64,000 nt of DNA from an uncultured Bacilli bacterium (GTDB lineage: Bacteria; Bacillota_I; Bacilli_A; RF39; UBA660): positions 625-64,624 of the forward strand of contig CANRBQ010000002.1 of assembly GCA_947628905.1 (NCBI GenBank). The letters are read 5' to 3'. The notes under the pieces were generated by a model. It did not search any database. It was not told where the DNA came from and was given only the letters and a program-made list of their open reading frames with translations. This document shows, one piece after another, positions 1 to 64,000 of the stretch. How positions within the stretch are numbered: the stretch's first letter is position 1; every line of letters starts with the position of its first letter. A program made the translations under genes and the position numbers.

Positions 1-47
1 ACTATTTTGGTGAATATTTAAATGTAATTTTAGTAATTTCAAGTAGC

Positions 48-377
48 TTATGAATGATTATACATAATCACAAAATCTGCTTGCGCACCTCCTGCATTAA
101 TGTGATTAGACACCATTATAACATCACTACCAGTACCAAACTTACTTTGAGCAACTTTAGGCCTATTAGTCGAATCTAAACTTACATCCATATCTCTTGT
201 TAAAGCATTTTCTATTCCCAGTTCATTTAATCTATCTCTCATATATTTACTTATCATTAAAGTGTAATCTTTCTCAACTATTCCATTTGCACTAGTTCCT
301 GGATCTTCTCCCCCATGTCCAGCATCAATAACAACTTTCTTTCTAGCTCTTCCATCTGCATAATCCATGTTTATCAC
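48..377 (-). CDS. N-acetylmuramoyl-L-alanine amidase (Amidase_3 / CwlD-like), unusually short; possibly truncated or frameshifted
   Basis: Translation has VVIDAGHGGEDPGT and SNHINAGG, motifs of the zinc amidase_3 fold, but stops after 109 aa. The domain is normally much longer. One alternative frame stays open from the stop to the window edge. Confidence 0.55.
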   Translation of the reverse strand: MINMDYADGRARKKVVIDAGHGGEDPGTSANGIVEKDYTLMISKYMRDRLNELGIENALTRDMDVSLDSTNRPKVAQSKFGTGSDVIMVSNHINAGGAQADFVIMYNHS

Positions 378-463
378 CTAATATAAATTATGAAAAACAA
401 TCCATAACGTGATAACATAAAAATACTTAAATCATTAAATCCCAATAACTTTCAAAATATGAT

Positions 464-898
464 TTAACAAATTTTTATTTTTTTCCTAATTGTTCCATAA
501 TTTCTTATTTTACAATATAAAAACACTTTATTTAATTTTAAATTTTTTTCTAACTTTATTATATCTTTATCTTCTATTAAAACATTTAACGCTTCTCCAA
601 ACCAAAGATTAACCGGAAAACAACAACATAAAGAATTATCAACATCATTTTTATATAAAAAAATATTTAAATTTATAGTAGATTTATTTTTTATATCTTT
701 AATAAAGAGATCATCTATAACAATTTCATTTTTATTGTTATTAACTAAAATTACTTTTCCACGTACTCTTCTAGCATCATTAATAGCTTTAATACATTTA
801 ATCCTAATTTTAGAATTATTATTTAAATAATTAAGATAGAAAGGCACAAAAATTGCAATAATAATACTAATAACTTCCATAATTCTATCAATTATCAT
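464..898 (-). CDS. hypothetical protein with N-terminal membrane anchor
   Basis: 144-aa ORF with a hydrophobic N-terminus (VISIIIAIFVPFYL). No motif recognised. Confidence 0.4.
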   Translation of the reverse strand: MIIDRIMEVISIIIAIFVPFYLNYLNNNSKIRIKCIKAINDARRVRGKVILVNNNKNEIVIDDLFIKDIKNKSTINLNIFLYKNDVDNSLCCCFPVNLWFGEALNVLIEDKDIIKLEKNLKLNKVFLYCKIRNYGTIRKKIKIC

Positions 899-909
899 AG
901 AACACCAAC

Positions 910-1404
910 TTATATTTTTAAAACCACTTGAATTTTGCTATAATCATAGTTAATCTCATTTAATATTTGTAACAAAAATCTCATTAAAGTTTCGGTATCA
1001 TAATGTGTTTCCATATATAAATTTTCATCTAATTTAATAGCACTTCTCATTCCATCACTAGTATGAGCAAGTCTATTCCTAACTCTACCTAACAGTTTAT
1101 CGCACAAAAAATTCATTTTCGATTTCATCTTATTATCTTTTAAAACTTCATCTAAGATAGTTTTAACAGCAATTTTCCAAGTTGGCACAATATACCTTTC
1201 ACCATTAATTATAACAGCAATTACTTTTTCACCCTTAAACCCACCTACATTAGTTAAAGGATAAGAAACTTCATATTCATTCTTTTCACTATTGCTATCC
1301 AAATTTAAATTACCAACTTTTCTAATAATTTCATCAAAAGTTGCATTTATCATTATTATCATTTCATCTTGTTTTTTTCTAATCTCGGCTATTAAATCAT
1401 TCAT
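910..1404 (-). CDS. hypothetical protein
   Basis: ORF track gives 910..1452. I prefer the internal ATG (MNDLIAEIRKK) because GGAGGG lies about 8 nt upstream of it. No motif recognised. Confidence 0.45.
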   Translation of the reverse strand: MNDLIAEIRKKQDEMIIMINATFDEIIRKVGNLNLDSNSEKNEYEVSYPLTNVGGFKGEKVIAVIINGERYIVPTWKIAVKTILDEVLKDNKMKSKMNFLCDKLLGRVRNRLAHTSDGMRSAIKLDENLYMETHYDTETLMRFLLQILNEINYDYSKIQVVLKI

Positions 1405-1580
1405 AATTTTCCCTCCTAAAACTATATTAGCACGTGCTAAACAATAAGTCAAGCTAAATTATGATTTGTTTTTAATAAAAAAGAAGCAATCCATATTACT
1501 CCTGTTTTTAAATTTCCTAAAACTATCAATCAATTATATATTTTTTATTTTATTACCAGCATCATCTATTCCCTACTATA

Positions 1581-2474
1581 TTATATTTTCCTCAAATGCG
1601 CCACAAAAAATCCCTCATACTCTAAATTAGGAGCCACGCCCAAAACACCAGGCAAAGATGTAGGAAGTAACTCCATATTTTTAAACCTATCTTTATCTAT
1701 ATTGACAATCTCCACTAAACCTTTATCCACAAATTTTTTAATTATCTCTTCATTCTCACATTTCAATATAGAACAAGTAGAATACACAATATCATGTCCA
1801 ACCATCACCATATCTATAGCGCGTAAAAGTAACTTCTCTTGAAACTTAACACACCTAGCAATTAATTCTTCACTAAATTCTTGTTCCACTACGCCATCAA
1901 TAATTCTAAGTGTCCCCGAACCACTACAAGGAGTATCCAGTAAAACTTTATCAAATTTATAACCATTTAACTTTCTAGCATCTTCATTAATTATTACTGC
2001 TTTTTTAACTCCCATCTTATCTATATTATACTTTAACCTTTCCGCTCTAATCTTGTTTTTCTCAACCGCCGTAATCATCACTTTATTATGCCCTAATGCT
2101 GCGATTTGAGTTGTCTTCCCACCAGGTGCTGCGGTCATATCTAAAATTGTTTCATTCTCTTGAGGATCCAGCATCAAAGCAGGTATCATCGCGGATAGAC
2201 TCTGTAAATATACTTTCCCATCCTTATATATATCTAAATTTCTAATGTCTTCTTCAGCCTTATTTTCTATAATAAAAGCATCTTGATACCATGAAACCAA
2301 ATTATACTCAATTCCCTCATTATTTAATACTTGCAATATTTCTTCTTTACTTGCTTTCAAAGTATTTATTCTTAAAGTAACCTTTCTTTTTTCTTGCATT
2401 CCCTTAATTATCTTCTCAACTAACATATCATCATAATCTCTACTTAATAACTTTCTTAACTCTTCCTCTTTCAA
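1581..2474 (-). CDS. RsmB/RsmF (NOL1/NOP2/Sun) family rRNA m5C methyltransferase
   Basis: SAM-binding DMTAAPGGKT, catalytic DTPCSGSGT and YSTCS motifs. Confidence 0.85.
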   Translation of the reverse strand: MKEEELRKLLSRDYDDMLVEKIIKGMQEKRKVTLRINTLKASKEEILQVLNNEGIEYNLVSWYQDAFIIENKAEEDIRNLDIYKDGKVYLQSLSAMIPALMLDPQENETILDMTAAPGGKTTQIAALGHNKVMITAVEKNKIRAERLKYNIDKMGVKKAVIINEDARKLNGYKFDKVLLDTPCSGSGTLRIIDGVVEQEFSEELIARCVKFQEKLLLRAIDMVMVGHDIVYSTCSILKCENEEIIKKFVDKGLVEIVNIDKDRFKNMELLPTSLPGVLGVAPNLEYEGFFVAHLRKI

Positions 2475-2624
2475 CTTAATTCCACCACCAATCTAAAATA
2501 ATACCTAACCCATAAATATATTACATAAAAAAAATCAGAGTAACCCACCATTACCCCAATTTAATTAGCCCACTAAATATTAATGTTAAAAAACCATCTA
2601 ACTTTAAACCAAATATCAATAATC

Positions 2625-3236
2625 CTATTCCACGTATTTTATAACCACATGTCTATTAGGTTCTTCTCCAACACTTTCCGTTTTAATATTTTTAAAATCA
2701 GTCAAAATATTATGAACAATTCTTCTTTCGTAAGAATTCATATTATCCATTTCTATATCTTGTTTAGTACTTCTTACTTCTCTCGCCAAATTTTTAGCTA
2801 GTCTTTCTAGTCTTTTAACTTGTCTATCTTTATAATCTTCTACATCAAGTAATACCCTCGGCCCATTAACAGGTGCCAAATTTTTAATAAATTGTCTTAC
2901 AATTACTGATAAAGCCTCTAAATTGCGACCATCTTTTCCTATTAAAATCGGATTATTAGAAGAATACATTTTTATAGTTGTCGTATTTTCTTTTGAACTT
3001 ACTTCCATAGTTACATCAATACCCATACCATTTAACAATTCTTTTAAAAACTTTTCAGCTTCATTTAATACCTCAGTTTTAAGATAACCAGAACATTCAT
3101 ATTGAGTTCCCTTAAAAAGACCACCTTTAGATTCTTGAAAAGAATAAACAACTTCATCTTCACTTGCATTTAATTTAGTTAATACTTGTTTTAATGCTTC
3201 ATCTTTAGTTTTTGCAACTTCACTTACTACATTCAT
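2625..3236 (-). CDS. jag: Jag/KhpB RNA-binding protein (KH + R3H domains)
   Basis: C-terminal R3H-like ERRIVHNIL motif. Conserved position downstream of yidC. Confidence 0.9.
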   Translation of the reverse strand: MNVVSEVAKTKDEALKQVLTKLNASEDEVVYSFQESKGGLFKGTQYECSGYLKTEVLNEAEKFLKELLNGMGIDVTMEVSSKENTTTIKMYSSNNPILIGKDGRNLEALSVIVRQFIKNLAPVNGPRVLLDVEDYKDRQVKRLERLAKNLAREVRSTKQDIEMDNMNSYERRIVHNILTDFKNIKTESVGEEPNRHVVIKYVE

Positions 3237-3238
3237 GA

Positions 3239-4240
3239 CTACTTTCCTTTCTTAACCCTTTTTTCTTTCTTTGGCTTTATTATAACATCTTTTTTATCTT
3301 CCATCTCATTTATTTTTTTAATTACTAAATTTTGTACGACCACAAAACCATTTGTTGCTATCCAGTATAGAGCTATCGCTGTAGATAAATATAAAGACGC
3401 TACCGAAATCATAATAATCATAAACTTAAACATAAACTGCATTTGGCTTTCCATCTCTGGATTACCTGTTTGATTAGAACCCATTGAATTTCTAAATGAC
3501 AAATATGTCGTTAAAATAATTAAAACTATTATGGCAATATATCCCCATTGATGATATTCAAAAAGTCCCATCATAGGTGTTCTACCCAAAGTTAAACCTA
3601 AAAACTTATCCTCGAATATCGCAGGAGTTCTATTTATTGCTTGCAAAAATGCAAAGAACAAAGGAAGCTGAATAAAAGCCAGTAAACAACTACCAAAAGG
3701 ACTAATATTATACTTCTTATATACCATCATCATTTCTTGAGACTTTTGAAGCATTGCTTCATTATCCGTCCTATTTGCGTATTTTCTTTCAATTCTTGCT
3801 AATTCTGGTTGAGCTTTCTTTAAATTATTAGATTGCTTCATTGTTTTTATAGAAATAGGCATTAATATTAATCTTATAGCAAGTCCAACAATAATTACTG
3901 ATAAACCAAAATTATTAATTAAATATCCCAATTTTAAGATAATAAATGCTAAAGGCTTAACAAATAATCCTTCCCATAAACCTGAAGCTTTATTACTACT
4001 CATTTTAAAATCTGCACATTTAGGAAGTTTATCATAAGCTATTTTAGTTTGATCTTTATATTCTGAATATAACTTATCTAAATCTTTATCTACTGGCTTA
4101 CATAAAATATCTTTTTGTAATACTTGTCCAGTCGCGTCATTCTGTACTGGTTTATTATCTTTCATAATATAGTTACTATTCCCACATCCTGTAAGCATTA
4201 CAATCATTAACACTATAATTCCAATTTTAAATTTCTTCAT
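3239..4240 (-). CDS. yidC: YidC/OxaA membrane protein insertase (lipoprotein type)
   Basis: Lipobox LTGC, multi-TM Oxa1 core, basic C-terminal tail. rnpA-yidC-jag synteny. Confidence 0.93.
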   Translation of the reverse strand: MKKFKIGIIVLMIVMLTGCGNSNYIMKDNKPVQNDATGQVLQKDILCKPVDKDLDKLYSEYKDQTKIAYDKLPKCADFKMSSNKASGLWEGLFVKPLAFIILKLGYLINNFGLSVIIVGLAIRLILMPISIKTMKQSNNLKKAQPELARIERKYANRTDNEAMLQKSQEMMMVYKKYNISPFGSCLLAFIQLPLFFAFLQAINRTPAIFEDKFLGLTLGRTPMMGLFEYHQWGYIAIIVLIILTTYLSFRNSMGSNQTGNPEMESQMQFMFKFMIIMISVASLYLSTAIALYWIATNGFVVVQNLVIKKINEMEDKKDVIIKPKKEKRVKKGK

Positions 4241-4574
4241 TTTGTATCCTTTCCATAGTATCTACTAAATTCTTTTCCATCTCTTGAAATGTAATATCCA
4301 AAATACCCTTCTTTACCATTATAATATAATTACGCTTTTTTTGAAACATTTTTTTATTCTTATCTAAAATATGTCTAAGTCTTCTTTTAATTTTATTTCT
4401 TTCTACAGCATTCCCACATTTCTTACTAACAGCTAAACCAAACATAGGATAATCTTTAAACCCATCCTTATAATATATATTATAATATTTCGATTTTAAA
4501 TACTTTCCATTTTCAATTATATTATTAAAATCTGTATTTCTCTTTACCATCTCATATTTTTTCAAGTCAATCAC
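4227..4574 (-). CDS. rnpA: ribonuclease P protein component
   Basis: 115-aa basic protein with the KKxGNAVxRNKIKRRLR motif, directly downstream of rpmH. Confidence 0.92.
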   Translation of the reverse strand: MIDLKKYEMVKRNTDFNNIIENGKYLKSKYYNIYYKDGFKDYPMFGLAVSKKCGNAVERNKIKRRLRHILDKNKKMFQKKRNYIIMVKKGILDITFQEMEKNLVDTMERIQNEEI

Positions 4575-4609
4575 TTACTTTCAAAAAAAATACCACTCTA
4601 AAAAAGTGG

Positions 4610-4732
4610 TTATCTAGCTAAAACTTTACGACCTTTATTACGTCTACTTTTTAATACATTTGACTCTTTACGAGCAAAAAATCCATGCTTTTTAGCTTTC
4701 TTACGATTATTTGGTTGATAAGTTCTTTTCAT
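4610..4732 (-). CDS. rpmH: 50S ribosomal protein L34 (not in ORF track)
   Basis: Hand translation gives [40 protein letters not shown] (40 aa). GGAGGTGGAG lies upstream of the ATG. The product is about 4 aa shorter than typical L34. Confidence 0.9.
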
Positions 4733-4740
4733 GAGCTCCA

Positions 4741-5332
4741 CCTCCTTAAAAAATTTCAAGTATTTTAATTATAATATTTTCTAAGCCAATAGTCAAGAAT
4801 TTTAGCATATTAATACCTAATAACACATATAAATATATTAAATTTTATTTATCTTAAATTAATTACTCTCCTAACTAAAAATTATAAATCATTTAAAGTT
4901 ATCAACATTTTAATGTGGATAATGTGGATAATTTTTTTCATTCACATCTTATTAACAATCAAATATTTCTAAAAACTTATCCAAGTATTTCTTATAAACA
5001 TAGTTTTTCAATTAAAAAGTGTATAAATATCTACTTATTAACATATAGATTAAAAGATCAAAACCTAAATAATAACTAATAAAAATAACCATTTTAAATC
5101 AATTACTAACACATTCCACAATATAATCAAAAATATCAACTGTTAATTGTTAATTAAAATCAAATTCATTTTGTTAGTAATGTAGATAACTCTCCAATCT
5201 TGCATAAACACTAAGAAAAACTATGTTTATAACTTGTGAATAAAATTTTTTTACATTTTTAGCTTTATTTTCGACCTTTTTTGCGATACAATTAATTTAC
5301 AAAACATTAGGACTATAAGCGGGGTGAGGTTT
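4741..5332. other. oriC (rpmH-dnaA intergenic region with DnaA boxes)
   Basis: Two abutting perfect boxes TGTGGATAA at 4914-4922 and 4923-4931. One-mismatch boxes at 4899-4907 (TTATCAACA), 5181-5189 (TGTAGATAA), 5235-5243 (TGTGAATAA) and 5332-5340 (TATGGATAA, over the dnaA start). The spacer is very AT-rich. Confidence 0.85.
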
Positions 5333-6679
5333 ATGGATAAAGAAGAATTACTAAAAACATTTCTAGACAACATATATAAAGAAATAAATCCAGCATCATT
5401 TCATGCCTGGTTTAATGATTTAAAAATAGTTTCCCTAACCTCTACCAAAATAACTTTTGAAGTTCCTATGGAAATTCATAAACGGATGCTTGGTGATAAT
5501 TACTATTCATTAATTGAAAAAACATTATATAATATTAACAATATTAATTATGATATCGAATTTGTATTAGAAGAAGAACTAGATACTCTTCCTCCTCCAA
5601 CTGTTAATAAAGAAGAAGTTATCCACAATAACTTTAATACTAACCTAAACCCTAATCTTAATTTTGAAAACTTCGTTGTAGGAGATACCAATCGTTTAGC
5701 CAAAGTAGCCGCGATGGCCGTTGCCGAAGCTCCAGGCCGTATCCATAATCCTTTATTTATCTATGGTAAAAGTGGCCTTGGTAAAACTCATTTAATGCAC
5801 GCGATAGGTAATTATATTACTGCCAGCTCAAACCGTAAAGTACTATATTGTACCTGTGATGAATTTATGACCGAATATACTAACATTGCTAATCCTGATA
5901 ATGCCAAAAACACTTTAGAATACGCAACAGAATTTAAAAATAAATATCGCAATATTGATGTACTAATAATTGATGATATCCAATATTTAGTAGGTGCCGA
6001 AAAAACCCAACAAGAATTTTTTAACACTTTTAATTATCTGCATCAATCCAATAAACAAATAATCATTAGTAGTGATCGTTCCCCAGATGATTTAAAAATA
6101 TTAGAAGAACGTCTTAGATCTCGTTTTATGTGGGGCTTACCTGTTGATATTTATCCTCCCGATTTTGACTTAAGATGTCGAATTATTCGTAAAAAAATTG
6201 AAAACACCAGTCTAGCAAATTTAATGAAAGAAGAAAGCATTGAATATATTGCTAATGCTTGTCAAAATGATGTTAGATTCCTGGAGGGTGCTGTAAATAG
6301 ATTGATGGCATATACCGCTATGATTGTACCTAAAGTAATAGATTTAGAATTTACTTGTGAAGCTTTAAAAGATTTTGTTAATAAAAACATCTATTCTAAC
6401 AATAATATTACTAAAATCCAAAAAGCCGTCGCCGATCATTATAATATAACAATAGATGATTTAAAAGGTAAAAAAAGAAGTAATAAAGTCGCTCACCCAA
6501 GACAACTTGCTATGTATCTCTGCCGGCTCGAAACAGACGAAACATATCCTAGAATTGGCTTAGAATTTGGAGGACGTGATCATTCAACTGTCATATTTGC
6601 CTGTGATAAAATTGAAAAAGAACTTGTATCTAATGCCGAGCTAGAAAGGACAATCAAAGAAATAAAATCCAAATTGTAG
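5333..6679 (+). CDS. dnaA: chromosomal replication initiator DnaA
   Basis: AAA+ Walker A GKSGLGKTHL, box VII, C-terminal DNA-binding HSTV motif. The track start is GTG 5324; ATG 5333 is an equally plausible start. Confidence 0.97.
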   Translation: MDKEELLKTFLDNIYKEINPASFHAWFNDLKIVSLTSTKITFEVPMEIHKRMLGDNYYSLIEKTLYNINNINYDIEFVLEEELDTLPPPTVNKEEVIHNNFNTNLNPNLNFENFVVGDTNRLAKVAAMAVAEAPGRIHNPLFIYGKSGLGKTHLMHAIGNYITASSNRKVLYCTCDEFMTEYTNIANPDNAKNTLEYATEFKNKYRNIDVLIIDDIQYLVGAEKTQQEFFNTFNYLHQSNKQIIISSDRSPDDLKILEERLRSRFMWGLPVDIYPPDFDLRCRIIRKKIENTSLANLMKEESIEYIANACQNDVRFLEGAVNRLMAYTAMIVPKVIDLEFTCEALKDFVNKNIYSNNNITKIQKAVADHYNITIDDLKGKKRSNKVAHPRQLAMYLCRLETDETYPRIGLEFGGRDHSTVIFACDKIEKELVSNAELERTIKEIKSKL

Positions 6680-6824
6680 ATAAAACTTTAATTTAATGTT
6701 AATAAATAACTACTTATCAACAAAAAAAATCAATTATTTTGCCTTAAATAAAGGTCAAAAACAACTTACAAACATTACTAACAGTATAATAAATATTAAT
6801 ATATTTTAGAAAGAAGGAATAAAT

Positions 6825-7943
6825 ATGAAATTTACAATTGAAAAAAATATTTTATTAGAAGGATTAAACAATGTTATAAGAGCTATATCTACTAAGAATG
6901 TTATCCCCGTTTTAAATGGAATTAAATTTGAATTAACCACAGAAGGTTTATATCTAACTGCCAGTGATTCAGAATTAACAATTAAAGTTTTAATAGAATC
7001 TAAAGATATTAAACAAGTTACTAACTTAGGTGGTATTATTATTCAAAGTAAATATATCCTAGATATAGTAAGAAAGATGCCAAGTGATATTATTAACTTT
7101 GAAGTTATAGATGGTTTAAAAATTAAAATTTATACTGATAATAACCAATATAATTTAAATTGTTTAGATATTAATGATTATCCCGATGTTAAGTTAGAAC
7201 TTAGTAAAGAACCTATAATTATTAAAGGTGATATATTTAAAACTATTATTAATCAAACAGTATTTGCTATCTCTAATCAAGAATTAAGACCAATTCTAAC
7301 TGGTGTTAACTTTAAATTTAGTAAAGATGTTTTAGAAACAACAGCCACTGATTCATATCGTTTAGCTAAGAAAAACATTAAACTTGCTTCTCCCGTTGAA
7401 AAAGATATTGAAATAGTTATTCCTGGTAAAAATATTATGGAGTTGGAGCGAATTATCACTGATGAAGAAGATATCGAAATGCATATCTTTAATAATAAAG
7501 CATTATTTATATATAAAAATATTAACTTTCAAACTAATCTTTTAAGTGGTAATTATCCTAATACTAGTAATTTAATTCCTAGTGAATTTGCTTATATTAT
7601 TAAAGTTAATAAAAAAGACTTTAATGACGCGATAGATCGCGCGGCTCTTCTAACTCAAGGAAAAGATAAGAATATTGTCAAAATGTCTTTAGAAAATACT
7701 AAAATGATTATCAATTCTTATGCTTCCGAAATTGGTAAAGTAGAAGAACAATTAACAGTAGAAACTAATAATAAAGAGAAACTTGAAATTTCCTTCTCTT
7801 CTAAATATATGCTTGAAGCTATTAAAACAATGCAAGAAGATGAAATATTACTGTTATTAAATAGTGATGTTAAACCATTAATTATTAAATCATTAACAGA
7901 TGAATCACTAATTCAACTAATTTTACCTATAAAAACATATTAA
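6825..7943 (+). CDS. dnaN: DNA polymerase III beta sliding clamp
   Basis: 372-aa three-domain clamp homologue with dnaA-dnaN synteny. Confidence 0.96.
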   Translation: MKFTIEKNILLEGLNNVIRAISTKNVIPVLNGIKFELTTEGLYLTASDSELTIKVLIESKDIKQVTNLGGIIIQSKYILDIVRKMPSDIINFEVIDGLKIKIYTDNNQYNLNCLDINDYPDVKLELSKEPIIIKGDIFKTIINQTVFAISNQELRPILTGVNFKFSKDVLETTATDSYRLAKKNIKLASPVEKDIEIVIPGKNIMELERIITDEEDIEMHIFNNKALFIYKNINFQTNLLSGNYPNTSNLIPSEFAYIIKVNKKDFNDAIDRAALLTQGKDKNIVKMSLENTKMIINSYASEIGKVEEQLTVETNNKEKLEISFSSKYMLEAIKTMQEDEILLLLNSDVKPLIIKSLTDESLIQLILPIKTY

Positions 7944-8039
7944 TGCGACCAAAAACAAATATATAAGTCACAATTCGACAAATTTTGCCTTCTAAATATG
8001 ATATAACATAATTATTTATATGAAAGGAGGCAATTTTTC

Positions 8040-8492
8040 ATGCCTTATATTATCACAGAAAAAACCAATATCTTAATTCCTAAAAAAAGTATGACAGAAG
8101 TTATAGAAACAGAAAAAACATTTATTATTGAAGAAGAAACACTAGATGTCATTATGCATAATTGTTTTTTAAATGGTTCTAGTTTAGAAGGTAGACAACA
8201 TGGCAGTGCTTATCTTTTAGGTAGTTCTTATAAACCACCCATTATATTAAGTGAATTAGATAATTTAATATTTGTTCCAACGCATTCAATGCGTAATTTA
8301 AAATGTTGCTGGATTAACTTAGCTAATATCTTAAAATATTATCCTAGTAGTCCCGAAAAAGTAATAATTGAATTTAAAGATTTTCAAAAAATAGAATTAA
8401 ATATCTCTTATTATATTTTAGATAAACAAATATTGCGTGCAACTCGTTTAGAATCAACTTTAAGAGGTCGAAATCTAAAAAAACAACTTTAA
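8040..8492 (+). CDS. ComK-family protein
   Basis: GSSLEGRQHGSAYLLGSSYKPPIILSELDNLIFVPTHSMRNLKCCWIN aligns from memory with the B. subtilis ComK core GSSYAGRKAG...HKPPIMV...IFLFPTLS...CGWIS. GGAGG RBS upstream. Confidence 0.7.
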   Translation: MPYIITEKTNILIPKKSMTEVIETEKTFIIEEETLDVIMHNCFLNGSSLEGRQHGSAYLLGSSYKPPIILSELDNLIFVPTHSMRNLKCCWINLANILKYYPSSPEKVIIEFKDFQKIELNISYYILDKQILRATRLESTLRGRNLKKQL

Positions 8493-8580
8493 ATGGGTGC
8501 TATTTTATGATATAATATTCTTAGGTATAGGAGTACAACAACATACCAATTTTTAAAAATCAACAAAGTAGGGGCAAAAA

Positions 8581-9669
8581 ATGGAAATTAGAAGTTTAAA
8601 GTTAATCAATTTTCGTAACTATGAATCTCTTGAACTTAAATTTAGTTCCGAGACCAATATTATCTATGGTCAAAATGGCATGGGGAAAACAAATTTAGTT
8701 GAAGCGATTTATATTTTAGGTTTAACCAAAACTTTTCGTTTAGGTAATGAAAGTGTTATTATAAAAAAAGGCAAGAATATTACCAAAATTGAAGGTTTAA
8801 TCATGGATAATATCTTAAATAGTTATAAGATAGTGGTAAGTGATACAGGTAAACATATAAAAATTGATAATAACAAAATTTCTAAAATAAGCGATTATAT
8901 AACAAAAGTTAATGTAATATTGTTTAATCCTGATGATTTAAAAATAATAAAAGACACCCCTATGACTAGAAGAAGACTTTTAAATATTGAAATATCTGGC
9001 ATTAATAAAGAATATTTATTATATTTAAATAACTATAATAAACTTTTAAAACAAAGAAATTCTTATTTAAAAGCTCTTAGTAAAAAAAATAATTTCAATA
9101 GTGATTTTTTAAATATTTTAACCGCCGAACTTATTAATACAGGTTTAAAAATAGTAGCTATTAGGCAAGATTTTATCACAAATATTAATAAATATATTGC
9201 TGATATATATTTTAAAATCACTAACAAAGGTCATCTATCGTTAAATTATAAAAGTGAATATAAGAATAAAACGAAAGACCAATTATTAAATATGTACGAG
9301 AAAAATATTTCCCGGGAAATAATTATGGGCAAAACTCTCTTTGGTCCTCAACATGATGATATAGAATTTATAGTAGATAAAGAAATTGTTAAAGAATTTT
9401 CTTCTGTTGGTGAACAAAAAAACAGTGTTATTGCCTTTAAGCTTGCTGAAATAAAAAATATTGAAGATAGCTTACATAAAAAACCTATATTAATATTAGA
9501 TGATTTATTTAGTGAATTAGATCAAGAAAAAATAAATAATATCTTAACATTACTTGATGATAAGTTACAAACATTTATAACAACTACGGAAATAGATTTT
9601 GTTGACCCTAAGTTACTCGCCAAATCAAAAATATTTCATGTTATAAATGGTAAAGTAAAGGAGGAATAA
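8581..9669 (+). CDS. recF: DNA replication/repair protein RecF
   Basis: Walker A GQNGMGKTN and SMC-like signature/Walker B LILDDLFSELD. Confidence 0.95.
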   Translation: MEIRSLKLINFRNYESLELKFSSETNIIYGQNGMGKTNLVEAIYILGLTKTFRLGNESVIIKKGKNITKIEGLIMDNILNSYKIVVSDTGKHIKIDNNKISKISDYITKVNVILFNPDDLKIIKDTPMTRRRLLNIEISGINKEYLLYLNNYNKLLKQRNSYLKALSKKNNFNSDFLNILTAELINTGLKIVAIRQDFITNINKYIADIYFKITNKGHLSLNYKSEYKNKTKDQLLNMYEKNISREIIMGKTLFGPQHDDIEFIVDKEIVKEFSSVGEQKNSVIAFKLAEIKNIEDSLHKKPILILDDLFSELDQEKINNILTLLDDKLQTFITTTEIDFVDPKLLAKSKIFHVINGKVKEE

Positions 9670-11586
<1,917 letters not shown>

Positions 11587-11597
11587 GAGGTGTTTAA

Positions 11598-14042
11598 ATG
11601 GATAGATTAGAAAAAAATAATATTGTAAAAGAAGTAAAAGATTCATTTCTTGAATATTCAATGAGTGTTATCGTGGCCCGTGCCCTACCCGATTTAAGAG
11701 ATGGTCTAAAACCTGTTCATCGTCGAATTTTATATTCTATGTATGAATCTGGCTACACCCCAGATAAGCCTCATAAAAAAAGTGCTCGTATCGTGGGAGA
11801 TGTTATGGGTAAATATCACCCTCATGGAGATTCAAGTATTTATGAAGCTATGGTTCGTATGGCTCAAGATTTTAGCTATCGCTATATGTTGGTAGATGGT
11901 CATGGAAACTTTGGTAATATTGAAGGTTATGGCGCTGCAGCCATGCGTTATACTGAATCAAGATTATCTAAAATATCCTTGGAATTATTGAGAGATATTA
12001 GAAAAGATACCGTGAATTTTACTCCAAACTTTGATGAATCAGAACAAGAACCTGAAATATTGCCATCAAGATTTCCTAATATCTTAGTAAATGGAACTAC
12101 TGGAATCGCTGTTGGTATGGCAACTAATATTCCCCCTCATAATCTTGGCGAAGTAATTGATGGTTGTATAGCCTATATTGATAATCCCGAAATAGATACT
12201 ACTGGTTTAATGCAATATATTAAAGGTCCAGACTTTCCAACCGGTGCTATTATCTTAGGTAACTCGGGTATCAAAAAAGCTTATGAAACAGGCCGTGGCA
12301 GTATCACAATTCGTTCTCGTGCCGAAATAGAAGAAAAAAATGGTCGAGAATATATAGTTATTACCGAAGTTCCTTATGGAGTTAATACTTTAGAATTAAA
12401 AAATAAAGTTGCCGAATTAGTTCATAATAAAGTATTAGATGGTATTACAGACTATCATGTAGATTTAAAAGAAGGCGTTAAAATAACTATTACATTAAGA
12501 AAAGATGCTAATGCTCAAGTTATTTTAAATAAACTTTATAAACATACTGCTTTTCAAACAACCTATGGTATTATCTTCTTGATGCTCGATAATGGAGTTC
12601 CTAAAACTTTAGGCCTAAAAGATATTATTTCTAAATACATTGATTATCAAAAAGAAGTAATAATTCGTCGTACTAGATTTGATTTAGATAAAGCTGAAAA
12701 ACGTGTTCATATCTTAGAGGGCTTAAAAATAGCTCTAGATCACATTGATGAAGTAATTAAACTAATTCGTGGATCAAAGTCTGATGAAGAAGCAAAACAA
12801 GGCTTAATGGAGAGATTTGGCCTATCAGACGTTCAAGCAGAAGCTATTCTTGAAATGCGTTTAAGAAGATTAACAGGCTTAGAAAGAGATAAAATTGAAG
12901 AAGAACTAAATGAATTATTAAAATTAATTGATGAATTAAGAAGTATTCTTGCATCAGAAGAAAAAGTCTTAAATATTATAAAAGAAGAATTATTAGAAAT
13001 AAAAGATAAATATAATGATAAACGTCGTACTGATATAGATATGACTGCAATAGAATATATCGAAGATGAATCACTTATCCCAGAAGAAGATATCCTTATT
13101 GCATTAACTAATAAAGGTTATATAAAACGTACCACTAGTGATACTTTTAAAGCTCAAAAACGTGGTGGAATGGGTATAAAAGGTATGACAACTAACGAAG
13201 AAGACTTTGTTGAACATATGATTAATTTAAGTAGCCACGATTACTTGTTGTTCTTTACTAATAAAGGTAAAGTTTATCGTCTAAAAGGTTATGAAATTCC
13301 AGAGTTTAATCGTCAGTCTAAAGGCTTACCAATTATTAATTTACTTCAAATAGATAAAGATGAAAGTATTAATACAATGTTAAGTGTAACCCCACAAGAA
13401 GATACGAAATTCCTGCTATTTGTTACCAAAAAAGGTTTAGTTAAGAAAACAGCAATAAGTGAATTTGAGAACATACGTACGTCAGGAAAGATATGTATAA
13501 ATCTTAAAGCATCAGACGAATTACTTGCTGTTAAAAAGACTAATGGTGATAATTTTGTCCTATTAGGTAGTGAAACTGGACGTATGGTTAAATTCCATGA
13601 AAAACATATCCGAGCAATGGGTAGAACCGCCAGTGGAGTTAAAGGTATAAATCTTGATGGTAGTAAATGTGTCTGTGCTGAAGTAGTAACAGAAGAAGAT
13701 AAAATATTGTTGGTAACTGAAAAAGGATATGGAAAAAAGACGTTAGTAAAAGAGTTTAGAGAAACAAGTCGTGGCAGCAAAGGTGTAAAAGCTCTAAATA
13801 TTACCGAAAAAAATGGTAATATATCAGCTGTCAAAGTTGTTGATGAAAGCAAAGAATTAATTATTATGACTAATACAGGAACAACCATGAGAATGTCATT
13901 AGAGCAAATAAATACTTTAAGTCGCGTAACTCAAGGTGTAAGATTAATTAATCTTAAAGATGATCAATACGTAACAACAATTAGTTTAGTAGATAAACAA
14001 CCACCAGAAGAAGAACAAATTGAAGAAAGTAATGCTGAATAA
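11598..14042 (+). CDS. gyrA: DNA gyrase subunit A
   Basis: Active-site [25 protein letters not shown]-terminal beta-pinwheel repeats. Confidence 0.98.
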
Positions 14043-14075
14043 GCATTCTTTTTTTTATGCTTAAATTTTTTTTAT
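14041..14075 (+). terminator. probable gyrA terminator
   Basis: AAGCAT/ATGCTT stem around a T-rich loop, followed by AAATTTTTTTT. Confidence 0.5.
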
Positions 14076-14090
14076 AAGGTTAAAAAATAA

Positions 14091-14099
14091 TGTGGATAA
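14091..14099. promoter_or_regulatory. perfect DnaA box TGTGGATAA
   Basis: Exact reverse complement of TTATCCACA. Confidence 0.7.
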
Positions 14100-14127
14100 C
14101 TATTAAATATATAAGAAAATCACAAAA

Positions 14128-14143
14128 GGTTTCACGTGAAATA
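14128..14143. other. degenerate parS-like site GGTTTCACGTGAAATA
   Basis: 14/16 match to TGTTTCACGTGAAACA. Confidence 0.45.
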
Positions 14144-14170
14144 TATCCAACCTTCAAAAAATCATCATAA

Positions 14171-14186
14171 TGTTCCACGTGGAACA
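14171..14186. other. parS site TGTTCCACGTGGAACA
   Basis: Perfect palindrome, extendable to AATGTTCCACGTGGAACATT. Matches the ParB/Spo0J consensus TGTTNCACGTGAAACA apart from the symmetric G. Confidence 0.7.
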
Positions 14187-14230
14187 TTCCAATTTAAAAT
14201 ATAAAGTTCTAAAATCCATAACATTTAAAA

Positions 14231-14239
14231 TTATCCACA
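14231..14239. promoter_or_regulatory. perfect DnaA box TTATCCACA
   Basis: Exact consensus, 1 nt from the next parS. Confidence 0.7.
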
Positions 14240-14240
14240 A

Positions 14241-14256
14241 TGTTTCACGTGAAACA
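14241..14256. other. parS site TGTTTCACGTGAAACA
   Basis: Exact match to the Firmicute parS consensus; perfect palindrome. Confidence 0.8.
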
Positions 14257-14396
14257 TTGCTACAAAAAAATAAATAATTAATATTTTATTAAAACAAAAA
14301 ATATATTTTTGATTATTATTAAAAATTAAAAAGCAATAATATTAAAATAATTTATTAAACAATATAATAAAATCAAAAAATAAAACTTACTAACAA

Positions 14397-14412
14397 TGTT
14401 TCACGTGAAACA
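14397..14412. other. parS site TGTTTCACGTGAAACA
   Basis: Identical copy. Confidence 0.8.
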
Positions 14413-14498
14413 TTGTAACAAAAAACATCTAAATTAAGAAAATAAAAACATTTTTATATAGAATCTTTACATAAAATAGTAAAAATTGCAAAAAAATA

Positions 14499-14514
14499 TG
14501 TTTCACGTGAAACA
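14499..14514. other. parS site TGTTTCACGTGAAACA
   Basis: Identical copy, ending 6 nt upstream of the -35 of the ffs promoter. Confidence 0.8.
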
Positions 14515-14520
14515 TTACCC

Positions 14521-14549
14521 TTGCAAAATAACAATTTTTGTGGTACATT
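14521..14549 (+). promoter_or_regulatory. sigma-A-type promoter for SRP RNA
   Basis: TTGCAA, 17-nt spacer, TACATT with an upstream TGg (extended -10). The predicted start is about 14556. Confidence 0.6.
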
Positions 14550-14555
14550 AATAAC

Positions 14556-14632
14556 GTGCAACAAATATATTGTAACCTGGTCAGAACTGGAAAGTGGCAG
14601 CCATATCAATCTCTATTTGTGTGCACACTTTT
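14556..14632 (+). ncRNA. ffs: small (4.5S-type) signal recognition particle RNA
   Basis: CCUGGUCAGAACUGGAAAGUGGCAGCCA matches the universal helix-8 motif (GGUCAG...GGAA tetraloop...GCAGCCA). It is closed by GUGCAACAAAUA pairing with UAUUUGUGUGCAC, then a T-run. It overlaps the 5' end of tracked ORF 14594. Confidence 0.8.
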
Positions 14633-14647
14633 TTTATGGAGGAATTT

Positions 14648-15073
14648 ATGCAAGAAAAATATTTTGAGATTCTGCTAAAACTTAGTAAAAAAGCATTCAA
14701 AAAACAAGAAGTGCCAGTAAGTGCTCTTATAGTGAAGGATAATAAGATCCTTGCCACTAGCTATAACACTAGAAAATCCAAAAAGAATGTGTGCAATCAT
14801 GCGGAAATGTTAGTAATTAAAAAAGCAAGTAGAAAATTACACGATTGGCGACTTAATAATTGTGATCTATATGTAACTCTTAAGCCCTGCTCTATGTGTG
14901 AATCTGCTATTAAACAAGCCCGTATTTCCCACGTTTACTATTTACTAGATAAATTAGATTTTAAAAAAGAATATAATAAAACTGAATTTTCAAAAGCAAA
15001 CATACGTACGCTAGAAGAAAAATATTCTCAAGAATTAAAGGATTTTTTTGCGATTATTCGGGACAAATCCTAA
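14648..15073 (+). CDS. tadA: tRNA-specific adenosine deaminase
   Basis: HAEM...PCSMCESA zinc-deaminase motifs. Start moved to ATG 14648 (MQEKYF), preceded by GGAGG. The tracked N-terminal 18 aa lie over the SRP RNA and its terminator. Confidence 0.9.
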   Translation: MQEKYFEILLKLSKKAFKKQEVPVSALIVKDNKILATSYNTRKSKKNVCNHAEMLVIKKASRKLHDWRLNNCDLYVTLKPCSMCESAIKQARISHVYYLLDKLDFKKEYNKTEFSKANIRTLEEKYSQELKDFFAIIRDKS

Positions 15074-15126
15074 GATATATGATATAATTAATCTATAAAA
15101 AACTTAAGCTGAAAGGAATGACTAAA

Positions 15127-16746
15127 ATGGATTATAAAGTACTATACCGTAAATATCGCCCTACTGACTTTTCTAGCATAATTGGTCAAGATTATATGAT
15201 ATCCATTTTAAGAAATTCCATTAAAAATAATAAAATATCTCATGCTTATATTTTCTCTGGTCCCCGAGGTACAGGAAAAACCAGCACCGCTAAAGTATTT
15301 GCTAAGGCCATAAATTGTTTAAATCCTACTGAAAATGGGCCCTGTCTTAACTGTGAAAGTTGTAAAAGCTTTCAAGAAAATGCCGATATTATTGAAATAG
15401 ATGCTGCTTCTAATAATGGGGTTGATGAAATTCGTGAAATTATTAATAACATTAAATTAGCCCCTGCTTATTCTAAATATAAGGTATATATAATTGATGA
15501 AGTCCATATGCTAAGCACCAGTGCTTTTAATGCCCTATTATTAACATTAGAAGAACCCCCTAAACATGTTGTTTTTATTCTTGCTACTACTAATATCGAG
15601 GCTGTTCCTATAACTATACTTTCTCGCTGCCAAAGATTTGATTTTCATAAGATTTCTTTAAAAGATATTATTAAACGCTTAGAATATGTCGTTCAATCAG
15701 AAAATATAAATATAACTAAAGATGCTTTAGAAGAAATCGCGTATATTAGTGATGGAGGTATGCGTGATGCTCTAAGTATTCTTGATCAATTATCTAGTAA
15801 TAATAAAGAAGTTACCATAAACGAAGTCATCGCCCACTTTGGCTCTGTTTCCAATAAACAAATAAATGATTTATATAATAATATTTTAAATAATAAGGTT
15901 AATGATTTTGTTTCCATGATGGATAATTTTAAAAACCTTGCTATTGATTATAAGCTTTTAATTAAAAAAATACTTGAAAAAATTGAAACCGAAGCTATTA
16001 AAAGTAAAAAAGATTCTAATTATCAAGGCCTGGCGTATGAAACTCTAAAAGATATGGCTTTCGCTCTAGCAAGCATATCCAATTATGTAAATATTAATAT
16101 TAATCCCTATCTTTTAATTCAAATAACTCTCTTAAATTATTTCCCGGGAAATAATCCTACCCCCAAAGAAACAACTTCTAAATTAGAAACACCCCAACCA
16201 GTTGCTAATAAAATAGAGCTACCTCAAGAAAATATCCCTAGCCCCCAACCTAAAGTTACCTCACCTCCAATTGATAAAAAGCTCGCTGAATTAATAGAAA
16301 TACGTATTAATAATTGCTTCTGTGGTGCTACTAAAGAAAATCTTCAGCAAGTGCGTAGCTATTGGCCCGACTTTATCGCCAGTTTTTCCGATAAAAAAGT
16401 TTTAAATCTTATTATTGATAGTAATATAGCCGCGGCTAGTGATAAAATAATTATAATTACTAATCCTATAGATGGCACAGTTAATTTAATTAATAAAGAA
16501 TTAGCTAAAATTGGCTTAGAATTTAATGAAAAGTTTAATACATCATATAAATTTATTGCTCTAACTGATCGAACATGGCAACAAGAAAGACAAAAATATA
16601 TTAACAATCTAAAAAATAAAATCGCGTATACTTATATTGAAGAAACACCAGAAGAAAAAAGTAAAGAAGAACAAGCTTCATCTATAGATAATATAGAAAA
16701 AGTAGCTTTAGATATATTTGATAAAGATAAAATAGAAATAGAATAA
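15127..16746 (+). CDS. dnaX: DNA polymerase III subunits gamma/tau
   Basis: MDYKVLYRKYRP N-terminus, Walker A GPRGTGKTS, zinc module CLNCESC, SRC motif. ATG 15127 has better RBS spacing than 15118. Confidence 0.95.
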   Translation: MDYKVLYRKYRPTDFSSIIGQDYMISILRNSIKNNKISHAYIFSGPRGTGKTSTAKVFAKAINCLNPTENGPCLNCESCKSFQENADIIEIDAASNNGVDEIREIINNIKLAPAYSKYKVYIIDEVHMLSTSAFNALLLTLEEPPKHVVFILATTNIEAVPITILSRCQRFDFHKISLKDIIKRLEYVVQSENINITKDALEEIAYISDGGMRDALSILDQLSSNNKEVTINEVIAHFGSVSNKQINDLYNNILNNKVNDFVSMMDNFKNLAIDYKLLIKKILEKIETEAIKSKKDSNYQGLAYETLKDMAFALASISNYVNININPYLLIQITLLNYFPGNNPTPKETTSKLETPQPVANKIELPQENIPSPQPKVTSPPIDKKLAELIEIRINNCFCGATKENLQQVRSYWPDFIASFSDKKVLNLIIDSNIAAASDKIIIITNPIDGTVNLINKELAKIGLEFNEKFNTSYKFIALTDRTWQQERQKYINNLKNKIAYTYIEETPEEKSKEEQASSIDNIEKVALDIFDKDKIEIE

Positions 16747-16764
16747 AGAAAGAAGGAAAATAAA

Positions 16765-17061
16765 ATGAATATGCAAAATCTTATGGCTCAAGCCCAAAAA
16801 ATGCAAAGAGACTTAACTAAAAAAAAGGAGGAAATAGATAATTCTAATTTTGAAGGAACATCTGAATGGATTAAAGTTGTTATAAATGGTAAAAAAGAAC
16901 TTCAAAGTATTAAAATAACTTATGAAGGAGTAATTGAAGATGATGATAAAGAAGCTTTAGAAGATATGATAAAAATTGCTATGTTAGATGCTACTAAAAA
17001 AGTAGATAAAGCTTTTGAAGAAAAAATGGGAGCCTATGGATCATTAGGTGGTTTATTCTAA
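16765..17061 (+). CDS. ybaB: YbaB/EbfC nucleoid-associated protein
   Basis: 98-aa protein in the conserved dnaX-ybaB-recR order, with a GGLF C-terminus. Confidence 0.92.
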   Translation: MNMQNLMAQAQKMQRDLTKKKEEIDNSNFEGTSEWIKVVINGKKELQSIKITYEGVIEDDDKEALEDMIKIAMLDATKKVDKAFEEKMGAYGSLGGLF

Positions 17062-17663
17062 TGAATTATCCTAAAGATTTAGAAAAATTAATAAGTTATT
17101 ATCAAAAATTACCGGGTATAGGTGAAAAAAGTGCCGAACGCTTAGCTCTAGCCACCATTGAATTCAGTGATGATGAAATAAATGAATTTAGTAATACTTT
17201 AATGAATGCTAAAAAAAATTTAACGCGTTGTAGTATATGTGGTAATATTACAGATGAAGAACACTGCTCTATTTGCCGTGATGTAACTAGAGATAAAAAT
17301 ATAATTTGTGTTGTTGAAGAATTCAAAAATATAGCCCCTTTTGAAAAATCTGGCAAATATAATGGTACTTATCATGTTTTAAATGGCTTAATTTCTCCCA
17401 TTGATGATATAGGTCCTGAAGATATTAATTTACCCAGTCTTTTAACCAGAATAAATGATTTAAATGAACCAGAACTTATATTAGCTTTAAAACCAACCGT
17501 AGAAGGTGAAGCAACAACTCTTTATATTAAAAAAATATTAGAAAAGAAAAATGTTACAATTTCTCGCCTTTCCTATGGAATTCCAATGGGCGCTGAAATA
17601 GATTATTTAGATAATGTTACTCTAGAAAAAGCCCTAGAAGATCGTAAAAAAATATCTGAATAA
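17061..17663 (+). CDS. recR: recombination protein RecR
   Basis: HhH LPGIGEKSAERLA, C4 zinc finger CSICGN...CSIC, Toprim domain. Confidence 0.96.
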   Translation: MNYPKDLEKLISYYQKLPGIGEKSAERLALATIEFSDDEINEFSNTLMNAKKNLTRCSICGNITDEEHCSICRDVTRDKNIICVVEEFKNIAPFEKSGKYNGTYHVLNGLISPIDDIGPEDINLPSLLTRINDLNEPELILALKPTVEGEATTLYIKKILEKKNVTISRLSYGIPMGAEIDYLDNVTLEKALEDRKKISE

Positions 17664-17690
17664 TAATCTAAAAACATCATATTATTTAAT

Positions 17691-17885
17691 GTGATATTTA
17701 TGATAAATAAAGTAATAAAGATAGTAAAAAAATTATGTCTAGCATTTATTATGCTTTATGGTTTAAATTTAATTTTAGCATCAATAGATGTTTTTATCCC
17801 TATTAATGTTATAACTCTTATTCTTGTAACACTTTTAGGTACTCCAAGTATTCTTGGTTTAGTCGTAGTTTTTTTCCTAATTTAA
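17691..17885 (+). CDS. BofA-family small membrane protein (pro-sigma-K processing inhibitor-like)
   Basis: VFIPINVITLILVTLLGTPSILGLVVV resembles the B. subtilis BofA C-terminus IHVPINLVTTAISGILGIPGIAALVVI (from memory). Same position after recR as in Bacillus. Start is GTG 17691 or ATG 17700. Confidence 0.6.
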   Translation: MIFMINKVIKIVKKLCLAFIMLYGLNLILASIDVFIPINVITLILVTLLGTPSILGLVVVFFLI

Positions 17886-17897
17886 TAGGTGATAATT

Positions 17898-18755
17898 ATG
17901 TTTGAATGTAGTAACTTAAATGAATTAGTAACCAAATATCATGAGAACAAGCTCGCTCATGCTTATTTAATTGAAACAAATAATCTTGAAAAAGCTTTAA
18001 TAGATTTAAAAAAGTTAATCAAAATAATTAATTGCCCTGAAGATTATAACCCGACCTGTACTAATTGTAATCTTTGTAATCTCATTAATTTAAGCAATCT
18101 TCCCAGTTTAAAAATTATCTCTCCTGATGGTCAAGGAATTAAAAAAAATCAAATAGAAGAACTAAAACAAGATTTTAGTACTATCCCTTTATATAGTAAA
18201 TATAATACTTATATTATAATGAATGCTGAAAAATTAAATTCCAGCAGTGCTAATTCTATGTTAAAATTTGTTGAAGAACCAACTACAGGTATTCTAGGCT
18301 TTTTTTTAACTAATAATAAAGATATTATAATTGATACTATAAAAAGTCGTTGTCAAACTATAACGTTAAACTATTCTCTAAATTCATTAGAATCATCACT
18401 AAATATATCTAATGAAGATTATGAAAAATATAAATCAATTATTCCTAAATATCTTAATTATTTAAAAAAATCTACTCTAGAAAATAAAAAAGAACTGTTA
18501 TTAGCGTTCCCTAATCGAGAAGATATAGAAAAAATTTTAAAAATAATTTTAAGCTTATATTATAATTATTTTCTTAAATTAACTAACGAAGAATATGATG
18601 AAAATATTATTTCTCTTTACCCTTTAAATGAAAATATAACCCAAATTAATCAAAAACTCCAAATTATTACTAAAATTTTAACAAATATGAGTTATAATGT
18701 AAGTATTGAATTAATATTAGATAAATTTAATTTAGAAATGCGAGGTATCTCATGA
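17898..18755 (+). CDS. holB: DNA polymerase III delta-prime subunit
   Basis: AHAYLIE, zinc-module-like CTNCNLC, SRCQ motif. AGGTGA lies 6 nt upstream of ATG 17898. Confidence 0.85.
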   Translation: MFECSNLNELVTKYHENKLAHAYLIETNNLEKALIDLKKLIKIINCPEDYNPTCTNCNLCNLINLSNLPSLKIISPDGQGIKKNQIEELKQDFSTIPLYSKYNTYIIMNAEKLNSSSANSMLKFVEEPTTGILGFFLTNNKDIIIDTIKSRCQTITLNYSLNSLESSLNISNEDYEKYKSIIPKYLNYLKKSTLENKKELLLAFPNREDIEKILKIILSLYYNYFLKLTNEEYDENIISLYPLNENITQINQKLQIITKILTNMSYNVSIELILDKFNLEMRGIS

Positions 18756-19552
18756 ATTATTACGTATATGGTGTTAATTTTAAAGATAATGGTAAAATTT
18801 ATCATTTTAAAAGTCAATTTAAATGCCCTATTAATGTCACAGTTATTACTGAAACAGAAAAAGGAGAACAATTTGGTAAAGTTGTAAGTTATATTGAAAA
18901 CTCCCCTATTAAAAATGTAGATGAATTAAGAGATATAATTAGAATATCAACTAAAAATGATTATGATCAATATCTTCGGAATTTAAAAGATGCTGATCGT
19001 GCTCTTAAAGATTGTCGTGAAATAGTAAAAGAACTTAATTTAGATATGAAAGTTATCAATGCTACCTTTACTTTTGATCGTAAACAATTAATATTTAATT
19101 TTCTTGCTGATGAACGTATAGATTTTAGAGAACTAGCTAAACGTCTCGCAGCTATATATCGTACTCGTATTGAACTACGGCAAATTGGTGCCCGTGATAA
19201 AGCTCGGGAAGTTGGAGGAGTAGGTCCATGTGGCAAAAAGCTTTGCTGTGCTAGCTTTCTAAATCATATTGATTCAGTTTCTATGAATATGGCCAAAAAT
19301 CAAGGTCTAGCTCTTAATCCTTCAAAAATTAATGGTTTATGTGGTCGTCTTCTTTGTTGTCTAACCTATGAAGATGATGAATATATCACTTGTAATAAAG
19401 GACTTCCTGAAATTGGTGATATTGTAAATACTCCAAATGGCTCAGGCCCTGTAGTAAGTAAAGATATTTTAAATCGTAGTTATAAAGTTCTAGTAAATAA
19501 TGAAAAAATAAATATATCATTAGGAGAAAATAATGAGCCTAGTCTTGAATGA
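18752..19552 (+). CDS. ricT: PSP1-domain protein RicT/YaaT
   Basis: Cys-rich CGKKLCCASFL...CGRLLCCLTYE PSP1 C-terminal signature, with holB-yaaT synteny. Confidence 0.9.
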   Translation: MNYYVYGVNFKDNGKIYHFKSQFKCPINVTVITETEKGEQFGKVVSYIENSPIKNVDELRDIIRISTKNDYDQYLRNLKDADRALKDCREIVKELNLDMKVINATFTFDRKQLIFNFLADERIDFRELAKRLAAIYRTRIELRQIGARDKAREVGGVGPCGKKLCCASFLNHIDSVSMNMAKNQGLALNPSKINGLCGRLLCCLTYEDDEYITCNKGLPEIGDIVNTPNGSGPVVSKDILNRSYKVLVNNEKINISLGENNEPSLE

Positions 19553-20243
19553 TTTATATGACTATGGTTTAAAGATCTATCAAGATACAAATAAATTTAA
19601 ATTCTCTCTTGATTCTCTTTTATTAACTGAATTTGTTGAAGTATCTAAAAATGATCATAATCTTTTAGATTTATGCAGTGGTAATGCCCCATTACCTTTA
19701 ATACTTGCATCTAAAACTAATCTCCATATAACAGGCATCGAACTTCAACCAGATATATATAATTTAGCCCTTAAAAGTATCAAATATAACCATCTTGAAT
19801 CCCAAATAAAAATGTTAAATATAAATGCTAAAGATACTAACAATTATTTCCCGGGAAATAATTTTGACATTATAACCTGTAATCCTCCCTTTTTTAAAAC
19901 TACTCCCACCTCATTAGTTAATGATACAAAAGAAAAAGCTCTCGCTCGTCATGAACTTACTATTACTCTTGAAGAATTAATAATTATTACATCTAAATTA
20001 TTAAAAGATAATGGTAAATTTTATTTAGTTCATCGTCCCGAAAGACTTGAAGAAATTTTAGTATTAGCCCATAAAAATAATTTAAGAGTAAAAAAAATTA
20101 ATTTTATTTATACAAATATTGAAAAAAATGCTATAATGGTTTTGTTCAAATTTGTCAAAAATGGTAATATTTCTACTAAAGTATATAACACTATAATTAA
20201 TAATGATATTAAAACATATCAAAATATTTTTAAAAATAAATAG
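19533..20243 (+). CDS. SAM-dependent N6-adenine methyltransferase (YabB / TrmN6-like)
   Basis: DLCSGNAPLPL SAM motif and catalytic CNPPFF. Confidence 0.8.
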   Translation: MSLVLNDLYDYGLKIYQDTNKFKFSLDSLLLTEFVEVSKNDHNLLDLCSGNAPLPLILASKTNLHITGIELQPDIYNLALKSIKYNHLESQIKMLNINAKDTNNYFPGNNFDIITCNPPFFKTTPTSLVNDTKEKALARHELTITLEELIIITSKLLKDNGKFYLVHRPERLEEILVLAHKNNLRVKKINFIYTNIEKNAIMVLFKFVKNGNISTKVYNTIINNDIKTYQNIFKNK

Positions 20244-20259
20244 AAAGGACTATATTCTC

Positions 20260-20814
20260 ATGAAATTAATAGTTGGTTTAGGAAATCCTGGTAAAGAATA
20301 TGAAAATACACGTCATAATATAGGTTTTATGGCCTTAGATAATTATCTTGGCTCTGTAACATGGCAAAATAAATTTAATGCTTTATATACTACTACATCT
20401 ATAAATAATGAAAAAGTTATTTTTGTTAAACCTTTAACTTATATGAATTTATCAGGTAATGCTGTTCGGGAATTTGTAAATTTTTATAAACTTAATATAG
20501 CGGATATTCTTGTTATTCAAGATGATTTAGATCTTCCTCTTGGTAAATATCGTCTTAAAGTAAATAGTTCCAGTGGAGGCCATAATGGTATTAAATCTAT
20601 AATAGATAATTTAGGTAGTAATAATTTTGCTCGTTTAAAAATTGGTGTATCTAAAAATAATAGTATTGCTACCAAAGATTATGTTTTAGGAACATTTAAA
20701 AAAGAAGAACTTTCTTTAATACATGATTTATTCCCTAAAATTAATGCTATAATTAAAGACTTTCCCACCAATGATATTAATACTTTAATGAATAAATATA
20801 ATGGACTGATATAA
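20260..20814 (+). CDS. pth: peptidyl-tRNA hydrolase
   Basis: MKLIVGLGNPGKEYENTRHNIGF. Start moved to ATG 20260, after GAAAGGA. Confidence 0.95.
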   Translation: MKLIVGLGNPGKEYENTRHNIGFMALDNYLGSVTWQNKFNALYTTTSINNEKVIFVKPLTYMNLSGNAVREFVNFYKLNIADILVIQDDLDLPLGKYRLKVNSSSGGHNGIKSIIDNLGSNNFARLKIGVSKNNSIATKDYVLGTFKKEELSLIHDLFPKINAIIKDFPTNDINTLMNKYNGLI

Positions 20815-20815
20815 T

Positions 20816-23800
20816 ATGAATTTTTTAAATAATTATTTTAAATATGATAATGATTTAACTATCACTGGTTTAACTAATCCCTTAGCCTATCTATATATTA
20901 CAAGTTTATTTAAAACTAAAAATAGAAATATTATTGTTTTAACATCAACTTTATATGAAGCTAATGAGTTTTATCGTGGTCTAAAAAATATTGAAGATAA
21001 TACTTATTTATTTCCTATGGATGATTTCTTAGCCAGTGTTGCTTTAGCTATATCTCCCGAACTAAAAGTAAATCGTATTGATACCTTAAATTCTCTTAAA
21101 AATAATAAAGGTATTATAATAACTAATCTAATGGGTTATTTAAAATTTTTAACAGATGCGAAAATCCAAAATAAATTAAATATTAAACTCGAAAAAAATA
21201 TGAATATTAATCGTGATAAATTAATAGAAATATTAAATGAACTAGATTATAAAAGAGAAACAATTGTAACAACTACTGGAGAATATGCTGTAAGAGGTTT
21301 TGTTATTGATATATTTGTAACTTTAAGTGATCATCCTATAAGAATTGAATTTTTTGGTAATACTATTGAATCAATTAGAACATTTGATGAAACTACTCAA
21401 ATATCTATTGAAGAAATATCTAGTATTAATTTAATTTCTAATGGTGAAATAAAAACTGAACATAAATCTAATTTATATGATTACTCTAATAATGCTATTG
21501 TAGTTACTATAGATAAAACTAGAATTAAAGCTAGTTACGAAAAATTAGTTCAAGAAATGTTTGATTATAAAGTAGCGAAAAATTTACCTCAAGATACTAA
21601 ATTTATGTTTGAATTAAATGAAATAAATCCTGAATATAATATTTATCTTCATTTGTTAGATAATAAAACTACTGCTAAAAATGCCTTGCATTTCACTAGT
21701 AAAGATTTAACTAACTTTAATTCTGATTTTACGAGACTAAAAGAAGCAACTAAAGTTTGGTACTCTAAAGGTTATGAAATAATATTTTGTTTAACTAAAC
21801 CTAATCAAGTAAAAATAATTAAATCAGAAATTGAAGTCCCCTTCTCGGTCATTAATATTCCTTTAACTAAAGGTTTTATCTTTGAAAAATATGTTGTAAT
21901 AACAGAATATGATATAGAAAATATTTCTAAAACAGAAATAAAATATAAAAACTCATATAAAATAGGTCGTAAAATTAAAGATTTAAATGCTTTAAATACG
22001 GGAGATTATGTTGTCCATATGGCTCATGGTATAGGTATTTATAATGGTATAAAAACATTAACTAAAAATGGTTTAGAAAAAGATTATTTAGAAATACTTT
22101 ATGAAGGAAATGATAAAGTATATGTTCCTGTTGAAAAAATAAATACCATTTTAAAATATGCTAGTAAAGATGGCTTAAAACCTAAAATAAATAAACTAAA
22201 TTCTACTTCATGGGCTAAAACCAAACGTAGTGTTGAAAAACGTATTAAAGATATATCAGAGGAATTATTAAAACTTTATGCCGCCAGACGTGCTTTTAAA
22301 GGTGAAAAATATGAATCATATGTAATGGAAGATGAGTTTGCAAATTCATTTGAATACACTCCAACTCATGATCAAGAAAGAGCAATAAAAGAAATAGATA
22401 TGGATTTAAAAAGTCCTGTTCCTATGGATAGATTACTATGTGGAGATGTTGGTTTTGGTAAAACAGAAGTAGCATTTAGAGCTATATTTAAAACTGTTTT
22501 AAATAATAAACAAGTTTTATATTTATGTCCTACAACAATATTATCTCGTCAACAATATAATTCTGCTCTAAATAGATTTAAAGATTACCCATTAAATATA
22601 GCCCTTTTAAACCGTTTTACAACTCCAAAAGAAACTAAAAAAATAATTGAAGACTTAAGTACTGGTAAAATAGATATTATCTTTGGTACTCATAGACTTC
22701 TAAGTGATGATATTAAATTCCAAAAATTAGGATTATTAATTGTCGATGAAGAACAACGTTTTGGTGTAACCCATAAAGAAAAAATAAAAAAATTAAAAAC
22801 AGATGTTAATGTCCTAACATTATCTGCAACTCCAATTCCTCGAACATTAAAAATGGCTATGTCTGGACTTCGTGATTTATCTGTAATTGATACTGCTCCA
22901 GTAAATAGATACCCTATTCAAACCTATGTTTTAGAAACAGAAGATTTAATTATTAAAGATGCTATTTATAAAGAATTATCTCGAAATGGTCAAATATTTA
23001 TACTTTATAATAACATCGAAGGATTAAGTAGCTTAATTAATAAATTAAATTTATTAGTTCCTGAAGCTAGAATTATTTCTGCTCATGGTCGTATGACAAA
23101 ACAAGAATTAGAGAATATCATGCAAGATTTTATTGATTATAAATATGATATTTTAGTTTGTACAACTATTATTGAAACTGGAATAGATATTCCTAATGCT
23201 AATACTTTAATTATATATAATGCTGATCACTTTGGTCTTTCTCAATTATACCAAATACGTGGAAGAGTTGGTAGGTCTAATAAGATTGCTTATGCTTATT
23301 TACTCTATGATAAAAGTAAAATTTTAAATGAAACTGCCATTAAAAGACTTGAAGCAATTAAAGAATTTACCGAACTTGGAAGTGGTTATCGTATTGCCAT
23401 GCGTGATTTAGCTATTCGTGGTGCCGGAGATATTTTAGGTAGTGAACAAGCTGGTTTTGTTGATTCTGTGGGAATTAATCTATATATGCAAATGATTGAA
23501 GAAGAAATGAAACGTTTAAAAGGAGAAGAAGTAAAAGAAGATGTCTCACCAACATCCTTAATTGATGTAGCAACCCATATTAGTGATGACTATGTTAAAG
23601 ATGATGAAATTAAAATAGAAATTCATAATAAAATAAATGAAGTAGATTCTAAAGAATCTTTAGAACGAATAAAAAATGAATTAGAAGATCGCTTTGGTAA
23701 AGTATCAGAAGAATTAATAATTTATATGTATGAAGAATGGTTTGAAAAACTTGCTAATGCTTTAAATATTACTCATGTCACTCAAACAAAAAGCTTTATT

Positions 23801-24004
23801 GAACTAGACTTACCAGAAGAAATATCATCTAATATTAAAGCAGATAAACTATTTCTAGAAAGTTATAATATTAATCCTAACTTTAAATTTAAATATCAAA
23901 ATAAACGTATTAAAATATCTTTAATGCTAAAAAAAGATGATAAACACTTCTTATACTACTTTGTTCCTTTATTAGAATTAATTAAAGGAGAACATACAAC
24001 TTAA
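20816..24004 (+). CDS. mfd: transcription-repair coupling factor
   Basis: 1062 aa with UvrB-homology, CarD/RID, DEAD-box helicase (GDVGFGKTE, DEEQRFG) and TRCF domains. Confidence 0.97.
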   Translation: MNFLNNYFKYDNDLTITGLTNPLAYLYITSLFKTKNRNIIVLTSTLYEANEFYRGLKNIEDNTYLFPMDDFLASVALAISPELKVNRIDTLNSLKNNKGIIITNLMGYLKFLTDAKIQNKLNIKLEKNMNINRDKLIEILNELDYKRETIVTTTGEYAVRGFVIDIFVTLSDHPIRIEFFGNTIESIRTFDETTQISIEEISSINLISNGEIKTEHKSNLYDYSNNAIVVTIDKTRIKASYEKLVQEMFDYKVAKNLPQDTKFMFELNEINPEYNIYLHLLDNKTTAKNALHFTSKDLTNFNSDFTRLKEATKVWYSKGYEIIFCLTKPNQVKIIKSEIEVPFSVINIPLTKGFIFEKYVVITEYDIENISKTEIKYKNSYKIGRKIKDLNALNTGDYVVHMAHGIGIYNGIKTLTKNGLEKDYLEILYEGNDKVYVPVEKINTILKYASKDGLKPKINKLNSTSWAKTKRSVEKRIKDISEELLKLYAARRAFKGEKYESYVMEDEFANSFEYTPTHDQERAIKEIDMDLKSPVPMDRLLCGDVGFGKTEVAFRAIFKTVLNNKQVLYLCPTTILSRQQYNSALNRFKDYPLNIALLNRFTTPKETKKIIEDLSTGKIDIIFGTHRLLSDDIKFQKLGLLIVDEEQRFGVTHKEKIKKLKTDVNVLTLSATPIPRTLKMAMSGLRDLSVIDTAPVNRYPIQTYVLETEDLIIKDAIYKELSRNGQIFILYNNIEGLSSLINKLNLLVPEARIISAHGRMTKQELENIMQDFIDYKYDILVCTTIIETGIDIPNANTLIIYNADHFGLSQLYQIRGRVGRSNKIAYAYLLYDKSKILNETAIKRLEAIKEFTELGSGYRIAMRDLAIRGAGDILGSEQAGFVDSVGINLYMQMIEEEMKRLKGEEVKEDVSPTSLIDVATHISDDYVKDDEIKIEIHNKINEVDSKESLERIKNELEDRFGKVSEELIIYMYEEWFEKLANALNITHVTQTKSFIELDLPEEISSNIKADKLFLESYNINPNFKFKYQNKRIKISLMLKKDDKHFLYYFVPLLELIKGEHTT

Positions 24005-24046
24005 AATATATTTACAAAATAAAAAATAAATGTTAAAATTTAAAAT

Positions 24047-24146
24047 GTAGAACATTTAAGAACAAATGCCTACAAAAAAACTATTTTCTATGGACATTTA
24101 TCTTTATATCAATACTGATTAAGATAAGTGTCATTTTTATTGCTTT
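24047..24146 (+). ncRNA. candidate antisense sRNA (module A)
   Basis: Promoter TTTACA(24011-16), 17 nt, TAAAAT(24034-39) with upstream TG. Terminator stem GACATTTATCTT (24093-104) / AAGATAAGTGTC (24121-132) followed by ATTTTTATT. Confidence 0.5.
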
Positions 24147-24182
24147 AAACAATATTATCACGAATAAAATTGCTTTTATCAT
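24081..24182 (-). CDS. candidate 33-aa hydrophobic/basic peptide (type I toxin-like)
   Basis: AGGAGGT, 8 nt, ATG. Hand translation: MIKAILFVIILFKAIKMTLILISIDIKINVHRK. Coding status unproven. Confidence 0.35.
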   Translation of the reverse strand: MIKAILFVIILFKAIKMTLILISIDIKINVHRK

Positions 24183-24317
24183 GACCTAGTACCTCCTATT
24201 CATAAACCCCATTAACAGTAAGGAAGAACAAATGAAAAGGAAAAATACAAGGTAGGCACTCGTCTTAAATGTTCAATTCTATTCTAAAACTAAAACAAGA
24301 ATTTGTCAAAAAAAGCG

Positions 24318-24334
24318 TTCGACAAAATTCGACA
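24318..24334. repeat. direct repeat TTCGACA-N3-TTCGACA, inside a 25-nt block identical to 63077-63101
   Basis: AAAAAGCGTTCGACAAAATTCGACA is identical in both modules, while the adjacent promoters differ. Confidence 0.6.
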
Positions 24335-24340
24335 ACTCCC

Positions 24341-24793
24341 CTATTTTAAATACTTAGGACTATCTACTCTTCCTAATAAGTAATCAGCACTAATTTTATA
24401 TTTCTTACATATGTCATATAAAAATGAAGTTGATATCAAATATATTCCTTTTTCATAATTAGATAAAAGAGATCTATTAGTGTGCAGATATTCTGCAAGT
24501 TTTTGTTGTGTAATATTATTTTCTTTTCTAAAATTCTTAATTCTCAATCCTACATTAATTTTATCTATGCTAGTATTAAATTTACTACCAGTACTATCAT
24601 TAAAACCAAATAAATAATCAATAGAAACATCAAAATAATTTGCTAAAGAAATTAGATGTTTAACGGGAATAGTTTGTGTTTCCTTTTCATATCTTCCATA
24701 CAAACTTTTATCAATTTGCAAATATTTTGCTAGTTCTACTTGGGATATTCCTATCCTTTCACGTAAAAGTTGCAACTGAATACCATAATTCAT
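24341..24793 (-). CDS. XRE-family transcriptional regulator with two HTH domains
   Basis: Two Cro/C1-type HTH units (ISQVELAKYLQIDKSLYGRYE and ITQQKLAEYLHTNRSLLSNYE). Start moved to ATG 24793, after GGTGG. Confidence 0.85.
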   Translation of the reverse strand: MNYGIQLQLLRERIGISQVELAKYLQIDKSLYGRYEKETQTIPVKHLISLANYFDVSIDYLFGFNDSTGSKFNTSIDKINVGLRIKNFRKENNITQQKLAEYLHTNRSLLSNYEKGIYLISTSFLYDICKKYKISADYLLGRVDSPKYLK

Positions 24794-24869
24794 AATTATT
24801 ACCACCGCATACATTTTCTCATTAAAAGAAATTAAATAGTTATAAAGTGGACAAATGCCAACATTTTTC

Positions 24870-24898
24870 TTGACAATTTACACTTGCTAGATTATAAT
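24870..24898 (+). promoter_or_regulatory. sigma-A-type promoter of surface-protein paralog 1
   Basis: TTGACA, 17 nt, TATAAT. Confidence 0.65.
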
Positions 24899-24909
24899 TT
24901 TAGTATAAG

Positions 24910-24923
24910 TTAGAAATTTCTAA
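24910..24923. promoter_or_regulatory. perfect 14-bp palindrome TTAGAAATTTCTAA (operator candidate)
   Basis: Lies just downstream of the -10. An identical copy is at 63470-63483. Confidence 0.5.
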
Positions 24924-24960
24924 TATAATTGAGTAAATCAATTAGAAAGAAGAGAAAGGT

Positions 24961-26274
24961 ATGAGGATAGAGAAGTTAAGTAAAGGAAGAAAAAAGAAAG
25001 TAATATTAGCTATAACAATATTAGTATTGTTAATAGGAATAGTATATATAACAAATAGTAAAGCTAAATATCATGTAACAAGTAATATACAAATAGTTAA
25101 AGGTAAAGTAAGTTATAGTCCATATGATTTTCAAATTATGGCAATGTATAAAGAAGAAGATGGAGAAGATATAAAAATAGAAGAAATGCCTGATTATAGA
25201 TATGCAATAGATGAAGAAAGAAGCTATTGCATGAGAGGAGATTCAAAAATAACAGGAGTATTAAAAACCATAAATGGATATCATACAATATCTAAATTGC
25301 ATACTAATGATAAATGTTATCTATATTTTGAAAATAATTCTTGTGGAAGTGCCTGTCAAAAAATACTTAATAATAAAACGATTCTTACTAGGACAGATTT
25401 TAATACTATTTTTGAAGGTTCTACAACTAATAAAATATATCAAAGCACAGATGATGATGGAAATACATATTATTTCGCCGGCTCCCCAACAGATAATTTT
25501 CTAAAATTTGCTGGATTTTACTGGAGAATTATCCGAATAAATGGCAATGGTTCCATTCGTATAATATATGATGGTACATCTATTCATAATAATAATAATA
25601 GTGCTGCAGATAGAGAGATTTTTACAAGTGCATTTAATGCCAGTGAAAATGATAATATGTACGTTGGATATATGTACAAAGCAAATGAAGTTCACGGACT
25701 TTCAGTTTCTAGCAAAATAAAAACAGATTTGGATTCATGGTATAACAGTAAATTATCATCATATTTAGATATGTTTGAAATTAATGCTGGCTTTTGTAAT
25801 GATAGAAAAAATTCAACAAATCCTTCAACACCATGGGGAAGCGAAACAGATGATGGAGGTACAGGAACAACAGATACATATTATGGAGAGTACCTTCGTA
25901 ATAATAAACAACAGCCTACTTTTAAATGTGCAGACGAAAGAGACCTGTTTACAACAAAGGACTCACAAATTGGTAATAATGCATTAACCTACCCTATAGG
26001 CTTAATAACCATGGATGAAGTAGTATATGCAGGCGGCTTTGCTAATAATACTAATAGTTTTTATTTACGCACCGGTAAAGATTTTTGGACAATGACTCCT
26101 AAATCATTTAATAATACTAATAAAATTGCCTATGTTAGTATAGTTTCTGCAGATGGAGGAATAAGAGGATATGTAGAAACAAAATATCCACGAGGAGTAC
26201 GCCCTGTTTTAAATTTAAAATCTAATATCAATTTAACTGGAACAGGCACAGTAAGTGATCCATATTCAGCATAA
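24961..26274 (+). CDS. secreted/surface protein, paralog 1 of a three-member family
   Basis: N-terminal signal-anchor (KKKVILAITILVLLIGIVYI). Shared family motifs: SYCMRG, KCYLYF, YWRIIRINGNGSIRIIY, YVGYMY, GFCNDR, PTFKC, GNNALTYPIGLITMDEVVYAGGF, FWTMTP, GVRPVLNLK. Confidence 0.8.
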   Translation: MRIEKLSKGRKKKVILAITILVLLIGIVYITNSKAKYHVTSNIQIVKGKVSYSPYDFQIMAMYKEEDGEDIKIEEMPDYRYAIDEERSYCMRGDSKITGVLKTINGYHTISKLHTNDKCYLYFENNSCGSACQKILNNKTILTRTDFNTIFEGSTTNKIYQSTDDDGNTYYFAGSPTDNFLKFAGFYWRIIRINGNGSIRIIYDGTSIHNNNNSAADREIFTSAFNASENDNMYVGYMYKANEVHGLSVSSKIKTDLDSWYNSKLSSYLDMFEINAGFCNDRKNSTNPSTPWGSETDDGGTGTTDTYYGEYLRNNKQQPTFKCADERDLFTTKDSQIGNNALTYPIGLITMDEVVYAGGFANNTNSFYLRTGKDFWTMTPKSFNNTNKIAYVSIVSADGGIRGYVETKYPRGVRPVLNLKSNINLTGTGTVSDPYSA

Positions 26275-26336
26275 ATAATTAAAATTCTTGCCTAAGTTGC
26301 TCTAACTTTTTATTCTTGGGCAAGATTAAATTCCAT

Positions 26337-26361
26337 GCGAAGGAACTCTCTTCGCTTTTTT
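26337..26361 (+). terminator. rho-independent terminator after paralog 1
   Basis: GCGAAG / CTTCGC stem followed by TTTTTT. Confidence 0.65.
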
Positions 26362-26411
26362 ACTTTAAAAAATTCTTTTTTTCTGTTATTATATATATCG
26401 AGGTGAAAACT

Positions 26412-27011
26412 ATGCCTAAACTTTTAACTATCAACCAAAAAGAAATCCCCACTATTAATACTACCATCTTATATACTAGTAATTTTAATTATATTAAAGA
26501 TGCTCAAGAATACATAGTAAATGATTGTACTGTAATAACCAAAGATACTTTAAAAGATTTAACTTTATCTCCTACTCTTTTTAAAAAATTTAACTGTGAG
26601 TATCTAATAAATAAAGAAGATTTAACTTTAATAGATAAAATTAAAATAAATATTTTAAATAGCCTAGAAAGTTCTAATAAAATATATGTATTTTTTAATG
26701 TTTTAACTTATTTAGATTATGAATTTAAAACAAATATAATTAATTATTTAAAAGAAAATAATAAACAAATAATAAATTATACGACTGATATAGAAGAAAC
26801 CCTATTATTAGAATATTTAATGGTAATTCAAAATAACAATATAATCATGGAAGGCTTAAAAGAAGATATCTTAAAAGAAGAAAAAATCCTCCAAAAATTA
26901 GGTTTTAATCTTCCATTTATTGTCGAACTATCTTTAGGTTTAAAATATTATAATCTTGTAGATAATTTATATTTTAATAATGAAAGTTTGGTGAATAGTC
27001 TATGGAAATAA
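26412..27011 (+). CDS. degenerate EcfA-like ABC ATPase homologue (no Walker A/B)
   Basis: The C-terminus GFNLPFIVELSLGLKYY...LVNSLW resembles the EcfA1 tail GLDLPFSFQLSQLL...LVKELW (from memory). The Walker B position reads VFFNVLT. Start moved to ATG 26412, after the GAGGTGA RBS; the tracked N-terminus covers a terminator. Confidence 0.6.
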   Translation: MPKLLTINQKEIPTINTTILYTSNFNYIKDAQEYIVNDCTVITKDTLKDLTLSPTLFKKFNCEYLINKEDLTLIDKIKINILNSLESSNKIYVFFNVLTYLDYEFKTNIINYLKENNKQIINYTTDIEETLLLEYLMVIQNNNIIMEGLKEDILKEEKILQKLGFNLPFIVELSLGLKYYNLVDNLYFNNESLVNSLWK

Positions 27012-27625
27012 TGACAATTCTTGAAAATAAAAATATGGGAGTTATCTATGGTTTATTAGGAAATCTTACTTTAACTACTAATTCTAATGATATTTCTCTT
27101 GTATCATATTACAAATTTAAAGATACTGTTGAATCTTATCTTGAAAGTGATAAAGCTCTTAAATCTCTTAAAATGGTATTTTTAGATGCTACATATTTAT
27201 CTAAAACTATAAAAGATTTATCTGAATCAGAAATAAAAAAGATTAACTTAGCTAAAGCTTTAATTGCCAATAAAGAAATTATTGTTTTAGATTTTTTTGA
27301 TAAAGGTTTAACAAATAAAGAACAAAAAGATTATCAAAGATTATTTAAAAAATTAGCAGAAAATTACCATAAAACAATAGTTATATATACTAATGATGTA
27401 ACTTTCTTTTGGAATATCGCAACTGAAATAATTTATGTTGATAACCAAAAAGTTATAAACACTTATTCTAAAAATGAAGATATTCCCAATATAAATCCTC
27501 CTATTAAAGAACTTATTAATTTAATGCGCTCTAAAAATTTAAAAATAGATAATTATAAAGATACTAAAGATTTATTAAAAGCTATTTATCGCTTAAAGGA
27601 GAATGAAAATGAAATATCTAATTAG
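27002..27625 (+). CDS. degenerate EcfA-like ABC ATPase homologue
   Basis: ABC signature and Walker B region recognisable but altered: LSESEIKKINLAKALIANKEIIVLDFFDKGL (LSGGQ to LSESE, DEP to DFF), H-loop TN, Walker A position GLLGNLTLT without Lys. Confidence 0.65.
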   Translation: MEIMTILENKNMGVIYGLLGNLTLTTNSNDISLVSYYKFKDTVESYLESDKALKSLKMVFLDATYLSKTIKDLSESEIKKINLAKALIANKEIIVLDFFDKGLTNKEQKDYQRLFKKLAENYHKTIVIYTNDVTFFWNIATEIIYVDNQKVINTYSKNEDIPNINPPIKELINLMRSKNLKIDNYKDTKDLLKAIYRLKENENEISN

Positions 27626-28337
27626 TATTTCTTATGATGGCTCTAAATTTTATGGTTTTCAAAGATTAAAAGACTATAATACAGTCCAAAAAAAATTAGA
27701 AGAAGCATTAAGTATTATTAATAAAAAAGAAGTAGTAATAAAAGGTGCTGGACGTACTGATCGTGGTGTTCATGCTTATGACCAAAAAGCCAGCTTTGAT
27801 TTAGATATTAATATTGCTCCTCCTAATATTATCCAAGCTTTAAATAGTTTAGTTATGCCCTATATTTATATCACGGATGCTAAAATAGTAGCTAAAGACT
27901 TTCATGCTAGATTTAATACTTTAAAAAAAGAATATATATATAAAATAAATTTAGGAAAATATAGTCCATTTTTAGAAGATTATACCTATCAACCTAATTA
28001 TAAACTAAATATTAAAGATATGCAAAAATGTGCTAAATTATTTTTAGGTATTCATAATTTTGAAAATTTTGTCTCTGGCTCTCGTAATAACTATGAATGT
28101 ATCATATATGATATTGACTTTAAAAAGAAAAATGATATACTAGAAATTAAATTTACAGGAAAAAGTTTTTACCGTTATATGGTAAGAAATTTAGTGGGAG
28201 CAATGCTTGATGTGAGTAATAAAAAAGCAACTTTAGAAGAAATTAAAGAAGCCTTGGATAATCCGGAAAAGAAAAAACAATTTAAAACTGCTCCCCCTCA
28301 AGGCTTATACCTAAATAAAATATATTATAAGGAGTAA
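27609..28337 (+). CDS. truA: tRNA pseudouridine(38-40) synthase
   Basis: ISYDGSKFYGFQR and catalytic GAGRTDRGVHA. AGGAG lies 8 nt before ATG 27609. Confidence 0.95.
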   Translation: MKYLISISYDGSKFYGFQRLKDYNTVQKKLEEALSIINKKEVVIKGAGRTDRGVHAYDQKASFDLDINIAPPNIIQALNSLVMPYIYITDAKIVAKDFHARFNTLKKEYIYKINLGKYSPFLEDYTYQPNYKLNIKDMQKCAKLFLGIHNFENFVSGSRNNYECIIYDIDFKKKNDILEIKFTGKSFYRYMVRNLVGAMLDVSNKKATLEEIKEALDNPEKKKQFKTAPPQGLYLNKIYYKE

Positions 28338-28340
28338 CAT

Positions 28341-28748
28341 ATGGCAAAAAAAATCGCAAGAAAACCAAGAAAACCAACTATAAGAGATATGCTTATTCTA
28401 TCAAAAAATCCAGATGAAGCTATCAGAACATTTGAAAATAGATATTATTATCTTGCTTACACTTTAAGATATACTAAAAATATCGCAGGTAAAAACTGTT
28501 CTCGAAAAATTAAAGAAGCTCTAGAAAGTTTAATAAAAATAATAATTGAAGATAAAACTAAAGATGTTGATCAAAGTATGATTTATAATATTCTTTTATT
28601 TACCAAACTTTATTTAAAAGAAGGAATTTATGTAAATAATCCTGAACAAGAATTATCTTATAAAGAAATAAATAATTTATTAACAAATATAAAAGAAAAA
28701 TCTTTAAATCATGAAGATTTACCTCTTAAAACTTTAAAATTAATGTAA
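28341..28748 (+). CDS. hypothetical protein (basic N-terminus)
   Basis: 135-aa ORF inserted between truA and rplM. No motif recognised. Confidence 0.5.
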   Translation: MAKKIARKPRKPTIRDMLILSKNPDEAIRTFENRYYYLAYTLRYTKNIAGKNCSRKIKEALESLIKIIIEDKTKDVDQSMIYNILLFTKLYLKEGIYVNNPEQELSYKEINNLLTNIKEKSLNHEDLPLKTLKLM

Positions 28749-28774
28749 AAAAATAAACTTTTTGCAATTTTTAT

Positions 28775-28803
28775 TTGACAAAACCATATATTTTACATAT
28801 AAT
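28775..28803 (+). promoter_or_regulatory. rplM-rpsI promoter
   Basis: TTGACA, 17 nt, TATAAT (both consensus). Confidence 0.75.
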
Positions 28804-28809
28804 TTTAAC

Positions 28810-28885
28810 TGGTACATTTTATTTGTCGGCGTTACCTAGCTGTGGGAAGGCAAAAGTAACTAAGACGAGTGAAAGGAAAATAGAT
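28810..28885 (+). ncRNA. possible ribosomal-protein L13 leader
   Basis: A roughly 75-nt, relatively GC-rich 5' UTR (GTCGGCGTTACCTAGCTGTGGGAAGGC) between the promoter and rplM. Firmicute rplM operons are known to carry an autoregulatory leader. Identity not verified. Confidence 0.35.
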
Positions 28886-29317
28886 ATGAAGACATTCATG
28901 CAAACCAAAGAAAACATTGAACGCAAATGGTATATTATTGATGCCGAAGGTCAAACTTTAGGACGTTTAGCTACTAAAGCTGCCACAATTCTAAGAGGAA
29001 AACATAAAAAAACTTATACTCCTCATGTTGACTGTGGTGATTATGTAATTATAATTAATGCTTCTAAAGTAAAATTAACAGGTAAGAAACTTGATGACAA
29101 AATGTATTACAATCATTCTGGCTATCCAGGAGGATTAAGAGAAAGAAATGCTCGTACAATGATTGAAAAATACCCAGAAGAAATGGTAGAAAGAGCTATT
29201 AAAGGTATGCTTCCAAACGGACCACTTGGAGACAAAATGGGCAAAAAATTATTTGTTTATAGAGACGCAAATCATAAACATGAAGCTCAGAAGCCTATAG
29301 CTTTAAATATTGATTAG
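28886..29317 (+). CDS. rplM: 50S ribosomal protein L13
   Basis: [29 protein letters not shown]. Start moved from tracked 28775, which overlaps the promoter. Confidence 0.96.
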
Positions 29318-29330
29318 GAGGTAAAAATTT

Positions 29331-29747
29331 ATGGCAAAACAAGTATGGACCGCAACAGGTCGTCGTAAAAGAAGTTCTGCATCTGTAAGACTTACAGGAG
29401 GAACTGGTAACATTACTGTCAATGGAGTAGATGTTAACGAATATTTTCCTAATCAAATCCTCGTAATGGATTTAAAACAACCTTTAGTAGAAACTGATAA
29501 TGCTAATCGTTTTGATATTGAAGTCATAGTCAAAGGTGGCGGATATTCAGGACAAGCAGGAGCTATTCGTTTAGGTATTGCTAGAGCATTACTAAAATTT
29601 GATGCTAATACTGATCAATCAAGAGAAGATTCTTATCGTAAAGTTCTAAAAGCAAACGGTCTATTAACTAGAGATGCAAGAGTTAAAGAACGTAAAAAAT
29701 ATGGACTTAAAAAAGCCCGTCGTGCACCACAATTTAGTAAACGTTAA
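29331..29747 (+). CDS. rpsI: 30S ribosomal protein S9
   Basis: C-terminal [25 protein letters not shown]. Confidence 0.97.
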
Positions 29748-29765
29748 AATTCAATGTTTCTTATT

Positions 29766-29796
29766 CCTCATAAGCTTAAATGCTATGAGGTTTTTC
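29766..29796 (+). terminator. rpsI terminator
   Basis: CCTCATA / TATGAGG stem followed by TTTTT. Confidence 0.75.
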
Positions 29797-29905
29797 TTTG
29801 CCAAAAATTATCTCTTAAAATAAATGATTAACTAAATTTATAATACTTAAAACTTCTTGACCAAAATATAAATAATAAGCTATAATTAAACTATTAGGTG
29901 GTAAC

Positions 29906-30547
29906 ATGAAAATAATTCTTGGTTATATATTAACATATTCCTATTTAATATTAATTCTTATAGGAACAACTCTTTTAAAAAAGAAATTTAATTATAAAGA
30001 AGAAACTACACGTAAAATAATTCATATTTTAGTGGGCTTTTCTTGGTTTATTATGATTTATTTTTTTAATACTTCCATTCATTTAATTATTCCCCCATTA
30101 ACATTTATATTTATTAATTATTTATCTTATAAAAAAGACTTAATTAAATCTATGGAAAGAACCCAAAATAAATCTAAAGGTACAATCTATTATGCTTTAA
30201 GTTTTACTATCTTAGCACTAATAACCTATTTAAAACCAAGCTTTCTTCCCTATTATGGTCTTGGTGTTTTAACCATGGCTCTTGGAGATGGCTTAGCCCC
30301 ATTTATGAACTTTAATTCTAAATTAGAAATTGGTACTACTAAAAAAACTTATACTGGCTCAGCCTGTGTTTTTCTAATTACCCTTATAATTAGTATCCTT
30401 TTTAATAATTATTATACTCTAAATTATAATTTCTTAAATTATATTACTCTTGCTTTTAGTGCTTGCATTCTAGAATTTATTGGTTTTCAGGGTTTTGATA
30501 ATTTAACATTACCCCTAGGTTTATCCCTAATAGCCTATCTTATATAA
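29906..30547 (+). CDS. polyprenol (dolichol/phytol) kinase-like CTP-dependent membrane kinase
   Basis: Polytopic 213-aa protein with the TRKIIHILVG motif typical of the dolichol kinase / VTE5 / CdsA-like family. Confidence 0.55.
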   Translation: MKIILGYILTYSYLILILIGTTLLKKKFNYKEETTRKIIHILVGFSWFIMIYFFNTSIHLIIPPLTFIFINYLSYKKDLIKSMERTQNKSKGTIYYALSFTILALITYLKPSFLPYYGLGVLTMALGDGLAPFMNFNSKLEIGTTKKTYTGSACVFLITLIISILFNNYYTLNYNFLNYITLAFSACILEFIGFQGFDNLTLPLGLSLIAYLI

Positions 30548-30559
30548 AGGAGAATTTTT

Positions 30560-31342
30560 ATGAATTTATTTATTGCCCTCTTATTAAGTTTTTTCCTAGC
30601 TCTTCTTGCTTATATCAAAAAAGCTTTAACTACCCCTGCCTTAATATTAGCTTTTATTTTTGCTTTTCTAATTACTTATTTCAGTGGTTTACCATCATTT
30701 TTAATGTTATCAACAGTCTTTTTAAGTACTGTAATCGCAGGATTAATTAAAACTGAAACCCGAAAAAAAGTAACTAAAGACATTCATGAAAAAGGTCATC
30801 AAAAAGACATCATGTCTATTATTGCTAATGTTGCCCCCGGAACTTTTGCTATTATCATGTATTACTTAACTAAAAATAATACCTACATAATAATTTATGC
30901 TGCTTTAATGGCTGAAGCAATCTCTGATAGTTTAGCATCTGATATAGGTGTATTATCTAAAAAAGAACCCTTTAATATTCTAACTTTTAAAAAAAGTACT
31001 CCCGGCCTTTCTGGTAATATTAGCCTTTTAGGTATTTTTGCTTCCTTTCTTGGAAGTTTATTAATCGCCCTAATATATTTAGCTTTTTATCATAATATTA
31101 CTATTTTTCTTATTATAACTATATGTGGTTTTTTAGGAAACTTTATTGATTCTTATTTAGGAGCTTTATTCCAAGTTAAATATAAATGTTCTAAATGTGG
31201 AATTATCACTGAAAAAGAAACTCATTGTAATACTAAAACAAAATATTATCAAGGAATAAAACTACTTAACAATGATATGATTAATCTTTTAAGTAATATT
31301 ATTACTGGTATAATATGCTCTATATTATTAATTTTTATTTAA
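30560..31342 (+). CDS. DUF92 (TMEM19 / VTE6-like) integral membrane protein
   Basis: AEAISDSLASDIG and GNFIDSYLGALFQ match the two DUF92 acidic motifs. A Cys-pair insert is present (CSKCG...THCN). Confidence 0.65.
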   Translation: MNLFIALLLSFFLALLAYIKKALTTPALILAFIFAFLITYFSGLPSFLMLSTVFLSTVIAGLIKTETRKKVTKDIHEKGHQKDIMSIIANVAPGTFAIIMYYLTKNNTYIIIYAALMAEAISDSLASDIGVLSKKEPFNILTFKKSTPGLSGNISLLGIFASFLGSLLIALIYLAFYHNITIFLIITICGFLGNFIDSYLGALFQVKYKCSKCGIITEKETHCNTKTKYYQGIKLLNNDMINLLSNIITGIICSILLIFI

Positions 31343-31392
31343 AATATTGCTATAACAAACTCATTAATGTATAATTAAAATGGAGGTTTAAA

Positions 31393-32184
31393 ATGACTTA
31401 TATTGAAATTAATCATGTAATATTAGCAATTATTAATTGTAAAAGAAAACATTTTAATGAAGAATATGTAACTTATGAAGAATTAAATATTATTAAAAGT
31501 GAGATTCAAAAAAGATTTAATCAAGCCAATATCGCGGCTTTAATAGATAGTACTAAAATAAATCAAGATTATTTTGAATCTAAAAAAGTAATTAGCCTTC
31601 ATAAATCATGGGCTGAAACTACCAACCATTTTCAAAATATTAATAATTTAGAAATAATTAAAATTCTCTTAGATGAAAACTTTATTTTAAATTCATTATT
31701 AAAAATATCTAAAGAAACTAATTCTCAACAAGAATCAATAACTATAGATAAAAAGAACTTATTACAAGAATATAAAAATAAATTAAAAATTCTCCAAGAT
31801 AGAAATAAAAATCAAAAATCATGGCTAGAAGATTTAAAATTTTATACTAAAGTTTCAACATATTATAACTTTTTAACTAATGATTTTTATTATATCTTAA
31901 AAAAATCTATAAATAATATTAATTTATCTAATATTAATAACCCCTATGTAGAATTTAAATACAAAACAGAAAATAATGAAGATTTATTAAAAAAAGCCAT
32001 GTTTTTAAATTTTATTGAAACTTATAATTTATCTCCTAAAAAAGAAGTATTTAATGCTCCCAATGGTACTAATACTATCAAAATTTATTTAGCTAATTTA
32101 GAAGACTTATTAAAATCTTATTATCTTGAACTAGAAAAAATGGAATATTTATATTATCCAGAAGAATTAGGACAAACTAGATAA
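31393..32184 (+). CDS. hypothetical protein
   Basis: 263-aa Asn/Lys-rich ORF with a GGAGG RBS. No motif recognised. Confidence 0.5.
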   Translation: MTYIEINHVILAIINCKRKHFNEEYVTYEELNIIKSEIQKRFNQANIAALIDSTKINQDYFESKKVISLHKSWAETTNHFQNINNLEIIKILLDENFILNSLLKISKETNSQQESITIDKKNLLQEYKNKLKILQDRNKNQKSWLEDLKFYTKVSTYYNFLTNDFYYILKKSINNINLSNINNPYVEFKYKTENNEDLLKKAMFLNFIETYNLSPKKEVFNAPNGTNTIKIYLANLEDLLKSYYLELEKMEYLYYPEELGQTR

Positions 32185-32245
32185 TAATTGTCAAACTTAA
32201 AAAAAAATGCTATAATATAGTCGCTTTAAAAGGAAGTGACTTTTT

Positions 32246-33592
32246 ATGTTTGATACTATTTGTGCTATTTCAACCTCTAGAGGAGTTGGAGCTATATCTA
32301 TCATTCGTGTAAGTGGAAATGAAGCCATAAGTAAAGTAGCTCCCCTTTTTGATGGCAAAAATCTTTTAGAAGTACCAAGTAACACCATCAACTATGGACA
32401 TATAGTTAAAGATAATGAAATAATTGATGAAGTATTAGTAAGTGTAATGCGTGCCCCTAAAACTTATACAAAAGAAGATATAATTGAAATAAATACTCAT
32501 GGAGGTATTGCCCCTACTAAAAAAGTCTTAGAAACTCTTTTAGAAACAGGTATTCGTCTAGCCGAGCCAGGAGAATTTACCAAAAGGGCTTTTTTAAATG
32601 GTCGTCTAGATCTAGCCGAAGCTGAAGCTGTTGAAAATTTAATATCTTCAGGAACAGACTTAGAAAGAAAACTTGCTTTAAATCAAATGAGTGGTAAAGT
32701 ATCTCGTAAAATAAAAAAAGTTAGAGATATTATTGTTGAATTAATGGCTAATATTGAAGTAAACATAGATTTTCCCGAATATGAAGATGCTTTAATTATT
32801 ACTTTAGATAATTTACCACCCAAATTAAATGAAATAAAAAAAGAATTAGAAACTCTTTTAGAAGAAGCTAAAATAGGTAAATTAATAGAACAAGGAATTA
32901 AAGTAGCAATTGTTGGTCGTCCTAATGTTGGCAAAAGTAGTTTATTAAATGCTCTATTAGATGAAAATAAAGCTATAGTAACAGATATCGCAGGAACTAC
33001 TAGAGATATAGTTGAAGGTGAAATAGAACTAAAAGGTATTCGTCTAAAATTTATTGATACCGCGGGTATTCGTAAAACTAATGATATAGTTGAAAAAATT
33101 GGTGTTGATAAATCTTTAGAAATAATTAAAGAAGCTGATTTAGTAATTCATGTTTTAGATAATAATGAAGAATTAACTGAAGAAGATCAAGAAATAATGA
33201 CCAAAATAAAAAATAAAACTCATATTACTTTTATAAATAAAAATGATTTACCAACCAAAATAAAATTAAATTCTAAAGATTATATTATTGGTAATACTAA
33301 AAAAGATAATGGATTAGAAACTTTAAAAAATAAAATAATTGAATTATTTGAATTAGAAGATATAAAAACTAATAATTTAGAAGTTATATCAAGCACTCGC
33401 ATAATTAATTTAATAAAAGAAGCTTTATCATCAATTAATAATGCTTTATCTAATGTAGATGCTAAAATTCCTGTTGATATGATTGCTATTGATATTAAAA
33501 AAGCCTGGGATTTACTAGGAGAAATTACTGGTGAAACTTATCAAGATGAACTATTAGATACTTTATTTAGTAAATTCTGTTTAGGTAAATAA
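32246..33592 (+). CDS. mnmE: tRNA modification GTPase MnmE
   Basis: G1 GRPNVGKSS, G3 DTAG, C-terminal FCLGK. Confidence 0.97.
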   Translation: MFDTICAISTSRGVGAISIIRVSGNEAISKVAPLFDGKNLLEVPSNTINYGHIVKDNEIIDEVLVSVMRAPKTYTKEDIIEINTHGGIAPTKKVLETLLETGIRLAEPGEFTKRAFLNGRLDLAEAEAVENLISSGTDLERKLALNQMSGKVSRKIKKVRDIIVELMANIEVNIDFPEYEDALIITLDNLPPKLNEIKKELETLLEEAKIGKLIEQGIKVAIVGRPNVGKSSLLNALLDENKAIVTDIAGTTRDIVEGEIELKGIRLKFIDTAGIRKTNDIVEKIGVDKSLEIIKEADLVIHVLDNNEELTEEDQEIMTKIKNKTHITFINKNDLPTKIKLNSKDYIIGNTKKDNGLETLKNKIIELFELEDIKTNNLEVISSTRIINLIKEALSSINNALSNVDAKIPVDMIAIDIKKAWDLLGEITGETYQDELLDTLFSKFCLGK

Positions 33593-33624
33593 CTTAAACT
33601 ATAAAAAAGAAAGTAAGTGATAAC

Positions 33625-35481
33625 ATGTATGATTTAATTGTTGTAGGAGGTGGCCATGCTGGTTGTGAAGCGGCCCATATTGGGGCTGTTCTTGGCCTTA
33701 AAACAGCCTTAGTAACGGCTAATATTAAAAATATAGCTGATATGCCATGTAATCCTGCTATTGGAGGAACTGCTAAAGGTATAATTGTAAGAGAAATAGA
33801 TGCTTTAGGAGGACTAATGGGTATTATCGCTGATAAATCTCATTTTCAAATTAAAATGCTTAACAATGGTAAAGGTCCTGCTGTAAGAAGTCTTCGGGCT
33901 CAAGCCGATAAAATAACCTATCCTAAAAATATGTTAAAAGCTTTAGATGAAACTGAAAACTTAACTATTATTGAAGGCATGGTAGAAGATTTAATAATTG
34001 AAAATAATATGGTAAAAGGAATAGTTTTAGCTAATAAACAAGAAATTAGTGCTAAATCTGTTATTTTAACAACGGGTACTTATTTAAAAGGTAATATTTT
34101 AATTGGTAAAGAAAATAATCCTGGAGGACCTCATGGTGAAGCAAGAAGTAACCATTTGAGTGATAATCTAAGAAAATATGGTTTAACTATTCAAAGATTA
34201 AAAACTGGAACTCCTCCTCGTATTAAAAAAGATTCTATTGATTTTACTAAAATGCATCCTGAAAATGGTGATGATAAATATTATACTTTTTCTTTTGATA
34301 CTGAACCTTTATATAAAATAAATGACCAACAAAAATGTTATTTAATTTATACTAATGAAAATACCCATAATATTATTAAAGCTAATTTAGATAAATCCGC
34401 TATGTATGGAGGATATGTAACCGGGATTGGTCCTCGTTATTGTCCTTCTATTGAAGATAAAATTGTTAGATTTGCCGATAAACCTCGTCATCAATTATTT
34501 TTAGAACCAGAAAGCCTATATTATGATGAATGGTATCTACAAGGCTTTTCTACTTCTATGCCAAGAGATATCCAAGAAAAAATGGTTCATAGTTTACCAG
34601 GCTTAGAAAATGCCCAAATAACTAAATATGCATACGCGATTGAATACGATGCAATAGATCCTTTACAAATGAAACCATCACTTGAAAATAAAATAATCGA
34701 AAATCTTTTTACGGCTGGTCAAATAAATGGTACCAGTGGTTATGAAGAAGCAGCAGCCCAAGGATTAATCGCGGGTATAAATGCTCATCATAAATTAAAA
34801 GGTATAGAACCATTAATATTAAAACGCAATGAAGCTTATATTGGGGTATTAATTGATGATTTAGTAACTAAAGGAACCAAAGAACCCTATCGTATGTTAA
34901 CATCTCGTGCCGAATTTCGTTTATTACTTCGCCATGATAATGCTGACTTAAGACTTCGAGAAATAGGCTATAAAAATGGTACAATAGATAAAGAAAGATA
35001 TGAGAAATTAACAGAAAAAATAGCTACTATTAATAATATTAAAAATATTCTTCGTAATACTAATTTAAGTTTAAATGAAGAAACAAAAGAAAAATTTACT
35101 CAAGCAAATCTTGAAATACCAACTTCCAGTGTTTCTCTATACTTACTTTTAAAAAGACCAGAAATAACAATTGATTTTATTAAAAAACTTCTTCCCTTAG
35201 ATTATCCTAATGATATCTTAGAAGAAGTAGAAATTGAAATTAAATATGAAGGATATATTGCTAAAGCTTATAAAGAAGTTGAAAAAATGCTAAAACTTGA
35301 AGAAAAAATTATTCCCGAGGATATTGATTATCACGACATTTTAAATCTGGCCAGTGAAGCCCGTCAAAAACTTGAAAAAATAAGACCTAAATCAATTGGC
35401 CAAGCTGCTCGTATCAGTGGTGTTAATCCCAGTGATTTATCTATTTTATCAGTTTATTTAAAAAAGAAATATAATAAATAA
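33625..35481 (+). CDS. mnmG: tRNA uridine 5-carboxymethylaminomethyl modification enzyme MnmG
   Basis: FAD motif VVGGGHAGCEAA, full-length GidA homology. Confidence 0.98.
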   Translation: MYDLIVVGGGHAGCEAAHIGAVLGLKTALVTANIKNIADMPCNPAIGGTAKGIIVREIDALGGLMGIIADKSHFQIKMLNNGKGPAVRSLRAQADKITYPKNMLKALDETENLTIIEGMVEDLIIENNMVKGIVLANKQEISAKSVILTTGTYLKGNILIGKENNPGGPHGEARSNHLSDNLRKYGLTIQRLKTGTPPRIKKDSIDFTKMHPENGDDKYYTFSFDTEPLYKINDQQKCYLIYTNENTHNIIKANLDKSAMYGGYVTGIGPRYCPSIEDKIVRFADKPRHQLFLEPESLYYDEWYLQGFSTSMPRDIQEKMVHSLPGLENAQITKYAYAIEYDAIDPLQMKPSLENKIIENLFTAGQINGTSGYEEAAAQGLIAGINAHHKLKGIEPLILKRNEAYIGVLIDDLVTKGTKEPYRMLTSRAEFRLLLRHDNADLRLREIGYKNGTIDKERYEKLTEKIATINNIKNILRNTNLSLNEETKEKFTQANLEIPTSSVSLYLLLKRPEITIDFIKKLLPLDYPNDILEEVEIEIKYEGYIAKAYKEVEKMLKLEEKIIPEDIDYHDILNLASEARQKLEKIRPKSIGQAARISGVNPSDLSILSVYLKKKYNK

Positions 35482-35504
35482 ATCCAGCATCTAAACTGGA
35501 TTTT
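35482..35504 (+). terminator. mnmG terminator
   Basis: ATCCAG / CTGGAT stem followed by TTTT. The hairpin is nearly the same as at 36900-36922. Confidence 0.6.
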
Positions 35505-35592
35505 AAATTTGACCATTAGTAAGTTTTATTGTATAATAATTTTAGGGAAACTTAATAGTTGAGTGCTTGCCTCTTGAAAGGAGGCAGATGAT

Positions 35593-35676
35593 ATGTATAA
35601 GAAAGATTTTTTAATCTTATCTCTTATTATGATTATCTTTTTACTCATAGCCTTACTTTTTACTTTAGTAATATAG
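35593..35676 (+). CDS. candidate 27-aa hydrophobic peptide (type I toxin-like), not in ORF track
   Basis: Promoter TTGACC(35509-14), 17 nt, TGTATAAT(35530-37). The SD AAAGGAGG is partly buried in the hairpin TGCCTC(35568-73)/GAGGCA(35581-86). Hand translation: MYKKDFLILSLIMIIFLLIALLFTLVI. Confidence 0.5.
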   Translation: MYKKDFLILSLIMIIFLLIALLFTLVI

Positions 35677-35688
35677 TAATCTATATAA

Positions 35689-35804
35689 GAAAAAAGCACT
35701 CAATTTACATTCAGTAGATTAAGTGCTAACCAAAAAATACGGTAAGTGCTCAACATTGAAGAATTAAGCCTTCCCTTTTTTATTTTATGAAGTTTCCCTC
35801 ATCT
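35689..35804 (-). ncRNA. candidate convergent antisense sRNA (module C)
   Basis: Minus-strand promoter TTGCAA(35838-33), 16 nt, TATAAT(35816-11) with TGG. Terminator stem (complement of 35695-35703 / 35719-35727) followed by a U-run (A-run 35690-35695). Confidence 0.5.
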
Positions 35805-35888
35805 CTATACATTATACCATATTTTTAACTTTTTGCAAATATCTTTCCCTAAAACTATTAATGTGATACAATTAAACCGAGGTGTATT

Positions 35889-36593
35889 ATGTCAATTAAT
35901 GAATTTATTAAAGAATTATCTAAATTAAATATTAATTTAACAGAAGAACAATTAAATAATTTAGAAATATATAAAAATCTTTTACAAGAATATAATCAAA
36001 AATTTAATCTAACAGCTTTAACTAAAGATGAAGATATATATTTAAAACATTTTTATGATTCTTTAACTTTAAATAAAAACCTAGATTTAACCAAAGAATT
36101 AAATATTTTAGATATTGGAACAGGCGCCGGCTTTCCTGGTTTAGTTTTAAAAATAATATTTCCTAATCTAAATATAACTTTATTAGATTCTAATCATAAA
36201 AAAATAGAATTTTTAAATACTGTAATATCTAAATTAAACTTAAAAAAAATAACTTGTCTTAATTCTCGTGCCGAAAATTTAGACAGTAAATATATTGAAT
36301 ATTTTGATGTTATAACATCTCGTGCTGTCGCACATCTTCGTATATTAATAGAACTATCTCTTCCCTATCTTAAAATAAATGGTTTATTTATCGCTATGAA
36401 AGGTAATTTAAATAATGAACTAAAAGAATCAGAATCTACTTTAAGTAAATTAAATGGAAACATTATAGATATAAAAGAATTTAAATTGCCCATAGAACTT
36501 AGTAATCGTAGTTTAATAACTATTAAAAAAATTAATAAAACCCCTAAAGAATACCCCAGAACTTATGATAAAATAATAAAAAAATCTTTATAA
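35889..36593 (+). CDS. rsmG: 16S rRNA m7G527 methyltransferase RsmG
   Basis: DIGTGAGFPG SAM motif, with mnmG-rsmG synteny. Confidence 0.95.
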   Translation: MSINEFIKELSKLNINLTEEQLNNLEIYKNLLQEYNQKFNLTALTKDEDIYLKHFYDSLTLNKNLDLTKELNILDIGTGAGFPGLVLKIIFPNLNITLLDSNHKKIEFLNTVISKLNLKKITCLNSRAENLDSKYIEYFDVITSRAVAHLRILIELSLPYLKINGLFIAMKGNLNNELKESESTLSKLNGNIIDIKEFKLPIELSNRSLITIKKINKTPKEYPRTYDKIIKKSL

Positions 36594-36661
36594 CAAAAAT
36601 ATTGTACATCTAATTAAATTTATGTTATAATAAGTACACAAAGAAAAAGGAATGATTATAT

Positions 36662-36880
36662 ATGTTAGAAAATATTTTATTAATAATATCAATTTTAATT
36701 ATCGCGGTTGTATTACTTCAAAGTAATAAAGCCAGTGATGGTAGTCAAATAATTTCAGGAGGAAATGAAGTATTATTCCAAAATATGAAAGAAAGAGGCT
36801 TTGAATTATTTATTAGTCGTTTAACTCTTATATTAGGTTTATTATTCTTTATTATTTCTCTAGTTATTTTCTTAAAATAA
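36662..36880 (+). CDS. secG: preprotein translocase subunit SecG
   Basis: 72-aa two-TM protein with a central GG...RG motif typical of SecG. Confidence 0.75.
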   Translation: MLENILLIISILIIAVVLLQSNKASDGSQIISGGNEVLFQNMKERGFELFISRLTLILGLLFFIISLVIFLK

Positions 36881-36899
36881 TTAAAATATTAATAATTAG

Positions 36900-36922
36900 A
36901 TCCAGCATAACTGGATTTTTTT
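36900..36922 (+). terminator. secG terminator
   Basis: ATCCAG / CTGGAT stem followed by TTTTTT. Confidence 0.7.
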
Positions 36923-37087
36923 AATTGAAATAAATATTTTAAAAAATACTTGAAAAATTATAAATAATATTGTACACTAGAAATATATCATAGAAAAATA
37001 TGACATATATTGATATGTTTTGTCGATTGTAATGAAAAAGTAGAGCAAATAAGTTATAATGGACAAAGAATAAGAGGAGATATAAGC

Positions 37088-38560
37088 ATGGAATTTAAAT
37101 TTAAAAAGCCTTTGGTAGTGTTAAGTCTATCTATTTTAATAATACCTATAAGTATTGTTTCTATTTATAGTAAAGAAAAAGACTATAAAATAAAAGAAGA
37201 TAATATAGCTCAAAAAGAATATAATAGTTTATCTATGTTTATAGTTGATGGAGAAGACAAAACTTCAATAGATACTGTGCCTAGTGCAAATGAATATGAT
37301 CTAGACTCTCAAAGCTATTGCCTAAGAGGAAAAGACAAAATAACAGATGTTCTAACAAAGATAGATAATAACTTTGTATTTAAAGAATTACATACTGATG
37401 ATAAGTGTTATTTGTATTTTAGTAAAATAAAAACTCCATCAGAGGTAATACTTGCAAATAGTCCAACTCAAGGAGATGCTGGAGCAATAACAGGCCCAAG
37501 TTGTAATGGAAATAAAAATGAATCATGTCGGAGTAGTGGATCACCGGATAATAAGAAAAATAATATGGCGCAAAATGGAGTATTTTCTGCCGAAGATGAC
37601 TTTGGAACAAGTTATTACTTCAGAGGATATGTTCAGAATAACTGGGTAAAATTTGGTCAAGAAGGTAATGATGACTTATGGTGGAGAATCATCAGAGTCA
37701 ATGGAAATGGCACAATAAGATTAATATATGCTGGAAAGGGAAGTTCACCATCAACAACAGGCCCAAGTACTCAAATAGCTACAACTTATAGTGACAAAAT
37801 AAATCAAAAATATAATGCAGATTATGGTGATAATACATATGTAGGATTTATGTATGGACCAACAGGTCAAAGTAGCTATGGTGTCACACATGTAAATACT
37901 AATAAAAGTAAAATAATGACAGAATTAGAAACATGGTATGCAAAAACTACTTTAGGTAACTTAAGTTCTAAAATAGATGTAGATACAGGATTCTGTAATG
38001 ATAGAGGGTTAGCAGAAGCAGATCATGGAAATTATCTAGGACCTAATGGAGGATATAATAAAGTGCGAACAGCCTATGCCCCAGTAGATAGGGTATGGCA
38101 AAAAGAAAGTACAAGTGCTGATACAACACAAAGACCAACATTAAAGTGTGGTAAAGATGCCACGGCTCAAAAGAGAGATTTATTCACAGGACCAAGTGCT
38201 ACACCAGGAGGAACAGATGGCATTGACGGAAAAGTAGAAGGAAATAATGCACTTAGTATGCCAGTAGGTTTAATAACAAGTGATGAAGTAATATATGCAG
38301 GAGGATTTTTTGGACAGAACAATGATGGATATTGGTTATATACTAAGCAAGCTTATTGGACCATGTCTCCGTATCACTTTGGCGGCAGCTATGCTAACGT
38401 GTTCTCTGTGGGTTCGGGTGGCAACCTCCCCTACACAGGCGTGAACAGCACGTGGGGTGTGCGCCCAGTAATAAATCTGAAAGCTGATACAAATATCGAA
38501 TTTCAAGATCCAAGTGGTGCAGATAAAGGAACAACATCTAATCCATACATAGTCAAATGA
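37088..38560 (+). CDS. secreted/surface protein, paralog 2 (carries the GC-rich, A-poor patch)
   Basis: Start moved to ATG 37088 (MEFKFKK), after AAGAGGAG. Signal-anchor LVVLSLSILIIPISIV. Shares SYCLRG, KCYLYF, WWRIIRVNGNGTIRLIY, YVGFMY, GFCNDR, PTLKC, GNNALSMPVGLITSDEVIYAGGF, YWTMSP and GVRPVINLK with paralog 1. Confidence 0.85.
   Translation: MEFKFKKPLVVLSLSILIIPISIVSIYSKEKDYKIKEDNIAQKEYNSLSMFIVDGEDKTSIDTVPSANEYDLDSQSYCLRGKDKITDVLTKIDNNFVFKELHTDDKCYLYFSKIKTPSEVILANSPTQGDAGAITGPSCNGNKNESCRSSGSPDNKKNNMAQNGVFSAEDDFGTSYYFRGYVQNNWVKFGQEGNDDLWWRIIRVNGNGTIRLIYAGKGSSPSTTGPSTQIATTYSDKINQKYNADYGDNTYVGFMYGPTGQSSYGVTHVNTNKSKIMTELETWYAKTTLGNLSSKIDVDTGFCNDRGLAEADHGNYLGPNGGYNKVRTAYAPVDRVWQKESTSADTTQRPTLKCGKDATAQKRDLFTGPSATPGGTDGIDGKVEGNNALSMPVGLITSDEVIYAGGFFGQNNDGYWLYTKQAYWTMSPYHFGGSYANVFSVGSGGNLPYTGVNSTWGVRPVINLKADTNIEFQDPSGADKGTTSNPYIVK
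38360..38470 (+). other. compositionally aberrant segment (DGR variable-region-like)
   Basis: Hand count over 38375-38464: 55/90 G+C, 14/90 A, and 15 of 30 codons are NNC. Confidence 0.6.
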
Positions 38561-38684
38561 CGAAGTATGGATTAGAAAACACTTTTTGGGGGAGTGTAGG
38601 TTGGTGGTTCAAAATGACTCTTCATTTTGCTTACAAAACTTATAAAAATTTACTAATAGTAAACATAAACAATTGCCCTATATG

Positions 38685-38707
38685 CTCTCTATTTATTAGA
38701 GAGTTTT
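38685..38707 (+). terminator. terminator downstream of paralog 2
   Basis: CTCTCT / AGAGAG stem followed by TTTT. Confidence 0.6.
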
Positions 38708-38739
38708 AATATTACCATAAATTGTTAAATAAAAAGATA

Positions 38740-38778
38740 CGAATATTTGTTTACAAAGCATACATTTGTTGGTATAAT
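38740..38778 (+). promoter_or_regulatory. promoter with weak SOS-box-like element
   Basis: TTTACA(38750-55), 17 nt, TATAAT(38773-78) with TGG. CGAATATTTGTT (38740-51) overlaps the -35 and resembles GAAC-N4-GTT(C/T) with mismatches. Confidence 0.45.
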
Positions 38779-38795
38779 AATTCTAGGTGATATAA

Positions 38796-40010
38796 ATGAA
38801 ATTAAAAGAAAAATTAACTATTCTAGCCGATGCTGCCAAATATGATGCTTCTTGTTCCTCCAGTGGTAGTACCCGTAAAAATGAAAATGGTATAGGTAAT
38901 GCATCTTATTCAGGAATCTGTCACTCTTTTGCTAGTGATGGTAGATGTATTTCTTTATTAAAAATATTATTAACTAATTGTTGTATTTTTGATTGTAAAT
39001 ATTGTTTAAATAGAAAAAGTAATAATATTAAAAGAGCTATATTTACTCCTGAAGAAATATGTACTATAACTATGAATTTTTATCGTCGTAATTATATTGA
39101 AGGCCTATTTTTAAGTTCTGGTATTATTAAAAGTCCAGATTATACCATGGAATTAATCATAAAAACTATTTCTCTTTTAAGAAATAAATATCATTTTAAT
39201 GGTTATATTCATGCGAAAGCTATTCCTGGTTCTTCTGATTATTTAGTTAAAAAATTAGGTAAACTAGTTGATAGAATGAGTGCTAATATTGAATTACCAA
39301 CGGAAAGTAGTTTAAAATTATTAGCTCCTGATAAAAAAGAAACAAATGTTACCACGATTATGAAAACTATCAAAGAAAATCGTAACACCAAGTTTACTCC
39401 CGCGGGAAGTAGTACTCAAATGATAATCGGGGCTACTAACGAATCTGATTTAGATATTATGTCTAAAAGTAGTTATATGTATTCCAATTATAATTTAAAA
39501 AGAGTCTTTTATTCAGCCTATATTCCTCTTAATAATGATAAATTATTACCAACCTTAAAAACACCACCCCTAACAAGAGAACATCGCTTATATGAGGCTG
39601 ATTGGCTTCTTCGTTATTATAATTTTAAAGTTGAAGATATTTTATCAATAGATAATCCTAATTTTAATTTACTTATTGATCCTAAATCCGACTATGCCCT
39701 TAGACATTTAAATGAATTTCCCAAAGAAATTAATACTGCCTCTTATTATGATTTATTAAAAGTTCCTGGGATTGGTATAACATCCGCGAAAAGAATAATT
39801 AAATCTCGAAAATATTTTAAAATAACTTTTAAAGATTTAAAAAATATGGGAATAGTTTTAAAAAGAGCCAGTTATTTTATTACTTGCAATGGAAAGTATT
39901 TTATTAATAAATCTTTATTTAATAAAGAATTTATTGAAAATAACTTAGTTTTAGAAACCCATCAAATAAATAAACCATCTATAACCCAATTAAGTTTATT
40001 TAATGAATAA
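38796..40010 (+). CDS. putative DNA modification/repair radical SAM protein
   Basis: CIFDCKYC (CX3CX2C) cluster motif and a C-terminal helix-hairpin-helix LLKVPGIGITSAKRII. Confidence 0.8.
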   Translation: MKLKEKLTILADAAKYDASCSSSGSTRKNENGIGNASYSGICHSFASDGRCISLLKILLTNCCIFDCKYCLNRKSNNIKRAIFTPEEICTITMNFYRRNYIEGLFLSSGIIKSPDYTMELIIKTISLLRNKYHFNGYIHAKAIPGSSDYLVKKLGKLVDRMSANIELPTESSLKLLAPDKKETNVTTIMKTIKENRNTKFTPAGSSTQMIIGATNESDLDIMSKSSYMYSNYNLKRVFYSAYIPLNNDKLLPTLKTPPLTREHRLYEADWLLRYYNFKVEDILSIDNPNFNLLIDPKSDYALRHLNEFPKEINTASYYDLLKVPGIGITSAKRIIKSRKYFKITFKDLKNMGIVLKRASYFITCNGKYFINKSLFNKEFIENNLVLETHQINKPSITQLSLFNE

Positions 40011-40761
40011 AATGTATATATATGATGGTACATTTCTAAATCTTTTAAGTTTAATTACTTTCCTAATTAAAAATAATATTAAACCCACTAATATAGTTAA
40101 TTCTAATTATGAACCTACTCTTTTAGATGAAATAATTAATATAAATATTGTTAATAACCCTAAAATTATTAACAATATTAAAAATATTTGGGGTTTAGAA
40201 ATATATAAAATTATGTTATATGTTTATTTTTCTGAAGATTCATATAAAGAATTAATAATTTATTATTTATATTTAAATTGTTTAAAATATAAAAGAAATA
40301 CACTAAATATGAGAAATTTAAAATGTGTATCTAAATCTTTAAAAATAGCTAAATATGTTAGTAATGAAGCTCATAAATTAAAAGGATTTGTTCGTTTTAA
40401 AGAATTAGAAAGCAAAGTCTTATATGCTGAGATATCTCCCACTAATAATTGCTTGTTAATATTAAGTGAACATTTTAAAAAAAGACTATCCCATGAATAT
40501 TGGTTAATAAAAGATGTTAAAAGAAACATGATAAGTATATATGATAAAAAGAATTATTATATTATTCCCGCATCTAATTTAAAATTAAATATAGAATTAA
40601 ATAAAAATGAACTAGAATTTGCCGATTTATGGTGCACATTCTATAATACAATTGGTATTAAAGAAAGATATAATGCCAAATTAAGATTAAATTTTATGCC
40701 TAAAAAATATTGGCGATATATTTTAGAAATGAGTGATGAAAATGAAAAAAGTAATAAGTAA
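40003..40761 (+). CDS. probable DNA metabolism protein (DUF4130 / UDG-related partner of the radical SAM protein)
   Basis: Overlaps the radical SAM gene stop. Size and the conserved HKLKGFVRF / FYNTIGIKERYN-type motifs fit the family as I recall it. Confidence 0.6.
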   Translation: MNKMYIYDGTFLNLLSLITFLIKNNIKPTNIVNSNYEPTLLDEIININIVNNPKIINNIKNIWGLEIYKIMLYVYFSEDSYKELIIYYLYLNCLKYKRNTLNMRNLKCVSKSLKIAKYVSNEAHKLKGFVRFKELESKVLYAEISPTNNCLLILSEHFKKRLSHEYWLIKDVKRNMISIYDKKNYYIIPASNLKLNIELNKNELEFADLWCTFYNTIGIKERYNAKLRLNFMPKKYWRYILEMSDENEKSNK

Positions 40762-42268
40762 TGATAAATTAAGTGAAAAAATGAAAGAAGCTATAAAACT
40801 ACTATGTGAACCTGTCAAAATGACTTTAGGCCCTAAAGGGAGAAATGCGATAATTGATCATTCAGCTTTCTCCCCTTTTATAACCAATGATGGCGTAACT
40901 CTCGCTGAAAATATCACTAGTGAAGATCCTATCATTAATACTATTTTAGAGCTAGCTAAAGAGTCATCAATTAAAACTAATGAACTCATCGGGGATGGCA
41001 CTACTACTACTTTAGTATTATTAGAAAATCTTTATTTACAAGGATTTGAACAAATAAAAAATGGGGAAAATCCTCTTATATTTAAAGAAGAATTAGATAA
41101 CGCTATAAATGAAGTTATTAATTATATTAAAGAAGAAAGTCATACTCCTAATAAAGAAGAATTAAACCATATCGCATCTATCTCATCTAGTTCTAAAGAA
41201 ATAGGTAAAATTCTTGTTAATGCTTATAACAAAGTAGGTAAAGATAATATTTTTATTACTGAAGGAGAAGAAAAAACAACTATTAACTATCTAAATGGTT
41301 ATCAAATAGAAACTAATTTAGCCTCTCCCTATTTTTTAAAAAATAATCTAACTATAAAATATAGTAATCCTAAAATATTAATTTATGATAATGATATTAA
41401 TTATTTAGAAGAAATAAGTTTTCTAATAAACTATATTAAAGAAAAAGAAATACCATTAATAATAATTGCTAAAGATTATAATCCCCTTCTAATTAATAAA
41501 ATAATAGATTTATATTTAAATGATAATATTCCTCTTATATTATTAAAAACCCCTTATTATGGTATAGAAGAACAAATAACTCTAAATGATATAGCTAAAA
41601 TATCTAATACTATTATTTATAAAGATTTAAATAATTTTAATTATAATAATTTAGGAACTTTAGAAAGTATTAGTATTAATAAAGAATTTACTAATTTAAA
41701 ATTTATTAAAAATAAAGAATTAAATATATATTTAAAACAAATTAAAAAAAATATCAATTCTAAATCTGATTTTGATATTAAAAGAATCGCTATGTTAAAT
41801 AAAGGTATTATAGAAATTAAAGTGGGAGCTCCTACTACTACCGAACGAAGAGAAAAAAAGATGCGTTATGATGATGCTTTATGTTCTTTAAAAATAGCTA
41901 AAGAAGGAGTTACAACTGGAGGTGGTTTAACTTATTTAAAGTGCAGTGCTAAATTATCCAATAAAAATCCTGCTTATCTTGTCTTAAAAGAAACATTAAA
42001 AAAGCCATTTGCTCAAATATTAACAAACGCAGCTTTAAACCCCCAAGATATATTTAATAAAATTCTTTCTTCTAATTATAGCTTAATATACAATGTTAAA
42101 AAAAATAATTATGAAGAAGTGAATAACACTGAAGTTATCGACAGTTCTAAAGTATTAATCATGGCTTTAAAAAATGCCTCATCTATTGCAAGTATGCTTT
42201 TAACAACTAATACTTTAATCATAAATGAATTTATAGAACCTAAAGAATCAATTATAAATGAAATATAA
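40733..42268 (+). CDS. divergent Cpn60/GroEL-family chaperonin homologue (no GroES, no GGM tail)
   Basis: VKMTLGPKGRNAII, ITNDGVTLA, GDGTTTT, SPYF, VGAPTTTERREKKMRYDDAL and TTGGG align colinearly with GroEL equatorial and intermediate motifs. Start is 40733 or 40742; both overlap the upstream gene. Confidence 0.8.
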   Translation: MMKMKKVISNDKLSEKMKEAIKLLCEPVKMTLGPKGRNAIIDHSAFSPFITNDGVTLAENITSEDPIINTILELAKESSIKTNELIGDGTTTTLVLLENLYLQGFEQIKNGENPLIFKEELDNAINEVINYIKEESHTPNKEELNHIASISSSSKEIGKILVNAYNKVGKDNIFITEGEEKTTINYLNGYQIETNLASPYFLKNNLTIKYSNPKILIYDNDINYLEEISFLINYIKEKEIPLIIIAKDYNPLLINKIIDLYLNDNIPLILLKTPYYGIEEQITLNDIAKISNTIIYKDLNNFNYNNLGTLESISINKEFTNLKFIKNKELNIYLKQIKKNINSKSDFDIKRIAMLNKGIIEIKVGAPTTTERREKKMRYDDALCSLKIAKEGVTTGGGLTYLKCSAKLSNKNPAYLVLKETLKKPFAQILTNAALNPQDIFNKILSSNYSLIYNVKKNNYEEVNNTEVIDSSKVLIMALKNASSIASMLLTTNTLIINEFIEPKESIINEI

Positions 42269-42272
42269 ACTC

Positions 42273-43115
42273 TTATTTTGCTTCAATATCAAAATCAATA
42301 AATCTAATACCTAATTTTCTTTTTCTAATATCTCTTTTAATATTTAATTCAGCATTAATTAAAGTTTTAATATCATATTTTTTACTAACTACTATCCCTA
42401 AAATTAAATGATAATAAGAACCTTGTTTAATTAAAGTTATTTTATTAACTTTAATATTTTTATATCTATTAAATATATTAATAATTTCATTTTCAATTTT
42501 TTCATTTTTAGTATTAACTCCTATTAATAACATTGCATTTTGAAATATTATCTTAATAGCTTGATAAATAATTAATAAACCAATTGCTAAACTCCCAATC
42601 ATATCAGCTTCTCTAAATATTTGACTAACTAAAATAACTAATATAAGAACACTTGAAGATATAACATCTAAATATGATTCTTTACTAGAAGTAATAAGAA
42701 TACTACTATTAATCTTTTTACCTACTCTAGCTAACATATTTGAGCTATAAAGCTTTAATCCTATTGCAATTAATATAACAATAATAACTAATAAATTTGG
42801 TTTATTATAATACATATTAAAACTTAAAAAAATAATTACTAAACCAACTAACATAATAAGAAATCCCATGATCATTTGCATTATATATTCAAAATTACCA
42901 TAACCAAAAGGATATCTCTTATTAGGCCTTTTCTTTCCAATTCTAGCCCCAATTAAAGCCAAAATATCAGTTATAAAATCACTAACAGTATAAAAACCAT
43001 CCGCGATTAATGACATAAATCCAAATATATTTCCTCCAATAATTTTAAGTAATGCTACCATAAAATTAATAACAGCACTAAAAACTATGGCTCTTTCTTC
43101 TGTTTTAACTTTCAT
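42273..43115 (-). CDS. cation diffusion facilitator (CDF) family transporter
   Basis: Six-TM core with ADGFYTVSD and a cytoplasmic C-terminal domain. Confidence 0.85.
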   Translation of the reverse strand: MKVKTEERAIVFSAVINFMVALLKIIGGNIFGFMSLIADGFYTVSDFITDILALIGARIGKKRPNKRYPFGYGNFEYIMQMIMGFLIMLVGLVIIFLSFNMYYNKPNLLVIIVILIAIGLKLYSSNMLARVGKKINSSILITSSKESYLDVISSSVLILVILVSQIFREADMIGSLAIGLLIIYQAIKIIFQNAMLLIGVNTKNEKIENEIINIFNRYKNIKVNKITLIKQGSYYHLILGIVVSKKYDIKTLINAELNIKRDIRKRKLGIRFIDFDIEAK

Positions 43116-43210
43116 ATTATCCTCTACTCTCTTTTAATATTTTAACATACAATTAAATATTAGCATATAGAAATTTAAATATTTTTTAAAGGAATTTATC
43201 ATCTAAAACC

Positions 43211-43241
43211 TAAAAAAAGAAACCCTAATAATAGAGTTTCT
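43211..43241 (-). terminator. orphan rho-independent terminator on the minus strand
   Basis: The minus strand reads AGAAACTCTATTATTAGGGTTTCT followed by TTTTTTT. It sits about 95 nt upstream of the CDF start codon. Confidence 0.5.
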
Positions 43242-43452
43242 AATAACAAATAGATTGATTATCCCCAATCTCTTCCTCAATCAATTAGTTATAACTTATG
43301 ATAATATATTATCACGTTTTTTATAGAAAAACCAAATATTTGATTTTTCTAATATATTATATTCATTTATATAAATTTTATAACTATTAAAAAAATTTTT
43401 CTTTTCATAACTTAATTTTTATAATATAATATAATTAGAAAAAGGTGATGTC

Positions 43453-44838
43453 ATGAAATTATTTAATACTGAAAGTAGAAAAATAGAAGAATTTATTCCT
43501 TGGGAAGAAAACAAAGTTAGAATGTATACCTGTGGTCCTACTGTATATAGCTATGCCCATATAGGTAATCTTCGTACTTATATCATGGAAGATATATTAG
43601 AAAAAACTTTAAGATTTTTAGGTTATGATGTAACTCGTGTTATGAATATTACCGATGTAGGTCATTTAAGTAGTGATGCTGATACTGGTGAAGATAAAAT
43701 GGTTAAAAGTGCTAAAAAAGAAAATAAAACCGTATTAGATATTGCTAAATTTTATACTGATGCTTTCTTTAAAGATACCGAAAAGTTAAATATTAAGCGT
43801 CCAGATATTGTAAGTCCTGCCACTGAAAATATTGCTGAATATATTAAAATAATTACTAAATTATTAGATACAGGTTATGCCTATGCTGCTGGAGGAAATA
43901 TTTATTTTGATACTTCTAAATTAAAAAATTACTATCGTTTATCTAATCATGTAAAAGAAGATTTACTAAATGGTGTTAGAGAAACTGTAGAAGAAGATTT
44001 AAATAAAAAGAACAAAACTGATTTTGTTTTATGGTTTACTAAATCTAAATTTGATTCTCAAGATTTAAAATGGGATAGTCCTTTTGGTGTTGGTTATCCT
44101 GGCTGGCATATTGAATGTTCTGGAATATCCTTAAAATATTTAGGACCTCATTTAGATATTCACTGTGGAGGAGTAGATAACATCTTCCCTCATCATACTA
44201 ACGAAATAGCTCAATCCGAGTCTTATACTGGTGAAGCTTGGTGTAAATATTGGGTTCATGGTGAACATCTAAATGATGCCTCTGGTAAAATGAGTAAATC
44301 TAAAGGAAAAACTCTTACAGTATCATATTTAGAAGAAGAAGGCTACGATCCTTTAAGTTATCGTTTTATGGTCTTAGGAAGTCATTACCGAAAACAACTA
44401 ACATTTAGTTTTGAATCTTTAAAAGGTGCTGAAATAGCTTATAAGAAATTAAAAAATAAAGTCTTAAATTTAAAAGATAATGAACCTATAGAAGAAAATA
44501 TAAAAGAAGAATATATTACTAAATTTAAAGATTGTTTAAGTGATGATTTAAATACCGCCAATGCTTTAACTTTAATTTATGAAGTCTTAAAGAGTAATAC
44601 GAACGACTCTACTAAAAAAGCTATAATAAAAGAATTTGATCAAGTATTATCTCTAGATTTAACTATTGAAAACAAAAAAGAAATAGATGAAGAATATATT
44701 AAAGAAATGATTGAAAAAAGAAATATTGCTAAGAAAAACAAAGATTTTAAAACAGCCGATGATATTAGAGAAGAATTATTAAAACAAGGTATAATCTTAA
44801 AAGACACTAGAGAAGGAACAACTTATGAGGTTGAATAA
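43453..44838 (+). CDS. cysS: cysteine--tRNA ligase
   Basis: HIGN and KMSKS class I motifs; zinc-site region WHIECS. Confidence 0.97.
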   Translation: MKLFNTESRKIEEFIPWEENKVRMYTCGPTVYSYAHIGNLRTYIMEDILEKTLRFLGYDVTRVMNITDVGHLSSDADTGEDKMVKSAKKENKTVLDIAKFYTDAFFKDTEKLNIKRPDIVSPATENIAEYIKIITKLLDTGYAYAAGGNIYFDTSKLKNYYRLSNHVKEDLLNGVRETVEEDLNKKNKTDFVLWFTKSKFDSQDLKWDSPFGVGYPGWHIECSGISLKYLGPHLDIHCGGVDNIFPHHTNEIAQSESYTGEAWCKYWVHGEHLNDASGKMSKSKGKTLTVSYLEEEGYDPLSYRFMVLGSHYRKQLTFSFESLKGAEIAYKKLKNKVLNLKDNEPIEENIKEEYITKFKDCLSDDLNTANALTLIYEVLKSNTNDSTKKAIIKEFDQVLSLDLTIENKKEIDEEYIKEMIEKRNIAKKNKDFKTADDIREELLKQGIILKDTREGTTYEVE

Positions 44839-44919
44839 TTAAGAATTAAAATTAGCAATAAAACAAGCATTAAAAAGCCAAAGAGATTAAAGTATTTTCC
44901 TAAAGGTGGTGAAAAATAA

Positions 44920-45552
44920 ATGGAATTAATTATTGAAATAGTATTTCTTCTAACGCTTGTTTTTATTGCTATTGCCTATTTAGGCTTAAATTTATTATAC
45001 AAAAATCTAAAAGATGAACCTAACAAAAGTAAATTATCAGGATTTGAAGTCGCCAGAATAACCACTGCTAAATTATGCTCAGATGAACCCCATATTATCA
45101 AGAAAAAAGGTCGCTTCCTAGATCATTACAATTATGAAAGAAACGTTCTTAAATTATCAGAAGAAGTTTTTGATGGCACTAATATATATGCTGAAATAGT
45201 TGCTTACAAAGTTGCTTTAGAGACTCATCCTAAATACAAAAAAGCCCCCATTGGTCATAAAATATCCTCTTTTCTTGTTATTTCATCTTACATAATGATT
45301 ACTATTGGTGCTTTTATTAATAATGGTAATGTTATTCATTTTGGTTTTATTTTATTTATTTTAGCCTTTATATTAGAATTATTAATAATAGGTATGTATG
45401 GTAATACTATACCTGAAATAGCCAAAAATTATGAACTAGCCCAAAAAGAAAAACTCATAATCCCTTTTAATGAAAATAAAAATAATCTTATCTTAATTGC
45501 TATTATTAATATAGCTACTCTTCCTTATAATTTTATAAATTATTTTCGTTAA
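44920..45552 (+). CDS. YugP-like membrane protein lacking the HExxH motif
   Basis: LSGFEVAR...FLDHYNYERNVLKLSEEVF aligns with zinc-peptidase YugP, but the AAHEVGHA position reads VAYKVALE. Confidence 0.6.
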   Translation: MELIIEIVFLLTLVFIAIAYLGLNLLYKNLKDEPNKSKLSGFEVARITTAKLCSDEPHIIKKKGRFLDHYNYERNVLKLSEEVFDGTNIYAEIVAYKVALETHPKYKKAPIGHKISSFLVISSYIMITIGAFINNGNVIHFGFILFILAFILELLIIGMYGNTIPEIAKNYELAQKEKLIIPFNENKNNLILIAIINIATLPYNFINYFR

Positions 45553-45697
45553 TTTATTAAAATGTCAATTATTTTGGCATTTTTAATTATAAAAAAATAA
45601 AAATAATAACTTAAATAGTATATAACAAGAAGATTTTAATAAAAAAGCTTTATCTTTATTGAAACTCTTGTTATAATTACTATACAAGGTGGTTTAA

Positions 45698-46765
45698 ATG
45701 AATATAAGAGTTAATAATTTTAATATATTTTTAATAATTGCAGTAACATTTTTAATAAGCGTCATTTTAACCCCCATTACCAAAAAAATAGCTAATCATA
45801 TTGGTGCTATAGATTATCCCAATAGTAGAAAGATTCACAAAACTCCTAAACCTCGTCTTGGTGGCCTAGCAATATACATATCATTTATTCTTGGCTATGC
45901 CCTTTTTGGAGAAGTAAATACCCAAATGATTTCTATTTTTATCGGGGGCTTCATTATCATTCTTCTTGGTTTAATCGATGATATCAAATCTGTACCTGCT
46001 CGTTATAAATTTATAGTTCAATTAATCGTAGCTATTTTTGTTGTCCTCTATGGTCAAATATATTTCTCTGAAATTACTTTTCTTGGCTTAAAAATATATA
46101 TAAATAAATATATAAGTTATATATTATCTTCAATCTTTATCGTAGCTATAACAAATTCTATAAATATCATTGATGGCTTAGATGGCCTCGCCGCAGGTAT
46201 ATCATCAATTTATTTTCTTACAATAGCTATTATTGCCTTTATTCTTAATCGTATCGGGGGTCTAGATATAATCTTATCCATAATTATGTTGGGAGCAACT
46301 CTAGGCTTTTTACCTTATAATTTCCCTCCTGCTAAAATATTTATGGGTGATACAGGCAGTTTATTTTTAGGATATATGATTTCTATAATTGCTTTATTAG
46401 GCTTTAAAATAGCCACGATTACATCATTAATTGTTCCCTTATGTATTTTAGGAATCCCAATTTTTGATACTGTTCTAGCTATTTTTAGAAGATTATTAAA
46501 ACACAAAAATATAGGCATCGCAGATAAAGAACACTTCCATCACCAATTATTAAAATTAAAATATTCTCCCATTGCTAGTATTTTAATAATCTATTTTGTT
46601 GATATACTATTTGCTAGTGTTTCAATTTTCTTTGTTTTAGGTGATACCAAAATGGCTATTTTCTTATATGTTGCTCTGATGATTATGTTACTCTTCTTAA
46701 TATTAAAAACTGATATTTTATATGAGCATAAAAATAAGAAAGAGAAAAATATAGCTAATAACTAG
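45698..46765 (+). CDS. tagO: undecaprenyl-phosphate GlcNAc-1-phosphate transferase (MraY/WecA family, TagO-like)
   Basis: Polytopic, with NSINIIDGLDGLAAG and FMGDTGSLFLGY motifs. Confidence 0.88.
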   Translation: MNIRVNNFNIFLIIAVTFLISVILTPITKKIANHIGAIDYPNSRKIHKTPKPRLGGLAIYISFILGYALFGEVNTQMISIFIGGFIIILLGLIDDIKSVPARYKFIVQLIVAIFVVLYGQIYFSEITFLGLKIYINKYISYILSSIFIVAITNSINIIDGLDGLAAGISSIYFLTIAIIAFILNRIGGLDIILSIIMLGATLGFLPYNFPPAKIFMGDTGSLFLGYMISIIALLGFKIATITSLIVPLCILGIPIFDTVLAIFRRLLKHKNIGIADKEHFHHQLLKLKYSPIASILIIYFVDILFASVSIFFVLGDTKMAIFLYVALMIMLLFLILKTDILYEHKNKKEKNIANN

Positions 46766-46797
46766 TTAATATGTTATAATTTACAAGGAGGAATACC

Positions 46798-47589
46798 ATG
46801 AATTATTTAAATAATATTAAATATACATTTACTAAATATGGCTTTTTAATAGAAGAATTAGTTAGTCGTGATTTTAAAGTAAAATACAAACGTAGTATTT
46901 TAGGTGTTTTATGGAGTTTATTATATCCTCTTTTAACCATGACTGTCATGGCTATAGTTTTTTCTAATGTTTTTAAATTTTCAACTCCTGGGGTTAATTA
47001 TCTTGTTTATTTAATGACAGGATTAGTAATATTTAATTATTTTAGTGAAGCATCTAATCTTGCCATGAGTAGTGTAGTAGCTAATTTCTCTTTAATAAAT
47101 AAAGTTTATATTCCCAAATATATATTCCCCTTAACTAAATGTTTATTTGTAGGTATAAATTTTTTATTAACTCTTATTCCCTTATATATTATAATTTTAG
47201 TAACCGGAACAGGTATTAATGTATATCATTTATTATTACCATATGCTTTTATCTGTTTATTCTTATTTACTGTTGGCATAGGTTTTATTCTCGCGGCTAT
47301 ATCAGTTTTTTTACGAGATATGTTTTATATATATGGAGTTTTAATTACCCTATGGACTTATTTAACTCCTATAATGTATGATATTAAAATGTTAAATCCT
47401 ACTTTTGCTTTTATCTTAAAATTCAATCCTTTATATCAATTTATTAATTTTTCTCGTACTATTATTCTTTATAACTCTTGCCCTACTATAGGACAATTCG
47501 CTGGTTGTGCAGTTTCATCTTTAGTTTTTCTTCTCGCTGGTATTATTATCTTTAAGAAAAATCAAGATAAATTTATTTATTATGTATAG
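46798..47589 (+). CDS. tagG: ABC-2 type glycopolymer export permease (TagG-like)
   Basis: N-terminal RDFKVKYKRSILGVLWSLL motif, six TM segments. Confidence 0.88.
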   Translation: MNYLNNIKYTFTKYGFLIEELVSRDFKVKYKRSILGVLWSLLYPLLTMTVMAIVFSNVFKFSTPGVNYLVYLMTGLVIFNYFSEASNLAMSSVVANFSLINKVYIPKYIFPLTKCLFVGINFLLTLIPLYIIILVTGTGINVYHLLLPYAFICLFLFTVGIGFILAAISVFLRDMFYIYGVLITLWTYLTPIMYDIKMLNPTFAFILKFNPLYQFINFSRTIILYNSCPTIGQFAGCAVSSLVFLLAGIIIFKKNQDKFIYYV

Positions 47590-47600
47590 GAGGGTTTTAA

Positions 47601-48356
47601 ATGGAAAAAGAAACAATGATTGAAGTTAATAATATATCAATGCGTTTTAATCTTGGTATTGAAAAAGGCTTTTCTTTAAAACAAGGTTTTGTAGATTTAT
47701 TTAAAAAAGATAAAAAAAATAAACCAAAAAACAATGAATTTTGGGCCCTTAAAAATGTAGATTTTAAAATAAAAAAAGGTGAAGTAATTGGTTTTATAGG
47801 CTCTAATGGTGCTGGTAAATCTACTTTATTAAAGATTGTCGCAGGCGTTATGAAACCCACTAAAGGTAATATCAAAGCTTATGGCAATATTTGTCCTATG
47901 ATTGAACTTGGTGCAGGCTTTGATCCCCAACTTACCGCGCGTGAAAATATATATTTAAATGGCGCTGTAATGGGTTATTCTAAAGAATTAATTAATTCCA
48001 AATTTCAAGAAATCGTAGACTTTTCAGAATTAAAAGATTTTTTAGATGTTCCCGTTCAAAACTTTTCATCAGGTATGATTGCTCGTCTTGCTTTTTCTAT
48101 CGCCACCATCGTAGAGCCAGAAATCTTAATTGTTGATGAAATATTATCTGTTGGAGATATTGCCTTTCAAGCCAAAAGTGAAGCTAAAATGATGAGTATG
48201 ATAACTGGAGGGACAACTGTTTTATATGTATCCCATTCTCTAGAATCTATTCGCAAACTATGTGATCGCGTTGTTTGGATTGAACATGGTGAAGTACAAA
48301 AAATAGGAGGAAAAGAAATCTGTGATGATTATCTAAAATATATGGAGGTTAAGTAG
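47601..48356 (+). CDS. tagH: glycopolymer export ABC ATPase (TagH-like)
   Basis: Walker A GSNGAGKST, signature FSSGM, Walker B ILIVDE. Confidence 0.9.
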   Translation: MEKETMIEVNNISMRFNLGIEKGFSLKQGFVDLFKKDKKNKPKNNEFWALKNVDFKIKKGEVIGFIGSNGAGKSTLLKIVAGVMKPTKGNIKAYGNICPMIELGAGFDPQLTARENIYLNGAVMGYSKELINSKFQEIVDFSELKDFLDVPVQNFSSGMIARLAFSIATIVEPEILIVDEILSVGDIAFQAKSEAKMMSMITGGTTVLYVSHSLESIRKLCDRVVWIEHGEVQKIGGKEICDDYLKYMEVK

Positions 48357-48360
48357 TATT

Positions 48361-50331
48361 ATGATTAATAAGATAACAAAACATTTAAAAGAATATGGAC
48401 CAATTGAAACCACCAAATGGCTTTATAATTGTGTTTTATTTAAAATCCGTAGTCGTAAAATTAAAAGTATGGATTTTATTGAAATAGAAAAAGAAAATAA
48501 ATATCTAAAACATTTAGTTCCTAAAATAAAACCCAATGTTTTTATTGTTGCAAGTGTTCCCTATTATGATATCGGGGGTGGCCAAAGATGTTCTGGTCTA
48601 GCTAAAACATTCAATAAAATGGGTTATAATGTTAACTATTTATATGCTTTTAGATCTTCTGAAAGTACTAAATATAATATTGAAATGCCTATGGCATCTC
48701 ACCTTTTCATAAAAGAGAATACCAAAGAAAAAATAGCTAATATTGTATCAGCCAATGATTTATTTATTTTTGAAGCCCCATCTTCAAAATTCGCAGATAT
48801 ATTAGATTTAGCTATTGAAAAAAAATGTAAAATAGTTTATGAAAATATTGATAATTGGGAAACAAGTTTAGGAAATGGTGTATTTGATAAAGATATGCTA
48901 ATTAAATTATTAAAAAATGCTGATTTACTTGTAGGCTCTGCTAAACCCCTTGTTGAACAATTAAAAAATTATTTAAAAGAATATAAAATAAAAGATAAAA
49001 AAGTTTTATATTTAGCTAATGCTGTAGATGATGAACTATTCTGTGGTTTAAAAAAATTAGATAAACCTACTGATTTAATCACCGATAAATTAACCTTTTT
49101 ATATTATGGTTCTCTTTGGGGTGAATGGTTTGATTGGGATTTAATTATTGATCTAGCTATCAAACATCCTCGTTATTCCTTTAATATAATTGGTGATTAT
49201 AAAAATATTGATAATATAATTAAATTATGCCCACATAATATTCATTTCTTAGGCTTAAAAAAACAAGTTGATTTACCAGCCTATTTAAAATATGTCGATT
49301 ATAGTCTAATTCCGTTTAAACCAGGCGAAATAGGAGATTATGTCTCTCCCTTAAAAATATTTGAATACATTTCCATGTATACTAAAGTATTATCCACAAC
49401 TCTTCCTGATATCAAAGATTATCCTAATGTATATTATGGAAATACTGTTGAAGAATGGGAAAAAATAATTGCCGAAAATTATGAAGTAAATAAAGAAAGT
49501 GCCGATAATTTTATTGAAGAAAATACCTGGTGTAATCGGGTAACAAAAATTATTGAAAACATTTATCCTGAAACAAATAACTCTATTTTTAAAGATAATC
49601 TATCTATTATAATTTTAAATTATAATAACAAAAATATTATTTTTAAATCTTTAAATAGTCTAATAAAATTTAATGAAATATATAATTATGAAATAATTGT
49701 TGTCGATAATGGTAGTACTGATGGTTCTTATGAACTATTAGAAAAAAAATATAAAGGCCAAATAAAATTAGTAAAAAATACTAAAAATGGTTGTTCCAGT
49801 GGTCGTAATCTCGGAGTCCAACAAGCAACCAAGAAATATCTTTTATTCTTAGATAGTGATCAATGGATAACTAATAAATACTGGTTATTACCCTATGAAA
49901 ATATTTTAAATAATGTTGAAGATGTTGGTTTAATTGGTTGGGCTGCTGGTTTCTTTAATAAAAATAATCAAGCATATCATGTTGTTGATAGCTTTCCATA
50001 TCGTTATATGCCATCAGATTCTTTAGCCCGAAATGACATAGGATATCTTGGCTCTGGAGGTATGCTTGTAACCAAAGAAGATTTTAATAAAGTAGAAGGT
50101 TTTGATATAAAATATGATCCCACATGTTATGAAGATACTGATTTTTCTTTAAAAATTAGAAATATTGACAAAGAAATATATTATTGCCCTTATCTAGGTT
50201 TAATCCACTTACCCCATCAAACAACCAAAAGTGGTAGTAAAGAACATCAAAAATTAATTAAACAAAAACAAGAATATTTTACTAACAAATGGCAAAAAAT
50301 AAATAAAAATTTATTTAAATATAAAAAATAA
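48361..50331 (+). CDS. two-domain glycosyltransferase (GT1/4-like N-half + GT2 C-half)
   Basis: The N-half is similar to the 53229 product (YYGSLWGEWFDWDL, SPLKIFEY). The C-half has IIILNYNN, VVDNGSTDGS, DSDQW. Confidence 0.8.
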   Translation: MINKITKHLKEYGPIETTKWLYNCVLFKIRSRKIKSMDFIEIEKENKYLKHLVPKIKPNVFIVASVPYYDIGGGQRCSGLAKTFNKMGYNVNYLYAFRSSESTKYNIEMPMASHLFIKENTKEKIANIVSANDLFIFEAPSSKFADILDLAIEKKCKIVYENIDNWETSLGNGVFDKDMLIKLLKNADLLVGSAKPLVEQLKNYLKEYKIKDKKVLYLANAVDDELFCGLKKLDKPTDLITDKLTFLYYGSLWGEWFDWDLIIDLAIKHPRYSFNIIGDYKNIDNIIKLCPHNIHFLGLKKQVDLPAYLKYVDYSLIPFKPGEIGDYVSPLKIFEYISMYTKVLSTTLPDIKDYPNVYYGNTVEEWEKIIAENYEVNKESADNFIEENTWCNRVTKIIENIYPETNNSIFKDNLSIIILNYNNKNIIFKSLNSLIKFNEIYNYEIIVVDNGSTDGSYELLEKKYKGQIKLVKNTKNGCSSGRNLGVQQATKKYLLFLDSDQWITNKYWLLPYENILNNVEDVGLIGWAAGFFNKNNQAYHVVDSFPYRYMPSDSLARNDIGYLGSGGMLVTKEDFNKVEGFDIKYDPTCYEDTDFSLKIRNIDKEIYYCPYLGLIHLPHQTTKSGSKEHQKLIKQKQEYFTNKWQKINKNLFKYKK

Positions 50332-50341
50332 AGAGGAAATT

Positions 50342-52093
50342 ATGGAAAGAAAACAAACAATAATTAGAATTATATTAGCTATATATGTAGCCTTTATCTT
50401 AAGTTATCAAAGTAAATTAGGAAGTATTCACTATTCCCTTTTTTTCTTATTATTTTCTATTTTACTAACAATATTTTTCTTAAAATCTAATTTAAATTTA
50501 ACTAAAAGAACTAAAAAATTTACTATTATAACTTCTCTTATAACCAGTATATTATTTTCTTTAGGTTCTATTGTTTATCAAAAAATTTATTTAAAGACTA
50601 ATTTTGAAATATTTACTTTTAATAATATTATTCATCTAATTCTTTATTTTATTGCTGATTATATCTTAAGTTATTTTCTATTTAGTATTTTATATTCTAA
50701 AATAGATACTATTAAAATACATGAAAAAATAAATAATAATAATTCTAAAAAAGTTTTCTTTCTAAGTTTTATAATAATATTTATCTGTTATATCCCTTAT
50801 TTTTTAAGATGTTATCCTGCCCTAATGTCTCCTGATTCTTTTGTTCAAATTAACAATATAGAAAAAAACATATTTATTAATAATCATCCTTTTATTGAAA
50901 CTCAATTTCTAGGTCTTATATATAAATTAGGAAAATTAATATTTGGCCCTGGAAACTTAGCTCTAGCCTTTTATATTATTATTCAAATGCTTATAATATC
51001 ATTAGTATTTTCTTTAGTAGTTACTTATCTATATAAAAAACAAGTAAAAAAATGGATAATAATTCTTACTCTCTTATTTTATGCCTTATCTCCTCTTCAT
51101 GCTTTCTACAGTGTAACTCTCTGGAAAGATATATTATTTGGCGTTAATTTTGCTTTAATTCTTCTAGCATTCTTAAAAATAAATGAAGAAGGATTTACTA
51201 AAAAGAATATTGCTATCTTAATACTTTCTTTATTAATTCTCTTATTTTTCCGCAACAATGGAATTTATATCTTTATATTCTTAATAACATTTATAATATT
51301 AATTTATAAAAAGTTCAAAATAACTATTCCTTTATGTGCTAGTTTATTAATAATATATTTTATAATTACTGGTCCCATCTATAATAAAATTGGAGTTATT
51401 CCTACTAAATCAGTTGAAGCATTATCCATTCCCTTACAACAAGTAGGAAGAGTAATAGTTTTAGATCAAGAAATAGATAAAGAATCTCAAAAATATTTAA
51501 ATGAAATATTTAATATTAACTATTTAAAAGAAAATTATGAACAACATCTCGCAGATAATACTAAAAATTCTATAAATCTAGAAACTTTTGATAAAACAAA
51601 AATTAAATTTTTTAAAGTATGGTTTAAACTATTAATAAAACATCCTCTAACTTATATTGAAAGTTATTTAGCATCTACATGTGGCTATTGGTATCCTGAT
51701 GTTGCGTATCACGCTATAAGTTTTGTAAATTCTGAAACAGAAACTTACAATGCTTATGAATATAATATTAAAAGTGCGCCAAAAACTCCAGAATTTATAA
51801 ATAAAATAATAGATAGAACAGCGGATAAAACCCTACCATTTAGTATATTAATTTGGAGTACTGGTTTATATTGCTATATACTATTCTTAATGTGTATGAT
51901 TTATATATATTTACATAAATTCCAAAATAAAAATATTATTTGTTATCTTCCTTTAATAGGTTTATATTTAACTATTATGATAAGTTCTCCTGTATTTGCT
52001 GAATTAAGATACATATATGGTTTATTTACATGTTTACCACTTATAATATTAATTCCATTTTTAAATAAGAAAGAAGGTAAGAAAAATGATTAA
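50342..52093 (+). CDS. large polytopic membrane protein (GT-C-like / glycopolymer assembly?)
   Basis: 583 aa with more than 10 hydrophobic segments, embedded in the glycopolymer locus. Family not identified. Confidence 0.55.
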   Translation: MERKQTIIRIILAIYVAFILSYQSKLGSIHYSLFFLLFSILLTIFFLKSNLNLTKRTKKFTIITSLITSILFSLGSIVYQKIYLKTNFEIFTFNNIIHLILYFIADYILSYFLFSILYSKIDTIKIHEKINNNNSKKVFFLSFIIIFICYIPYFLRCYPALMSPDSFVQINNIEKNIFINNHPFIETQFLGLIYKLGKLIFGPGNLALAFYIIIQMLIISLVFSLVVTYLYKKQVKKWIIILTLLFYALSPLHAFYSVTLWKDILFGVNFALILLAFLKINEEGFTKKNIAILILSLLILLFFRNNGIYIFIFLITFIILIYKKFKITIPLCASLLIIYFIITGPIYNKIGVIPTKSVEALSIPLQQVGRVIVLDQEIDKESQKYLNEIFNINYLKENYEQHLADNTKNSINLETFDKTKIKFFKVWFKLLIKHPLTYIESYLASTCGYWYPDVAYHAISFVNSETETYNAYEYNIKSAPKTPEFINKIIDRTADKTLPFSILIWSTGLYCYILFLMCMIYIYLHKFQNKNIICYLPLIGLYLTIMISSPVFAELRYIYGLFTCLPLIILIPFLNKKEGKKND

Positions 52094-53192
52094 AGTATTA
52101 ACAGTATTTGGAACAAGACCAGAAGCTATTAAAATGGCTCCTTTAGTTAAAGAATTAGAAAGAAGAGAAGAAATTGAAAGCATAGTTTGTGTAACTGCTC
52201 AACATCGTGAAATGTTAGATCAAGTATTAAAAACATTTAAAATAACTCCAGATTATGATTTAAATATTATGAAACAAGGCCAAACTTTAGGAGAAGTAAC
52301 AACTAGAGCTTTAGAAGGATTAGAAAAAGTTATTAAAGAATGTAAACCTGATATTGTTTTAGTTCATGGAGATACTACTACAACTTTTGCTGGAGCTCTG
52401 GCCGCTTTTTATAATCAAGTAGCAATTGGTCATGTAGAAGCTGGATTAAGAACATATGATAAATATTCCCCATATCCTGAAGAAATGAATCGTAAAATGG
52501 TTGATAGCCTATCTGATATGTATTTTGCTCCTACAAAAGTTAGTAAAGAAAATTTACTTAAAGAAAACATTCCGGAAAATAAAATATATATCACTGGAAA
52601 TACAGCCATTGATGCTCTAAAAACAACAATAGATAAAAACTATACTCATAAAGAATTAGAATGGCTAGAACCTCAAGAAAAATTATTACTATTAACAGCT
52701 CATCGTCGTGAAAATCTTGGTGAACCAATGCGTCATATATTTAAAGCTATTAAAAAAATTGTTACAGAATTTGAAGATGTTAAAGTAATATATCCTATTC
52801 ATTTAAATCCTAAAGTAAGAGAAGTAGCTAATGAAGTATTAAAAGATTGTAAACGTGTTAAATTAATAGAACCCTTAGAAGTATTTGATTTTCATAATTT
52901 TCAAAATAAAGCTTATTTAATCTTAACCGACAGTGGAGGTATTCAAGAAGAAGCTCCCTCTTTAGGAAAACCAGTTCTTGTTTTAAGAGATACCACCGAG
53001 CGACCAGAAGGAGTGGAAGCAGGAACTTTAAAACTTGTAGGAACTGATGAAGAAACAATTTATAATGCCACCAAAGAGTTATTAACAAATAAAGAAACAT
53101 ATGAAAAAATGAGTAAAGCATCTAATCCCTATGGTGATGGAACTTCTAGTATAAAGATTGTTGATGCTATAATAAAAAAATTTAAAGCTTAA
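52086..53192 (+). CDS. mnaA: UDP-N-acetylglucosamine 2-epimerase (non-hydrolysing)
   Basis: VFGTRPEAIKMAP, HVEAGLRT, TDSGGIQEE motifs. Confidence 0.95.
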   Translation: MIKVLTVFGTRPEAIKMAPLVKELERREEIESIVCVTAQHREMLDQVLKTFKITPDYDLNIMKQGQTLGEVTTRALEGLEKVIKECKPDIVLVHGDTTTTFAGALAAFYNQVAIGHVEAGLRTYDKYSPYPEEMNRKMVDSLSDMYFAPTKVSKENLLKENIPENKIYITGNTAIDALKTTIDKNYTHKELEWLEPQEKLLLLTAHRRENLGEPMRHIFKAIKKIVTEFEDVKVIYPIHLNPKVREVANEVLKDCKRVKLIEPLEVFDFHNFQNKAYLILTDSGGIQEEAPSLGKPVLVLRDTTERPEGVEAGTLKLVGTDEETIYNATKELLTNKETYEKMSKASNPYGDGTSSIKIVDAIIKKFKA

Positions 53193-53228
53193 TTATTTTG
53201 AAAAAAATATATTAAAGGAAAGATGTAA

Positions 53229-54497
53229 ATGAAAGAAAAAATATCAAAATTAATTAATGTTTATAAAAAATATGGCTTTGTCGGTTTTATGAAAAAATTA
53301 AAAGCGTACATTATAGCTAACTATTTAGATAAAATAAGTTTTAAAGTTCTATTCCATCAAAAAAAATACCATCAAATAATTAAAGAAATATTAGATAATA
53401 ATATTTATGATCGTATTATAATCTGGCGTAGTTCTTTTGGCTATAATGTTCCCCTTTTTCAAAGACCTCAACATATTGCCAATAATTTAGCCCAAGAAAA
53501 ATGTTTAGTTTTTTATGAAGTAACAACTATGACTGATAAAGTAAAAACTATTAAAAAACATACCAAAAATATATATTTAACTAATTTTAATAATATATTA
53601 TTAAATAAAATCTTAATGCAAGAACTATCAAAAATAAACAAACCTAAATATATTGAATTATATTCTACTGATTGGAAATTATCTATTAATGATATTAAAA
53701 ACTATTTAAATAATGGTTTTAAAATGATATATGAATATATTGATCATTTATCACCAGAACTAGCCGGCACTAAAAACTTACCCCAAAATATCATTGATAA
53801 ATATGAATATGTTATGCAAAATAAAGATATATATGTTGTCGTAACTGCCGATTTATTAAAAGAAGATGTAATAAAAAAACGTGGTTCTAAAAATTTAGTT
53901 TTTTCTTCTAATGGAGTAGATTATGAATTCTTTAAACATCTAGACTCTAATTATGTATTTGAACCAACCTTCACTAATATCATAAAAGATAATAAAAAAT
54001 TAGTTATGTATTATGGAGCTTTAGCTAAATGGTTTGATTATGATTTATTAAAAGAAATAGCTAAAACCAATAAATATAATATTGTTTTATTGGGAATAAA
54101 GTATGATGAATCTTATGATGAAAATATTCATGATGAAAAAAATATTTACTTTCTTGGTTCTAAAGATTATCAAGTATTAAAAAATTATGCTAATAAAGCT
54201 GATATATTAATAATTCCCTTTAAAATAAATGATATAACCAAAAGTACTAGTCCTGTTAAAATATTTGAATATATGGCCTTAAAAAAGCCTATAGTTACTA
54301 CTGACTTAAATGAATGTCGAAAGTATAAAAGTGTTTTAATTGGTAAAAATAAAAATGATTTTCTAAAAAAATTACAAGAAGCTGAAAAATTAAGTAAAGA
54401 CCAAAAATACTTAGATTTATTAGATAAAGAAGCAAAAGAAAATGATTGGCGAGCTAAAACTAAAGCCATCATCGATTTAATTAAAGTGGATGAGTAA
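53229..54497 (+). CDS. glycosyltransferase (GT1/4-like, TuaH-like)
   Basis: YYGALAKWFDYDLL and SPVKIFEYMALKKPIV, paralogous to the N-half of the 48361 product. Confidence 0.7.
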   Translation: MKEKISKLINVYKKYGFVGFMKKLKAYIIANYLDKISFKVLFHQKKYHQIIKEILDNNIYDRIIIWRSSFGYNVPLFQRPQHIANNLAQEKCLVFYEVTTMTDKVKTIKKHTKNIYLTNFNNILLNKILMQELSKINKPKYIELYSTDWKLSINDIKNYLNNGFKMIYEYIDHLSPELAGTKNLPQNIIDKYEYVMQNKDIYVVVTADLLKEDVIKKRGSKNLVFSSNGVDYEFFKHLDSNYVFEPTFTNIIKDNKKLVMYYGALAKWFDYDLLKEIAKTNKYNIVLLGIKYDESYDENIHDEKNIYFLGSKDYQVLKNYANKADILIIPFKINDITKSTSPVKIFEYMALKKPIVTTDLNECRKYKSVLIGKNKNDFLKKLQEAEKLSKDQKYLDLLDKEAKENDWRAKTKAIIDLIKVDE

Positions 54498-55203
54498 AAT
54501 GAAAGAATATTTAAAAGAATTATATCCTGGTAGTAAAGAAGAATACTTTAATCTCTTACAAAATAATTTAAAAAATAAACAAAAAAGATTTATTATTACT
54601 GTTAATCCTGAAACATTAATGCAAAGTGAAAAAGATTCTGAACTTAAAAAAATATTAAATAATAAAAAATATAGTTATGTTCCTGATAGTATCGCGGTTG
54701 TAAAAGCTGCTCAAAAAAACAAAATAATACTAAAAGAAAGAATCCCAGGCATTGATATAGCCGATTTTCTACTTAAAGAAGCCAACCATCAAAAGTATTC
54801 TCTATATTTATTTGGAGCTAAAGAAGAAGTATTAGAAAAATTAATAACTAAAATAAATAAAGAATATCCCAATATAAATATTTTAGGTTATAATCATGGT
54901 TATATAAAAGATAAAACTAAAGAAATGACTAAAATATTAAATTTAGAACCCGATATTGTTTTAGTAGCATTAGGAATACCTCTTCAAGAAAAATTAATAG
55001 AGAGTATTTTTCCTAAAGTAAAAAAAGGTATCTATATTGGTGTTGGAGGTAGTTTTGATGTTCTAAGTAACAGTAAAAAAAGAGCTCCTAAAATATTCAT
55101 TAAATTAAATTTAGAATGGTTATATCGAATATTAAAAGAACCATCTAGAATAAAAAGATTTTATCAGAATAATATTAAATTTTTATTTAAAATTAATAAA
55201 TAA
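54490..55203 (+). CDS. tagA: WecG/TagA/CpsF family glycosyltransferase (N-acetylmannosaminyltransferase-like)
   Basis: GT26 motifs PDSIAVV, LFGAKEEV, VALGIPLQE, LEWLYRILKEPSRIKR. Confidence 0.88.
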   Translation: MSKMKEYLKELYPGSKEEYFNLLQNNLKNKQKRFIITVNPETLMQSEKDSELKKILNNKKYSYVPDSIAVVKAAQKNKIILKERIPGIDIADFLLKEANHQKYSLYLFGAKEEVLEKLITKINKEYPNINILGYNHGYIKDKTKEMTKILNLEPDIVLVALGIPLQEKLIESIFPKVKKGIYIGVGGSFDVLSNSKKRAPKIFIKLNLEWLYRILKEPSRIKRFYQNNIKFLFKINK

Positions 55204-55288
55204 TAAAATAAGAATAGTAAAGAAAATGTCTATGCATTTACGAAATAAAAAACTTATGTTATACTAAAAATATAAAGTGAGGTAACTT

Positions 55289-56230
55289 ATGAATAAAATA
55301 GCAATATTAATTCCTTGTTATAACGAGGCCAAAACAATTGAAAAAGTTGTAAAAGATTTTAAGAAAGAATTACCAGAAGCCGATATTTATGTTTATGATA
55401 ATAATTCAAGTGATGATACAGCTAATATAGCTAAAAAAGCCGGAGCTATCGTTCGTCATGAATATATGCAAGGTAAAGGTAATGTAATTAGAAGAATGTT
55501 TCGAGAAATTGAAGCTGATTGTTATCTAATGGCCGATGGAGATGATACTTATCCTGCTAATCAAGCAAGAGAAATGTGTGATTTAATTCTTGAAGGTAAA
55601 GCTGAAATGGTTGTAGGAGATCGCTTGTCTAGTACTTATTTTACTGAAAATAAACGTATGTTTCACAATTTTGGCAATGTCTTAGTACGTTTTTTAGTTA
55701 ATAAAACATTTAAAAGTAATGTCCGTGATATTATGACTGGCTATCGAGCTTTTAGCAAAACTTTTGTTAAATCCTTCCCTGTTATTTCTGGTGGTTTTGA
55801 AATTGAAACTGAAATGACTATTCATGCTTTAGATAAAAAAATGAAACTAGAAAATGTTTTAATTGATTATCGTGATCGTCCTGCTGGAAGTGTATCTAAA
55901 CTTAATACTGTCAGTGATGGAATAAAAGTCTTAAAAACAATAGCTACCCTATTTAAACAATATCGCCCATTTACTTTCTTTAGTTTATTATCATTTATTA
56001 GTTTTCTAATAGGAATATTATTTTTTATCCCCCCATTATTAGGATATATTAATACAGGTCTTGTAGAAAAATTTCCTTCTTTAATCGCAGCTTCTTTCTT
56101 TGGCATAATAGCTATTCAATTATTTGTAGGAGGATTAATATTAGAAAGTATAGCTAGAAAAGATCGTCAAAATTTTGAACTACATTTAATTATGCTAGAA
56201 CAAATAAATCGAGGAAAAAACAATGACTAA
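55289..56230 (+). CDS. GT2 polyprenyl-phosphate glycosyltransferase (GtrB/CsbB-like)
   Basis: ILIPCYNE, DNNSSDDT, DGDDTY and two C-terminal TM helices. Confidence 0.85.
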   Translation: MNKIAILIPCYNEAKTIEKVVKDFKKELPEADIYVYDNNSSDDTANIAKKAGAIVRHEYMQGKGNVIRRMFREIEADCYLMADGDDTYPANQAREMCDLILEGKAEMVVGDRLSSTYFTENKRMFHNFGNVLVRFLVNKTFKSNVRDIMTGYRAFSKTFVKSFPVISGGFEIETEMTIHALDKKMKLENVLIDYRDRPAGSVSKLNTVSDGIKVLKTIATLFKQYRPFTFFSLLSFISFLIGILFFIPPLLGYINTGLVEKFPSLIAASFFGIIAIQLFVGGLILESIARKDRQNFELHLIMLEQINRGKNND

Positions 56231-57341
56231 ACGTGATTTAAACTGTGATATCCTACGTATAATTGCCTTCCTTTTAGTTATTGCCGTCCATGCTTTTGGT
56301 TTTATAGGTCTTTATGAAACAATTACTAAAGATACAACCGTATTAATATTACATATTGGTCGTACTTTAATTATGACCTGTGTACCTATATTCATAATAT
56401 TATCAGGATATTTAACTAAAGAACCAAAATTTAATAAAGCTTATGTCTTAAAACTTGGCAAAATAATTCTAACCTACATTTTATGCGCTATAGCCTGTCT
56501 AGTTGCTCTTCACTTTTTAGAGCATCGTGAAGTATTAACATTAAGAGGTTATATCTTTAGTATTTTATCATTTGAAGCTGCTCCCTATGCTTGGTATGTT
56601 AATATGTATATAGGTTTATATCTCTTAATCCCTTTCTTAAATAGTTTATGGAACTCTTTATCCACTAAAAAATCTAAACAAAATCTTATTTTAGTATTAT
56701 GTGTTTTATTTATTTTTCCAACAATATTTAATATTTATAATTTTGATTCTTTAAATTGGTGGTTACATCCTTCTACTTCTAATAATTTTGCCACTATATT
56801 TCCTAACTATTGGTATGGTAATTGTTACCCTATCTTATACTATTTTATAGGTCGTTATTTAAAAGAATATAAATTAAATATTAAATTAAAAACCAATATT
56901 ATATTATTAATATTTTCTATGATCTTATTTGGTAGTTATAATTTTTATCGTAACTATAGCAATTATTTTGCTTGGACAATTTTTAGTAGTTATCCTTCAT
57001 TAGAAGTATTAATAGTAACCATATTATTTGTTAACTTAGTTTTAAAATATAAAGAATTTCATTTAAAAAATACTAAAATAGTTAAACTTATAAATAAAAT
57101 ATCCGTTCTTACTTTTGGAGGTTATTTATTATCTCGTATATTTGATATTTGGTTATTCCCTTATTTAGTAAATAACACAACATACATAAAAGAAAGAATA
57201 ATTTATTTAATTCCTATGATATTATGTATTGGCATATTATCTCTAATATCAGCTTATCTAATAGATATTATCGCAAAAATACTAATTAAAATATTTAATT
57301 ATTTAAAAAAGAAGTTTATTAAGCCTAATATGAATATATAA
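56223..57341 (+). CDS. acyltransferase family 3 membrane protein
   Basis: N-terminal DILRIIAFLLVIAVH motif, about 10 TM segments. Confidence 0.8.
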   Translation: MTKRDLNCDILRIIAFLLVIAVHAFGFIGLYETITKDTTVLILHIGRTLIMTCVPIFIILSGYLTKEPKFNKAYVLKLGKIILTYILCAIACLVALHFLEHREVLTLRGYIFSILSFEAAPYAWYVNMYIGLYLLIPFLNSLWNSLSTKKSKQNLILVLCVLFIFPTIFNIYNFDSLNWWLHPSTSNNFATIFPNYWYGNCYPILYYFIGRYLKEYKLNIKLKTNIILLIFSMILFGSYNFYRNYSNYFAWTIFSSYPSLEVLIVTILFVNLVLKYKEFHLKNTKIVKLINKISVLTFGGYLLSRIFDIWLFPYLVNNTTYIKERIIYLIPMILCIGILSLISAYLIDIIAKILIKIFNYLKKKFIKPNMNI

Positions 57342-57399
57342 ACTTCTTTTTATTTACAATATTATTAAAAAATGCTAAAATTAAACTAGGTGAAGGCGA

Positions 57400-57771
57400 A
57401 TGAAAAGAATAGCTCTATGTGGTAGTATGAAAACTAAAGATGATTTAATTAAAGCTGGAGAAGAACTTGAAAGAAGAGGCATTAGAGTTCTCCTTCCTAT
57501 AGAATGTTTATATAATGAACCTAAAATTATTGCCTCACGGGCTCATTTTACTCGGATTATTGATGAAGATACTGAAGCTATATTAGTTGTTAATAGTCCT
57601 AAAAATAATATACCAAATTATATAGGAGCCAATACTTTTGCCGAGATTGCTTTTGCTTTCTATTATCATAAAAAAATATATTTATTAAATGATATATATG
57701 AGCCATATAAAGAAGAATTAGAAGGTTGGGGAGCCATTTCTCTTCATAATAATTTAAATAACCTAAAATAA
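57400..57771 (+). CDS. nucleoside 2-deoxyribosyltransferase-like small protein
   Basis: 123 aa. The RIALCGSM N-terminus and GANTFAEIAFAFYYHKKIYLL resemble that Rossmann-like family. Weak call. Confidence 0.4.
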   Translation: MKRIALCGSMKTKDDLIKAGEELERRGIRVLLPIECLYNEPKIIASRAHFTRIIDEDTEAILVVNSPKNNIPNYIGANTFAEIAFAFYYHKKIYLLNDIYEPYKEELEGWGAISLHNNLNNLK

Positions 57772-57781
57772 GGAGACTAAA

Positions 57782-59098
57782 ATGAAAATTATTGCTATTA
57801 TTACTGGTAAAATACTAATCTTTCTTGGCTCATTAATTAATCGTGGAAGTACTCTTCCTGGAAAAATTGCTTTAAAAATAGATAAAAAACTATTAAGTAA
57901 GTTAAAATATCCTGAAAATGTTATTGTTATTACAGGTTCATCAGGTAAAGGAAGCACCTCAAAAATTATTGCCAATACTATTAAAAAAACTGGCATCAAA
58001 GTAACTTTCAATAAAAGTGGCTCTAATCTAGATCGCGGGATAACCACTACCTTATTAAAAAAATGTAGTTTAACTGGTCGTATTAAAACAGATTATATAG
58101 TTTTAGAAATAGATGAAAGATATACTAAAAAAGCTTTTGCATATCTAAAACCTAAATATGTTATTATAACTAATATAACAAAAGATCAACCACCCCGTCA
58201 ACACTATATAGATTTAGTTTATCAAGATATATTAGCAAGTATTCCTAAATCTACTAAAATTATTACTAATATGGATGATCCCTATTTAAGAAAATTCTCT
58301 AAAGATCTTCCAAATGAAATAATTTATTATAGTATTTCGGAAAATAAATATAGTTATAAAAATCAAATATTTGAAAATTTAAATATCTATCGTTGTCCTT
58401 ATTGTAATACTACCTTAAAATATCAATATTATAATTTTGAAACTTTAGGAAAATATCATTGCCCATCTTGTTCTTTTAAATATGAAAAACCAAAATATTT
58501 AGGAACTAATCTTGATTTAACTGAAGGCCTTATAACTATTAATAATAAAGAATATCCCATCGGAGGTAATATGCTATATCATGCTTATAACACTCTCGCT
58601 GCTATTTCAACATTAAAAGAACTAAATATTTCAGAAACAATAATTAATCAAAGCTTAAAAGAACAAGAAATAACTAAAGAAATTACCTTTAATAATAATA
58701 CTAAAACATATTATGCCATATCCTGTAAAGCTGAAAATGCTACTACCTATAATAGTGCTATATTTAAAGTAATAAATGATTCTAGTCCTAAAGATATTAT
58801 TATAGGTTGGAAAGAAATATCTCGTCGGTATAAGCATTATGATATTTCATGGTTATATGATATTGAATTTGAATTATTAACTAAAAACACAAATAAATTT
58901 TATGCTTGTGGTATTGATGCCAAAAATATTGCTAAACGTTTAATTTTAGCAGGTATTCCTGAAGAAAAAATAATTATATCAGATTCATTAAATGAAATAA
59001 AAGAACAAATAAATAAAGATGAAGTAAATAAAATATATGGTATTTTAAATTTTGATTATATGGAACCATTTGAAGAAACATTTAAGGAGGAAAAATGA
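57782..59098 (+). CDS. murT: lipid II isoglutaminyl synthase subunit MurT (Mur ligase family)
   Basis: P-loop ITGSSGKGSTS, Cys4 ribbon CPYCNT...CPSCSF, C-terminal DUF1727-like region, translationally coupled to a gatD homologue. Confidence 0.85.
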   Translation: MKIIAIITGKILIFLGSLINRGSTLPGKIALKIDKKLLSKLKYPENVIVITGSSGKGSTSKIIANTIKKTGIKVTFNKSGSNLDRGITTTLLKKCSLTGRIKTDYIVLEIDERYTKKAFAYLKPKYVIITNITKDQPPRQHYIDLVYQDILASIPKSTKIITNMDDPYLRKFSKDLPNEIIYYSISENKYSYKNQIFENLNIYRCPYCNTTLKYQYYNFETLGKYHCPSCSFKYEKPKYLGTNLDLTEGLITINNKEYPIGGNMLYHAYNTLAAISTLKELNISETIINQSLKEQEITKEITFNNNTKTYYAISCKAENATTYNSAIFKVINDSSPKDIIIGWKEISRRYKHYDISWLYDIEFELLTKNTNKFYACGIDAKNIAKRLILAGIPEEKIIISDSLNEIKEQINKDEVNKIYGILNFDYMEPFEETFKEEK

Positions 59099-59697
59099 AT
59101 ATTAATATAGCCCATTTATTTCCTGATATTTTAAATTTATATGGTGAAAATGGCAATATAAAAGCTCTAAAATATTTTCTTGAAAAAGAAGGTTACAAAG
59201 TAACCATAACAAACGTTACTTTAGAAGATGAACTAGAACTTCTTAAATATGATTTTATTTATATTGGAAGTGGAGAACCAGAATATCTTAATTTAGCAAA
59301 AAATAAATTACAGGAATATAAAAATGATTTTTTAAATTATATCAAAAAAGAAAAAATAATGTTAGTAACAGGCAGTGCTTTAAGTATTTTTGACTTTTTA
59401 AACCTTTATGAAATTAATGAAGAACCAGATTTTAAAGTTGCCGATGTTAGTGCTACTACTTCATTATGTAATGGAGTAATTTATGCTTTTCAAAATACAA
59501 AATATTTAATTAAATCAACTAATCATTTACTATTTAATTTAGAAACAGGCTTTGGTAATAATAATACAATGTTAGAAGGATTTAGAGAAAATAATTTTTA
59601 TGTTACATCATTAATTGGTCCTCTTCTAGCTCGCAATGATAACTTAACAAAATATTTTGTAAAATTACTAATTGAAAACTTAAATGAAGAAAATTAA
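59095..59697 (+). CDS. gatD: GatD-like (CobQ-type glutamine amidotransferase) homologue lacking the Cys/His catalytic pair
   Basis: N-terminus IAHLFPDILNLYGENGNIKAL is typical of GatD. The expected ICGGYQ position reads VTGSAL and the LHGP position reads LIGP. Confidence 0.7.
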   Translation: MNINIAHLFPDILNLYGENGNIKALKYFLEKEGYKVTITNVTLEDELELLKYDFIYIGSGEPEYLNLAKNKLQEYKNDFLNYIKKEKIMLVTGSALSIFDFLNLYEINEEPDFKVADVSATTSLCNGVIYAFQNTKYLIKSTNHLLFNLETGFGNNNTMLEGFRENNFYVTSLIGPLLARNDNLTKYFVKLLIENLNEEN

Positions 59698-59796
59698 TTT
59701 TTTCTTTTTTTAATATAATAATTAAACAAAATGATTTTCCTTTATTGACTATAAAAATGTTATGTTTTATAATTTATAATAAAGGAGGAGTTGAAA

Positions 59797-61158
59797 ATGA
59801 AAGAGGAAAAGAAGAAAGGAACAACAACTAAGACAACTGCCAAGAAAACAACTTCTAGTTCTAAAAAAACAACAACAAAACCAACTGTTAGAAGTTCAGC
59901 TAAAAAAACTGTAGCTAAAGTTGAAGTTAAAGTAGAACAAAAAGTTGAGGCTAAACCAGCAAAAAGAAATGTTGCAATTGAACTATGGCGTTTTATAATT
60001 GCTATTACTATTATAGGTTTCCATACTGGCTGGATTATTGCTCGTAGTTGCAATGGTACCAATGGATATTGGATGGAAACAAGTAATTGGTTCTTTGGCT
60101 CAAGTGAAGTATTATTAATATTTACTTTAACTGCTGGTTACTTTATGGTATCCCATTTCAAAAAAAGAAATCAAGATGCTGAATATCAAAAAAGAAGTGC
60201 ATCTTCACGTGCTTGGGAATATACCTGGAGTAGAATTAAAGGCTTAATACCTGTTTTAATTCTTGGCTATATTTTAGGAGTAGTAATCAGTACTAAATTC
60301 TATTATCCTGATTACACTTTCCAACAAATATGTACTATGACCATTAATAGTGCTTGGGAATTTTTAGGATTCCACGCTGTAGGTTTACGTAGTACAGGTG
60401 GTGAATTCTTCAATTTAAATGGTCCATTATGGTTTATTTCTGCAATAATTATTGTTGGCTATTTCCTATATTGGGGATTATGTAAAAATGAAGATACGTT
60501 ATCTGGTTTATTTGCTCCATTTGTTTTTGTCTTCTTAAGTGGATGGTGGGCATTTACAGGTACTCGTGCTGCTCAAACAGCGTGGTCTACACTTGGTTTG
60601 CAAACAGCTTCAACTAATGGTATGGGTGGATCTGCTACCGATGCTACTGCATTCTTAGGTTTTAACAATGGTTTACTATTTGTTATGCTAGGTATGCTAG
60701 GTGGTATTATATTATACTATTTTATTGAACGCATGAAAAAACGTAAATTCTCCAAAGGTGGCGTTATGGCTTTAACTGTTTTAAATGTTGCCTCTGCAAT
60801 CTTATTATTATGGTACACAATATATCCTGCTACTTGGTTTAATTTAGATCGTTGGACAGTATCATTATTATGTATTATTGTTATAGGTTTAACTTTATTA
60901 AATAAAGATCATTTAACTAAAGCCCTAAATAATGATGTAACACATAGTTTATTCGCATACTTAGGAAGTATATCTTTATATGTTTATATGTTACATTATC
61001 CTGTAGCTATATTTATGTTAAGAGTTTTAGGAAAAAATACTGCCGAAACAATTTATTCATTCTGGCTCATATTCATTCCAACTGTTATAATAACAGTTAT
61101 ACTAAGTATTTTAGTAAAAATGATTATGGACGCAACAATAATGAAGAAAAAAGCTTAA
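59797..61158 (+). CDS. acyltransferase family 3 membrane protein with Lys/Thr-rich N-terminal extension
   Basis: ATG 59797 lies 8 nt after AGGAGG. A roughly 55-aa low-complexity K/T/S segment precedes a polytopic acyltransferase core. Confidence 0.75.
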   Translation: MKEEKKKGTTTKTTAKKTTSSSKKTTTKPTVRSSAKKTVAKVEVKVEQKVEAKPAKRNVAIELWRFIIAITIIGFHTGWIIARSCNGTNGYWMETSNWFFGSSEVLLIFTLTAGYFMVSHFKKRNQDAEYQKRSASSRAWEYTWSRIKGLIPVLILGYILGVVISTKFYYPDYTFQQICTMTINSAWEFLGFHAVGLRSTGGEFFNLNGPLWFISAIIIVGYFLYWGLCKNEDTLSGLFAPFVFVFLSGWWAFTGTRAAQTAWSTLGLQTASTNGMGGSATDATAFLGFNNGLLFVMLGMLGGIILYYFIERMKKRKFSKGGVMALTVLNVASAILLLWYTIYPATWFNLDRWTVSLLCIIVIGLTLLNKDHLTKALNNDVTHSLFAYLGSISLYVYMLHYPVAIFMLRVLGKNTAETIYSFWLIFIPTVIITVILSILVKMIMDATIMKKKA

Positions 61159-61217
61159 AGATAGTGCAAACTATCTTTTTTCTTGCTATAATATAATTAT
61201 ATTAGGAGGCTAAGTAT

Positions 61218-62780
61218 ATGAAAATAATTAATGCCAAAGAAGTAGCCAGTCTTATTAAAAATAATGCTACTGTAGCTATATCTGGAAGTGGTGGTTCAGG
61301 ATCCCCAGAAAACCTTTTAAAATCTCTGATGGATAGTTATAATACTAATAAACAACCTAAAAACATAACAGTCGTTACCGGAATATCACCAGGTAATTTA
61401 ACTAAAGATTATGTTGGCATGAATATGTTAAGTGCTGATGGTTTAGTTGGAAAAGCTATATGTGCTCATCTAGGTATGGGAAAATTATTTGGCGAAAAAG
61501 TAGGTAAAAATATTTTTCCAGCCTTTGCCCTACCATTAGGAGTTCTAAATCATCTATTGCGAGCAATCGCCGGCCATGAACCAGGAATTATTACTCATAT
61601 TGGTTTAGATACTTTTGCAGATCCTAGACAAGAAGGATGCTGTGCTAATGATTTAGCTAAAAATGAAGAACCAATTGTCGAATTAATTAAAATTGCTAAA
61701 GAAGATTATTTATTCTATAAATCTTTTCCTATAAATGTTGCTCTTATTAAAGCTACTTATGCCGATGAACTAGGAAATATTAGCTTTGAACATGAAGCTG
61801 TTTTAGGAGAACAATTTAATATGGCCGCGGCCACCCATAATTCTGGAGGCATAGTTATAGTTGAAGTAAAAGAAATAAAACCTGCTGGCTCTCTTCGTGC
61901 TAAAGATGTTCTAATTCATAGTAAACTAGTTGATTATGTTGTAATCGGTAAACCAGATACATCATTAGGTGATTATAATTTACCAATTTATCATCCCGAG
62001 TATACAGGTGATAAAAAAATAAAACTAGAAAAATTACCTATAAAAGAATTAGATGAAAGAAAAATATGTGCTAGAAGAGCCGCCATGGAAATAAAAAAAG
62101 GCTATGCTATTAATTTAGGTGTTGGCATGCCTGATATGGTTGCAAATGTAGCCGCAGAAGAAAATATATCACAAGAAATATCATTATCAATAGAATGTGG
62201 CCCAATGGGTGGAGTACCTGTTGGGGGTATCGCGTTTGGTGCTAGTAGAAATCCTGATAGTATAATTCCAACTGCTGAAAATTTTGATTTATATAATGGA
62301 GGTTTTCTTGATATGGCAATATTAGGACTTGCCGAGGTTGATCAAGAAGGAAATGTTAATGTTTCAAAATTTGGCTCTCGAATAACAGGACCAGGAGGCT
62401 TTATCAATATTACCCAAAGTACTAAAAGAATTATATTTATGGGAACATTTACAGCTTCAAATTTAAAAGAAAGTATTATAGATGAAAAATTAATAATAAA
62501 TAATGAAGGAGAAAAAATAAAATTTGTTAATAAAGTAGAACAAATAACCTTCAGTGGTAAAAATGCTTTAAAAAACAATTTAGAAATTATGTATGTAACA
62601 GAAAGAGCAGTATTTAAATTAACTAAAGGTGGCTTAGAATTAATTGAAATAGCCCCAGGAATTGATCTTCAACAAGATATATTAAATAAAATGGAATTTA
62701 AACCAATAATATCATCTAAACTAAAACTAATGGATAAAAGAATATTTAAAGATGAAAAAATGAATTTAACTATTGAATAA
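61218..62780 (+). CDS. acyl-CoA:acetate / propionate CoA-transferase family protein
   Basis: 520 aa. ATVAISGSGGSGSPE and the central ECGPMGGVP-type motifs fit family I CoA-transferases (YdiF/Pct-like). Confidence 0.8.
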   Translation: MKIINAKEVASLIKNNATVAISGSGGSGSPENLLKSLMDSYNTNKQPKNITVVTGISPGNLTKDYVGMNMLSADGLVGKAICAHLGMGKLFGEKVGKNIFPAFALPLGVLNHLLRAIAGHEPGIITHIGLDTFADPRQEGCCANDLAKNEEPIVELIKIAKEDYLFYKSFPINVALIKATYADELGNISFEHEAVLGEQFNMAAATHNSGGIVIVEVKEIKPAGSLRAKDVLIHSKLVDYVVIGKPDTSLGDYNLPIYHPEYTGDKKIKLEKLPIKELDERKICARRAAMEIKKGYAINLGVGMPDMVANVAAEENISQEISLSIECGPMGGVPVGGIAFGASRNPDSIIPTAENFDLYNGGFLDMAILGLAEVDQEGNVNVSKFGSRITGPGGFINITQSTKRIIFMGTFTASNLKESIIDEKLIINNEGEKIKFVNKVEQITFSGKNALKNNLEIMYVTERAVFKLTKGGLELIEIAPGIDLQQDILNKMEFKPIISSKLKLMDKRIFKDEKMNLTIE

Positions 62781-62807
62781 AAAACAAAATTATATTACAA
62801 TTAAATT

Positions 62808-62912
62808 GTAGAACATTTAAGGATTAAATGCCTACAAAATTATTTAAGTTTCGAGACACTTATCTTAATATTAAGTATCAACTTAATAGATAGAAGTGTC
62901 TTTTTTGTTTTT
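62808..62912 (+). ncRNA. candidate antisense sRNA (module B)
   Basis: Promoter TTGAAT(62773-78), 17 nt, TACAAT(62796-801). Terminator AGACACTT(62854-61)/AAGTGTCT(62894-901) followed by TTTTTGTTTTT. Confidence 0.5.
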
Positions 62913-62947
62913 AAAAACAAATTTAATGGTAAAATTACTTTTATCAT
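62840..62947 (-). CDS. candidate 35-aa basic peptide (module B)
   Basis: AGGAGG, 9 nt, ATG. Hand translation: MIKVILPLNLFLKTKKTLLSIKLILNIKISVSKLK. Less hydrophobic than the module A peptide, so coding status is doubtful. Confidence 0.25.
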   Translation of the reverse strand: MIKVILPLNLFLKTKKTLLSIKLILNIKISVSKLK

Positions 62948-63084
62948 AACTCTGTACCTCCTTAAACATAACCCCCTGATAAATCAGTAAAGGTAAATGG
63001 AAAGGACATATAAAGTAGGCACTTCACCTTAAATGTTCAAGTTATTATTATAAGTATAAAAAAAGAATATGTCCAGAAAAAGCG

Positions 63085-63101
63085 TTCGACAAAATTCGAC
63101 A
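63085..63101. repeat. direct repeat TTCGACA-N3-TTCGACA (copy 2)
   Basis: The 25-nt block is identical to 24310-24334. Confidence 0.6.
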
Positions 63102-63142
63102 CATAGAAATTATTTTAATACTTATCATTTATTTAAAAGTAT

Positions 63143-63340
63143 CTATTCCTCTTTCTTCATATTCTCTATTGCATAATAACAAGCAGAACAAACAAAACCA
63201 TTAAAACTATATTCTTTTTTAGTTTTGCCTTTATTAGCTTTCTTAACTATTTCATTAATGCTATTAAACAATTCTTCATCAAATCTAATGCTTTTGATAA
63301 CATTACTATTTTTTGATTTTTTAAATTCAAATTCTTTCAT
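63143..63340 (-). CDS. small ribbon-helix-helix (CopG/Arc-like) protein
   Basis: 65 aa. VIKSIRFDEELFNSINEIVKK fits the beta-strand plus helix pattern of RHH repressors. It is divergent from surface-protein paralog 3. Confidence 0.5.
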   Translation of the reverse strand: MKEFEFKKSKNSNVIKSIRFDEELFNSINEIVKKANKGKTKKEYSFNGFVCSACYYAIENMKKEE

Positions 63341-63429
63341 ACATAACTCCTATTCCAATTATTTTTATAACACAAAAAAGCAATTATTAATATAACATAA
63401 AAAGTAACACAAAAAAGGTTACAAAAATA

Positions 63430-63458
63430 TTGACTTTTAAGATTATCAATTATATAAT
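63430..63458 (+). promoter_or_regulatory. sigma-A-type promoter of surface-protein paralog 3
   Basis: TTGACT, 17 nt, TATAAT, followed by the palindrome TTAGAAATTTCTAA at 63470-63483. Confidence 0.65.
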
Positions 63459-63519
63459 TTTAGTATAAGTTAGAAATTTCTAATATAATTGAGTAATCAA
63501 TTAGAAAGAAGAGAAAGGT

Positions 63520-64000
63520 ATGAGGATAGAGAAGTTAAGTAAAGGAAGAAAAAAGAAAATAGTATTAGTTATAACAATATTAGTATTGTTAATAGGAATA
63601 ATATATATAACAAATAGTAGAGCTAAATATCATGTAACAAGTAATATTCAAATAGTTAAAGGTAAAGTAAATTATAGTTTAGCAGATTTAAATGTTGTAG
63701 CTTTAAAAATACAAGAATCAGAGAATAGTGAAACGTACACTCCAACAGATGAAGTACCAACTGGAAACTATGAAGTTAATACGCAAAATAGCTATTGTAC
63801 ACTTCCAGGAGATAATATAGAACATAAAGATATTCCAATGGAATATAAAAATGGAAAGGTATATATAGGAATAAATCAAAAAGGAACAAAATGTTATGTT
63901 TTTTTAGATATAAGTAAACCATCAGAAAAAACATTAGCAAAACTGCATTTATCAAAAGCAGGAGATTTACCATCAGAGATAAGTACATATGCATGTGATA
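63520..64000 (+). CDS. secreted/surface protein, paralog 3 (5' partial; runs off the window; not in ORF track)
   Basis: Hand translation MRIEKLSKGRKKKIVLVITILVLLIGIIYITNSRAKYHVTSNIQIVKGKV... is nearly identical to the first ~50 aa of paralog 1 and then diverges. The frame is open to position 64000. Confidence 0.8.
   Translation, partial: MRIEKLSKGRKKKIVLVITILVLLIGIIYITNSRAKYHVTSNIQIVKGKVNYSLADLNVVALKIQESENSETYTPTDEVPTGNYEVNTQNSYCTLPGDNIEHKDIPMEYKNGKVYIGINQKGTKCYVFLDISKPSEKTLAKLHLSKAGDLPSEISTYACD

Follow-up and report, generated by a model that had tools for sequence, protein, structure and literature searches.

A diverged chaperonin without GroES is encoded with a radical SAM–DUF4130 pair in a putative SOS operon of uncultured Bacilli

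Introduction

Chaperonins are commonly viewed as essential all-purpose folding machines that depend on a lid, and groES is normally encoded just upstream of groEL. Chlamydial GroEL2 and GroEL3, mycobacterial Cpn60 paralogues and phage GroEL homologues are diverged, have no adjacent groES and have been proposed to play narrower or altered roles. These orphan or specialised copies share their cell or host with a canonical groESL.

The SOS cassette of a radical SAM (rSAM) protein with a DUF4130 and/or UDG partner (TIGR03916 with TIGR03915/TIGR03914; COG4277-COG1573) is found in many phyla, repeatedly in SOS regulons, as a putative DNA modification/repair system. SOS regulation of the COG4277-COG1573 pair has been reported from Verrucomicrobia, Alphaproteobacteria and Bacteroidetes (PMC8565304), LexA-type control of the cassette has also been discussed (PMC3765255), and a DUF4130:rSAM heterodimer has been predicted with AlphaFold 3 (bioRxiv 10.64898/2026.08.19.745780). 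A precedent for a damage-response protein needing a chaperonin comes from E. coli, where GroE stabilises the SOS polymerase Pol V subunit UmuC according to a passage in PMC6590174 that cites Donnelly and Walker 1992.

Here, we describe an operon in which a diverged Cpn60 is the fixed third member of such a cassette (the fourth, together with groES, in a basal form). It lies within a 64,000-nt stretch of DNA from an uncultured Bacilli bacterium (the window; contig CANRBQ010000002.1). The chaperonin is absent from the cited cassette papers, and literature on TIGR03916, DUF4130 and GroEL with radical SAM and LexA yielded no published description of the three-gene unit.

Results

Three overlapping genes form a coupled operon

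Sequence inspection and profile searches revealed three overlapping genes, rSAM, DUF4130 and Cpn60, with a strong promoter in front (Table 1). The hairpin that ends the upstream surface-protein gene is the 5' limit of the control region.

Table 1. Coordinates of the trio operon and its control elements in the window.
Feature	Position	Strand	Remarks
Terminator-like hairpin	38684..38704	+	stem of 8 pairs, then a T run
A/T-rich motif ACCATAAATTGTTA	38714..38727	+	family consensus about AAAAATTnCCA; 13-26 nt upstream of LexA box
LexA operator 1, CGAATATTTGTTTA	38740..38753	+	overlaps -35 hexamer; predicted from comparison
Sigma-70-type promoter	38750..38778	+	TTTACA-17-TATAAT, extended -10 TG; 11/12 matches, best in region
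LexA operator 2, ATACATTTGTTG	38760..38771	+	between -35 and -10; predicted from comparison
Shine-Dalgarno of rSAM gene	38785..38791	+	AGGTGAT; GGTGAT kept in nearly all loci, 5-8 nt before ATG
Radical SAM / helix-hairpin-helix (HhH) protein	38796..40010	+	404 aa; TIGR03916, PF04055, PF12836
DUF4130 protein, rSAM partner	40003..40761	+	252 aa; TIGR03915, PF13566
Diverged group I chaperonin (Cpn60) without GroES	40742..42268	+	508 aa; PF00118, 171 bits

The first-pass annotation, made from the letters of the window, had proposed three mutually overlapping reading frames, the first encoding a radical SAM protein with CIFDCKYC and a C-terminal HhH. Both statements hold. The rSAM protein scores 607 bits against TIGR03916 (cut-off 343.5), CIFDCKYC is its CxxxCxxC motif and an HHH_3 domain spans residues 312-347; it is a putative DNA modification/repair enzyme, 71-90% identical across 80 species. 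The DUF4130 start overlaps the rSAM stop by 8 nt. Three candidate Cpn60 starts (40733/40736/40742) all precede the DUF4130 stop and give a length of 508-511 aa; we use ATG 40742, since the public gene call is 508 aa long.

The second protein is the expected DUF4130-type partner (TIGR03915, 199 bits, cut-off 112; PF13566, 144 bits). Its earlier label 'UDG-related' has to be dropped: it consists of the DUF4130 domain alone, and profile searches found no PF03167 anywhere in the operon. A UDG partner encoded elsewhere and tracking the cassette was rejected as well, UDG genes being present in 41/41 genomes with or without the cassette. The first two genes—full-scoring, adjacent, translationally coupled and placed behind a predicted LexA-type operator—resemble the known SOS cassette, from which the operon differs in having no UDG domain and in its chaperonin.

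A promoter-like match at 40619-40647, within the DUF4130 gene, was given no weight because such matches are fewer than expected from shuffled sequence (31 vs 44); expression of Cpn60 from an internal promoter is conceivable.

The trio genes occur as a unit

All 76 related loci of sufficient length keep the order rSAM-DUF4130-Cpn60, and at each of the two junctions start and stop overlap in over 90% of loci (DUF4130 start over rSAM stop, 68/74; Cpn60 start over DUF4130 stop, 71/75). Co-occurrence was assessed in 401 genomes of the order, from 145 genera and with a completeness of 85% or more. In 69 of them rSAM accompanies the diverged Cpn60, always adjacent if on one contig, and 328 have neither. 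No genome carries the diverged Cpn60 without rSAM, and the single rSAM gene without it is cut by a contig end. The earlier alternative of a displaced housekeeping groEL whose linkage is unique to one genome is incompatible with 76/76 loci and 69/401 genomes sharing that linkage.

The trio is present in 28/145 genera, at least six of which are polymorphic, with all trio genes appearing or vanishing together. At the position of the trio, the same-genus genome G013 has secG-75 bp-cysS. Assembly gaps as the cause of absent trios were rejected, given that the syntenic site is empty or altered in G013, G014 and G001. Because adjacent genes can go in a single deletion, such co-loss is weak evidence of functional dependence. 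Joint presence and absence might even be silent on the matter, were the trio a mobile island transferred as one piece of DNA. Its patchy, within-genus polymorphic distribution, the clean empty site in G013 and flanking genes that vary between genera would fit such transfer. However, the trio borders show no sign of an integrase, repeats or tRNA, the secG-cysS site is stable within the genus, the Cpn60 branches from the family's own GroEL (see below), and mobility would leave the unbroken gene order and overlaps unexplained. We regard a mobile island as very improbable.

The operon copy is the only chaperonin of the genome

Profile searches of the 1.24 Mb, 94%-complete assembly identified the diverged Cpn60 as its only Cpn60, and neither a PF00166 (Cpn10/GroES) match nor a canonical groES-groEL elsewhere in the assembly was found. 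The initial suggestion of an organism's only, fast-evolving GroEL that lacks GroES is borne out by this outcome. Across the sample, 82% of genomes (328/401) have no Cpn60 at all, and a confident Cpn10 match is present in five of 401, plus one marginal; a general chaperonin need is absent in the family. Among trio-bearing genomes of the 401, GroES was found in none except the four-gene form G262 described below, G010 being noted separately.

As a side observation, G010 carries the trio plus an unrelated low-GC groES-groEL pair that is only 35-39% identical to any canonical GroEL and may come from a phage or a contaminant. Apart from the four-gene form, no other trio genome has any GroES.

Like the orphan GroEL copies mentioned above, the diverged Cpn60 has no adjacent groES; unlike them, it belongs to a genome without GroES and is firmly tied to the operon of one particular enzyme pair.

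Comparison supports a LexA operator at the trio promoter

The first-pass annotation had described a TTTACA-17 promoter overlapped by an SOS-like box. Promoter and both boxes were recovered, and comparison supports the SOS idea. A box matching operator 1 is found in 74/79 related operon promoters at a fixed distance from the start codon (consensus CGAACAAATGTTTG). With a matrix built without this genome, from the operon boxes of other species, operator 1 scores 16.5 bits, and the 17 best matrix sites of the genome include the trio operon, recA, uvrA and, twice, dinD. Operator 2 matches in position and form the second box of the genus's lexA promoters, and the nearest relatives keep it (e.g. ACGAACGTATGTTGC in L038). 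The genome itself encodes lexA (G000:C31:11353-11964), whose promoter has the same two-box layout as that of the trio. Upstream of the LexA box, the A/T-rich motif recurs in most related operon promoters despite differing flanking genes. Comparative evidence thus supports the trio promoter box as a LexA operator, and LexA probably controls the operon.

The chaperonin descends from the lineage's own groESL

In a phylogenetic tree, the diverged Cpn60 forms a clade (support 100/99) whose sister group is the canonical GroEL of the family itself (100/98), on branches 5-10 times longer than those of canonical GroEL; an odd 480-aa Cpn60 on a very long branch (G033) was left out of the final tree. Composition warnings indicate that amino-acid bias from low GC may overstate the affinity to canonical GroELs of the family. 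That the few canonical groESL operons stem from contamination was rejected: their GC is low (27-32%) and they make up a separate clade.

A four-gene form, rSAM-DUF4130-groES-groEL, branches at the base of the diverged clade. It is represented by G262 and three further contigs with an intact GroEL of 535-538 aa. CIRCE precedes every groES of the family's canonical groESL operons, and none was found in four-gene loci L157 and L159-L161. In the genome containing the window, a genome-wide scan matched CIRCE only at hrcA, clpB and hsp20; in contrast to canonical, HrcA-CIRCE-controlled groESL, the trio has what comparison identifies as a LexA operator in its place. Tree and gene order together show, at the level of sequence comparison, that the rSAM-DUF4130 operon captured the groESL of its own lineage and that groES was lost afterwards. 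The earlier proposal of a recruited paralog acting with the DNA-metabolism pair has to be reworded in this respect: the diverged clade is sister to the family's CIRCE-controlled groESL itself.

ATPase residues and ring stem-loop are kept while the apical groove is remodelled

The Cpn60 falls below every NCBIfam GroEL cut-off (TIGR02348, 315 bits vs 582; best subfamily model NF009487, 337 vs 352; GroEL2/GroEL3 models, 83-93 bits). As noticed at first pass, GDGTTT, D398 (in YDDAL) and GGG are retained, with no groES ahead of the gene and no GGM repeats at the C-terminus, which reads ...LIINEFIEPKESIINEI. The register of the E. coli GroEL reference was checked at 40 literature positions.

The protein shares with canonical GroEL a predicted three-domain fold (AF2 pLDDT 88.4; Foldseek TM 0.89-0.91 to 4v4o, 9es0, 8wuw and 1aon), the hinge glycines and an intra-ring stem-loop (residues 35-48) that is nearly invariant in the clade. 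ATP residues T30-P33, D52, G86-T91, D398, G414, G416 and D495 are kept in the window protein and in 67-74 of the 74 clade sequences, among which G415 varies. With a dN/dS of 0.10-0.31 (vs 0.04-0.09 for rSAM) in addition, the Cpn60 looks, judged from sequence and model, like a working machine.

Other features differ from canonical GroEL. Inter-ring residues R452, E461, S463 and V464 are not conserved, and the R197-E386 salt bridge is gone. In the apical helix H/I groove, which in GroEL binds GroES and substrates, Y203, F204, L237, L259 and V263 stay hydrophobic, whereas L234 is replaced by S/A, V264 by S/N (D in the window protein) and E238 by N. The GroES-bearing four-gene form retains all groove residues (Y199, Y203, F204, L234, L237, L259, V263, V264); remodelling of the groove goes hand in hand with the loss of groES. 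Change is greatest in the apical domain, whose mean identity is 33% in the diverged clade vs 53% among canonical GroELs, and conserved residues specific to the clade have arisen, such as N238 and L/I265.

These apical changes, the loss of GroES, and the strict stoichiometric coupling and co-occurrence would also be expected of a Cpn60 that is no longer a folding helper: it might be an integral ATP-driven subunit of a damage-induced machine, its ring loading, shielding or remodelling rSAM on nucleic acid or acting on damaged protein-DNA substrates. We consider this unlikely. The groES-groEL of the four-gene ancestor looks normal and has a canonical groove, which suggests that its role was ordinary folding at the outset; moreover, the apical domain is still diverging within the clade, with no settled new conserved surface, and no DNA-binding feature came to light.

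Relaxed constraint relative to rSAM, together with the status of sole Cpn60 in a family from most of which chaperonins have already gone, and a few copies that look broken (G082, G262), could instead indicate a relic: a housekeeping groEL that by chance came to lie behind the cassette, still helps several clients or protects against stress in general, and is being lost. That history, however, predicts cassettes without Cpn60 or the reverse, neither of which was seen in 70 cassette-bearing genomes sampled. It is also hard to square with the strong constraint on ATPase and ring residues, the replacement of a heat-shock by an SOS operator, and the persistence of the gene across at least 28 genera. 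A relic appears rather improbable to us.

Discussion

Gene content, linkage, co-occurrence, groESL descent and the conservation of residues and operators, as observed here, are best explained by a LexA-repressed operon that combines a coupled rSAM/HhH and DUF4130 repair or modification pair with a dedicated, GroES-independent chaperonin, a reading to which we assign a probability of roughly 0.55. The SOS operon would yield its three proteins in coupled amounts, and the rSAM/HhH enzyme and its DUF4130 partner would act on nucleic acid as a repair or modification enzyme. The family's heat-shock groESL would have joined the end of the rSAM-DUF4130 operon and thereby moved from HrcA/CIRCE to LexA control. 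Subsequently, groES would have been lost and the apical GroES/substrate groove remodelled, with ATPase, hinges and ring-forming stem-loop retained throughout. The resulting Cpn60 would be an ATP-driven ring that presumably works without a lid and, upon DNA damage, folds, holds or assembles the TIM-barrel-like Fe-S rSAM protein, its complex with DUF4130, or both. Its probable clients would be the two proteins encoded upstream of it. TIM-barrel folds dominate the obligate clients of GroE (PMC9950496). Pol V differs from the trio in that it uses the general heat-shock GroESL, neither encoded with its client nor SOS-controlled.

Further points speak against a dedicated chaperonin. The groove lacks two key hydrophobic positions (L234, V264), and we know of no encapsulation cycle in the absence of GroES. 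Genomes with the four-gene form have no groESL besides that of the operon, which may therefore still have served general folding at that stage.

Our data suggest that a chaperonin has been kept for one enzyme system in a small-genome gut bacterial family otherwise without GroEL/GroES. A stronger version is a tentative possibility that we hold with less than even confidence: a natural single-client chaperonin, kept because the rSAM-DUF4130 enzyme cannot mature without one, and later lid-free and damage-controlled. If so, the widespread TIGR03916/TIGR03915 enzyme would, wherever it occurs, be an obligate client of a chaperonin, and the trio operon a minimal system for GroES-independent chaperonin action.

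For chaperonin biology, the family offers a case in which the general role was dropped, yet one copy was kept, rewired and remodelled for what is apparently a single enzyme system, with intermediate stages of the capture still extant and open to comparison. As for the rSAM-DUF4130 cassette, chaperonin dependence may have hampered earlier work, and co-expression of this built-in helper might provide a route to soluble, active enzyme. Databases label the Cpn60 gene plain 'chaperonin GroEL', which masks its peculiar status.

A diverged chaperonin forms a unit with a radical SAM–DUF4130 cassette

As the first-pass annotation had described, three same-strand ORFs of the window overlap one another, and profile searches recovered the radical SAM (rSAM) protein and the strongly diverged GroEL (Cpn60) homolog that it had named at the two ends of this operon. 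For the middle gene, the DUF4130 assignment stood, whereas ‘UDG-related’ applies to the family name only, the window protein having no UDG domain. The Cpn60 fell below all curated GroEL cut-offs (TIGR02348, 315 vs 582). The same annotation had proposed looking for a canonical groES-groEL elsewhere in the genome: the 1.24 Mb, 94%-complete assembly (G000; ~26% GC) contains neither a second Cpn60 nor any Cpn10 (GroES), leaving the operon copy as the sole Cpn60. A cation-efflux gene converges on the operon, with no terminator-like hairpin found between the Cpn60 stop at 42268 and the end of that gene at 42273.

Coordinates of the operon and of related features. Plain positions refer to the window, which spans G000 C2:625-64624; G, C and L denote genomes, contigs and related loci. 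Trios are listed as damaged by appearance.
Feature	Location	Strand	Details
Radical SAM protein	38796-40010	+	CIFDCKYC and C-terminal helix-hairpin-helix; TIGR03916 607 bits (cut-off 343.5)
DUF4130 protein	40003-40761	+	TIGR03915 199 bits (cut-off 112)
Cpn60	40733/40742-42268	+	PF00118 171 bits
Cation-efflux gene	42273-43115	-	Convergent; ends 4 nt past Cpn60 stop
A/T-rich motif	38714-38727		~AAAAATTnCCA; 13-26 nt 5' of LexA box
Predicted SOS-regulon sites, outside window	G000 C31:6352, C17:19212, C41:1142, C1:50720, C1:26540		
CIRCE sites, outside window	G000 C5:28826, C7:20179, C15:774		
Damaged trio	G082:C16:3817-4958		Cpn60 split 260+215 aa
Damaged trio	G316:C9:44930-46123		rSAM with one TAA
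Damaged trio	G003:C7:25936-27109		rSAM split 320+96
Damaged trio	L157:3291-4903		Cpn60 with one-base frameshift
groES amid phage-like genes	L158:2925-3227 (G068:C1)		PF00166, 85 bits
groES and 540-aa GroEL	L144 (G010:C137:5100-7700)		Low GC
groESL and Cpn60 paralogue	L145 (G033:C23:31000-33300)		Paralogue of 480 aa
groES-groEL operon	L147 (G222:C27:1-4000)		On 4.2 kb contig

Related loci belong to uncultured Bacilli from the guts of rabbit, chicken, mouse, goat and human, with records including ‘Mycoplasma sp. CAG:776’, ‘Candidatus Caccenecus avistercoris’ and ‘Candidatus Ventrenecus stercoripullorum’. Their inspection, likewise suggested beforehand, revealed the order rSAM-DUF4130-Cpn60 in all loci of judgeable length (76/76), with varying flanking genes. 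Identity to the window proteins was 71-90% for rSAM, 42-77% for DUF4130 and 35-68% for Cpn60 (CysS, only in loci carrying it: 76-89%). Both junctions overlap in >90% of loci (median -4 nt), which argues that the three proteins are translated in coupled fashion from a single message. A few trios look damaged, through either early decay or assembly errors in the MAGs.

In literature searches covering DUF4130, TIGR03916 and GroEL together with radical SAM and LexA, no description of the three-gene unit turned up. Cassette and chaperonin are each of known kinds; the novelty lies in their being constantly joined, in GroES having been lost and in the change from one regulon to another.

The operon very probably carries a LexA operator

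The region's best promoter-like site is TTTACA-17-TATAAT with an upstream TG. The lexA gene was found in G000 and nearly all relatives. In lexA promoters of the genus, the -35 hexamer is overlain by one box (AATACAWTTGTTTGACA), another sits in the spacer from -35 to -10 and, frequently, a third occurs upstream (ATACATTTGTTCG). The operon promoter follows this layout, with CGAATATTTGTTTACA over -35 and ATACATTTGTTG before -10. Across related loci, the first box (CGAAC/CAAAC-AAAT-GTTTG) is by far the most conserved promoter element and mostly lies 56-60 nt 5' of the start codon.

Scanning the whole G000 genome with a matrix built from the operon boxes of 74 other species returned 17 distinct sites of at least 13 bits, the top ones upstream of recA, two dinD-like genes, uvrA, an unknown membrane protein and the trio operon. 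Predicted members of the SOS regulon in this genome are recA, uvrA, the two dinD-like genes and the gene for a 332-aa Ser/Asn-rich membrane protein, the latter with the most palindromic box (CGAACATATATTTG). Since these matrix-site genes represent a classical SOS regulon, the operon box is very probably a LexA operator.

The few, low-GC canonical groESL operons of the family have the HrcA heat-shock operator, CIRCE, before groES, whereas the trio operon has a LexA-type box and no groES. In G000, CIRCE was found in two copies at hrcA and also at clpB and an hsp20 gene; judged by these predicted sites, the HrcA regulon is intact and no longer includes the chaperonin.

An A/T-rich motif upstream of the LexA box is conserved in most operon promoters regardless of flanking genes, its position being shared by L037-L116 and L160; it could serve as a UP element or bind a second regulator.

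The chaperonin groups with the family's own GroELs

In a Cpn60 tree (IQ-TREE, LG+C20), the diverged Cpn60s were monophyletic (100/99). Their phylogenetic placement, another check put forward earlier, was separate from the GroELs of other Bacilli and, as sister group, next to the canonical GroELs of the family itself (100/98), a grouping that low-GC amino-acid composition could help to draw together. Tip branches measured 0.3-1.1 in the diverged clade vs 0.02-0.2 among canonical GroELs.

The basal member of the clade, G262, has a four-gene operon of rSAM, DUF4130, an 88-aa GroES (PF00166, 52 bits) and GroEL, with ATGA-type overlaps throughout; its GroEL is broken by a one-base frameshift within an A-rich run, which may be real or an assembly error. 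Three further public contigs carry the same operon with an intact GroEL of 535-538 aa. These four-gene operons lack CIRCE and already bear a LexA-type box (e.g. GCAAACAAACGTTTGC). In the next branch, G109, groES is gone, as in all later members, the window included. Tree order, the four-gene form and G109 together indicate a stepwise series: an ancestral heat-shock groESL was captured behind the SOS cassette and then lost groES, after which Cpn60 evolution accelerated and, in most lineages, the whole unit was lost.

Chaperonin and cassette co-occur across the order

We looked for Cpn60, TIGR03916 and Cpn10 in 401 genomes from the order, each with a completeness of at least 85%; they span 145 genera, and almost all fall within a single family. 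Cpn60 was present in 72, a strong TIGR03916 match in 70 and a confident Cpn10 match in five, with a further marginal one in G422. Diverged Cpn60 and rSAM occurred together in 69 genomes, always on one contig and ~800 nt apart save for contig breaks. The genomes with Cpn60 but without rSAM (G222, G332, G397) all have canonical groES-groEL, and the only rSAM without Cpn60 (G395) is truncated by a contig end. Diverged Cpn60, rSAM and canonical groESL were all absent from 328 genomes. Within the polymorphic genera g1, g35, g28, g70, g86 and g80, the genes were gained or lost jointly every time; in the window's genus, G013 reads secG-75 bp-cysS exactly where relatives hold the trio, which G014 and G001 likewise lack at cysS.

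This pattern, together with the empty sites, indicates that the family as a whole has no need of a chaperonin and that the diverged Cpn60 is tied to the cassette. Mollicutes otherwise tolerate GroE loss (PMC5810989). Joint loss alone is weak evidence of dependence, as adjoining genes can go in one deletion; stronger are the zero uncoupled survivors in 70 genomes, the conserved overlaps, purifying selection and the regulatory switch. We regard a relic general chaperonin as unlikely, and simple hitch-hiking on a mobile piece, which would also yield joint presence or absence, as very improbable.

An ATPase core is kept while the apical domain diverges

We aligned 74 clade members with E. coli GroEL, whose register was checked at 40 literature positions. 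Nucleotide-pocket and catalytic residues (T30-P33, D52, G86-T91, D398, G414, G416, N479, D495) and the hinge glycines 192, 375 and 410 are kept, and the intra-ring stem-loop is nearly invariant. Inter-ring contact residues are unconserved, and the GGM tail is missing, as previously noted. Divergence is greatest in the apical domain (mean identity 33% within the clade vs 53% among canonical GroELs). The GroES-bearing form retains Y199, L/V234, L237, E238, L259, I263, L264, N265, R268 and E386. In the clade lacking GroES, L/I199, S/A234, N238, S/N264, L/I265 and K/T386 are found, and G109 is intermediate.

An AlphaFold2 model of the Cpn60 (pLDDT 88, pTM 0.75) superposed on GroEL/Hsp60 subunits with a TM of 0.9. 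Between close species pairs, dN/dS was 0.04-0.09 for rSAM, 0.10-0.21 for DUF4130 and 0.10-0.31 for Cpn60. Taken together, alignment, model and dN/dS point to an ATPase under selection, probably ring-forming, with a rebuilt lid/substrate surface. An integral non-folding subunit would fit the altered apical surface; we regard it as an unlikely alternative.

The cassette as a candidate chaperonin client

For the rSAM and DUF4130 proteins, a heterodimer that acts on nucleic acids has been predicted (bioRxiv 10.64898/2026.08.19.745780), and the cassette belongs to SOS regulons in several phyla (PMC8565304, PMC3765255). Obligate GroE clients are dominated by TIM-barrel-type folds (PMC9950496), and stabilization of the SOS protein UmuC requires GroE (PMC6590174). 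The simplest reading, to which we assign slightly better than even odds (about 0.55), takes the radical SAM enzyme, either by itself or complexed with DUF4130, to be a client that depends on a chaperonin. A lineage shedding GroESL would then have kept the cassette only together with a co-produced chaperonin, which, released from other clients, could have lost its lid and evolved fast.

Further chaperonin genes among relatives

G068, a genome of the family without any Cpn60, has a groES amid phage-like genes, probably an orphan, prophage-borne co-chaperonin. The trio-bearing G010, from the window's genus, also encodes a groES and a GroEL with only 35-39% identity to any canonical GroEL; phage, contaminant and another paralogue are candidate origins. 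A class-level relative (G033) combines a normal groESL with an extremely diverged Cpn60 paralogue (tree branch 3.96). Of two canonical groES-groEL operons in G222, one lies beside a transposase-like ORF.

Follow-up and report, generated by a model that had tools for sequence, protein, structure and literature searches.

An unannotated unit of ~330 bp, here called module B, directly follows the CoA-transferase gene. In it, a gene for a tiny peptide faces a gene for an antisense RNA; we consider it probable that this self-contained convergent gene pair represents a new type I toxin-antitoxin-like family of the Gram-positive 3'-overlap class. If so, this is an additional, so far unannotated type I-like family, in a lineage for which metagenome bins are the only source. 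The promoters, start motif, hairpin, arm, Shine-Dalgarno (SD) sequence and ORF listed in a first-pass annotation of the window (the whole stretch of 64,000 nucleotides analysed) are all present in the sequence where it had placed them (Table 1). The annotation had also described the unit as a diverged paralog, with the same convergent architecture, of a module A elsewhere in the window; alignment of the two (74-79% identity) bears this out, and the blocks conserved between them are the ones it had named. Sequence together with comparison among copies shows the two genes, their helices and the direct-repeat box, and also the frame of the ORF (see below).

Table 1. Features of module B, its paralog and its neighbours (positions in the window)
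Feature	Position	Strand	Basis or remark
sRNA promoter TTGAAT-17-TACAAT	62773-62801	+	Sequence read; overlaps the CoA-transferase stop codon
Start motif GTAGAACATTTAAG...AAATGCCTAC, common to both RNAs	62808-62835		Sequence read
mRNA 3' arm = sRNA 5' hairpin (GUAGAACAUUUAAGGAUUAAAUGCCUAC)	62808-62835		Both RNA folds
Antisense sRNA, ~105 nt	62808-62912	+	Predicted ends
Peptide mRNA, ~231 nt	62808-63040	-	Predicted; 5' end set by the -10, 3' end by where the 3' arm stops
ORF, 35 codons (MIKVILPLNLFLKTKKTLLSIKLILNIKISVSKLK)	62840-62947	-	ORF reading
sRNA terminator hairpin, inside the ORF on the opposite strand	62853-62902	+	Plus-strand fold
UUUUUUGUUUUU after the terminator hairpin; U-tract	62903-62912	+	Sequence read
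Start-codon hairpin	62928-62958	-	Minimum-energy fold and family covariation
SD AGGAGG, 9 nt before ATG	62957-62962	-	Sequence; conserved in family alignment A2
Inner 5'-UTR hairpin (ACCUU..CUGA-loop-UCAG GGGGU)	62971-62994	-	Minimum-energy fold
Anti-SD UCCUU	63002-63006	-	Minimum-energy fold, paired to AAGGA within the SD
5' arm of the end-to-end helix (GAACAUUUAAGGUGAAGUGCCUAC)	63015-63038	-	Pairing probability ~1.0, all copies
mRNA promoter TGGACA-17-TATAAT	63075-63047	-	11/12 consensus match
Direct-repeat box TGTCGAAttttGTCGAACG	63083-63101	-	Sequence read; 8 nt upstream of the mRNA-promoter -35
RHH-like small regulator, 65 aa	63143-63340	-	Occupies the place of the XRE gene in other copies
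Surface-protein paralog, 5' part	63520-64000	+	Divergent from the RHH-like regulator
Paralog module A	24030-24340	-	Behind the dual-HTH XRE gene 24341-24814

Within the window, the start motif is found six times at up to two mismatches, against 1.4 matches expected, and none of 100 shuffles reached six. Promoter-like matches in this AT-rich stretch are not above chance (eight versus 7.2 expected), and a terminator scan returned no match, because the stem has internal loops; weight was therefore placed on conservation, in the 34 to 36 copies scored for promoters. The hexamers of the mRNA promoter are conserved in 34 family copies, the sRNA promoter has an extended -10 (TGn) in 34 of 36, at a fixed distance to the G of GTAG, and both promoters keep fixed distances from the arms.

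Both RNAs are predicted to be strongly structured. The minus-strand RNA folds with -67.4 kcal/mol (z = -6.4 relative to shuffles) and the plus-strand RNA with -24.4 kcal/mol (z = -4.5), and the predicted gain on formation of the sRNA/mRNA duplex is -97 kcal/mol. The ends of the ~231-nt mRNA are joined by a 22-bp helix, the end-to-end pairing having a probability of ~1.0 in all copies, and the SD is paired with an upstream UUUCC with an average probability of 0.96 across the family. In family alignment A2, 93.7% of the cells are paired, as compared with 37-48% in slid controls, and 74 cells carry double-sided changes (26±4 in shuffles, with none of 500 reaching 74). Such changes occur in the end-to-end helix, where the column pair 12/283 is GC in 27 copies, AU in 13 and GU in one, in the start-codon hairpin, with compensatory pairs at 118/142, 121/138 and 125/134, and in seven of the 12 pairs of the terminator stem; the CAGGGGGUU block of the inner 5'-UTR hairpin is also kept across the family. 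The genome of module B also holds a distant paralog in which the entire 11-bp outer helix is swapped while the architecture is kept (z = -8.2). Six copies have an uncompensated C·A mismatch in the clamp.

The strand on which each helix is selected can be read from its wobble pairs. Counted in the mRNA sense, the ratio of G·U to C·A is 111:8 in the end-to-end helix, 98:3 in the anti-SD/SD helix and 27:7 in the start hairpin, but 23:62 in the terminator, the excess of C·A indicating that selection maintains this stem in the plus-strand RNA. This opposite bias points to selected RNAs from both strands. The 24- to 28-bp inverted repeats might instead act as DNA signals, either as the ends of a miniature mobile element or as twin operators at the two start sites, since they flank a multi-copy unit often found at contig ends and arm covariation cannot separate DNA identity from RNA pairing, but this is very improbable given that the invariant G·U positions pair on the minus strand only, that the repeats have nothing to do with the SD, start and terminator helices, and that conservation extends ~60 bp past one repeat and ~40 bp past the other, spanning the box and the promoters. 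As to a miniature inverted-repeat element in particular, the region behind the CoA-transferase gene showed no target-site duplication and no clean empty site; synteny there is too variable for an empty-site comparison, and a module is present there only in its own genome and in two others (G006 and G014).

The first-pass annotation had left the coding interpretation uncertain. Only frame 0 stays open (in 40 of 41 copies), and the length of the ORF region is a multiple of three in 38 of the 41, a bias that the UTRs do not show; thus, the doubt falls away on this point, and on the pattern of frames and indels we regard the ORF as real. The pN/pS ratio was uninformative as a coding test, as frame 0 (0.68) is no better than the wrong frames (0.52 and 0.78). 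Strand-specific wobble counts, combined with frame-preserving indels, can in this way establish two overlapping functional genes without a transcriptome. The annotation's further proposal, that the RNA elements are selected at least as much as the peptide, agrees with arms that are invariant against an ORF pN/pS of 0.68. The peptide sequence evolves fast across the family, and relatives from the Hadza gut retain the RNA frame with the ORF replaced by a classic membrane-type peptide. The RNA frame (arms and terminator) thus appears to be more strictly conserved than the peptide and to host two unrelated peptides. Peptide B has a net charge of +8 and a GRAVY of 0.88, its longest run free of KRDEHNQ is of five residues, leaving no transmembrane stretch, and AlphaFold2 models it as a single helix (pLDDT 83). 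Apolar runs are long enough in some subfamilies (15-16) and in the Hadza relatives (17).

From these elements we infer the transcripts, a route of decay and a toxic peptide, as follows. The minus strand would give rise to the ~231-nt mRNA for the 35-residue cationic, helical peptide, with its transcription set by a putative regulator acting at the direct-repeat box upstream of the -35. The mRNA would be inert and nuclease-resistant through the 22-bp helix joining its ends, the UCCUU over the SD and the hairpin around the AUG. The plus strand would produce the ~105-nt antisense RNA, which is fully complementary to the final two thirds of the ORF as well as to the 3' UTR and the 3' arm, and which could invade the 3' arm (predicted -45 kcal/mol, versus -31 kcal/mol for the clamp). 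Invasion would free the 5' end of the mRNA and yield a long duplex, and RNases (III, J/Y) may then degrade the mRNA before the peptide is made. A role of the end-to-end helix as a translational lock was ruled out in silico: deletion of the 3' arm changes SD pairing only from 0.96 to 0.95, and with the last 100 nt occupied as by the sRNA the modelled value stays at 0.94. As the SD is freed by neither, no route to translation is predicted.

The layout of bsrG/SR4 and the descriptors of known type I systems match features of the module (PMC3834814; PMC8594479). Type I toxin mRNAs are short and SD-led (150-400 nt, fewer than about 60 codons), and that of module B has ~231 nt and 35 codons; at the gene level, a convergent antisense RNA gene lies over the 3' part of the mRNA; cis elements blocking premature translation, i.e., an anti-SD and a 5'-3' interaction, are present and supported by covariation. 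Peptide B is not, however, a small hydrophobic, membrane-spanning toxin. As in bsrG/SR4, bsrE/SR5, txpA/RatA and yonT/SR6 of Bacillus subtilis, the genes converge, the SD lies in a double-stranded region, a short mRNA is overlapped at its 3' end and in part of its ORF by an antisense RNA of ~100 nt, and the loop of the sRNA terminator stands opposite a complementary loop in the mRNA (PMC3834814; PMC8594479). Unlike that group, with which it has no sequence or profile similarity, the module has a 22-bp helix joining the mRNA ends and a regulatory box in the mRNA promoter, and its peptide B is too little hydrophobic to span a membrane; moreover, SR4 extends the SD helix, whereas modelled binding of the module's sRNA leaves SD pairing unchanged.

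In hok/sok of the E. coli plasmid R1 and in AapA1/IsoA1 of Helicobacter pylori, a long-distance 5'-3' interaction also closes the full-length toxin mRNA in an inert form (PMC8594479). However, the target of their antisense RNA is the 5' region, and this RNA lies wholly within the span of the mRNA, whereas that of the module covers the 3' arm; and 3' trimming activates their translation, whereas the SD of the module stays masked when its 3' arm is deleted in silico. Fst/RNA II, of the par locus of Enterococcus faecalis pAD1, shares with the module a low-GC Gram-positive host, convergent transcripts meeting at a common terminator and a peptide with about 33 residues. In par, the decisive pairing takes place at 5' direct repeats, beyond the overlap, and the ORF is not covered by the antisense RNA (PMC8594479); in the module the overlap includes the ORF, the peptide shows no similarity to Fst, and the arms are inverted repeats, so that the two RNAs share 5' sequence and are not complementary there.

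Searches of Rfam, Pfam and NCBIfam returned no sequence or profile match to known type I families (Fst, TxpA/BsrG, SprA1, RatA, SR4 and others). In Rfam there was no match at gathering score, and three weak, unrelated hits, far below gathering scores, at E <= 10; in Pfam and NCBIfam the peptide matched no toxin or antitoxin family. A profile search of 1.84 billion proteins recovered only four clusters, all from the module's own family. In total, 43 distinct full copies were found, all in a single genus of uncultured low-GC gut Bacilli and spread over ~12 of its species, and the family was absent from the 24 other genera of the class, the plasmids, the phages and the IMG/VR and JGI metagenome contigs searched. 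Its spread is patchy (12 of 44 species) and its copy number variable (1 to 12 arm sites per genome). Across the genus, the sRNA-side (3') arm has 57 sites, spread over 12 genomes, versus 43 mRNA 5' arms; among contig-internal remnants there are sRNA-only but no toxin-only ones. Pseudogenes, one copy disrupted by an IS and one deletion scar also belong to the family.

The genome carrying module B (1.2 Mb) has five copies of the module beside dozens of variable surface-protein cassettes, and the first-pass annotation had suggested a functional link between the two. Of 31 copies with enough flank, 21 lie 68-116 nt behind the small regulator of a cassette made up of a regulator and a surface protein; the other 10 have no cassette gene upstream, and only 3 of the ~29 XRE genes in the same genome have the box or the module behind them. 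The cassette regulator in this count is XRE; that of module B is instead the RHH-like protein, which matches YlcI/YnfO weakly (E = 2.4e-4, below cut-off). The tie is thus only partly supported, as a positional association and not as a functional dependence.

Under the same architecture, the peptide could be no toxin but a small cationic protein that serves the physiology of the cell, for instance in the envelope or by controlling the neighbouring surface-protein cassette, at a level set by the antisense RNA and the box regulator. Peptide B and several subfamilies have no membrane-spanning segment, the position behind the cassette regulator would fit, and the same box drives an sRNA facing a Prli42-like gene (see below), Prli42 not being a toxin. 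We nevertheless hold this to be rather unlikely, as fast evolution, replacement of the ORF in relatives, patchy spread with variable copy number and broken copies are more readily explained by dispensable, selfish loci than by a housekeeping role. It is more doubtful still that the unit is a 3'-end device for its flanking genes, in which the CoA-transferase (or surface-gene) transcript would be both terminated and stabilised by the plus-strand hairpins, the regulator transcript would stop at the minus-strand structure and the ORF would be secondary. The sRNA promoter does abut the stop codon of the upstream gene, its hairpin is the first terminator behind the CoA-transferase gene, and no terminator lies between the XRE or RHH-like gene and the module; against it stand the two promoters at fixed arm distances, the conserved reading frame and the copies lacking an upstream cassette gene, and other species carry ordinary terminators behind the same CoA-transferase gene.

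For the type I-like pair, a further new feature is that the mRNA promoter carries a genus-wide direct-repeat box, common to other small-RNA and small-peptide genes. The pattern GTCGRA-N4-GTCGAAC is found in 40 of 44 genomes of the genus, versus one hit with a reversed-pattern control, and the box is present in ~10 copies in the genome of module B; its spacing to the -35 is fixed. The operators of CtsR are tandem heptads (heptad-N3-heptad), a layout that the box resembles, but CtsR was rejected as the binding protein, since none of the 44 genomes of the genus has PF05848, which was detected in control genomes. Tentatively, the box may mark a genus-wide regulon, in which one putative regulator would co-ordinately switch small RNAs together with several unrelated small-peptide/antisense-RNA modules; the modules would form a programmed response and not a set of independent selfish elements, and would sit by preference where hypervariable surface-protein cassettes end. 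The proposed members are the module family, a second subfamily, other toxin-like ORFs and the sRNA facing the Prli42-like gene. If confirmed, a promoter box common to several such loci, together with an RNA frame stricter than the peptide, would offer a handle on their joint regulation and evolution. Across the genus, the box is found at other small-RNA and small-peptide genes, and it heads a conserved sRNA that converges on the gene for the Prli42-like miniprotein.

The elements that the first-pass annotation had named for module B, the convergent RNA/peptide unit that follows a CoA-transferase gene, are all present by direct reading of the sequence, and its description as a diverged copy of module A was borne out (74–79% identity, with the blocks then listed as shared conserved). 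Promoter-like matches within the AT-rich stretch are, taken alone, at chance level (8 versus 7.2 expected), and the case was therefore built on folding statistics and comparison. The folding energy is −67.4 kcal/mol (z = −6.4) for the predicted minus-strand peptide RNA (about 231 nt; hereafter the mRNA) and −24.4 kcal/mol (z = −4.5) for the predicted plus-strand antisense RNA (about 105 nt; the sRNA); the RNAs of module A behave similarly. The sequence argues that module B, a conserved unit of two RNA genes, is real and represents a new family within a known kind.

Coordinates of module B, its relatives and associated features (L-numbers are collected loci; other positions are in the window)
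Feature	Position	Strand	Remark
Plus-strand promoter, TTGAAT-17-TACAAT	62773-62801	+	direct reading
Shared start motif / 3′ arm, GTAGAACATTTAAGGATTAAATGCCTAC	62808-62835		direct reading
Long hairpin, then UUUUUUGUUUUU	62853-62902	+	direct reading
ORF, 35 codons	62947-62840	-	direct reading
Shine-Dalgarno (SD), AGGAGG	62957-62962	-	direct reading
5′ arm	63015-63038	-	direct reading
Minus-strand promoter, TGGACA-17-TATAAT	63075-63047	-	direct reading
Direct-repeat box, TGTCGAAttttGTCGAACG	63083-63101	-	10-bp period; immediately 5′ of mRNA −35
RHH-like regulator, 65 aa	63143-63340	-	holds XRE position in B cassette; sole match weak YlcI/YnfO
Module A	24030-24340		
Box at module A	24310-24334	-	
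Cassettes in window	24341-26274 and 63143-64000		
Similar starts of surface-protein genes	24870-25158 and 63430-63717		
Copy D, two halves	L002:142-311 and L005:1517-1623		own contigs 54 and 2, ~1.2 kb past window end
Distant paralog module	L009:1291-1563	-	own contig 14; shares box and plan; peptide MKQVQKKVMTLWIKIKTLVISINVYFQKK
Hadza-gut MAG modules	L106:151-404, L112:7647-7905, L117:68-326		without double box
Box-driven ~80-nt sRNA and facing ORF	L010:1296-1538		own contig 1; loci L151-L180 also cited for box
Putative deletion scar	L007:600-674		own contig 17; box and −35 fused to sRNA-type promoter, after another XRE gene

The source assembly (1.24 Mb, 25% G+C, 81 contigs) carries five modules: A, B, a copy in contig 8, copy D and a distant paralog in contig 14. 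Copy D, the fourth and of the B type, has an ISL3-like insertion sequence inside its ORF, with an 8-bp duplication (CTTTTCTC) and the terminal repeat GGTTCTTAAACATTAAGGAG; the insertion also interrupts the assembly. The family is present in 12 of the 44 species of the genus, with at most eight full copies per genome; it is absent from the 24 genomes that represent other genera of this class, and no match to the module was found in plasmid, phage, IMG/VR or JGI contig collections. Matches to the conserved 3′ arm were confined to MAGs that bear the title 'uncultured Bacilli bacterium' and derive from the gut of rabbit ('Lapin') or Hadza humans. The family collection comprises 43 distinct full copies, and the alignment (A2) holds 41 copies in the mRNA sense.

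In a 54-pair structure on A2, 93.7% of cells are paired, as compared with 37–48% when the partners are slid by one to three columns. Two-sided changes occur at 16 pairs, a number reached by 5 of 500 shuffles, and scoring the proposed helices across the 41 aligned copies revealed such changes in 74 cells versus 26 ± 4 in the shuffles (0/500). The structure comprises a 22-bp end-to-end helix between the first 24 and the last 25 nucleotides of the mRNA, an anti-SD helix (UUUCC/UCCUU paired with the SD), a start-codon hairpin with compensatory pairs 118/142, 121/138 and 125/134, and a terminator stem with double changes at 7 of 12 pairs. In copies folded singly, the end-to-end helix has a probability of ~1.0 and mean pairing of the SD is 0.96. 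The plan is intact in the contig-14 paralog (z = −8.2), in which the 11-bp outer helix is swapped for UAAGCGUUAGG/CCUAACGCUUA, a compensation of the entire helix. Relatives sharing the 5′ arm of this paralog occur in other species (L043, L049, L082, L153, L180).

A G·U pair turns into C·A on the opposite strand, so that the balance of both shows the selected strand. In the mRNA sense, G·U and C·A pairs number 111 and 8 in the end-to-end helix, 98 and 3 in the anti-SD/SD helix, 27 and 7 in the start hairpin, and 23 and 62 in the terminator. The G·U excess assigns the first three to the minus-strand RNA; the terminator has been maintained chiefly for the RNA of the plus strand. An extended −10 marks the plus-strand promoter in 34 of 36 copies, at a constant distance from the G of GTAG, and the strand counts together with this conserved sRNA promoter are the best available stand-in for expression data.

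Coding had been considered uncertain in the first-pass annotation, with selection acting on the RNA at least as much as on the peptide. The doubt about coding was not sustained: in 40 of 41 copies, frame 0 counted from the aligned ATG runs for 31–42 codons without a stop, and the remaining frames stop early; the stretch between the ATG and the hairpin end has 12 distinct lengths (84–114 nt), and its length is a multiple of three in 38 of 41 copies, a bias not seen in the UTR lengths. The three exceptions show evident defects: a single deleted nucleotide, a frameshift at the C-terminus and the loss of a stem arm. In a further copy, L069, the start codon has mutated from ATG to ATA. From the openness of frame 0 and the in-frame lengths we infer that the module ORF is translated. 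The weak constraint on the peptide, however, stands: pN/pS is 0.68, not better than in the wrong frames, conservation of the peptide sequence is not strong, and its motifs KKTL and KISV are both terminator-stem arms read as codons. A peptide profile search of 1.84 billion proteins returned four clusters, each from this module family, and a Pfam and NCBIfam search with the module peptide gave no match. AlphaFold2 yields a single helix (pLDDT 83). Peptide B, with a net charge of +8 and a longest apolar run of five residues (15–16 in some subfamilies), is atypical as a membrane toxin, and the toxicity of the family is putative. In the Hadza-gut relatives the arms and terminator core are kept, and the ORF is an unrelated, strongly hydrophobic one of 32–33 aa with a typical 17-residue membrane core (MSNKTFIIRFFNRIIITLLIIAVVYIFILLQGK).

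The sRNA is complementary to the final ~105 nt of the mRNA. Energies were predicted as −31 kcal/mol for the end-to-end helix (the clamp), −45 kcal/mol for the 5′ hairpin sequence of the sRNA when bound to the 3′ arm and −97 kcal/mol for the gain of the whole duplex. In the modelled sRNA-bound state, pairing of the mRNA 5′ end falls from 1.0 to 0.43 and the SD is still paired (0.94); removal of the 3′ arm in silico does not free the SD. Because the SD stays paired in both models and the 5′ end opens, we propose a decay route: the clamp would shield the mRNA ends, and the sRNA would open it and make an RNase III substrate, control being exerted through mRNA decay and not SD occlusion. As modelled, this decay mechanism explains no route to SD opening.

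The gene-level layout of the module fits the descriptors of type I systems, namely a short mRNA, SD/anti-SD pairing, a 5′–3′ interaction and, in Gram-positive families, a 3′-side antisense RNA overlapping the ORF (PMC8594479). The closest systems are bsrG/SR4 and relatives; in bsrG/SR4, sRNA binding extends the SD helix (PMC3834814), whereas in the module the modelled SD pairing is unaltered and decay is proposed. The 5′–3′ interaction is common to the module mRNA, hok and AapA1; Fst/RNA II has 5′ direct repeats, and the module instead relies on overlap. Sequence membership of the module could be shown for no known family.

The box preceding the mRNA promoter (GTCGRA-N4-GTCGAAC) has ~230 sites in 40 of the 44 genus genomes, versus 1 for the reversed control, and its spacing to a −35 does not vary. 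The genes that it drives are of four kinds: the module A/B family, a second subfamily, other toxin-like ORFs (e.g. MSDTKLLLIIIIMLVSIIRDDHKKKR), and a conserved ~80-nt sRNA converging on a 30-aa Prli42-like ORF. This sRNA, with the closing helix GTAGTTCTGAAT, is kept in many species of the genus; the ORF facing it (MNKKARKIFAWCMLLAMVASVVATIVSYML) has a weak match to Prli42, a stressosome miniprotein (NF033880, E = 1.3e-5), that falls short of the cut-off. The layout of the box resembles the CtsR operator; CtsR as the box-binding protein is dismissed, its domain being absent from all 44 genus genomes. Our guess would be an OmpR-type response regulator.

A functional tie of the modules to cassettes of a small regulator and a divergent surface-protein gene had also been suggested. 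Among the 31 copies with enough flank, 20 follow a co-oriented dual-HTH XRE gene at 68–116 nt, and for 14 or more of these a divergent surface-protein gene lies on the far side of that XRE gene; B lies behind the RHH-like gene. The tie is nevertheless partial: 10 of the 31 have neither an XRE nor an RHH-like gene, and the own genome has ~29 dual-HTH XRE paralogs (and >55 anchored surface-protein paralogs), only three of which XRE genes are followed by a box or module. Since most modules follow an XRE gene and few XRE genes have modules, the association greatly exceeds chance, though in a single direction. Possibly, the module stabilises the cassettes. The sRNA promoter adjoins the stop codon of whichever gene lies upstream, in B the CoA-transferase gene; a module follows this same gene in two genomes of the genus (G006 and G014) and not in eleven other species. 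The two surface-protein genes of the window are 84–89% identical over promoter/leader and first ~220 nt.

The arm counts hint at the dynamics of a toxin–antitoxin-like locus: across the genus, 57 sRNA-side arms were counted versus 43 mRNA 5′ arms, an excess held with lower confidence because some of the 'orphans' are contig-end artefacts. Several of the surplus arms are internal, complete sRNA genes with the toxin half missing or truncated; an internal toxin-only remnant was not seen among the genus arm sites. At the contig-17 scar, the entire transcribed unit of a module looks to have been deleted.
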